In this document: one piece after another, positions 1 to 64,000 of the stretch
Layout: the number at the start of each line of letters is the position of its first letter
Position numbering within the stretch: position 1 is the stretch's first letter
Assembly: GCF_003704095.1 (NCBI RefSeq)
Contig: NW_020847187.1
Location: forward strand, 310,001 to 374,000
Origin: Pocillopora damicornis
Lineage: Eukaryota
Length of the DNA: 64,000 bases
Direction: 5' to 3'
Made by a program: the position numbers and the translations under genes
Notes under the pieces: model-generated
Told to the model about the DNA's origin: nothing
Seen by the model: the letters and a program-made list of their open reading frames with translations, nothing else
Database searches by the model: none

Positions 1-2564
1 AATATGACATGATTAGTAGGAATGTATGCAGATGTAAAGCTTTGTGAGAGTTTCCGAAAAGTCAGATCACTGTTTCACTTAGACAGGAAACTTTTAAAAT
101 CTATGAAGCCTAACAATAGGTAAATAGAATTTAAAAGATAACCTATCTTTTTCATTGTTTTGTTCAGTTTTTGCATTATGTATTCTGAGGCTGATCACTA
201 TGGCTACACACCAATAAAACAGTAAAGACTCTGAATTTCTTCAATTTCTTCAATTGCAATACATTTGACCCTTACACTTTCAGGGTAAAATTGACCTCAA
301 TATCAATATTGTCACTTTTTTCAAATTTTCAACAAAAAGTTGAACTTTTCCTGCTAAGAGTCTGAGTACTTTAAGCACAAGACAGGTGCACTACACAAGC
401 TACTAAAGGCTTGTTTCAACCCAAACAGTGATTGTTTTGATGAGGAGATTACAGCATAAGATTAGGAGCTGCTTTCAAGCATACTCCTTGGTCCTGGTAT
501 TAATTTATTGCTTCCTATGTAAATCAAGAAAAGATGATTCTACAGCAATTTACCATGTCATAACAAAGAAACCCTCACAACCGATGAAATTGTAACTTTA
601 CCGCAAAATTAATTCCTTGGTGTATAATATACACAGAAGCTGTAAGAAAGGGCAATTTACATGATGAAATATTTAAATCACGACAGAATGCTTGTATGCT
701 CGTGAGCGACTGATTAAATTTCTTTTAGAAACGGAAAAAAACGTCTTTCGTGAGATGAAACAAACAGACTTGCCTTCTAGTATAAGGCATGCGCATAAAT
801 GCTATTCTGAAAAAGGATGTTAATAAAATAGTGAACTTCATATCGTAATCTTTGTCTTTTGTGCGCTACTTGTTATTTAGCAATCTGAAAAAAAACAAAA
901 TCCTTGACTCCAAAATGTTTACACTCCAACAGGGAACTAAAGCTTATTTCTATCCTGCATATCTTTACGAAAAGTTGCCTCGTTTCTTTCGCACGTTTCC
1001 CTTAAGACCTCGTCTTTATTTTGGTGCGTAGGCGATCTCTGTATTCAAAGCCTAGTTAGCTTATATTTAACATGTTTCAACCATTATATGTAAATATCGT
1101 TCTGTAAGCAAACCGCTACCAAATAATTCGAGTTTGATAAAAATTCTCGCATGGAGCTTCCGAATGGCGAGACTACAAGTATCAAGGCATTAATAGAAAT
1201 ATACAAAACTAAACAGCGGTTTGTTCGCCATAAAAGCACTTGCCGAAGCAATAAACAATCTTGTGTCGGTACAAATCGATCGATCTAAAATAAGCGGCTA
1301 GCCAGAGCCCGGAAATATTCAGTTAACAGGTTGTTTCGTCAGATCAGCTTTTAAAAGAAAAACGAACATCGCTTTTATCCAAAATCTCAAGCTTGACATT
1401 CTGATAAAACACGACCCGAACTGAACAACCTTCTTCTGAACGATATCTGGTAAAGCTGGGTATAGCTTTACAAAAATAAAAATCAAACCAGCAATCATTG
1501 CTACTTTAATCCGGGCCCAAAATGCTGTAAACTTCAGATCACGGAGAAAGAGATAAATTGAACAGAAGCGTGCTAGGCTCGTGGACGCCCAAACATCAAC
1601 TGGATCTGTGACCATGTCAATATCAGAGAATGCTCGCTACTCGAAAAGTCATGAAGCACAATTAAGATAAATAAGTATCCTTTTCAGCGCGTTTTTACAT
1701 GTTAGAATTAAAGTAAACGTAACTTCAAAAATAAATCGGCCTTAAATGTTCGATCACGGTATAGCGTATATGAAAAAAAAAAAAAGGAAAGAAAGACTCC
1801 TGTTCGATGTTGCAATTTGCCAAATATTAAAACTCAACCAAGCGTGATTCGATCGACATTGTGTATCTTAAGCTCTCGCCGAATGCGGTTTGTTGTCGAT
1901 TTGAAGTGTACAATAAAAACAACAAAGAAAAGATCACAGGAAATGCACAAGAAGTTCATGAAAAGAAGCGCAATCGAGGCTGAGGAAAATTCATGCAATC
2001 AAACGGGTATTATGTGTGCTTGAGCCGAACGACGAAATTAAATTCACGATCGGCCACTTTAACCGAAGGTGTCACTTTTCAAGAACCAAAGAACTACCGA
2101 TAGCCTACACGCACAAACGGTCTATAATTCAAAGCCGACCATCTGAGATCTAACATCCAGCGAACCTCCAGCAACAACGATCGAAAGGAAGATAGATCGT
2201 ATTGCTGACTGAGACAATCACCCCTTCTGTGAGGCGTAATTTTCTTCATATTAGTGTCAGAAGTTCAGGCGCACATTGAAAATTCGTTTTTTCCAGCTAT
2301 CTTGCGTTGGCGTTCCGCGATGGTTTTCAATGACCGCAAATATTGACAACAGGCGGCGGAAAAAAAGTAGCAATCGTCTACAGCCGCACGTATTTTGCGA
2401 TAAAAGGGTTACCAATAACTTTTCGATGACTTTAAAGATCAGTAAAGCTACGAGCGCGCACAATAATCGACACGCTTACTGACAGAGAAATATTCTAAGC
2501 CATCGATCGAGTCCCCGCATATAATAAGGAAACATAAGCACAACAGAATAGAAATCGTCCTTGC

Positions 2565-2842
2565 CTGGAACTTTTGTTGTGTCTCTTAGGTGGCTGAGAG
2601 GCATCGGTGACCGTTTTGTAGCCTTGTGGCTCAGCTGAAATTCCTTGGCGTTGATTTCTAGTACGAGTTGCTACGGCCGGTTGCAGAACCGAACGATATT
2701 TGTCTAACTCGCTCTCGAGTCGACGGATCAACTCATTTCTCCTTTTCAATTCCTGCTCCAAGGCCAAGATGCGGCTGTCCTTCATTTTCATTTCGGTGTT
2801 CTTCTCTTGGAGGGCCTGCTGCAGCTCTCGCAGACTGCCCAT
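2565..2842 (-). CDS. PRKG1: cGMP-dependent protein kinase I, beta-like alternative first coding exon (leucine zipper + pseudosubstrate); rest of gene lies off the left edge
   Basis: ATG at 2842 in context AAAATGG. Peptide MGSLRELQQALQEK...LESELDKYRSVLQP...RQGISAEP...HNKSSR closely resembles the PKG-Ibeta N-terminus (MGTLRDLQYALQEK...LQNELDKYRSVIRP...RQAISAEP). Similarity ends at a phase-2 AG|GCAAGG site, a putative GC donor at 2564. Confidence 0.88.
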
Positions 2843-5800
2843 TTTCGCTGTGGTTGCCGCAGTACCCCGCCGAAAACACAAACACCCTGCCTTCTTTTTA
2901 CTCTCAGCTCGACCGCAATGCATCACTCCGCGCGCTTTATCTAATCGCCAATGGAATACTGGGAATTCATTCACCGATATCCTGAGGGTAGTTGAAAAGA
3001 GACACTCGCAAAATTTGTGAAATGAAATTAAAGTTCACCGGGTAAAGCGCGAATCTAACGAAGAAATCGCAACGCCACCTCTTCCTCCTTATAAATGCGC
3101 ACTTCGGTTCCGTAAATCATGCGTAAGAGCTTTATCAGGGACGTGGTTATAAAGTAATTTGTATGTTAATAGATGATTGACGTTTGGAACGGATGTTCTG
3201 GCCTAATCATCGAGGCAAACCTGCGCACGTTGACTGTTTTGAGCCGAAGCTGCCACTCAGGACAAAACTGACTGAAATGTTAAAGTCTTAATGTGCCAAT
3301 AAAAGAAAGATAAAACTGATTGCTCCAAGTAAATTTCAACTGCATTTATTGTTTGTTTACACTAAGCAGTGCGGACGGGTTCGAGGCGGAGTGATCGCTT
3401 TAGTCCAGTCAGCTTCCACTCACTTCATAAACCGAAATTAGACAACATAACCGTCAAATACCATTTACAGCGCTTATCTCATTTACACTTAACTTGAAGA
3501 ATATTTTAATCCAGACAAATTTTGTGCGTTTTGAGGACTTGACCTTTAATCACACTCTGAACTAAAATCCCACGAAGATATTCTGCTGGTGACAGGTCTC
3601 ACAAACTTTGCGACGCCAGTAGATATGAAGGATATCAAGCAGCGGGCACTATTTTCAGACATCACGGAAAAAAAATCATAAAGAACAATAACAAAGAAAA
3701 GGTAGGTAGAGAGCTGTCAGTTCAAACCAGCGGCGCCTTGTTTACCGCGCCGAGCACCAACAAAGGATAAAACAATAGTTTTATTGAAGAATAATCTCTT
3801 TAGTCCTTTTCTCTGTGCTTACGTACGATTTGGCCCCTTTTTTTTTTTACCTTTTTCGCAGTCTACCTTACAAAACTTAAAAGCAACCGGATGTAAACCT
3901 ATCACTCTTCAAGTCACTTGCCCCGTAGAAAAAAGGTCATCAAGAGGTGATTCTTTTACTTAAATTATGATCGAATTGTCTTTCTTTTTGTTCATAAAAC
4001 ACACTCATTGGAGTGTTTTCGACACAAAATCTTAAAGCATTAAGACTGTTTACATTTCCTGTTGGAGTCCCTTTATTTTATTGGTTAAATTTGCATATCA
4101 GGACCACAAAAGGGTAGAAAAGTGACAGTGCTAGGCTACAAAGAGTTGAAATTACCGCATCATAAGTGGAAGTTGTAACTGCTAATTAACATTCTATTAA
4201 ATGAATACGACTTTATTCTCGCCAGCAATTTAATTCTTCGTCTGAGATCTGATAACTAAATTTTCCAGAACGACGACGCAATTTTGAGACTGAAATCAAC
4301 TACATAAAATGGTTTGACAGAATTGTCCATAAAAAAACAACAACAACAACAACAACAAAAATATAAATATGGTAAAGATTTTGAACGATGATTCGTTCAA
4401 ATATTCATAGCGTGCCGTTCGGCTCAACTTGAATTGAACTTATCAACAATTTTATCACTAAAGGTATTTTCCAACTTAATAAGATAAAAGCAGTAATGAT
4501 TTGATACCACCTGCCTAACACAGTTTATATGAGTTCGAACCAAGCCGTTTTGTTATTTCTTTCTGGTGACAACTTCAGCGCCGGGTATTCGGCACCGGTA
4601 TTCGTTAAATTGCACAAAAATTCTGTCACATTTGCATTTAGTTGAACGAGGAATGACTGAGGAACAAAGAATTGTCGGCTTTGTTAAAGCATTCACCATC
4701 TTTCGGATATTATAGGTTGGGTTAATGCGGAAAAATGTTAAACACTGCGAGGAGGACAGAGCTGTTGAGTGAATGAACTTTCCGTGTTATACAGCTGTGG
4801 CCAGTCAGAATTGATAACGAACCGTGTGGGGTTCAACATCTACTTTTGATATTAAACAAAAATGTATATTTTTTTCTTTTTTTACAACTTTTTTTAGAGA
4901 GCTAACAAAGATCCTTCTTCGAGGCTTGGAAGTAAATACTCCATCAGAGAAAAATCATCATAAGACGACGGACGACGTGACGGATCATCATAAACAAGGG
5001 GCAAGATGTTTCCCCACCCCTCACCCCTCTAAACCCCTTTTTAAAAAACCCCGATTAGCCATTAGTATTGATGTCGACTATTGATTTTCACTTATGCAGT
5101 CAAAATGCGTGGTATGCCATAAGCCTTAAAATATCTAAATGACAATTGTATTTCTTCTTCATCTGGTATTTATCATCACTTGTTGATAATATAAGTTTGG
5201 TCTGTTTGGGCAATGCCGTGAGTGTGAACGAGTAAGGAGGTGGAATTTGAAGCTGGCATGATTTCATCGAGGGTATATTTGGTACTACAAGCTAATTACT
5301 CCAGCCAGGGAAGGCCGCACAATTCTGGCACTGAAATCTGTTTCTTCACCTTAGAGCATCGGGAAATTGATAAAAAAGCGTAAAATAGGTGGCCCAAAAA
5401 TATTCTGATTGAAAATACATTAATAAAATGAATCGAGCAGAATCTTCTGTCAAAAAGCTATTCAACCTCGCGTTCTGCCTTTTAACGCGCGACATTGGAT
5501 TATCAAAACTGTTCCATTTACATTTACATAAATAAATATTTTGCAGACAATAAACGTAAGCAAGTGCTAGGAAGAGGGAAAAAGTTGACGCGATCTTTTT
5601 ACCCCTGAGGCGTACACTAGATTTATCCTTTATCATCCAGTCTTTTTTTTTTAACATAAAAAAAGAGTAACTAAGTACCTACACGTAAATATCAAATTAT
5701 CATTGAAAAAGCCCCCAGATAGAAAAGACAAAAAGTTAAAATCTTTCTTCACCCAAACAGTACTGTAAATTATTGGCGATAATCTTTGGCTTGAGAAGAT

Positions 5801-8441
5801 TGCGCGCGTAGGAAACAGGAACGTGTAAAGACAATCGCGGAAGGTCGCGTGTCTCATTCCTCGCTTCCAGTAGTAAAAACAGCGCTACCTGCACCTGCCT
5901 AAGGCTAAAAATATCCATTCACGTACAACACAAATTCGCCAAGATGCAGAAAGAAGGAAAAATTTGTTCTTAAAACCACCAGAACGTTGTGGTAACGCCT
6001 CTGCCTATTGTTAAGGTATGTTATCCACACGTTTCAAGCAAGTTTTCGGGTGAAAATGTTGACTTGGTATAATTTTTTCTTCCTTCCTGTAAATACCTGG
6101 TGTAAAGTGGGCTTTAGGTGACAATAATCCTGCCACAAGTATTTAAGCTGTATATTCCGAGCTACCTCGTTTTAAATCGAGGGATTATGAAATTGGTAAA
6201 ACAATATCAAATCAATCAAATAGCACTTCTCCTTACACGCACTTACAACATAATTCCTTCCGAAAACATTGGAACACTGATAATTTTCCATTAGACGAAA
6301 AAGTCAAAATACGTTCTATTGTCAAGTATAGGAGATAAACTTAATGATAACACCATTCATGAAAATATTTAAAATTTCCGTGCTTAATATTTTGAGCAGG
6401 GAATTTTAAGATGTTAACTTATCCAACAAATATGAAATGCCTCCATCCACGAACGTGCCTTGGTCATTGTGGACAAGATCACCTGTATACTTGCGTAACC
6501 AAGGTCCTTTACAGGAAATCACCGTTAACCAGGGTTACTCGTTAGAAAAACCCATTTTTACCTCACTCACAAATTTCCCCCCAAAAAAGTGGGTAATTAA
6601 ACCACAGAAAGGCATATGAGGATATGTTAGAGATCCGTTCAAAATGTTCTAGCGATCGCAATATTCCGACCCTTGGTCTTTTAAATAGGACTTTGCCTAA
6701 GTGTTCATGAAAGTTCAAGACATGGATGATATTTCTCATGAAAACAGCCTTTATTACGCGGAGTAATACGAGCATCGCTTGTCATCTCCTAAATTATTGC
6801 CTTTGAGCTATTTGAGGGTGGATCGGTGGAGTGGAGAGCTGAGTTGGAGTGTAGCACGTACGAGAGAACATTAACCAAACGCCTACGTGCACGAACTTGA
6901 CCTTCTCAGAGTCAATGCACGATTTATAACTTAGCATCATTTGTATTCCAGCTTTTAACTACCATTAACAATACCTACCGGCAGTTCCACTCGGATTACA
7001 CTCTGTCGGTAGACCATCAGCAAATCTTGAGGCGAAGTTTAAAATATTGATAATGGTCAAATTTGAGAATTTGCATATTTCTGTAATATCTTATCAAACT
7101 TTCGCCCAGAAGGCAGCATTTTGGGGTTTTCAGAACACTCATAAACAAGGTTGTGATTCTTCACTGATAAATTTGTTTTCTGTAGGCATCATGGAAAAAT
7201 TCTGCTTCTTCGAAAATTCTTCTTCTTTCAGGATTTTAATATTTGCCAGAATAGCCAAAAGGGTTACATGTGATAGAATAACCGCAGAGTTACTATGAAT
7301 AAGACGTGACTGAGTGCAAGAAGGGGACTTCATTCGGCCTAAACGCTACAGTTCATCAGTGTGCATGTAGGTCAAGATTATCTAATTGGAAATGTGATTG
7401 GAAGTTCATGCAGTATGCAGTTAATAGCCCAGTATCCTTTTCCTCTTTCTCTCGTTGATGGACGCCCCTTTGGAAAACTTTCTGATAACAGCGTTTAGAA
7501 GACAATTATTTCTTGTACCTATAAAACTTGAGGTGAGGTTACAATGTCCTTTACATATGGTGATCATGAAAAATCCTCCCTTTATTCCATCCGGCTCAAA
7601 GGAATTTTTGTCTTCTTTTTCTTTATTGCGTTCACACTTTCTGATTTTCAAATGAGCCTGCTAAAAATTAATCGAGGGAATTTCAAGGGAAGCGTCCTGT
7701 TTTGTATGACTGTTTTTTTTGTTTGTTTGTTTGTTTGTTTAGTTATGCCTTCTTTTTCATTTTACGTGAGACACTTGCTTCCACGTCGTCGAGGTAAAGT
7801 AGGGTAAAGTATAAAACATATAACATATTTTTATGTAGCTAGAGGAAACCCACAGGGCGAACCAGTCAACATGGCTGGTTTTAATGATGCGAACGAAGCG
7901 TTAAGTTGATTCAACTCTTTCAAGTCTATCATTGCTATTATTACCATTGTATTTTTTTTTCAAAATTATATGAGAAATTAATAAAAGTTGCTTTTTGTTT
8001 CGAATATGCGGTATTCCTTTGCAATCACGATGTAGTCCCTTCTTTTGTTACCAGACTCCACTCGAAATTGTTTACGCGCCAGTAACTAACTGTCTCGTTA
8101 CTGTCCAACTAAAACAAATCAACGCAAACCGCTGGGCTGAAAGAGTGACTTGTTCAATACAAACAAGACCAATGATACTTTTTTCTCTTTTTACTCATTT
8201 AGCGTAGATTATAGTAACGATGCTCAAATAGTGGCAGGAATACCATAATTTGACGCCTGTCCCTAATTAAACACAAAAAACCTGATTTCAAGGCCCTGCA
8301 AAGCCCTCTAAGGGCTTGGTTTTAACAATTTCAGCGAGCTCCTGGGAACGGTTAATACGCCTCCCTTGATATACATTCGCACGTATTACAAAAAAAAGGA
8401 GGGGTAAAGAAAGTAATAACATCATATTCCGTCTTACATAC

Positions 8442-8877
8442 CTTGGCTTTTTGGGGCAGTGTTTAAGCTGCTTTTGACTGTTGTTGTTCAGGTTCTTTGG
8501 TTCAGCGGATACTCCCTGCGCGCGCGCGCGAGGTAGAGACGGAGGCGGCATAACGGACATGAGCTTTTCAACTTTGCTGTCCAGTCTCTCAATCTCGCTC
8601 TGGTGCTCTCGTATTGTCATCTCTTTAGACATGACGTCCATACGCAATATTCTAATTTCCTTGTGTAAAATTTCGACTTCCTGTTTCTCCATGTCCTCTC
8701 GTTCATTGATCAAGTTTTCGTACTCCTTGATGACATCATCTTTCCTTCTAAGTTCGTTCCGTAAGAACTCGATCTCCTTCTTTTGTATCTCGAGCTGTTT
8801 GTTCCGCTCCCTCAGCGCACTTTCTAACAGCTTGAAGGAACTTTTCAGCCATTCCAGGTTCAAGGCTGCTGCTCGTC
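8442..8877 (-). CDS. PRKG1: PKG alternative N-terminal exon (alpha-like, long coiled coil + RAQGVSAEP pseudosubstrate)
   Basis: Acceptor aacaacag|GA at 8878/8877. Heptad-rich E/K/R/L/I coiled coil followed by KLMSVMPPPSLPRARAQGVSAEP (cf. PKG-Ialpha KCQSVLPVP...RTTRAQGISAEP). Phase-2 donor AG|GTATGT at 8441, the same phase as the 2565 exon. Confidence 0.82.
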
Positions 8878-9872
8878 CTGTTGTTTTAGGTTTGGTTCAG
8901 TGAAAAATGAAACAAAATAAACAAAATATACAAAATATGAAAAATGGTTGAAACAGATAAATAAATGAAAGAATATAAAGTGAGCTAAACTAAGGTAAAT
9001 AACTCAGCGTCTAAATATAGAAGAGATGTTTTATTCATTTCTCCACACAGTACCCGTAGCTTGATTAGAGTTATTTTTATAGATCAAGGTGCTTAATGTT
9101 TTTTCACTAGTGACGTAAATTTGCCTACCTCTCAAAAAATGCTTGGGAAAAGAAAAGCTTGTATCTATATAAAATGACCTTTTGAAAGGCCAGTAGAGAA
9201 ATATACGGTCACCAGTCAGGAGAATTTACTATCAGATCTTATATATCAGATATAGTCGAGTATCCTGATCGTGCCCATGCCCCTCTCGCTCCTCATATGT
9301 TTCTAGTTCTTATCGATGCCCGAAACCACACGGCCTAAGGCCTTGTTACGGGCGTTTTCAATAATCGTTCCAAAAAATTAATATGCCTTGAACATCAAAT
9401 CTGATAATTAGGACTCCATGAATCACTAATTTTCTTACCAAACTTTCCGCACATTTGTTCTTTCTTTATAAGAGCGTCAACATGCATTTTGCTGTACGGA
9501 ATCAAGATTCTACCCATTTTTCAATGACGTTTCATGACAACAGCCACTCATCCATTCGTTATCATCTTAAATGTATTGATGGCTTTTTCGGTGAAAAATT
9601 CAAATTACATGTAATTAATTTTCGCAGGTGTAACTTTAAAAATATATATCTCACTATAATTTTTTGGGCGAACCTTCACTTGTTTCATGATAAATGAAAA
9701 ACTTATTTTCGCGTCAGTTCATAAGGTTTCCATGCAAATGGTAAATCTCATTTTGCTTTATTACTTTTAGTGCACAATATCACCTCACCACAAGAACCAA
9801 TATCACTGGCATGACGCTACATTTGTGCGTCGACATGATCTGGTCTGTTCAGTTTGCTAACGATATACTTAC

Positions 9873-10029
9873 GTTCTCCTTCTCTGTCTCTCTCCTGCTT
9901 GGGATTATTCATTGGCGGTGTCTTAGGCCGAGGCGTGTTGTTGTTTGAGTCGCTCCTGAAGAAAGGGGAATTATTTCTAGAATTCCTTGCAACCAGCTTG
10001 AACGCTGGCGAACCAATGTGATCCTGCAT
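9873..10029 (-). CDS. PRKG1: Probable first coding exon of the alpha-like PKG isoform
   Basis: ATG at 10029, preceded by an in-frame TAG and an acceptor ttatttcag| at 10042. Encodes MQDHIGSPAF...QERDREGE and ends in the consensus donor C|GTAAGT at 9872 (phase 1). C+GA gives CGA, joining in frame to the 8877 exon. Confidence 0.68.
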
Positions 10030-10633
10030 CTATGATTCGGTCTGAAATAACAAATGAGTGAGTAAGTACGACAGCGTCATTCGGCGGAACTAAATTAACT
10101 CACCTGGTGGTCGCTTCACAATTCAACCAATAGGACTGTGGACTTTTTCATTTCCTTTAATCAGAGGTTTAACAGAGTATGACAGTTAACATCTTAAACG
10201 TACTGAGAACGCATTATTGGTAGCCTGGTTGTCGAAACGGTAATGATGTGGAAAATGTTTCCCGCATTTGATTGATATTTCTGTCGTGAACTAGGGTCAC
10301 AGGTGCGTTTATAACGAAACTCATCGCTTCGATTGTTATGATGAAACAAGCACACCTCTTTCATCTGCTGCTTTTCTTTTCAAATTAAAAATTTCAGACG
10401 GTGAACGAGACAGTTCATTGAAAAGATGACTATTGGAAGTAATGCGTTTAAAACTTGATAGGCACTAGACGGTCGTGTGACGATTTGCACGACTCAACTT
10501 GCTTCCAATATAACACCTCCCTCAGACCGCCATTAAAACAGATACACACATACACACACGAGTGGACGGATAGATGAACAACAAATCAATAGGAATAAAG
10601 ACATAAAGTAATTCAGTAATCGATATACAGCTA

Positions 10634-10870
10634 CAGTCGAGCCTCTAGTAAACGACCTTCCAAAATATCGACTTTTGGTGGTCGCTTACGGGAGGTTAAA
10701 AGCAATTGATAATCATCTCTGAAAGTGGTCGCTTTTGAGAGGTAGTCGCTTTCGACGGGTTCCAGCGATAGCGATTTGGCTTGAAAACTTTTGGTATTTT
10801 TGAAAAGTGGTCGCTTATGATAGGTGGTAGCTTTTAATACGAGAGGGGGTGGCAAGGGGAGGTTCGACTG
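10634..10870. mobile_element. MITE, Tc1/mariner(pogo)-type
   Basis: TIRs CAGTCGAGCCTC ... GAGGTTCGACTG flanked by TA on both sides. Internal repeats of gtggtcgctt. Confidence 0.8.
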
Positions 10871-13800
10871 TAGTAGTAAAAACTAAAATGAATCAGTTTT
10901 GATCTATGAATAGGATAAGAAAGTGACAAAGTGATCTTTGAAGGTTACGCGGAGTGCCATTGTGCCTGACAATTACGCTTAAGGCTCGCGATGTTTGTCA
11001 AATACATTGACCATTGAGGGACAACGGTTTGCATGAGTAAATTAATGCTTCATTTCCGGACTTCTATTTATAGAGTTTTGTCAATACCAATTAGCAATAA
11101 ACAAAAAACTTTTAACGTTAATTGAAAAAGATGTTTTCCTAAAGAGTCCCAAAAGCGAAGTCTCACGAAAAGATTGTAAAGCTGTCGTTGCAGTATTTGG
11201 TATTGAAAACTTTTTCACTTACGGGAACTCCATTCTGGGACATTGTGACAAACTGATATACAGGAGAGGTCTCAGGCGCAAGTGAATGAATGAACCGTAC
11301 TGGGATCAATTATTTAGAACTGAAACGCTCTTTCCAAGAGCAATGGAAAAGAGGAAAATGTTAAAAAAACAACCGTTAGCGTGGAAGCAGGGTAAGGTAT
11401 GTTACCCTCTCATTGAATTCTACAACAGTGTCCCACCAAATCTGGCGCAGAAGCCCAAACTGCTCTCCGAACATTTTGTAACTAAGATCATTTTATAAAT
11501 TAATTATGCCCTAATCCTCTCTTTTAAGCAATCAAACAAAAATACATACATTGGAGACAAGGTAAAAAGTCCTACTTGAAATATCCGTGATTGCAGGGAA
11601 GACAGCGGACAGAGCGTCAGAGGTCCTTGAGAAATGAAAAGTATCGGATGTGCCTTATTGGCGCATGAACTTGAAAAGCGGGTCAAGTACGTTTGATATT
11701 CGCCCGCAAAAAAGGAATAATAAAGTTGTCAGCATTCGTGCCAAGTTAAATCTCTCATGTCACGAACTGACTGCAATTTTTTTTTGACACTGTTTCTCGA
11801 ACTCAAAAGAAAAGAGGAAACGACAAATTCATGAATGTTTCCTCGATATCAGATCTCCTAAATAGACTTATTTAGGGTCTATGCAAAAAGCAAATAAATA
11901 CAAGAATTGGAAATTCTTATCTCAAGACTTGCTACATGTGAGCAACGATTGTATGACATAGCAATAATACCGGGCAATCGCCAGCTTGGGAGCCGGGGTC
12001 GTTCAGATTTTCAATGAAAGGAGTCGATTATTACCCCAATTGTCTTGAAAGGTATTTCTGCTCTTACAAAACAGATTTCAAAGTTGACAGTGTTATTTTG
12101 TGTACCATGACTGTCACGGTTTGCGCATCTCACAATAATGTAGCTCAAACTTTGCAAGGTCGTCGTCGTCCGATACTGACCCGTTTTTTTTTCCTCGATC
12201 CTTCACCATCTATGTTCTATTTTGGTTCCATAATTCCATTTTGCATTTTGTCTTTTTCAGTTTCCTGGAAAAAAATTTCGTAGCCTCCGTCAAGTTGTCA
12301 GGCGACTTCCGCAGCGGTAATATGGCTCAAGATGTGGTGAGTGCTTTTAGCAGCCACTTTTATTAAGTTCAATTACGTTGTATCTGTCGAGAACCCGCCT
12401 AAGTATTTGTAGAACTGACAAAGTGCTTTTAGAATAACAAATGTGGTGCTTGAAAGCCCACCTGGTGACCTCATTTATTCCTCCCATGTCAACTCGATTT
12501 GCACGTGATATTCATAGAGGCGCCTTCTAAGAACTATGAAAAGACTAACCAACAAAACGAGGAAGTAACGATGTTCTAGTACCATGACTTTAAGCCTTAG
12601 AGGCCCTTCTTGACAGATTTTTCTCAAAAGACTTACGAGAGGTATGTAAATTAATCCTGGTTTGCAACGTAACCTACGCACTGTGGTTGTAAATCGATGC
12701 CGTAGCATTTTGCGAAAATAACATTCTACACACGCGTGATCACGACAGATGCATTCTCACAAAATTCTTTCTGAGTTAATTTAATTATCTTCCTTAGCCT
12801 TCAGTTAAACCTATTACGGAAGTATGTCTCGTTAACATGACATCTTTGCATAACGCCATTACTCCAGATGATTGAGTTTCGTGTTGACCCCCTGATCGCT
12901 AATCATAAAATCATGCAAAATCTTTTCATGCATTTGGAAGAAACATAGCATGGTGCGGGGTCCACTTTTTGAATATCTTGTCTTCTTTCTTGTAAGGAAA
13001 ATGATACCAGAGAGCGATGAAGTATCGTTGTGTAGAAAAGCATGAGAGGCTGATGAAAGCTAACATGTTTACAAAATTTTTGATGAGATTTTGACATTTA
13101 AAACTGATGAAAAGCTTGCATGGGCGTAGATTACACTTAGAAGGTAAATGCCTTTCCATAGACTTCTGGAAGGAACTCTTAATTTTACCCACTAAAGCAA
13201 CAATGAGGAAAGTACAAATCATCCGCGACCGGAGAAAAAACATGAATCAGTAGTTGCACTTTGCAATCGTTTCTGTTTCTTTTAAACCAAAACATAAAAC
13301 AAAAACAACTTAATAAAGGTATACATATGATGCATTTGACAAAAAATATTTTGGAGGCTCCGATCATTGGACTTTGATGAAATCGTTTCAAGCAAATAGG
13401 TTGCAATCGATTTGACACCAAATTGTTGCGTTGACTTACTCTCGCTAAGGGAGGATCCATATGGATCATCTGTGGAACTTGGATATTCCAACCAAGGGTC
13501 AGTATTTATGGAGAGCCTTAGTTTTTACGAATGTGACGCACTAATTTTCCGAAGACGTCCGAGTCCAACAGAAGGCGTCTGATTGAGATATTAGGTCGGA
13601 CCAAAGAGGTCAATGGGTGAAGTAGTAAAGATAACTACTGCTGACTGGATTAAAAGTATCTAAGTGGATTAACGGCGGAAAGAGAAGGTAGTTTATTAAC
13701 GGGCCTTATGTGGTAACAAGGTAACACATTAAAGAGATTTATGCGTTGTATGGAGATCACTGGATCGTACCAATTGGCTCGAGTTTTTCTTATCTATGAA

Positions 13801-40190: not shown

Positions 40191-41386
40191 GAGCCCAATG
40201 ACCACTGAGTACTATTGCGCAATTTTTTCCATTTTGCGGTGGAGGAAATTAAAAAAAAAGAAGACAAAAAAACAAAGGCATTTTATGACTTAGCTACCAC
40301 AGGTATCCCAGCAAAAAGTTATAAGGTGGAAATATAAAACGGTTTCCCATGTATCCCTATTAATCAAGAAAGTGAGGAAGAACGAGGGGGGAGTGGTGCT
40401 TGTTGGATATTATGGCAAAGGGGAAGAGCGCTTATAGGAGAGAGGGCCTTCATTCCAGGAAATAGGGTATCTGAGGAGTTAAATTTAATAGCTTGTTCTT
40501 CCCAGATGGATATAAAAAACAGCCTTAACAATTACAAAAGTTGCACAATCTGAAGAAACTCTTATTTTATTACTATGCGGTGCATGAATATACTTAGTTG
40601 AATAAAAAGAAGCAATAAAATGAAACTTAAAAAAATCAACATTGATTTTCATGTCTTTGCATAGTTTCACCAATTCTTGATATTATGCAATGATTGACTG
40701 TCTTCCTAAATATATCATAAATACATTAAGTTACAATATCATTATGGAATATTTTAGATAAGAATTATATAAAATTTCAACTTTAACTTTTCGTGTAATT
40801 TACTTTGAAAACTAACAATCCTTTCTAAGAAAACTGGGAGTGAAAATTGAACAAGACATCTGAGATCAGTCAAGAGTTTGTAACTATCTTGTTTAAAAAT
40901 TGTCAGTTACATGCCAGAATTTCATCATATTTGCTTGTTACCTATTGAAATCTTATACATATTAAAATTATCTTTTGCAAGTTCAGTACTTGTTCATGAA
41001 AGGGAAAAGTCAAATTCTCCTGTGTCCTGTTGTGATCATAACCACACCCATTTCACACTTAACTACACCTCAACTAAAATCTGCTGTTACCAATTAAAAG
41101 AGGATTTGACCTGTACATGTAACTATTTGAGTCTGAGAATCTTAGATTGCTTAGTCTCTTTAAGTCTATATTGCTTTCAGCAAAATTACTTGACACATAA
41201 AAGGGTGCAATATGTTTTTCAAAAGGGACACTGCAATGCTTCCATAAGATTGTCTCAAACCTTCAAGTAGCCTAAAAATCACAACACTGAAAATAAGAAG
41301 AAAAGCTGGAAACTGAGAACTTAAAAATAATTCTTAGCAACTAGGTCAGATTGTTATAATAACCTTAACTGCTTTGTTATTATTGT

Positions 41387-44300
41387 TCATGGCTTTTCTC
41401 CAGAGGCAAGGCGTCGGTTGATATCTTCAATAACTGGAGGCAGATCACTAATGGAATCAATTACGTAATGAGCACCAGCATTGGCCAGGATATCATAAGA
41501 ACGTTTCAGCTTCCTTTCAAGGTCATCATCATTCAGGCTGGCGATCTCTTCTTCATTCAAACCAACATAATTTCCCTGGTTAAAGAAAAACAACAGAGTT
41601 GTTAGAAGGTCCACCAGAAAAAAGTATATATAGTCCTTCAGAGTCTTAGATTGACATGCTGACTAGTAAAAATTTTGCCCATTAAATTTGCAGCAAGAGT
41701 TGGAAATTTAAGGGAACTGTTTCATACACCAATTTGCAACATTTCTATAACTTAGTACAATTACAATAAAACAATATTTATGTTTCATAGTCTTCAGAAA
41801 AAGAACCTTTCTTCTTTCACCTTAGTTTCCAGAGGTACAGAGCCTTGGAATTTTATGGGAATCTCCAAATACCACAGTGTAAAGTTGTGGTCAGTTGTTT
41901 AGCATGCTACGCAATATTGCACAAGTGTTTTATCCGGCAACCACAATTTAATTTCTGGTAACCATTTTATGATTTCAGGGCTGTGTTGTTCAAAGGGGGG
42001 TATGATAACTCAGGATTAGTGTGGGATCTGATTTTAGAGATGAAAGCCTTAAAAGTAAATTAATTTTAACTCTTGTTGTCCACAATTTAATTATTGGTTG
42101 CTGTACTTATCCCATTAAGACTTCGGAACAAAAAAAAAAACAACAACAACAACAAAACAACAAAAATTCACTCTGGGTTTGTGCTGATTTGGCTCTTAAC
42201 AACTGGGCATCTTTTTGCCAGTTACAGTAGTCTGATTGTCTTTGTAGGAGAATACCAAGTAAAGAAACAATGCATATATATTATATTGAACTATACTTCT
42301 TGCTAAGTAAGGGAAATTGTGTAAATGAGAGCTAATACCTTAATCAAGAAGCTTATTTATGCTTCTGAGTGAGTGTGTGTAAGTGAGAGAGAGAGAGAGA
42401 GAGANNNNNNNNNNGAGAGAGAGAGAGAGAGAAACTGGCTATTTTGTGATATCCTTGTCTATAATCATATCATAAACGAAACTTACTGTTTTAGCAAGTC
42501 CTACACTCCAGCAGCCTGCAGATGTACCTTCCCTGACTCCATCAGCTGTGTCATCAACTTTAACAAGGGCTTCGATGGGATTGACATCCAGTCTAATAGC
42601 ACTCAACCAAACCATGTAAGGGTAAGGTCGGGCTTGTGGTACCTCATCTGCTGCAACATAACAATCAGGAGTATAGCCCTGCTTAGTGGCAGCCACCTTC
42701 AGTACATCTATCATGGATTTAGTGAATCCGGTTGTGGACCCAATCTTCAGGTTCATGTTGTTACGCAGGTAATTAACAGTGTCAACTGCACCAGTTATCA
42801 TCTGAGAGTAGTCCAAAATACAGTCAAGTTGCAAAGGAACAAAGTTCTGAAACATTCTTTCCACATCATCCTCATTGGGAAAGCGACCAAACTTTTCAAA
42901 CCATCTCCTTCGTACAGACTCCATCTCTGTGACCTTACGGATGTGCACCCTTTTGTGCATTCCCATGGGCTCTCTTGCCTCTTCCATTGTGATTGGGACT
43001 CCCTCATTTTTAAAGACTTCATTGAACACAACAGCTGGTGAGTAGACGCCGCAATCCAAAACAGTGCCAGACCAGTCCAAGATCACAGCCTTAATCTTTC
43101 CTTGGTATTGACGGACCATTCTATACTCGGAGCGAGGATTTTTCAACAGGGCACCTGAGGTAAAGTCAAAGTACATTTCAGGAATAGAAAGAATAATTTT
43201 GTAATGCGCTCCCTTTCTTCAAGTACTTTGTACAACAACATTTTCAATACAACCAAACATTTCATGTGAAGATAACTATATGAAGTAATTCAGGTCTACA
43301 TGAACTCTTTCAATTTCCTCAAAGTTAGTTTCACACTTTCAGACATACTGTGTCTTCATTTCATTACCCCTTTTTCATTCTCAAGAATGACAAACATCTT
43401 AATTTTCCTCACAATATCCCCCCTGAATCACACATCAAGGTCACAAAAACCAAGGAAATGATTGCCAACTGAAGAAGCTCTCTAAGCACCTTAGGAAAAT
43501 TACACAAAAAAGTATGGAGAATACGCAAACTGATCAAAGGTTGTCGAGAGTTAAAAAAAAAAAAAACCTTCAAACAAAACCATTAAAATAAAACCAGGTA
43601 TAAAAACGTAATTTTTGCACTAATCTTGATTTGAAGACTCATAAAATTTCTCAAAAAAAAAGTTAACTGGAGCAAACCTTCTGCAGTAATTAATGATGCT
43701 TGAAATCTCTGGGTGGTCTTTGAAATATTTTGCTACCAATATCACACAACAAAGAACCAGGCATTTTACGTGCGGAGAAATATCATGAAGACAATAGAAG
43801 TTTTTCTTAACTAAAAACCACAGTGGCTAAGATCTCAACTATTCATTTCCTGATGAGTAACTGTAACATTAAACACTGAGTAAAGTGAATGAAAATCTGT
43901 CATGGAACCTCTTTTCTAGTTGAATCTCTTAAGTCTTCACAGCAGAAACACTCATGGTGGCAAAGTGAATTTTTGAGGAACAATATCATTGAATAATAAT
44001 TTAAGCTTGAAGACTAGTGTATGAATAAAGTTGTTTTGTGTAGAAGCTTGTGTTTCATCAACAGAAAGAGATCAAGGCATTTAAAACAGCAGGCATTGTT
44101 CTATAATAAAAGCTTTCCCGTGAAAGAAAGCTAATTCATTGTGTGGCTGCAATGTATTCCACAAGGAAAAAAAATAATGCATTGATACCCTGATATCATC
44201 ATTGTGCATCCTCCCATAGCAACTCTGTTCAATATATTAAAGTTCATTCAAAACAACAATTTCTAACAAATATTTTTCTTCAGTTTAACAATCAGAAAAA

Positions 44301-45391
44301 AAGCTCAAAAACCAGCTAAATAGTTGCATTTTTGGCAATAAATTGACTCATTTTTGCACCGTATTACCTCTCCACTAGGAAATACTTCAGTATAACCCCA
44401 TACTGATCAAAAACAAAGCTGTAGACTCTAAGCACATCTATTGCTCTTGAAAAGGTCTTATTTTCATCCAAGAACTGCATGCATAATAAAGAAATAGACT
44501 ATGTGGAAATCTTGTCCTCCCCTGCCTTTATTTTCACGAGGAAGTGTGATTACTTGTTTCATAATGTACAGGACAAAGCTAGCCAATGTTGATCAGCTGA
44601 GACAGATGTATGTGAAAACGATCTTTATATGAGATAAGAGACCTAAAAAACTACACTGCACTATTTCTGAAAGTATACGATCATTGCCACCCACAAACTT
44701 CCCAATGTTATCGACAGGAAATACGTAACAGGAAATATGTAACACCGAGAAAAAAAGCTCACAGAACACGGCACACAGCAAAATCAGCATTCAAAACCGG
44801 TTTAACTAGTTCTGCCTGAAAATGGACAATGTTTTTCTCTAGGCCACTGTTCTTTTCTCAGCGTCGAATAAACGTTAGAAGCGTCAGATAAAATGTAATC
44901 AAATTTGAAAAAAAAGGTTTTTTGGTTACATTAATGATCTTGTTTTCTTCCATTAACAGATGCAAAGTGCATATTAAAGGACTTGGTAAAAGATACGTCT
45001 GAGATGACGATCAGTTTGAAAGGACCAAATCGCGACTCAAGCGCCATCGCTTGATACGTGACAGAAAATCTTTTGCTGTTATCAACTGATATGTCAATTG
45101 GCTAACGCAAGGAGCTCTCGAGTGTTCGCCCTTCGTCAGAACGAAGAAAAACGTTACAGAAGAACCCAATCGAATTAACACCAAGCTTAAGACTGAAATA
45201 CAAGTATAGAAAAACTGAAAGTTTTCCTCACCGTTGACCAGTTTCAAATCATGTTCACTTGTGTTCACAGTGGCGCTTGGTGCTTGGGCTTTCGCTTGAT
45301 GTGCACCACGAACCAAGATGTCGGTCGAATTAACGAGAGGACGAATAATGCGGGAAGAAGAAAAGCAAACCTTTCGCATGGTGGACAGCAT
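41387..45391 (-). CDS. phnX: Phosphonoacetaldehyde hydrolase (phosphonatase, HAD superfamily), 3 exons, 338 aa, with N-terminal presequence
   Basis: Exons 45391-45232 (G|GTGAGG), 43154-42487 (cag|GT ... ACA|GTAAGT) and 41575-41387 (cag|GGA ... TGA) total 1017 nt in frame. Motifs: AVILDWSGT (nucleophile Asp80), [12 protein letters not shown] (Schiff-base Lys121, 41 residues after the Asp as in Bacillus D12/K53), [38 protein letters not shown]-terminal RLASGEKP. Confidence 0.93.
41979..42208. mobile_element. Diverged Harbinger-like MITE in phnX intron 2
   Basis: Ends ggctgtgttgttcaaag ... aacaactgggc. The body is similar in reverse orientation to 23262-23499. Confidence 0.55.
42385..42432. repeat. 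(GA)n microsatellite interrupted by an N gap
   Basis: Directly visible. Confidence 0.9.
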
Positions 45392-46726
45392 TCTTTCTCG
45401 AGGTGTAGACCGGTTTATAAAAAATCGTGTGGAATAATCCAGTAACGTGCTTTGACCACCGCGTGTTAACTCAAGTTTTTGCCGCCGGCAAAGTAAAAGA
45501 CTGACTAACCGGACGTCAACAATGGCCTGTTTACCGCCTTGTCATGTGATGTCCGCGTGTTATTGACTTGATGCGTTATGCTGTCACGCTTGTTTACAAA
45601 AAACGACCCCCCCTGCTTAGGAGGTCAATTTCCACAAAACAATATAAATAATAATGAGCTTCACGAATGTTAATGGGGGTATGTTTATTCTTACCTGAAA
45701 TTAATTTTCAGATCATGGCTTATCACGAGGTCTTATATCAATTTCAGTCAAGTAATTCTTTACCTTTTTTTTTTTTTTTTTTTAAGAATTCCAGGTTGAC
45801 CTTGCATGACTTCCATCCATTTCATTGTCTTGAGGGAACAATTGCTCGGGCGGTTTGCATCAGTTGATTTAAACGCTTTTGTTTTATTCATGAAAGGAGA
45901 CTGCCTTTCGTGTCATGATATCATGAGGAATATTACACGCAAACGGTGGAAACGTTGGATAAATGCTCCTTAGTAAATGCGATCACGGCTAAGGTCGGTA
46001 GGATTTTCGTATTTTCAGTGGATAAAGTTGCGTGAAAGCCCACACATGTAGAAATCAATGGAGGAATAATAGACGCTATTGAATTAAACAATAGCAAAAT
46101 AATCAACGTTCTTTCTCTGGGTTGTCAAATTTCCACAATTATCACGTCACTCCAGGGAATTGTCTCCATGAGATTTGTGTTCCCTTAAGTAATGGCCAGA
46201 ACCTTTACGAGGTGGATGAAAGCCACGGAGACCATTCTTCATATGTCATTTTCAGTTGAATTTGTGTAGAACCCCTCTGACGCGGAATTTAAAGTCTTTC
46301 GTTAATAATTACGACGGAGCTTGCGTGACATGTAACAAAACACGAATCCTTTCCCTCGCAGCTTGATGTTTCTCCGGAAATTCGTGTCCAGTTTCCAGCA
46401 ACCAGCTACTTGGAGTTTGAACTCTAATCCACATGTGATCTTGTCGCATGATTTGGATGGGAGAGAATGTCTTGACACTATTAAAATGTCAACGTCAAAA
46501 GCTTCTCAGAGTTGAATGTTTGAAGTAAATACACTACTGGTGCGGAGAAATCGATTCGATTAACATCTATTTCTATGCTTCTATATAGAACTAAGGTTTC
46601 AAAATGATTTTATATTGGAAGCGGAATATTGCCACCTGGTTTAATCGAAAGAGCTGCTTCGTTACTCACTGTCTCTCCGGTAATATTTGGGACAAAAGGA
46701 ACGCAGGTTTCTGACAACTAGATCGT

Positions 46727-46890
46727 GGATAGAGAAAGATGTGTTTTCATCTAGTCACGAGCGTGGGACAAAGAAAAAATTCTGAGTCCCCATGAGGAAT
46801 CGGACCTTTCGGATTCCGCGCTCCGATGCTTTACCAGTGAGCCATAGAGACTCTAAGGTAAGCAAGGCCCATTGCGAAGTTCAAATATGA
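46727..46890 (-). mobile_element. tRNA-related SINE-like repeat
   Basis: Minus strand reads tggctcactggtaaagcatcggagcgcggaatccgaaaggtccgattcctcatggggact, with A-box-like and B-box-like segments followed by a T-run. Confidence 0.5.
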
Positions 46891-47906
46891 TTGCGGATTT
46901 TAGACAAATCGTGGAGGTTCGTCTGTCCCAATTTGGCTTCAGGCTTTCAATCGATCGCAGACTAATGCAATCGAGGCGAAGAGAACACAACGCGTTAGAC
47001 TGCTTACTCGAAAAGAGCTATCACGAAGCGATGAGCGTTGTATTATAACCGTCACCGAGCAGTCAATAATGAAGCATGTGATCGTCACGCGGCGGTCATG
47101 CGTCTATGCCGAGGTGGGGGGAGGGGTAGTAGTCACTTTAGGTTCCAGATGTCGTGAAGTATGAATAGATAAATAACTGTCCTCGGCTTGCAGTTACGCT
47201 TGTTTTCACTGTAGCACGTGTTACAAAGCTGCAAAAATCGTTATCGCAAGGGGTTCGCCTCAAAATATGTTCAATGTTGACCTACTGTTTTCTCGCGGGA
47301 AACTACATTGATTATCGACAGGAGCCCATCACTTATCGAATATTTCTGCATGATATCCTTTACAAAGAGAAAATCGATGACGTAGGTTATCTTCCATTTC
47401 TGACAAACAAGTCAATATAGAGACCACGTGGTACTCGCTCGACTGAACACTGAGATCGACTTTGGAGTCGAGCAGCAAATTTCGAGCCGGGGTTTCTCTT
47501 CGACCGAGAGGAAAATATCGCCAAACATAAATAAAACAGATGTAGGAGCATTCTCTGATATTGGAGTGGAAGCAGATAAGAAAAGAGCGTGAAGTTCAGG
47601 GAGAAGCGATAAAATTTGCTACTTCACACTTAAAGAGTATTTTTTAAATTTCTTCTCATTAAGTAAGAGCCTTTTGTATTCAGAAGAACAATATATGAAT
47701 TTTTATTCCTACTCACTAACGCCACTAATTCTCTTAAATGATATTTACAACAAAGTATAGGCGCCCAGCTTCAAACCTTCACGACTTCACATGAGCACTT
47801 CCCTTACCGATGGTCTCTGAAAAATATCTTATTTTCTGTGAATACAAGATGATTCCCAAGCAACATCAAACTCACTGGAACAGAAAAAAAAGAGAAAAAT
47901 TCCTCC

Positions 47907-50900
47907 TCAGACACCCAGTAAGAAAGCTTGCTTGGAAGGTGATCTCCGTTCTAAGCCATCGTCGTAGGACATCGCTACAGGATTGTTTAAGGTGGCATTG
48001 AATGTTCCCCTGAGCATAGAATGCATCTGTAATGGACTCAGCTGAAGAATGAAAAGGAAAGAAATTAACTCTGCTGCCAATAACTGCTTTTTAGGGAAAA
48101 TGTATAACAAAGCTACGCTATATTAATACTGAAAATGATGTTCCTATATTTCGAATTGTTTTGTAGAATTAAAAAATTGCCTTTAAAAAGGAGAGAAATA
48201 GAAACAAGATTCGTAAAGGCAAAACACAAAAGATTAAAATAAACCAAAAGGTACGTTTACTAACTTAACTTTTGAAGGCGCACGAATTTAAAGGCTTTCA
48301 AAAGCGTTCGTTTTATCATTGTCACTATTATTATAATAATTTTTTTTTTTTAGGTTTTTCTTAATTTCCAAATCCATACGCCAAAGTCAGACACATACCT
48401 CATAGCTCCCTGGGCCTGGATTTTCATTTCTTGATGATTTAAATCTTTGTTCCCTGGTCGTCATTAGACCTCCTCGGGCCGAGCCGTCTTTTAATTCGTA
48501 TTGGCCCGGCCCTATAAAGATATGAGGATTAATATTAAAGAGCAGTAGTTCTCAATCTTCAAATGGAGGAGAAAAAGATGTTTTGGAAATATCCATACAT
48601 TATCCAGCAGACAGGTAATTATAATACTCAAACTTTAAGAATAAGTTGTTATCTTGATTTAACACCAAATTATCGTAACTAATGTACTGGGGAATGTGTA
48701 GCAACTAGAGAGGAGGATTAATCAGATCTTGGGAGTTAAAGGATTATGGAAAGTCTTAGAACACTAACCAGGATCTCCTTCTTCCGACATGACTTGACGC
48801 TGTCCATGGAATCGATCAGACGAGGATAAAAACGCTCCCTTTTTCTTAGTGTTCTTGTTCGTTCTCTGGGCGTTACTGTATAGAACACGACCTGTTGAAA
48901 GAAATACGCCTTTATGTTATTTTATGTATACCTATCTGTCACAAGGTTTAAAAAATTTCATTCAAAATACATTTCTGAATTTTTCAGATCAGGCCATCGG
49001 TAAGCATTGAGAAAAAAAACAGTCTGTCTGCATCATAATTATTAACTATTGTTAAAGAAACAAATTTAAGAATCTTGGAGTGCAATCCCCCTATTATTTC
49101 GGCACTCAGTTTATTTTGTCCAAGTATTACCACAAAAAGAGGTGTTAAGTATCATCGTCTGAACAGAAATGGCCACAAAAGTACAACTTGAAAGAGGGGC
49201 CGTTTACGGAGTCACTGCCTTAGCACACGAATTTCAGTAACTCTGGTCAGGTCAGTACACGCACCTTGTGTTGAGTCATAGGAAATCCCGACTTCATAGG
49301 ACCCTGGTGGTGGGTTATCCTAGGAGAGAAATAAAACATGCAAGTTACGATCTGAAGATACAAGCCATAGTCATTCTGATCTGCGTCAAATTATCAAAAC
49401 ACAAATTAGTGCTAACAGCAGGAGCTCATTACAGCTAATTTGTGGCAACCAAATAAGAAACTTTAAAATTTAGTCTCTTAATTAAAAACGATGTGAGCAA
49501 CAACCATAATTACCGTTTGTAGTTCACCCGCTCTTTACTCGTCTCCGCTCACTAAAAGGCTGAGGGGCTACACATTTAGCTTATTAGTCCCTCAAGTGCA
49601 TTCTCGTTTCTAAAGCATGAGACGACCAGGAATAACGCCCCCTTCCAACCCCCCAGAGAGCCTCCTGAGCCACGAGAAGACTCCATCACAAATGTCTGTA
49701 TAGGGCTTCAAAGAAACTTACTTCAAAGAAAAGGATATGTGGTTTTATGTGTTTATATGCGATCTACAAAAATACACAACAAATTAAAGGGGTCAGAAAC
49801 ACTTACTAACACCACCCCTGGAGGGGTGTGAAGTCTACCAGTGGAAGATACGAAGGTGGATGAGGGTGGATCATCTTTACTTTTAGCTTTGTCTTTGGTT
49901 AGGTAATGGGCAGGACCTTGAAAATACAGAGAGCAAACGTTGTAGGGAAAAGAAAAGGGAAAACATTGACTACAATCGAGTTGTACAAACATATTCGCGA
50001 ACGAAACCTCAAATGCCTCTTAAAAACTATCTCTTCGGATTAAGTCAGATACATTGTTGTCACAAGCTTTTTTTACACGTATAAAATTTCCCAAAATATT
50101 TAGACATAACAAAGCAAAACATCTTTGTTCTGATCATACCTGGCATCTGTTCCTCCTTCCTTCTCATCATCGGTGCTATTCGTGCGGCTGTTGAGCCAAA
50201 TGCACCTTTCCTGGAACTCTCAACACTGCAGAGAAAAATTTAAGAAACCGACTTGAAAAGAAAGGCAAAAGAGTTGAATATAAACCTTAAAAAATTCTCA
50301 TCTGAGGCCAAAACAATTCGTCCCTCTTACAACCCCTTCAACCAATTACCCAAGAATCCACGGTTTCTTTTAAGGATGGAAAGCAGGAATGGATGGTGTT
50401 GAAGCTAACAAAGCATTATTGCAGTGTAACCCCATTCCATGTAAGTAAGTTTTAATAAAAAATTGCATACATTTAGCCAGCAGCGTAGTGCAGTAGGTAA
50501 AACTATGCTCAGTCTGCTACCGTAATCAACTGTTGGTTTGATAAAGGGGACTTTGACTAAGTATGGAACCAAGTCTGCCACAACCTGTATCTCATATATC
50601 TTAAAATTAATTGTCAACCCCCTGCAAATGCAATTTGGAAATAACTTCTATTCAAGACAACTTTCAGCCATTCAAGCATGGAAATTCAGTTAATAAGCCA
50701 GTGATCTCTAACAATTTACAAATAGCAGAAAAATATGCTCTTGTATCAAATGATACTTACTGGGCCTTTCTTATTAACTCTGATGTCATGTCTGGAATGC
50801 TGTATGACCCTGGTCCTATGATAGAGCATTTAAAATTACCCTGGATGAGTTATATGATCGATGTAATTTTTTCCTCTAAATAGTGCCAACATAATGCAAA

Positions 50901-53900
50901 CAGTGTATTTAATGGAATTTTGTGAAAATAAAAAAATAAAAAGTTGTAAAAAAGTAATCAAGAACAAAAAAATGAAAAGGCACCATAACACTAAAAAATA
51001 ACTTAAAAATTTCTCTGACTTTAACCAGAAGTGAAAATGTAATTATGCTGGCATTTCAATAGGGAGTGACAATTGGCATCTAATGTTTAAAATAGTCCTT
51101 TATGTCACCGCAACCATATTTGATTTTGGTGACAGAGGGTGTCTCCAATTTTTGGCATAACAATGCTTTACAAAGTTCTGTTAGATTCAGAAGTTTTTGC
51201 ATGCACTGCTAGCTAAAAAAGCTCTCAACTGAATATAAGACAAAGGAATGTTAAGAGAAGTCACATTACTGATTTAGAATCATGGTTTGCATTTGAAAGG
51301 GTAAAATAAGATGTATCCAACATGTTAGCATTGTCACTCACCAGGGGTCCTTTTCACATGATGTTCCCCATGAAATCGCACGGATGTTTGACCAAAAGGA
51401 CTTCGCTTCAGTCCCGTAGTCCTACAAATTATGAAAAATAAACATTAATGGAAAAATATGTCAAGTATATCATAAATATTCTCCTGATGATAACTACCTG
51501 TACCTTGAGAACCATCTATTTGGATTTGACTTTAAAATATGACAGGTAGTATTTTACAAGTTGCTCCAGGAAATAACCAGATTCCCAAGACACCAAAAAT
51601 GGTCATGCAAAATCAAAAGAAAGAGTTTGGTCTATAAATTTTGAACCAATGCTGAAAATTCCAGAAGGTGATGGAGACTCAAATCAGAAAAAGGACTGAC
51701 ATTTTATAGAACAAACTGTTACTTAATCATTATGGAAGACTTGTGCATACCTTTTAAGTATTTCTAGGGAATTGCGTGGATCATTGTATGTGCCAGGAGC
51801 AGGTGTGTCCTTTTTACTGTCTCCAAAGCGCTAAATAAGGCAAATGAAAAATGTAAAAGGAATAATACACTCACGTTCATTCTGAGTTAAGGTAGTTTGT
51901 GGCAAGTTTTCTTTAGTATAGAAATTTGGAAAGTAATAAGTAAGTAACAACTTTAATAGAGAGAATAACACATGACAGCTAGTATAACTGATAAACTAGT
52001 AGCCCTCTGTGCTAAAAATTCAACCCAGTAACCATAAAATAACTAAGAATAGTAAAAAGTATGAATCTCAATCACAAAACATTTATCATCTACAGTTAAA
52101 AATAAAAAAGATACAATTATTAGCTCAGAACACATAGATATCTTTATAAAATAACTAAGAATAATACAAATTATGAATATTAATCACAAAAACATCTACC
52201 ATCTACAGTTAAAAACATATTCAAAAATTAATTCAAAACACATAGATTATCTATTTACAACACTATGGCATGAAATGTTTTTTCATGGCTGAACTGAAGG
52301 TGCTAATGGTGTCCTTTTTATGTATTTCAAGAGGAATTTCATTCCACAGTAGGAGGTTTAAAAAAGGCAACAGCCTACCAGATTAGAAAACAAAGACAAA
52401 AAACAACAGAAAAACTGAGTAAAAAATTAGAAGTGGCATACCCTGGACTGAGTGCCAAATGGAGGATGAATGATTGGTTCATCCTGATTGACAGGTGGTG
52501 GTTTAGCTGAGAACTGGCTTCTAATTTCATATTTCCCTGGACCTGGAACAGCCTACAAGTAAAGAAAAACATACCAATAAGCTAGTAATATACTATAGTG
52601 TTCAAATTACCAGTAAGTAAACTTTCTTGGAAATCATTTGAAGTAGTATGAAATGATTTTTGGGGTGGAAGCAGTGATGTTGTGGCTTTAACTTTTGCTT
52701 AGTTGGTAAATTTTAATTGTAATTGACTTATATGAGTCCTCAAAAATCAAAGTTAAACAAAGAAAAGCTAACACTCAAAATGGTTTGAAAAATCTCAAAC
52801 TATGTAGAATTTGACCCATAATGGTACATATGACCGAAAAAAAGGTGTACAACTGCAGCATTGTCACAGCCCCTGCATCTAAAATTGTCTAAATTTCACC
52901 TTGTAACTGGTAAGTGATTGAACTAATTACTCCACAAATACTACAAACTATAAACTGCAAGGCCCAGTTGTGTCATGGGCAGATAACACTAACTAATGGA
53001 TAAATCACTATCCAGCCAATAAGTGACAGCAAAACATATAGAGTTATTCACCAGATAGCGTTTAATCCAGTGGATAGCATTATCCAACCTTTGGACAACC
53101 AGAGCAAGCACAAGCACACAGTCAAGTTTTCAGTGTTTACCAAGCATTTAACATTATTTTGTGCCTCTAAATGTACTATATTTCTTTAATACCAACAAGT
53201 GGCAGCTGCTGCATCATGACTCAGTACTAATTATTGATACGGTAATTACAGAATTAATTATTAGAATTATATTTTAGTTATCATGATCATTAGTGACATA
53301 TTTCTTTTGCAGCAAAACTTTTGAACATGAAAAGTTTACTAGGTCATAATTTCTTACCTTCTTTTCTTCCACAACCACTATAGATTCATGATATCGGGGT
53401 AACTAAAGAAAAAAATAAATCATTCTTTGTCATTTTATTGTTGGTGTGTAAATTATACATGTTGACCATATTATTACATATCCAAAGTAAAGCTATAAAG
53501 CTTCCATCTACACTCACTATTTTATCAATAATATGCCAGTGTCAACTCTGACTTTTTTTGATGACGTTTCTTTTATTCATAATTGAACCTTAAATACGGT
53601 ATAATTTTTTGTCTAACAGTTAGCTTTATTGAAAATGTTACCTTTGATTCAAAAGGTTGCTTTCTGCTTTCCTCTATCACCTAGCAGTTGAAAAGAAAAC
53701 ATTAATAGAAGTAAATATATCATGATTATGCGTAAAAAATCTTCAGCAACATACTTTACTCGATCTCACAGAGACTCTTTCTTCACTCAGGAATGTTAAC
53801 TGTTAACCCTTTGATTCCTAAGATTGACTTGCATCTAATTTCCCCTTACAACATCACTCCTGCATCAAGCATTGCGGTCACAAAAATAAATGAAATGATC

Positions 53901-56900
53901 ACCAACTAAAGAAGCTCATGATTGTTCAACATATTCTCCTTGTCAGCACCTTGAGAAATGTATACAGAACAGTAGGGAGAATATGCATATTCACATTTGG
54001 GTGTGGAGGGATAATAGTTAGCAGCCACCTGCCAGGGAAACCTGATCAATAGCTTGTGGGCAGGTGGTGTGCACACTCTGATTACATTGCATCATTGTCA
54101 TAAAATGAAAAGTGAGTCATTTGCATCCTGTTGCAGTAGAGTGAACATCTCTGGTGGCAGGGGGATAGCGTGAATAAACATGGAATGTAATGGGGATTCC
54201 CTGCCTGTTGCCATTCCTTTGAACATTAAAAAGTGTTTGCAGGCTTGCACGACTCCTGTTATTCCCTCGTGAAAAATTACATTTACCTATGGCTAAAGGA
54301 AAAGGAACGGCCTAACTTTTACAGAATGTTCAGTCAAAATCTGCTGATTTCTGCTGCTTTCTGCTGCTTTCATTGCCATATTAAAAATGAAGTTACCACA
54401 ATGCAACACAATTGCAGTGTGCACACCGCCTGGCTTGTGGGTAGTCATTGATAAAGTAGCAGTTCATCTCTGGGTGTCGGTAGAGACAACTGTCCTAGTT
54501 ACTTCATGAGAGCTGAGCTCTGGCAAATGTGGAACACTAAACTAAAATGCAGACTTTCGACTCTTAAAGTTCATAATTAATTTACATACAGTATTTCTTT
54601 CATAATTCTTTCCTTTTGGAGAAATCTACCTAAAGTATTCCAAACTATTCTCCACTATTTTTGATTTATTTCTCTTTATACACACTCACATAGCAAGAAA
54701 AATGCTACAACTACTTTAAATTTATAAGTTTGACTACTCATTTCATAACTTACCAAATCAATCGGTGCTCTAATTCCAGGGTCCCTAAATGGATCATACT
54801 GTCCAGGGCCTGGTCCTCCAGTTCCTGAGAAATACATAAACGGTTTCATTACCTGTGTGATACAATTTAATTTCAAGCAAGAAAAGTGTAATAAAAAATT
54901 AAAGCTACCTTAAGATAGTAGCAATGAGCATTAACCTTCTCAGGACTTCTAAGTAATCAGAGCACAGTTTCTCACATACTGTACATGTCCATCTTAACAC
55001 CAGACCAACCTTTAAATTGCATTCTCTTTGATGTTCTGTTCCCAAAATGAACTCCCTTGTATCTTTGAACAGTGGCAGTTTCCCTCTAAATGAAAAGTTA
55101 AAATTGTAAATAAATGTAAAAAAATCTAAAAAACATGACTATATTAGTAATTATAACTCTATAGACTGCTCTATTGATCTCAGTTTGTGTCTCTTTTTTA
55201 TGAGAATAATTTGAAAGCAAATATTACATTTTTTTAACCATCTCTGTATGCATTGTATTGCAGCTAGTCATTTGATTAATTGTTAGTATTTTTTAATCAT
55301 AGCCTCTGATTCTAATTTCTTAAAATTTAATGCTTACGTGATTAACACTATAATAAGCAGGTCCCATGGTGCTGTCGCGAGTCGGCACATCCTGTGGCCG
55401 TAGAGTTCCATCTGCTCCTTCTTCATATCCATATGCTTTGCCAGGTGATGGAATGGAGGGTGGGTCAGCCTTCCTCTGAAATGTTATGCGACTTGTCTTG
55501 TATAGCTATAAAAACATACATTCAGATGAGTATAATTATTAAAATTATTTTCTGCTAATATTGCTGTTAATACATACTGTATAATTATGTATTTTTTGTC
55601 AAGTGAAGAGTCATCCTTGTCAAGTTTTACACATTATTTTAGGTCAGATGCAATCCCAAGAATGCTCTCATCTCATTACACTTTGAACTAGGCAACAGAA
55701 TGGAATAGCCAGAAGCTTGATGTTTGAATTAAATATCACACAAATCAAGGGGTCAGTTGTTCACCCATCAACAACATGAAACCAATAACAGCAACTTGCA
55801 TCAAATCCAGGCAGGTAGTAATTATATTTGGTTTATCACAGAAAAAACATGAATGTTTCAGTATCAATTAAAAACTGTTTTTCAACATGACATATTATAA
55901 CAAAATCTCTGCCACTTACAGATCCATCTTTCATTCCTTCTTGAACTTGTATATCAGGAGGTAGTGCCTTTTGAGGCTGATTCTCTCTCAACCAATCACT
56001 TCTTTTTTGTAAGTTATAAGCTCCTGGCCCAGGAGTATGAGATTGTTTATCACTGAATCTAGAAGCCTGTAATGATAGATGAGGTCTCAATTCATACATT
56101 GCATGAGAATATATATGCAGTATTTAAGATAAATATGTGCACTTTGGAAGTCATCTCATCATGGTAAAATAAATTTATCATTTTTATTTTTTCTCTGAAT
56201 TTCTCAGTGATGCTGAGCCAATTTATTGCAACTTCAAAAGTGGACAAACCAATAGTTAGCACTGAACCATTTGCTATACCCACTATCCACATGCAGAACC
56301 AACAAACAACATGTATTAAGAATTCAATAAAATAACTAAAAAAATTAGACCAACAGACCATCCAACTAGGTTGTAAAGATTTCGATTCAGTTACAGAGCA
56401 TGCAATACATATTCAAAAGAACATTCCAACAAACAACTTTTAGTTTAAACACATTCAGTTCTTCGTTCAGATTTTGGCATGAATTTGCAGTGTGAACATT
56501 CCTAACATCACTCTAAAGTAGTTTTCTGGAGATATATATGATTATGGTGAAATATTAATCACATACAAGAAAAAATTGACAAGATTGATGAAAACACAGT
56601 ACTCACTCTGTTGGCCAGCGTGTGTCCTCCCCTCACTCTCTCTCCCATTATACCAGGATCATACTGGCCAGGTCCTGGTGCAGCCACGACATTGTCACCA
56701 ACATCAAGAAATGTTTCACGTGCCGTCATGGATAAGAATGGTGCGTATCCATCTGCAGATCACAAAAGTTGGGTAATTGGCCTTCAATTTTTCAAGTCAA
56801 CGAAATTATTACCTACATTTTAAGATCCAATTTAGAACACAGACCAGCCTTAAATGTCAAAATAAACAATGCAGTTAATGGTTTGAACCTGGAGATAACA

Positions 56901-57598
56901 TTATTTTCATTGTGCAGTCTGATCGTCCGGATAAGTGTAGTCCTGAGAAGGACTGTTGTCAGTGGTAGTGACTAATGTTTCAACAACCTGAAGAGTTTGT
57001 TTCAGTGGTTGTAGCAGGTCGGTAAGTATTTTGTCAAATTAAGTCGTTGTTGTAGATGAAGCAACTGCTGAAACAAACAATAACGCAACTCCTACATACA
57101 CCTTACATATTGGGCATGCTTGAAACAGCCCAATTTACGGGTGAGTTCTTATGGGCAGCTAAGAAGTTACCTCTGATCTATTGGTATTACTGCTGCTTAG
57201 CTGTTAAGGGTGCTGTAACGTCCCTATGGTATTTTTCTTCCCGATTACTTTGAGGAAGTGTTGAAGGTAACAATGTTAGTCCACACGCACATACATATTG
57301 GTAAAGTAAGAAGATTACGAGTCGATTTATAGTGCTACATGTTGTGGGTTTGTACTCACATCTTTCGGAATACACTTGCTTCTTTACTGAAAGGTGAGTT
57401 TTGAGTTTTACGCTGTACCAAGTACAAAATTTCAATTCACCACACAGCTGGACTAAACATGCATAGTTTGTTCTGCTGTTTCTAAACCATACCGTGTTTT
57501 GTGCGTCCATGTTCCGCGGCTTCATACGATCCTGGCCCAACATTCTGACCTGTACTGTCTGTTGGTTTCGTAAGTGACCTTGGGGCTCGATCGTACAT
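47907..57598 (-). CDS. STPG2: Sperm-tail PG-rich repeat-containing protein 2 (SHIPPO repeats), 18 exons, ~581 aa
   Basis: Start MYDRAPR...VGPGSY, then APFLSMTARE, PSIPSPGKAYGY, DSTMGPAYY and many PGPGxY repeats. Exons, all GT-AG and phase-consistent: 57598-57493, 56752-56607, 56066-55920, 55505-55338, 55085-55010, 54824-54754, 53680-53642, 53402-53358, 52552-52442, 51830-51751, 51421-51342, 50815-50761, 50225-50140, 49916-49807, 49319-49265, 48891-48769, 48511-48399, 48041-47907. Total 1746 nt. Confidence 0.9.
52961..53105. mobile_element. Diverged MITE in an STPG2 intron
   Basis: Ends ggcccagttgt ... tttggacaacc. Internal ggataa/tatcc repeats. Confidence 0.5.
53803..54014. repeat. ~210-bp dispersed repeat family with ttaaccc...gggttaa-type ends (multiple copies)
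   Basis: The shared core (tgatcaccaactaaagaagctc...attctccttgtcagcacc...gagaatatgcata) recurs at ~43365-43553, 61878-62070, 62657-62862 (inverted) and partially at 26755-26858. Confidence 0.75.
56911..56991 (-). repeat. Fragment of a second Penelope-type repeat
   Basis: Reverse complement of the copy at 61170-61250 (caggttgt.gaaacat.agtcac...gacaacagtccttctcaggactacact). Confidence 0.7.
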
Positions 57599-57683
57599 TT
57601 TCAGGAGGCAAAATATTGCTGTTACTACCACAATCTGTTCGCTGCCTATTTCGGTCAGTTTCGGACATACATGGCGGGTCGTT

Positions 57684-57697
57684 GTTGTTATGGTAAC
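57684..57697. promoter_or_regulatory. RFX X-box-like motif in the STPG2/SSBP1 divergent promoter
   Basis: GTTGTTATGGTAAC resembles the palindromic X-box GTTGCCATGGCAAC. It lies ~85 nt upstream of the ATG of a ciliary gene. Confidence 0.6.
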
Positions 57698-58002
57698 AAA
57701 TGGTAACACCTTTTCCAATTTGAGTGCGGTAGACTGGAGACTAACGCAGTGCTCTGGAGTGTTTTGTTTTTACGGGGTAGCTGTGAGGAAATAGAGATTT
57801 AAGATGTTACAAAGCCATTTTGGCTGAAAATTGTTCTCTGATATGTTTGAGTAAACCTTCCTTTCGTGCAAATGGTCTATGAGTCCTTCATACAACTGAT
57901 ATCCATATAAAAAGCCGTGATTTGTGGAATAAACTAGGTTAGACTGCGCGGGAAAGTAAGTGAGGCGAGGTTACAAAGCAAATGATCAGACACTCTGCAA
58001 GC

Positions 58003-61000
58003 ATGTTTCGTCGACAAGGTCTCGTGCAGGTAAGATGGGGAATATTTGTACCTTTACCAAGTTATACTCTTTCCTGGGTTTTGAGAGAATATTTTATGAT
58101 AAATTTTTGTTGTTCTTTTCAGCTTAAACGAATCGCCACACGATGTGAAGGAGAAGTGCCTCGGAGAAGCGGAAAGTGTAAGTCAGCATGTTGCAAATGG
58201 TGTGCTCGTCATTGGAATCCTCACTTCATTTAAGATAGAATACAATAAATATCGTAGCCTTTAATCTCTGAAATCAAATTATTTTGAAGCGTTTAAAGCA
58301 ATCAGTTTGAACTCTCCTCTTCCCCCACCTCAGAGGGTTTAATTTTCTCCAATGAGAGGATTGGGTCACGTCATAAAAGACGGCTATGGATTACGTTCAG
58401 CGGTTGATATTGTATCTCTGGCTTCACTTTGAACTTGCCTGATCACAGATCTTTGGACTGGTACACTTAAAATCACTATGAGGACTAGTTCCTGAAAACA
58501 TTCATTATGTAGAATGGAACTGAACATAACTAACTCTAATTCTTGAAGGGAAACTAACGGAAAGTAACTTGCAGTCTAAGGCAGCTGGTGGCAGAAGACT
58601 GAAAAAAAAAGCTGAATAAATTGTTATGTTAGATGGAAGTTTAATTAACGAAATTCAAATTTGTGAAGGTTTACCTTTACTTTTGGTGGACCTCAAAGTG
58701 AATGAGGGGCCTTGATACTGGCAATATACCTTAGTACAAGTGTCAAAACTGCAAAATTTGTAGCTCCCTGATATATAAGACTGACTTGAATAACACGTGA
58801 AGCTTATCATAGTTATTGAAGAATGAAGCAACTGGGTATACAGGATATCCTTCTGACTGGAATGCTAATCGGTTCAGTTTGACTCTTCTACTTGAAGTAT
58901 CTTCTCTGTGGCAGTTTTCTGGTATCCTGGCTTAGAAGGTGCAATATGAAAGGGCATGTCTTACCCATGATCACAACCCTGGCCACAGGTCAAACCCAAA
59001 CCTTCCTATGCAGGGTCCATAACAGCAGGCATCAGGCCACCACTATCAGGATATCCTTCAAAATGAAAAATTTATCTAAGCTGTTTCATTCATGCCCACA
59101 GGTCTCAACAGTGTACAGTTGATTGGTTATACAGGAGGTGATCCAGTGAAAGGGAGTGCAGACTACCAGCCAACTAAGTTTAGCTTGGCAACAACACAAT
59201 ATTATACATCAAGAGAAGGTAAATAATAATGGTGTATCTTTGTCAGTCAACTTTTGACCAAACAAGGAATGTATTATCCTCCTGATATGTAAGAGTTTGT
59301 AGGGCAGAAGGCAAAGTTGTAGGTGTAAGGTTGAAGTGTTTCTTTCATTTGAAAAGTGCTGCCAGGAAAAGTCTTGATACGTTATACAAAATGAATGAAA
59401 ATTGTATTATTAAGTATTTTTTTTAATCACAGAGATTCACATTTTTTATCTTTTTTTATTTCTAAAGATTATGTTTATGGTGACAAGGAAGTCCAATGCA
59501 ACCTACTGTACCCCTTGTCTCTCTAATGGATTTACTCAGAAATTGCTTATAAATTAATACAATACCCATAATTGTGTCAATAACAAACCAAGTGGTTCTT
59601 TACAGCCCTTATTTGTGGCTAAATTGGCTTTTTTAAGCCCAAACTATCCAATTTCACCCGTCTGATTACAAACACTTTCAAATCAGACAGTTAAGCAGCC
59701 AACTAAAATTTTTGCATTTTAAGTGAACTGAGCCAACAAAACTTTACTACTTAGCTGATGCTAGCCACTCAAAATGAAGAAGAATTTTTAAGTTAAGCAG
59801 GTTGAGAGATCAACATTGATAACAAACATACAAATGAACTGGTCCAATGACTATGATTCAGTATCAGTAAGAAGGGTCCATACTCCTAAATTGAAGTTTT
59901 TGTTCCCCATATTTTGTCATTGGTACAGTTGGTAATTGAACTTGTCAAACAATTTAGGGGTAATCACACTTGCAAATTTCACACCAGTGTCATGATATGC
60001 ATTGGGCCAATTTGAAATCACATGCCAAATTACTGAATTGTTGTCCACTTAGTCCTATTACCATTTCTAATAATGATGTAGAAAAAGCCTTGTCAATGCA
60101 GTCTGATTAAATCCCTCTGACCTACACCAACAAATTATCTGAGGTCACTCTGACATGATTCCAGTGCTGAAATGTAGTTTTTAAATGATGTTTATTGTCC
60201 TTTCAATAGGAACTACTGTTTTCATCTGACTCCCTTGCTTTGTAGAAAAACTGGAGAGTAGGACACAGTGGCACAACATTACAGTTTTCAGACCCTACTT
60301 ACAAGATACAGTTAACAGCTATGTGAGAAAGGGGTAAGTTCTTCATAAAAAACTATCATGGATTTAGTTATAGATTCATGAAACCTTAGCTTTTGATTCT
60401 AGCCCTGAATTGCCTACTAAAGTGAAAGTTACTGGTAGCTTAGAAACATTGTTCAATTAAGGATCTCAGTGAAGATTTCAGAAAGTATTGGTGGTTATAC
60501 CCTTTCAGTGCAATGTACAGAACTGGAGATCAGAGAATTCTCTGGGTATCATGTAGAATTCTCTAACTGAATTTGAAGGCCTCAGCCAGTTTTTTTGATT
60601 CAGATTTGGAGAATTTTCCAATATTCCTCTTTGCTGTACATTTCTTATGGTTTTAGTTTAAAGGAATTGGTATTGTATCAACCATGAAACCCCTACTTGG
60701 TATTTTTATTTATTCTCAGCACTTGCTTCTGTTGTTTTACTTAATATTGTTCTATGTGTAAATTCATATTTTCTGTTTAACTCCCAGAACACGTGTGTTT
60801 GTTGAAGGACATATAGACTACAACAACTATGTTGACCAGGAAGGGATCAAGAGGTTTAGCACAAGTATCATTCCCAGTAAGAATTTATTGACAACTTGAA
60901 AACAGCTTTCAATTGTTTGCCTTAAATTAACATTTCACAAATTGGCTTGAAACAGCTCCAATGACAAACTATGGCATGCTACAGTATTTTGCCAATAGGT

Positions 61001-61422
61001 AACTCAAAGTAAAGGATCATTAGTATTGTATTTTTTTTACCTTTTACATTCCCTTTTGAAAAAATGAGATTAGAAATAAGACAAACTTGAACAACAAATT
61101 GCTTTCTACAGTAAATGGTTTGAACCTGAGCAGAATTCATCATCTGAGGGGAGTCTGACTATGACTTTCACTCAGGTTGTCAAAACATCAGTCACCACGA
61201 CTGACAACAGTCCTTCTCAGGACTACACTCACCTGGACAATCAAACTACACTTTCACAAATGGCTTTTCAAAAGAAACTACATCAACTGGGAAAACATTT
61301 ATGTGGAAAATTTCTACCTTTGGTTTTGTTAATTTTCTTTTTTTGATTTTGCAGATAATATCATCATTCTGTCTCAGCCTATGACAGTGGACGAGGATCC
61401 TGGTTATGAAAGCTATCAATAA
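58003..61422 (+). CDS. SSBP1: Mitochondrial single-stranded DNA-binding protein, 6 exons, ~147 aa
   Basis: Exons 58003-58029 (MFRRQGLVQ), 58123-58177, 59102-59218 (LNSVQLIGYTGGDP...FSLAT), 60246-60333 (TQWHNITVFRP...YVRKG), 60788-60876 (RVFVEGHIDY) and 61355-61422 (NIIILS...TAA) total 444 nt in frame. SSB OB-fold motifs present. An in-frame upstream ATG exists at 57982. Confidence 0.92.
61153..61250 (+). repeat. Penelope-type repeat with a decayed hammerhead-like core, in SSBP1 intron 5
   Basis: ctgacta tgac tttcactcaggtt gtc aaaa catc agtc is a mutated CTGANGA...GAAA-CGTC layout. An inverted copy is at 56911-56991. Confidence 0.55.
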
Positions 61423-62473
61423 TAATCATCATTCAGTTGTGTAAAATTGCTGTGTATGTTTGAAAACAGTTTTAAGTCTTGGGCAGGCAAACTGACTCAA
61501 TCACAAAAAGCTTTTGGAGGCCACCTCTAATTTCATAGCTGTACTTATTTGTTTAGATATCTTTGTAATATTAAAGTTACTCTCTTTCTTTTTCACCTCT
61601 ATGATCAGTTCACTTTGCCAACCAGAAAAACTTTCTGAGTGCAATCAACTGAAAACATAGGTATCAGATGAACTCATACCAGTGTAACGATGAGTCTTCC
61701 TAAATAGGATCTTCTAATTAATACAGTAAGCATAAAAAGACGAAATACCTACAGGGTTGTTATTCAAAGTATTAAAATTGCTCCACACTGATTAGCAGAT
61801 GCTTTTAAACCTTTTGTAATATTTCTTAATGGGAGAGTCTGGTTTGTTACATGTGGTTGAGGTTGCAGTAATAGTGTAACCTTTAAACCCTTGCATCTTA
61901 TTTCTCCTCACAATATCACAACTGAATCACACACAACGTCATGAGGATAAAGAATATTATCACCAACTGAAGAAGCTCCTGATTGTTAAACAAATTCTCC
62001 TTGCCGATACCTCAGGCAATTTATGCAGAATGGTGTAGAGAATATGCATATTGATGTTAGGGTGTTAAAAGGAAATGTTTAGACTTTAGGTTTAATTTCT
62101 CTTTTACAAAGTGGTGATCAACTTCAAGATAACATGGTAAAAAAATGAGACGCCTTTCATATATGGAAATCCTTAAAGTATACTTTAGGATTTTTGGCAT
62201 ATTTTGCATGATGGACAAAATTTGCCAGTATTTACCATTTACCACATTTTAAAACTGCTGTTAGAATGTTCAAACTGAAATAGATAGAGCAACTTTCCTC
62301 CCAAATAAATTAAACCTCACCCTAGGAATACAGGTCACAGAGTCACTTGGCCTTCATTTGATCATGGTGAAAGGAGACTAAAATTTATGGACATAAACAA
62401 GTTTATGATCCCAGTTTAGGCAAACTATTCCAAACAATCTGTCAGTACAATAGATGTGTTAATATGTTAGTTT

Positions 62474-62632
62474 GGTATCCAGTCGTTTCGTATCCAAATT
62501 CGGTCGATTTATGCTCAGTTTGAGTCGGTCTGTGCGCCAACCGCCGGTCGACCCGTATCCGTCCCAATATACATTCGAAATATCTCGCGCGTGGGCGAAT
62601 CAGCCAAGCTGGGTACGAAACGACAGGGAACC
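62474..62632. mobile_element. MITE-like element with ~23-bp TIRs
   Basis: Ends ggtatccagtcgtttcgtatcca ... tgggtacgaaacgacagggaacc. Confidence 0.65.
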
Positions 62633-63742
62633 GATAGTTCCTATCCTGTTTTAGTTTTACCTTTTACACCTTAACATCGCGATGCACATTCTCTATACCT
62701 CTCCACTCATTCCCAAAGGTGCTGAAAAGGAGAGTTTGTTCTACAATTAAGAGCTCTTAAAGTTGGTGATCATTTGCTTTATTCTCGTGACCTTATTGTT
62801 TGATTCAGGAATGATGTTGTAAGGAGAAATAAGATGCTAATCACTCATTGGGGTCAAAGGGCCAATCATTGGTATGTAACTCAATCGTAATTATTAAAGC
62901 TAACTTATAACTATTTACAAGATGAATGGTTTCCGTGACTGATTAAAAAGGTCCCCGAAAGAATTCAGTCACGGAGAGAGCAGATAAAATTTGGCTCGAA
63001 GAGACGAATGTGTTACGATCCCCAAATTCTTAATATGAGCAGAACCACGCGATAAAACCGTTCACAGAATTTTGCTAGGGCTAGGATCAGTGACGGTGTG
63101 AACCTTTCAGAAGATAAGGCAGCCTTTTCCTCAAGAAGACCTATTATTCACTTTGATTGCTGAATCCTTAAAATATCGCGACGAGAGGTAGAAAGGAGGG
63201 GGTAGGGTAGGGATTTCAGGACCGCAGACCACCTCGGCTGGTACTTAATTTACCCAAGCAGAACACTGCCCTGACTGAAATGAAAATTTTTTCACAGTTG
63301 TGAACTTTCAGCAATAAATGTTCACTAAAACGATGTGGACCCTTATCCTCTAACCCAATGTAAGCAGTAACAATTCCTCCACCTTTTTAAGTGTTGTTAG
63401 GCAGTGTTTCCAATAAATCACGGCTGCCGCAGACCAGACTGAAGCATAGCCCCGGCATATCATCATGGATAAGGGAATCGAAGAGCACGGCTACTAGTAT
63501 AGGATGTATTTGCTAACAGCAAGGAGGTTGGAGGAGATTTCATCAGTAGCCAGTACTTTATTCTGGAATGAATTTCTCGTGGCATTGGAGGATGATCTCT
63601 GGTCAGGTCTGTTAATCACTCCCCAGTAACACCCCTTTGGGCGTCGGTGTCCCTAATACTTACATATGCTGATTACAGGACCTTAGTTGACTTGCAACAG
63701 AGTTTACAGTTATCAGGAATTTCGACTAAGTTTCGTTTTAAG

Positions 63743-63846
63743 ATGTCTTTAAACCAAAACCAAAACGATTACAACGGCAAACCAGAGAGTGGGATGGAAC
63801 AACTCCAAGTGAAAAAAGGCAAACTTGTGAGAGATGCGGATAAAAC
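63743..63846 (+). CDS. Possible first coding exon of an unidentified gene continuing beyond the window
   Basis: ATG...MSLNQNQNDYNGKPESGMEQLQVKKGKLVRDADK followed by AC|GTAAAT. The window ends in a strong polypyrimidine acceptor (ttcttttttttag at 64000). No homology recognised. Confidence 0.3.
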
Positions 63847-64000
63847 GTAAATGAACAAATCTCAATTGGGTTGATTTTTTTTACTGAAGGGTACAACTCA
63901 CGCATCCCAGAGTACTACTTTTTAAGCATCACTTGTGTCACTTTAAATAAATTTTCACCCTAATTTCTTGAACACAAATCTTTGTCGTTCTTTTTTTTAG

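What the first reader, a model, noticed from the sequence alone, without database searches (positions are those of the whole stretch)
41387..45391. Animal-encoded, spliced phosphonatase (PhnX): host C-P bond catabolism
Seen: a 3-exon gene with canonical GT-AG introns, lying among animal genes and repeats, so it is not a bacterial contaminant. It keeps the phosphonatase catalytic set: DWSGT nucleophile lacking the second Asp of ordinary HAD phosphatases, MGxxKxxH Schiff-base cap loop with exact D-to-K spacing, RPYP and VKVDDT. Established: PhnX cleaves phosphonoacetaldehyde to acetaldehyde + Pi in the bacterial PhnW/PhnX 2-aminoethylphosphonate (AEP) pathway, and cnidarians are rich in AEP phosphonolipids. 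Inference: the animal can itself recycle phosphorus from phosphonates, an activity usually credited to microbes and relevant in P-poor water. Homologues may already be annotated in invertebrates, but the pathway is poorly characterised there.
Basis: partly seen in the sequence, partly recalled or inferred. Interest (0 to 1): 0.9.

Follow-up and report, generated by a model that had tools for sequence, protein, structure and literature searches.

The report
Coral-encoded spliced phosphonatase (PhnX) gene
A stony-coral genome carries a real, spliced and expressed gene for phosphonoacetaldehyde hydrolase, the enzyme that breaks the carbon-phosphorus bond of the common marine phosphonate AEP, but such genes are already annotated in many invertebrates and already reported for corals.

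Summary
A three-exon minus-strand gene encodes a 338-aa protein: exon 1 at 45391-45232, exon 2 at 43154-42487, exon 3 at 41575-41387. Both introns are GT..AG. The N gap (42405-42414) lies in intron 2 inside a (GA)n run and does not touch the coding sequence.

- **Expression:** RNA contigs from four runs in four studies show both splice joints exactly, and one contig spans all three exons.
- **Family:** exon 2 alone scores 259.5 bits on TIGR01422 (cut-off 220). The equivalents of Asp12, Lys53, His56, Thr126, Arg160 and Asp186 of the solved Bacillus cereus enzyme are present.
- **Pathway:** the same genome also holds spliced genes for PhnW, PEP mutase and phosphonopyruvate decarboxylase.

It is not new. 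Orthologues named "phosphonoacetaldehyde hydrolase(-like)" exist in corals, anemones, jellyfish, Hydra, sponges, hemichordates, amphioxus, echinoderms, crustaceans and horseshoe crabs. A 2016 eLife paper and a 2026 preprint already list coral PhnX, the latter with PhnW, expression and the same phosphorus-recycling inference.

Both introns sit at positions and phases shared with Hydra, an anemone and a hemichordate. The last intron is also shared with a sponge, amphioxus and a crab. That favours one intron-bearing animal gene over a coral-specific transfer from dinoflagellates. The protein tree alone cannot decide. Another note of this scan covers exon 1 of this same gene.

The parts
45232..45391 (-). 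Exon 1 (coding part). It starts at ATG 45391 and encodes 53 residues plus the first base of a Gly codon. This N-terminal extension is absent from bacterial PhnX. It is basic, rich in Ser/Thr and has one acidic residue in the first 30, which is the make-up of a mitochondrial presequence.
   Evidence: sequence, donor GTGAGG at 45231; RNA joint to exon 2; contigs continue 5' past 45500; composition, similar extensions in other cnidarians, sponges and protists; no family match. Targeting itself is inferred, not tested.
43155..45231 (-). Intron 1: 2077 nt, GT..AG, phase 1. It contains a dispersed genomic repeat at about 43383-43560.
   Evidence: skips 2077 in four runs; intron depth about 25 against about 786 for exons in X1; repeat with 1628 first-look candidates in the genome; same split Gly codon and phase in Hydra, Ptychodera and Actinia.
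42487..43154 (-). Exon 2: 668 nt, encoding the HAD core and cap domains. In full-length numbering it carries Asp80 (nucleophile, DWSGT), Lys121 and His124 (MGMHKRVH), Thr195, Arg229 (RPYP) and Asp254-Asp255 (VKVDDT).
   Evidence: translation; TIGR01422 259.5 bits, cut-off 220, profile 1-201; B. cereus PhnX structures, E 1.6e-52; active-site columns.
41576..42486 (-). Intron 2: 911 nt, GT..AG, phase 0. It holds the assembly gap 42405-42414 inside a (GA)n run.
   Evidence: sequence; skips 911 in all four runs; same position and phase in Hydra, Actinia, Dysidea, Branchiostoma, Ptychodera and Eriocheir; each has a 62-aa final exon.
41387..41575 (-). Exon 3 (coding part): 62 residues plus stop TGA at 41389-41387. 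This is the C-terminal part of the PhnX core domain. The 3' UTR continues below 41387.
   Evidence: translation; TIGR01422 profile 203-251, directly continuing the exon 2 match; RNA contigs run on to 41300 and beyond.

Best explanation
This is the coral's own nuclear gene for phosphonoacetaldehyde hydrolase (PhnX, EC 3.11.1.1).

Mechanism, inferred by orthology to the solved Bacillus cereus enzyme: Lys121 in the cap domain forms a Schiff base with phosphonoacetaldehyde, with help from His124. Asp80 in the core domain attacks phosphorus and the C-P bond breaks. Hydrolysis then releases acetaldehyde and phosphate.

The substrate would come from 2-aminoethylphosphonate (AEP) through the PhnW transaminase that the same genome encodes. 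AEP could be dietary, dissolved, or released by turnover of the animal's own phosphonolipids. The genome also encodes PEP mutase and phosphonopyruvate decarboxylase to make it.

Exon 1 adds a presequence-like extension, so the enzyme probably works in mitochondria. That would keep it away from the biosynthetic pool of the same aldehyde.

The gene belongs to a eukaryote-wide PhnX clade. Within animals it most likely descends from one intron-bearing ancestral gene rather than from a coral-specific transfer.

Shown here: the gene model, splicing, expression, family membership, the catalytic residues, the partner genes and the shared introns. Inferred: activity, substrate source, localisation and physiological role.
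For: - **Gene model and splicing:**. Four RNA runs from four studies show both joints, and one contig spans all three exons. Exon depth is 30-150 times intron depth.
- **Family:**. TIGR01422 scores 259.5 bits on exon 2 alone, above the 220 cut-off. Exon 3 continues the profile at 203-251. The next family scores only 61.6 bits.
- **Solved relatives:**. All top hits are B. cereus phosphonoacetaldehyde hydrolase structures, at E about 1e-52.
- **Catalytic residues:**, against the residues named in PMC11203657. The equivalents of Asp12, Thr16, Met49, Lys53, His56, Thr126, Arg160 and Asp186 are invariant in all 24 rows compared.
- **Nearest bacteria:**. The sister bacterial clade (about 60% identity, 276 aa) sits in a classical AEP locus: ABC transporter, LysR regulator, class V aminotransferase, PhnX, then TauD-like and HD proteins.
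- **Partner genes in this genome:**
  - PhnW in three exons summing to about 411 bits, cut-off 400.8.
  - PEP mutase at about 329 bits, cut-off 319.6.
  - Phosphonopyruvate decarboxylase at about 374 bits, cut-off 312.5.
- **Shared introns:**
- **Trees:** the eukaryote clade has 100/99 support. Animals form one clade in the best tree, but weakly at 61/36.
- **Presequence-like extension:**
Against: - No enzyme activity, localisation or phosphorus-dependent regulation was measured.
- The eukaryote clade differs from the B. cereus enzyme at three active-site positions: Cys22 is Val, Tyr128 is Phe in cnidarians, and the motif IV acids are shifted (Gly185Asp, Asp190Gly). The last change is shared with the operon-encoded bacterial relatives. 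Gly185Asp also occurs in active Achromobacter enzymes.
- PhnW is reversible, so it could serve AEP synthesis rather than breakdown.
- Having synthesis and breakdown in one organism raises a futile-cycle problem. Here that is solved only by an inferred compartmentation.
- The tree does not resolve animals, cnidarians and protists. The alternative grouping costs 0.97 lnL, p-AU 0.35.
- Eukaryote-to-eukaryote transfer of an intron-bearing gene would also preserve introns.
Confidence: 0.82

Rival explanations
1. The coral gene was acquired by horizontal transfer from dinoflagellates (Symbiodiniaceae), or from a microbe through them, into the coral ancestor. This is the published claim. On this view it is not inherited from the animal ancestor.
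For: The eLife 2016 table of transfer candidates lists an anthozoan phosphonoacetaldehyde hydrolase with source 'Dino'. The 2026 preprint reports corals grouping with Symbiodiniaceae apart from other Metazoa. In my FastTree run, the cnidarian plus Corticium clade sat next to a clade of protist and metatranscriptome sequences. The AU test does not reject that grouping, p 0.35.
Against: Both introns of the coral gene are at the same codon and phase as in a hemichordate. The last intron is also shared with a sponge, amphioxus and a crab. Orthologues occur in at least seven animal phyla, with identity falling off roughly as animal relatedness does. With a site-heterogeneous model, animals come out as one clade, though weakly.
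Confidence: 0.13
2. The enzyme is active PhnX, but its role is housekeeping rather than phosphorus scavenging from the environment. It would remove surplus or toxic phosphonoacetaldehyde, or recycle AEP from the animal's own ceramide-AEP lipids.
For: The same genome encodes the full AEP-synthesis route and PhnW. Expression is high in four unrelated polyA data sets with no stated phosphorus stress. Corals are described as rich in sphingophosphonolipids (PMC10301201, listed).
Against: Nothing here separates internal from external substrate. The two roles are not exclusive.
Confidence: 0.35
3. It is a generic HAD phosphatase, or a PhnX-like hydrolase with another substrate, that merely resembles phosphonatase.
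For: It differs from the B. cereus enzyme at Cys22, Tyr128 and Asp190. No assay has been done.
Against: The score is above the curated equivalog cut-off on one exon alone. The PhnX-like family TIGR03351 scores only 61.6 bits and phosphatase families under 35 bits. The Schiff-base Lys and His are present, and the +2 Asp of phosphatases is absent. The nearest bacterial relatives lie next to phnW.
Confidence: 0.04
4. The sequence is bacterial or symbiont contamination of the assembly.
For: The family is best known from bacteria.
Against: The gene has two spliceosomal introns confirmed in polyA RNA. GC is host-like. A host dispersed repeat lies in intron 1. The window sits more than 300 kb into its contig. 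Intron positions are shared with other animals.
Confidence: 0.01

Closest known systems
Bacillus cereus phosphonoacetaldehyde hydrolase (PhnX; PDB 1FEZ, 1RQL, 2IOF, 2IOH and others)
   Same: It has the same HAD core-plus-cap architecture by sequence, at E 1.6e-52 over residues 19-219 of exon 2. The Asp nucleophile, the Schiff-base Lys at the same 41-residue distance, His56, Met49, Thr126, Arg160 and Asp186 are all kept. There is no Asp at nucleophile +2.
   Different: Cys22 is Val, Tyr128 is Phe, Gly185 is Asp and Asp190 is Gly. The coral protein has a roughly 55-residue N-terminal extension encoded by its own exon. The gene is nuclear, spliced and not in an operon.
Bacterial 276-aa PhnX of phnW-phnX loci (P0101 and P0116 clade)
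   Same: These are 58-60% identical over exon 2 and form the sister group of the eukaryote clade. They share the DDT..G form of motif IV.
   Different: The bacterial genes lie in an operon with a transporter, a LysR regulator, PhnW and TauD/HD proteins. They keep Cys22 and Tyr128 and have no N-terminal extension.
Annotated animal 'phosphonoacetaldehyde hydrolase(-like)' genes, for example Porites lobata, Acropora muricata, Actinia tenebrosa, Hydra vulgaris, Corticium candelabrum, Ptychodera flava, Branchiostoma lanceolatum and Eriocheir sinensis
   Same: They are orthologues at 57-84% identity over exon 2. Cnidarians and sponges have the same length class (329-343 aa). Intron positions are shared, as is the 62-aa final exon.
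   Different: This is simply the copy of another scleractinian. Corals and Hydra have lost two introns that the sponge Dysidea and bilaterians keep. Position 14 is Ser here, in Porites and in Hydra, and Ala in most others.
TIGR03351 PhnX-like phosphonatase-like hydrolases
   Same: They belong to the same HAD subfamily. A paralogue of this kind exists in the same genome.
   Different: The window gene scores 61.6 bits there against 259.5 bits on TIGR01422, so it is not of this kind.

Membership tests
Phosphonoacetaldehyde hydrolase (PhnX, TIGR01422 equivalog) | Score above the curated whole-protein cut-off (220 bits) of the equivalog model | tested here: met
   exon 2 alone scores 259.5 bits over profile positions 1-201. 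Exon 3 adds 37.3 bits over 203-251. One search gives the same result on the genome.
Phosphonoacetaldehyde hydrolase (PhnX, TIGR01422 equivalog) | HAD motif I Asp nucleophile (Asp12) without the general-acid Asp at +2 (Ala14 in B. cereus) | tested here: met
   the motif is DWSGT, with Asp conserved and Ser at +2.
Phosphonoacetaldehyde hydrolase (PhnX, TIGR01422 equivalog) | Cap-domain Schiff-base Lys53, with His56 and Met49 | tested here: met
   MGMHKRVH, with Lys 41 residues after the nucleophile as in B. cereus. The residue roles are taken from PMC11203657.
Phosphonoacetaldehyde hydrolase (PhnX, TIGR01422 equivalog) | Motif II Thr126, motif III Arg160, motif IV Asp186 | tested here: met
   all three are conserved. 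The second motif IV acid is shifted (Gly185Asp, Asp190Gly), as in the operon-encoded bacterial sister clade.
Phosphonoacetaldehyde hydrolase (PhnX, TIGR01422 equivalog) | Remaining active-site residues Cys22 and Tyr128 of the B. cereus enzyme | tested here: not met
   these are Val and Phe here and across cnidarians. Bilaterians partly keep Tyr. They are not among the three residues named as directly catalytic. Achromobacter enzymes with Cys22Ser are active.
Phosphonoacetaldehyde hydrolase (PhnX, TIGR01422 equivalog) | Hydrolysis of phosphonoacetaldehyde to acetaldehyde and phosphate | not testable with these tools
   This needs a recombinant enzyme assay.
PhnW-PhnX pathway of AEP catabolism | An AEP:pyruvate transaminase (PhnW, TIGR02326) in the same organism | tested here: met
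   three colinear exons on contig C3501 cover profile positions 3-360. Their bits add to about 411 against the cut-off of 400.8, which is a rough sum. One search gives the translations.
PhnW-PhnX pathway of AEP catabolism | Co-regulation or operon linkage of phnW and phnX | tested here: not met
   The two genes lie on different contigs (C3822 and C3501), as expected for a eukaryote. Co-expression was not tested.
Horizontally acquired gene specific to corals | No orthologues in other animals, or placement away from other animals with support, and no shared gene structure | tested here: not met
   orthologues in at least seven phyla; shared introns; tree undecided; animals form one clade in the best tree.

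The most novel reading that the evidence does not exclude
PhnX is an ancestral animal enzyme, probably mitochondrial, kept in sponges, cnidarians, ambulacrarians, amphioxus and some arthropods, and lost in vertebrates and many others. Together with host-encoded PEP mutase, phosphonopyruvate decarboxylase and PhnW, it gives these animals a complete, compartmented cycle of AEP synthesis and breakdown of their own. On this reading, the published accounts of a dinoflagellate-to-coral transfer are tree artefacts.
Probability: 0.5. Interest if true: 0.45.

Novelty: already known. Interest (0 to 1): 0.3.

Why it matters
Breakdown of phosphonates in the sea is usually credited to microbes. A host-encoded PhnW/PhnX pair, beside host-encoded AEP synthesis, means that budgets of phosphorus cycling in coral holobionts should count the animal itself. 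The gene's existence and this inference are already in databases and in the coral-genomics literature, so the finding does not open a new question.

The modest new point is that gene structure argues against the published idea of a coral-specific transfer from Symbiodiniaceae. It points to an old animal gene with many losses instead. No animal PhnX appears to have been assayed in the papers I could search, so a simple enzyme test would still be worth doing.

Tried and rejected
- **Joined protein left out.** Every search used exon 2, exon 3 or exon 1 by reference, and the window row in the trees is exon 2 only.
- **Large tree unfinished.** The careful tree on 63 rows did not finish in three runs, and only its quick version was seen. 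I replaced it with a 39-row careful tree that leaves out the six long-branched 'mid' rows, ten long bacterial rows and some near-duplicate animals.
- **Naming the protist clade.** I fetched three transcript contigs. Codon GC3 of 0.51 and 0.78 does not identify them. Only Nonionella (a foraminifer) and Pterocystis (a centrohelid) are named. I therefore could not test the Symbiodiniaceae claim directly.
- **Look-ups with no record.** Exact-protein look-ups found nothing for Patiria, Corticium and Acropora.
- **Earlier notes.** A word search of the scan's notes for phosphonate terms found nothing.
- **Neighbouring ORFs.** The three longest ORFs between 29.9 and 36.2 kb have no Pfam match, so they add nothing about context.
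- **Antisense ORF.** The 222-aa plus-strand ORF at 42373-43041 runs across the N gap, antisense to exon 2. I take it for a shadow ORF.
- **PhnW N-terminus.** The first matched exon has no start codon in frame, so I could not say whether PhnW also carries a presequence.
Full report
**1. What is in the sequence**

The gene lies on the minus strand.

| Part | Coordinates | Boundaries |
|---|---|---|
| Exon 1 | 45391-45232 | ATG at 45391; ends one base into a Gly codon; donor GTGAGG |
| Exon 2 | 43154-42487 | follows acceptor CAG; ends after ...GLAKT; donor GTAAGT |
| Exon 3 | 41575-41387 | follows acceptor CAG; ends at TGA 41389-41387 |

The intron phases are 1 and 0. The three lengths (160, 668 and 189 nt) add to 338 codons plus stop.

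The assembly gap at 42405-42414 sits inside intron 2, in a (GA)n microsatellite, so it has no bearing on the frame. I did not fill it or look it up. Each exon was searched by reference, and the tree row for the window is exon 2 alone.

**2. Is it spliced and expressed?**

Contigs of four RNA runs from four different studies were laid on 41300-45500.

- All four runs show a joint that skips exactly 911 bases (41574/42486, CT..AC on the + strand).
- Three runs show a joint that skips exactly 2077 bases (43151/45229), and the fourth shows the same junction registered one base along. With the stated cut offsets, these are the two predicted introns.
- Record 14 of run X5 (1964 nt) holds exons 1, 2 and 3 in one molecule and runs on at both ends, so there are UTRs beyond the finding's coordinates.
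- Word depth is about 786 on exons against 5-25 on introns in X1, with similar ratios in the other runs.
- A bump of depth at about 43415-43555 in intron 1 comes from a dispersed repeat with more than 1,600 first-look candidates in this genome.

Composition is host-like throughout, at GC 35-41%. The window occupies positions 310,001-374,000 of its contig. Contamination is excluded.

**3. What is it?**

Exon 2 alone scores 259.5 bits on NCBIfam TIGR01422 (phosphonoacetaldehyde hydrolase, equivalog, cut-off 220) over profile positions 1-201. Exon 3 matches positions 203-251. The next family, PhnX-like TIGR03351, scores 61.6 bits, and phosphatase families score under 35. Pfam sees only the general HAD fold.

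Against solved structures, the six best hits are Bacillus cereus phosphonoacetaldehyde hydrolase entries at E about 1e-52. The alignment is ungapped from the nucleophile to the Schiff-base lysine.

PMC11203657 names Asp12, Lys53 and His56 as directly catalytic and lists Cys22, Thr126 and Gly185 among the active-site residues. In a 24-row alignment, the equivalents of Asp12, Thr16, Met49, Lys53, His56, Thr126, Arg160 and Asp186 are invariant.

The differences from the B. cereus enzyme are these:

- Cys22 is Val in the whole eukaryote clade.
- Tyr128 is Phe in cnidarians and some other animals.
- Gly185 is Asp and Asp190 is Gly.

The last pair is shared with the nearest bacterial relatives. One of those relatives (P0116) lies in a textbook AEP locus: ABC transporter, LysR regulator, class V aminotransferase, PhnX, TauD-like protein and HD protein. 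Gly185Asp also occurs in purified, active Achromobacter enzymes. I therefore file the gene as a PhnX member. Activity is untested.

**4. The pathway around it**

Six-frame searches of the window's own 234.35-Mb assembly found the following.

| Gene | Place | Profile covered | Summed bits (rough) | Cut-off |
|---|---|---|---|---|
| PhnW | three colinear exons on C3501 | 3-360 | about 411 | 400.8 |
| PEP mutase | C3436 | 22-270 | about 329 | 319.6 |
| Phosphonopyruvate decarboxylase | five exons on C4007 | 1-112 and 171-360 | about 374 | 312.5 |

The animal therefore encodes both synthesis and breakdown of AEP. Both routes pass through phosphonoacetaldehyde, so some separation is needed.

Exon 1 encodes about 55 residues that bacterial PhnX lacks. 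The first 30 residues hold five Arg or Lys and one acidic residue. Similar extensions occur in other cnidarians, sponges, Limulus and the protist relatives. That is the make-up of a mitochondrial presequence. I had no targeting predictor, so this is an inference. Another note of this scan on the same window makes the same suggestion.

**5. Is it known?**

Yes. A search with exon 2 returned proteins named phosphonoacetaldehyde hydrolase or phosphonoacetaldehyde hydrolase-like across many animal groups:

- **Cnidarians:** Porites lobata (81% identity), Acropora muricata, Rhopilema, Hydra and Paramuricea. Orthologues in Actinia and Exaiptasia carry an 'uncharacterized protein' name at NCBI.
- **Sponges:** Corticium and Dysidea.
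- **Hemichordates:** Ptychodera and Glandiceps. Saccoglossus also has an orthologue, named 'uncharacterized protein'.
- **Chordates:** amphioxus.
- **Echinoderms:** four species.
- **Arthropods:** several decapods and the horseshoe crab Tachypleus. The Limulus and Petrolisthes orthologues carry uncharacterized or hypothetical names at NCBI.

The eLife 2016 coral comparison lists an anthozoan phosphonoacetaldehyde hydrolase among transfer candidates, with source 'Dino' (PMC4878875). A 2026 preprint (doi 10.64898/2026.05.06.723128) reports the following:

- Both are expressed in ten species.
- It claims a transfer from a microbe through Symbiodiniaceae into the coral ancestor.

A 2023 review notes that phosphonates remain cryptic in eukaryotes (PMC10574752). 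I found no assay of an animal enzyme in the library I could search.

**6. Origin**

This is the one point where the session adds something. I mapped orthologous proteins back onto their own genomic loci.

- **Window intron 2** (phase 0, between ...AKT and GNY..., leaving a 62-residue last exon) is at the identical alignment column and phase in six other species. They are Hydra, the anemone Actinia, the sponge Dysidea, amphioxus, the hemichordate Ptychodera and the crab Eriocheir.
- **Window intron 1** (phase 1, inside the Gly codon just before [10 protein letters not shown]) is at the identical column and phase in Hydra and Ptychodera, and in the same split Gly codon in Actinia. Dysidea has a phase-1 intron three columns away in a gappy region. 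Amphioxus has a phase-0 intron two columns away.
- **Two further introns** are shared by Dysidea and the bilaterians and are absent from the coral and Hydra, which looks like loss.

Cnidarian and bilaterian genes therefore descend from one intron-bearing gene.

Trees give the same picture without settling it.

- The eukaryote sequences form a clade with 100/99 support, sister to the operon-borne bacterial group.
- Inside that clade, three groups form an unresolved trichotomy: cnidarians plus Corticium (91/90), bilaterians plus Dysidea (87/95), and a group of protist and metatranscriptome sequences (88/85).
- Animals are one clade in the best tree, with weak support at 61/36.
- Forcing cnidarians together with the protist group costs only 0.97 log-likelihood units, p-AU 0.35.
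- FastTree put the protist group next to cnidarians, while the site-heterogeneous model did not. This suggests the published grouping is sensitive to the model.

One caveat remains. A eukaryote-to-eukaryote transfer of genomic DNA would carry introns with it, and I had no protist genomic locus to compare. I therefore rate vertical descent in animals as likely, not shown.

**7. Organism**

The window groups with Porites and Acropora at 98/91 support, so it comes from a scleractinian. From memory, an assembly of 234.35 Mb in 4,393 pieces matches the published Pocillopora damicornis assembly. I could not check that here.

**8. Verdict**

The thing is an ordinary, already annotated and already discussed member of a known family. 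The remaining interest lies in the untested biochemistry of animal PhnX and in correcting the transfer story.

Noticed in passing
G000:C3714:2835-3434 (L002:1411-2154, minus strand): A second, intron-less 247-aa HAD open reading frame in the same genome. It scores best on PhnX-like TIGR03351 (148 bits, below the 218.9 cut-off) and 128 bits on TIGR01422. It keeps a DxAGT motif I, and a run of N lies next to it. It may be a paralogue of unknown substrate, or it may not be host DNA.
   Followed up: partly
G000:C3501:52642-54613 (+), G000:C3436:556846-558236 (+), G000:C4007:406331-411471 (-): These are spliced host genes for PhnW, PEP mutase and phosphonopyruvate decarboxylase. The coral therefore encodes both synthesis and breakdown of AEP. 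The first matched PhnW exon has no in-frame start, so an upstream exon is likely.
   Followed up: partly
window 43383-43560 (inside intron 1): A dispersed repeat with more than 1,600 first-look candidates in the genome, 70-86% identical among the copies listed. It explains a local bump of RNA depth and the short high-depth contigs with loose ends at 43411-43443.
   Followed up: yes
window 43155-45231 versus 41576-42486: Intron 1 is covered by RNA contigs at about 4-5 times the depth of intron 2 in several runs, and contigs span it whole (for example X1 record 4). This could reflect slower removal of intron 1, or DNA carry-over.
   Followed up: no
window 42373-43041 (+): A 222-aa antisense open frame overlaps exon 2 and runs through the N gap. 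I take it for a shadow of the coding strand, not a gene.
   Followed up: no
L026 (NCBI GCA_964411425.1 contig, 1-16831): The nearest bacterial PhnX lies in a full AEP locus that combines both hydrolytic (PhnW-PhnX) and oxidative (TauD-like plus HD, PhnY*/PhnZ-type) routes, beside a transporter and a LysR regulator.
   Followed up: no
P0067 (Nonionella stella), P0087 (Pterocystis sp.) and unnamed metatranscriptome proteins P0041-P0076: Close PhnX relatives (63-72% identity) with long presequence-like N-termini occur in a foraminifer, a centrohelid and many unnamed marine eukaryote transcripts. The eukaryote PhnX clade is therefore much wider than animals.
   Followed up: partly

Follow-up and report, generated by a model that had tools for sequence, protein, structure and literature searches.

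Phosphonates make up a sizeable part of marine organic phosphorus. The enzyme considered here, of the 2-aminoethylphosphonate route, splits the C-P bond of a common natural phosphonate, and the compartment of this breakdown matters. The bacterial phosphonoacetaldehyde hydrolase PhnX (Bacillus cereus; PDB 1FEZ, 1RQL, 2IOF) belongs to the same family and fold class as the coral protein considered in this work, although the coral protein has about 68 extra residues before the core, 54 of them on a separate exon, and the coral gene is interrupted by two spliceosomal introns. PhnX and the 2-aminoethylphosphonate (AEP) transaminase PhnW of corals have already been published. As far as the accessible text of these sources goes, both are present and expressed in coral genomes with synteny conserved among corals, PhnX being ascribed to transfer from dinoflagellates or microbes and PhnW being assigned to biosynthesis (PMC4878875; PMC3640398; 10.64898/2026.05.06.723128). 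Mitochondrial localisation was not found in print, nor was any presequence or other localisation of coral PhnX or PhnW in the accessible text: the string "mitochondri" occurs 0 times in the text of PMC3640398 as available, and the section on PhnX and PhnW in the main text of 10.64898/2026.05.06.723128, supplements aside, contains no localisation statement. The names of the annotated cnidarian and sponge PhnX models contain none either.

Eukaryotic phosphonate metabolism is still described as cryptic in the review literature (PMC10574752). In another source, as far as its text was accessible, PEP mutase and phosphonopyruvate decarboxylase are predicted in the mitochondrion-related organelles of anaerobic rhizarians (10.64898/2026.09.23.753574). 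As given in that part, the rhizarian case resembles the coral one in that phosphonate metabolism is put in a mitochondrial compartment by predicted targeting, but it concerns the biosynthetic half in protists, whereas the coral case concerns the C-P cleaving half in an animal. A second likeness is alanine-glyoxylate aminotransferase (AGT). It belongs with PhnW to class V of the aminotransferases, and among mammals its location varies between mitochondria and peroxisomes via alternative start sites. Its N-terminal presequence is present or absent by lineage or isoform, as are the leaders of PhnX and PhnW, although AGT is another enzyme in another pathway. A presequence encoded on its own first exon is an ordinary eukaryotic means of enzyme targeting.

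Gene layout, expression and enzyme identity

The window is a stretch of 64,000 nucleotides from Pocillopora damicornis (contig NW_020847187.1, positions 310,001 to 374,000 of the forward strand), and all coordinates below are those of this stretch. The PhnX gene is read from its minus strand, with the following features:

45392-45750, minus strand: RNA-covered stretch 5' of the ATG, from RNA contigs
45232-45391, minus strand: coding exon 1 of the PhnX gene, 160 nt, 53 codons plus the first base of Gly54
45305-45391, minus strand: presumed cleavable matrix-targeting presequence, residues 1-29, from composition, helical moment and scleractinian alignment
45232-45304, minus strand: presumed linker, residues 30-53 plus the first base of Gly54, from the alignment
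43155-45231, minus strand: intron 1, 2077 nt, phase 1, gt..ag, acceptor cctcag/GT
43380-43470, no strand assigned: dispersed repeat copy within intron 1, from genome-wide repeat matches and RNA depth
42487-43154, minus strand: exon 2, with an 18-residue N-terminal lead-in that includes Met66, then the PhnX core and cap to profile position 201
41576-42486, minus strand: intron 2, 911 nt, phase 0, RNA joint in 4/4 runs
41387-41575, minus strand: coding part of exon 3, 62 codons plus the stop TGA (41389-41387), PhnX profile positions 203-251

Exon 1 starts at the first in-frame ATG (45391-45389), and the frame 5' of 45391 contains no other ATG up to a stop at a distance of 51 codons. Its translation runs through 53 codons to a single G, and because this one base is left between codon 53 and the donor (G/gtgagg at 45232/45231), intron 1 is in phase 1. 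The first-pass annotation had placed a phase-1 intron of 2 kb between exon 1 and an enzyme domain lying wholly outside that exon, and both points hold, the intron measuring 2077 nt and exons 2 and 3 covering the TIGR01422 profile. Intron 2 includes a (TC)n tract as well as a stretch of N. The RNA-covered stretch upstream of the ATG represents a 5' UTR of 359 nt or more, or else an overlapping transcript, and it contains two very short upstream ORFs. In run X1 a single contig (record 6) extends from the exon-2 joint through to 45750, and in run X5 the depth of about 337 drops 5' of 45380 to some 114 and 90.

Exon 1 is real, spliced as modelled and part of the dominant transcript form. The joint of exons 1 and 2, a minus-strand joint with GT..AG ends that leaves out precisely 2077 bases, was present in the RNA contigs of three of the four runs, from three studies, at depths of 621, 307.5 and 552, its sides in these contigs being short (26-30 letters each); none was seen among the RNA contigs of run X9. 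This is the opposite of transcripts that never include exon 1, the outcome against which the first-pass annotation had set its proposal. In run X1 the unspliced intron 1 contig has a depth of 25.5 vs 786 for the exons.

On its own, exon 2 reaches 259.5 bits on TIGR01422, whose curated cut-off of 220 bits served as the PhnX equivalog test, and it matches profile positions 1-201 from its residue 20 onwards; exon 3, scored separately, accounts for positions 203-251. Exon 2 could be aligned to residues 5-204 of the B. cereus PhnX chain (E 1.6e-52). In this alignment DWSGT of exon 2 pairs with DWAGT and MGMHK with MGLLK, and we take the Asp in DWSGT and the Lys in MGMHK to be the HAD motif I nucleophile and the cap-domain Schiff-base lysine, that is, Asp12 and Lys53 of B. 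cereus. By score and catalytic residues, the coral gene product is predicted to be the phosphonoacetaldehyde hydrolase PhnX (TIGR01422 equivalog), and it would hydrolyse phosphonoacetaldehyde, giving acetaldehyde and phosphate. Its closest relatives in bacteria (P0101 and P0106, 276 aa, about 60% identical to coral PhnX) start at a point that aligns with coral S62-E63, and the B. cereus chain has only four residues ahead of the aligned core, so that bacterial PhnX is indeed without the leader, as had been claimed.

Composition and conservation of the leader

By the definition applied here, a mitochondrial presequence is N-terminal, 15-60 residues long, positively charged and acid-poor, and the definition also lists richness in Ser, Thr, Arg, Leu and Ala. 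The coral PhnX leader is N-terminal, of such a length, positively charged and acid-poor: residues 1-30 contain five R/K and one D/E, for a net charge of +4, and the first acidic residue is D24, in line with the basic, acid-free first 23 residues noted earlier. Its helical moment is 0.673, a value that 1.3% of shuffles get to, and R6, K7, R14 and R17 fall inside a 100-degree arc of the helix. The cleavage motif of the matrix processing peptidase (MPP) has Arg at -2 or -3. On the alignment, by eye, R/K-x followed by A/S/T is found at residues 28-30 in 5/5 scleractinian rows, and a putative MPP site may thus lie after R28-G29. The first-pass annotation had held that exon 1 encodes only a presequence. 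This stands for the basic leader but not for the last 24 or so residues, which contain acidic residues (E46 and D48 in the linker) and a class-conserved motif. The linker ends in DLKLVN(G), conserved within hexacorals, and in the alignment the motif near the exon 1 end reads DLKLVNG in hexacorals and PL..RHG in medusozoans. These last residues are probably retained on the mature enzyme.

Exon 1 is already contained in public gene models of cnidarians and sponges, since the N-terminus of the annotated PhnX of Porites lobata (P0006, 338 aa) is visibly homologous to the coral exon 1, and the annotated PhnX of Acropora muricata (P0011), Actinia, Exaiptasia, Hydra, Rhopilema and Corticium are of the same length class and leader type. 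Across 12 cnidarian and sponge homologues the leaders are 35-60 residues long; among the first 30 residues, 0-2 are acidic and the net charge is +3 to +7. Over the 91 pairs that 14 long forms give, the extensions share on average 19% identity and the rest of the enzyme 69%. Composition is thus held while the sequence drifts, a pattern typical of targeting peptides. A related coral has, in spliced cDNA-like contigs (L013 and L042), a leader homologous to exon 1, and cDNA-like contigs of other eukaryotes (L021, L022, L024 and L025) begin with classic basic leaders. The exon, its phase and the intron of roughly 2 kb are all kept in related corals. As to conservation of the intron position, which the first-pass annotation had put forward as a check, it is the same in three related coral contigs from a metagenome scan that extended to related corals and cDNA-like contigs, and the predicted isoforms of horseshoe crabs split at most one residue from the coral intron 1 site. 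At the nucleotide level exon 1 is 68.8% identical to related corals vs 63-69% for gapped intron alignments. This is not clearly above the intron, so the case for constraint is built on the preserved frame, start codon, donor and composition.

An extension that is translated yet holds no import signal would leave the enzyme cytosolic, with a basic tail serving regulation, membrane association or oligomer contacts. We regard this as unlikely. At the 5% level the hydrophobic moment is significant in 3 of 12 PhnX leaders and 1 of 3 PhnW leaders, and the nine PhnX leaders in which it is not, together with several animal lineages without any extension, would suit such a tail; the class-conserved motif, lying in the last third of exon 1, suggests a role on the mature protein. 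However, a composition that is kept while the sequence is not is unlike a structural or regulatory segment, and PhnW of the same genome has an unrelated, equally basic leader that co-varies with that of PhnX across taxa, as described below.

The leader was also compared with signals for other compartments. An ER signal-peptide core needs about seven or more hydrophobic residues, and the longest run of A/V/L/I/F/M/W/C is three in the coral leader and 2-4 in the 14 long forms; with a longest run of three, there is therefore no signal-peptide core. The peroxisomal signal PTS2 reads R-[LVIQ]-x-x-[LVIHQ]-[LSGAK]-x-[HQ]-[LAF] near the N-terminus, and PTS1 is an SKL-like C-terminal tripeptide. The PTS2 pattern was found in 0/14 long forms, and PTS1 in none, their C-termini being GE.P (GEKP in coral PhnX). 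A role of the leader in sorting the enzyme to the secretory pathway, to peroxisomes or to the symbiosome is very improbable. Nothing specific favours these destinations, beyond the fact that corals have a symbiosome and that coral PhnX is tied to symbiosis in the accessible text of a preprint (10.64898/2026.05.06.723128), whereas the same kind of leader is found in the non-symbiotic Hydra vulgaris, sponges, a crinoid and horseshoe crabs. The origin of exon 1 as a copy of the presequence of another gene was considered as well. When the exon-1 peptides of PhnX and PhnW were searched against the genome at E <= 10, they matched only themselves, with no sign of a recent copy.

Met66 and the question of a cytosolic form

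An internal Met66 lies at the position given in the first-pass annotation, where it was suggested as a possible start of a cytosolic form. This suggestion found no support: no RNA contig starting within intron 1 rises above the level of unspliced RNA, and Met66 is confined to hexacorals, being kept in 7/7 hexacoral rows (the coral gene included) vs 0/11 other animal rows, which have C, T, N, S or another residue. Moreover, two in-frame ATGs, M1 and M5, each with A at -3, come before Met66. Conservation within hexacorals would nevertheless fit a dual localisation, in which leaky scanning to Met66, or an alternative promoter, yields some enzyme without the leader as a cytosolic pool. Elsewhere in animals, the NCBI models comprise long and short isoforms of PhnX (Tachypleus 335/287, Apostichopus 356/352/290) and of PhnW (Ptychodera 404/376, Priapulus 435/411/372/360), so the principle of dual forms exists in the family. 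In the coral, on the other hand, the intron 1 contigs beside exon 2 are at unspliced depth (13.9-29.6 vs 307-786 for exons), and the sole spot of high depth in intron 1 is a dispersed repeat. A dual localisation of the coral enzyme is accordingly judged to be distinctly unlikely.

The spot of high depth, contigs of 33-42 letters at 43411-43443, was considered as an alternative mini-exon or promoter and rejected on account of this repeat. The search gave 1140 first-look candidates; 40/40 of those scored matched, corresponding to at least 39 other copies at 81-86% identity and its own place at 100%.

PhnW and a possible mitochondrial pathway

The first-pass annotation had asked whether a presequence is likewise present on the AEP transaminase of this genome. 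The transaminase gene (G000:C3501) has a first exon of 41 codons for a basic leader, whose first 38 residues include no acidic one, and the junction is again in phase 1. The leader is identical to the NCBI model of Pocillopora verrucosa (P0388) at 39/41 residues. The three PhnW exons, scored separately on TIGR02326, gave 102.2, 198.7 and 110.2 bits singly, a sum of about 411 vs the cut-off of 400.8, and the top named relative in the profile search was "PhnW-like [Pocillopora verrucosa]". A word search with the first core exon returned only genomic ORF fragments running into the intron. A larger PhnW search returned unnamed eukaryotic proteins, many with basic leaders, and no full-length cnidarian protein.

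The N-termini of the two enzymes vary together. Both are long in Pocillopora, Corticium, Rhopilema and Antedon, and both are short in Patiria, Saccoglossus, Amphiura and Scylla; in Ptychodera and Branchiostoma the PhnX N-terminus has 12-20 aa and that of PhnW is short or non-basic. No discordant taxon was seen among the 10 taxa with both enzymes, but given the kinship among these taxa, and rows that in some cases stand for one NCBI isoform, the independent changes are few, perhaps 3-4. The genes of the synthesis enzymes PepM and Ppd are also present in the genome, and a crude scan for a first exon with an ATG start, basic composition and a donor end gave no convincing candidate for either.

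Because exon 1 is real and expressed, its composition is kept and the PhnW leader is parallel, mitochondrial targeting is the best reading. We consider it likely that exon 1 encodes a mitochondrial matrix-targeting presequence and a linker on a bacterial-type PhnX, and that PhnW is built likewise. The earlier view of a targeting exon placed on the enzyme is partly supported: the exon is real and spliced and its presequence-type composition is kept, and the helical moments give a mixed picture across the leaders. In the reading proposed, leader residues of about 1-29 would be joined via the phase-1 intron to a complete bacterial-type phosphonoacetaldehyde hydrolase, and the PhnX precursor would enter through TOM/TIM23 and be cut by the MPP. 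PhnW and PhnX in the mitochondrion would then convert 2-aminoethylphosphonate and pyruvate to alanine, acetaldehyde and phosphate. Import, the place of cleavage and what becomes of the acetaldehyde are inferred; as the first-pass annotation suggested, an aldehyde dehydrogenase could consume the acetaldehyde.

A broader hypothesis is put forward tentatively. The whole C-P-cleaving module of PhnW and PhnX may operate in the mitochondrial matrix of corals and other cnidarians, of sponges, crinoids and horseshoe crabs, and of several eukaryotes outside the animals, with the presequence of each gene on a phase-1 first exon. In starfish, brittle stars, acorn worms, amphioxus and crustaceans, both enzymes may have shifted jointly to the cytosol, or both forms may be made via alternative first exons. 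The lineages with leaders, without leaders and with both isoforms provide a comparative test set.

Cnidarians make phosphonates and now seemingly degrade them too. Phosphonoacetaldehyde is common to the synthetic and the degradative routes, so a hydrolase beside the synthesis enzymes would short-circuit synthesis. If PhnW and PhnX are in the matrix, this would be a simple means to separate or couple synthesis and breakdown, and it would bring the supply of pyruvate, the disposal of acetaldehyde and the release of phosphate to one site; a compartment shared by synthesis and breakdown, if that is the case, would need explaining. The reading of coral PhnX as a transfer linked to symbiosis is weakened because close relatives with the same leader are found in sponges, Hydra and bilaterians. 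If the matrix pathway proposed here is true, phosphonate phosphate would be set free directly within animal mitochondria, and the gene family would be an old eukaryotic inheritance and not a coral-specific transfer from dinoflagellates.

Gene model of PhnX and transcripts of its first exon

The gene for phosphonoacetaldehyde hydrolase (PhnX) is arranged in the window as follows:

45391..45232, minus strand: exon 1, with the ATG at 45391, 53 codons plus one base, and the donor G|gtgagg
45231..43155, minus strand: intron 1, 2077 nt, phase 1, with the 3' end cctcag
43154..42487, minus strand: exon 2
between exons 2 and 3, minus strand: intron 2, 911 nt, phase 0, holding a (TC)n tract and a stretch of N
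41575..41387, minus strand: exon 3, with the stop TGA
43380-43470: a dispersed repeat inside intron 1

The exons were profile-scanned one by one and not as a joined spliced model. Exon 2 by itself scored 259.5 bits with TIGR01422 (NCBIfam equivalog, cut-off 220), spanning positions 1-201 with the match beginning at exon residue 20, positions 203-251 were matched by exon 3, and exon 1 scanned alone gave no family match. Residues 5-204 of the Bacillus cereus PhnX structure align with exon 2 (E 1.6e-52), and both catalytic residues of that enzyme, its nucleophile Asp and its Schiff-base Lys, are present in the aligned coral exon. Upstream of the start, there is no in-frame ATG until a stop 51 codons away. 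The first-pass annotation had described exon 1 as a leader without early acidic residues, set apart by a phase-1 intron of about 2 kb and lacking in bacterial PhnX. This observation is confirmed, as acidic residues begin at D24, the intron has the length and phase listed, and the bacterial relatives (276 aa) start where coral S62-E63 aligns; the internal Met66, within MVRQYQG, had also been placed correctly. Elsewhere in the window, both strands of a tandem repeat at 38760-38900, whose period is 12 bases, contain open frames of the (CKQV)n type.

Four RNA runs, poly-A or cDNA and drawn from four studies, supplied the Logan contigs that were mapped on window positions 41100-45750. A GT..AG minus-strand joint skipping exactly 2077 bases, which brings 43154 beside 45232 after a +3 shift, was observed in three of the four runs (depths 621, 307.5, and 552), with flanks of only 26-30 letters, which is a caveat for metagenome-labelled runs. 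No exon 1-exon 2 joint was present among the contigs of the remaining run, X9, and the intron-2 joint was found in all four. In run X1, a single 558-letter contig extends from the exon 1-exon 2 joint across exon 1 to 45750. The contigs covering intron 1 in this run have a depth of 25.5 versus 786 for the exons, and therefore the spliced form is dominant, as far as contig depths tell. Moreover, in two cDNA-like metagenome contigs from a related coral (L013 and L042, 83% identical to exon 2), a homologous leader runs directly into exon-2 sequence. The joint and these two contigs speak against the possibility, raised at first pass, that transcripts never include exon 1. Upstream of the ATG, the RNA contigs continue for 359 bases or more (45392-45750), over two very short upstream ORFs, and the depth in run X5 falls stepwise across this stretch; this RNA could represent a long 5' UTR, several start sites or an overlapping transcript.

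It had also been proposed that Met66 could yield a cytosolic form, and nothing points to it here. The intron-1 contigs adjoining exon 2 are at unspliced-RNA depth, M1 and M5 lie upstream of Met66, each with A at -3, and Met66 is conserved in hexacorals only. A mini-exon, suggested by tiny high-depth RNA contigs in intron 1, was rejected because the spot is the dispersed repeat, for which a search of the coral's own genome gave 1140 first-look candidates, with 40 scored (the query place and 39 copies at 81-86% identity). In some animals of the family, dual location by alternative first exons is a real possibility, hinted at because the NCBI models of PhnX in horseshoe crab and sea cucumber, and of PhnW in acorn worm and priapulid, include isoforms with a long and with a short N-terminus (protein rows P0513/P0100, P0516/P0109/P0517, P0522/P0403, and P0527/P0498/P0529/P0528).

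Composition and conservation of the PhnX leader

A word search with exon 2 returned 3049 candidates and 2919 proteins at E <= 1e-20; the best 120 of the 2919 were listed, and 24 of these were inspected. The listed matches include cnidarians (stony corals, anemones, an octocoral, jellyfish, and Hydra), two sponges, echinoderms (a crinoid, a sea cucumber, starfish, and a brittle star), acorn worms, amphioxus, crustaceans, and horseshoe crabs. In twelve proteins of cnidarians and sponges, the N-terminus is extended by 35-60 residues; the net charge is +3 to +7, acidic residues number 0-2 among the first 30, and hydrophobic runs do not exceed 4. The N-terminus of Porites lobata PhnX is plainly homologous to the coral exon 1. 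Among 14 long forms (91 pairs), pairwise identity averages 19% for the extension and 69% for the remainder; the PTS2 pattern occurs in none of the 14, and all of them end in GE.P. For the leader in the window, the hydrophobic moment is 0.673, a value matched by 1.3% of 5000 shuffles, and its four basic residues lie inside an arc of 100 degrees; the 5% level is reached by only three of twelve PhnX leaders and one of three PhnW leaders. At the nucleotide level, exon 1 is 68.8% identical to related corals, which does not clearly exceed the identity of gapped alignments of the intron.

Near-invariant conservation begins at N59, five residues past the exon junction, and about ten residues at the end of exon 1 are kept within each class (DLKLVNG-like in hexacorals, PL..RHG in medusozoans). 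Because of this conserved end, exon 1 is likely to encode about 29 residues of presequence followed by a linker kept on the enzyme, so that the earlier reading of the whole exon as a presequence would stand for the first part and probably not for the remainder. Judged by eye, residues 28-30 read R/K-x and then A/S/T in all five scleractinian rows, a pattern that would presumably fit an Arg-2 processing site.

The position of intron 1 was followed in a metagenome scan of 36 loci, where the 20 containing the start of exon 2 were examined. In six genomic loci of related corals (L011, L012, L014, L026, L044, and L046), the open frame ends directly before the same Gly. Exon 1 was searched for in ten genomic-type loci and found in three: L011 (166 nt, donor AACG|gtaaga, phase 1, intron of 1971 nt), L014 (same exon length, donor and phase, intron of 2156 nt), and L044, where the contig end cuts through the exon; the other seven gave no match or had too little upstream DNA. 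The Tachypleus (335 and 287 aa) and Limulus PhnX isoforms at NCBI diverge at most one residue from the coral junction. Thus, conservation of the intron position, which the first-pass annotation had asked about, holds for related corals, and for distant animals it is indicated indirectly by these divergence points. Four further metagenome contigs (L021, L022, L024, and L025), apparently from non-animal eukaryotes, encode PhnX relatives (60-72% identity) with classic basic leaders and the common insert ..GSG...N.TG....TGFSV.DSDV.QN..HEW; L021 is without an intron at the junction.

The partner enzyme PhnW and other phosphonate genes

A word search for 2-aminoethylphosphonate-pyruvate transaminase (PhnW) gave genomic ORF fragments only, and was followed by a large search and by a profile search in which the coral PhnW exons were entered as separate rows. 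The genes concerned are:

G000:C3501:51947-54650 (own-genome contig; L010 7948-8070 and 8626-8954, L005 1498-1998 and 2179-2490): PhnW-like gene, four exons
G000:C3436:556240-558236, plus strand, and G000:C4007:406331-411471, minus strand: PEP mutase and phosphonopyruvate decarboxylase genes

Three of the PhnW exons separately score 102.2, 198.7, and 110.2 bits with TIGR02326. About 555 bases upstream of the first matching exon lies a predicted ATG-initiated exon of 41 codons, with six basic and no acidic residues in the first 30 and no acidic residue before position 39. Its donor G|gtatga is in phase 1 and compatible with the acceptor ttcattcag|AT, so the design, a basic leader plus a phase-1 intron, is that of PhnX. 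The best match of the profile search is the NCBI model of Pocillopora verrucosa PhnW (419 aa), in which 39 of 41 leader residues are identical to the coral first exon and which carries the residue predicted for the split codon. The question whether the transaminase also has a presequence is thereby answered in favor of a predicted one. Basic leaders were also found on PhnW of other eukaryotes in the large search.

The PhnW leader is long and basic in Pocillopora, Nematostella, Corticium, Rhopilema, Antedon, many molluscs, Lingula, and Capsaspora. A short extension, of 5-16 residues, is seen in Patiria, Asterias, Amphiura, Saccoglossus, Ptychodera isoform X2, Macrobrachium, Periplaneta, and two bacteria. 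The leader states of the two enzymes are concordant in all ten taxa having both:

Both long: Pocillopora, Corticium, Rhopilema, Antedon
Both short: Patiria, Saccoglossus, Amphiura, Scylla
PhnX 12-20 aa, PhnW short or non-basic: Ptychodera, Branchiostoma

Because of the relatedness of the taxa, and because some rows stand for one isoform each, this co-variation amounts to a handful of independent events; even so, it is telling that the crinoid departs in both genes from the remaining echinoderms.

Since PEP mutase and phosphonopyruvate decarboxylase genes are present, the coral is probably also able to make phosphonates; the first coding exons of these two genes were not found at their loci. 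A PhnX-like HAD hydrolase, intronless and of 247 aa, was observed at G000:C3714:2835-3434 (L002 1411-2154, minus strand). It scores 148 bits with TIGR03351 and 128 bits with TIGR01422, each under the cut-off, has no basic leader, and may be a paralogue, stem from contamination or be another enzyme.

Compartment and origin of animal phosphonate cleavage

The PhnX and PhnW genes are already annotated and published, and a presequence on a separate first exon is an ordinary kind of feature. PhnX in corals was listed as a transfer candidate (eLife 2016, PMC4878875), and both genes were reported from nearly all coral genomes, expressed and syntenic, with an argument for transfer via Symbiodiniaceae (bioRxiv 10.64898/2026.05.06.723128); section 7 of that preprint contains no statement on localisation. 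Shoguchi et al. (2013; PMC3640398) gave the transaminase as a biosynthetic step, and a 2023 review (PMC10574752) terms eukaryotic phosphonate metabolism cryptic; 'mitochondri' has 0 occurrences in either. PEP mutase and phosphonopyruvate decarboxylase have been predicted in rhizarian mitochondrion-related organelles (bioRxiv 10.64898/2026.09.23.753574). A mitochondrial PhnX or PhnW was not found in the parts of the literature searched (supplements and most subscription journals fell outside its scope). Because close PhnX relatives (55-85% identity) occur among the listed matches in sponges, Hydra, echinoderms, hemichordates, amphioxus, and arthropods, the published coral-specific transfer from dinoflagellates would sit badly with this broad distribution. 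On the sequence evidence, we consider it likely that exon 1 targets PhnX to mitochondria, which is the best-supported reading of the leader and would extend to PhnW. New here are the probable compartment of C-P cleavage in animals and the pattern that this compartment would follow across lineages.
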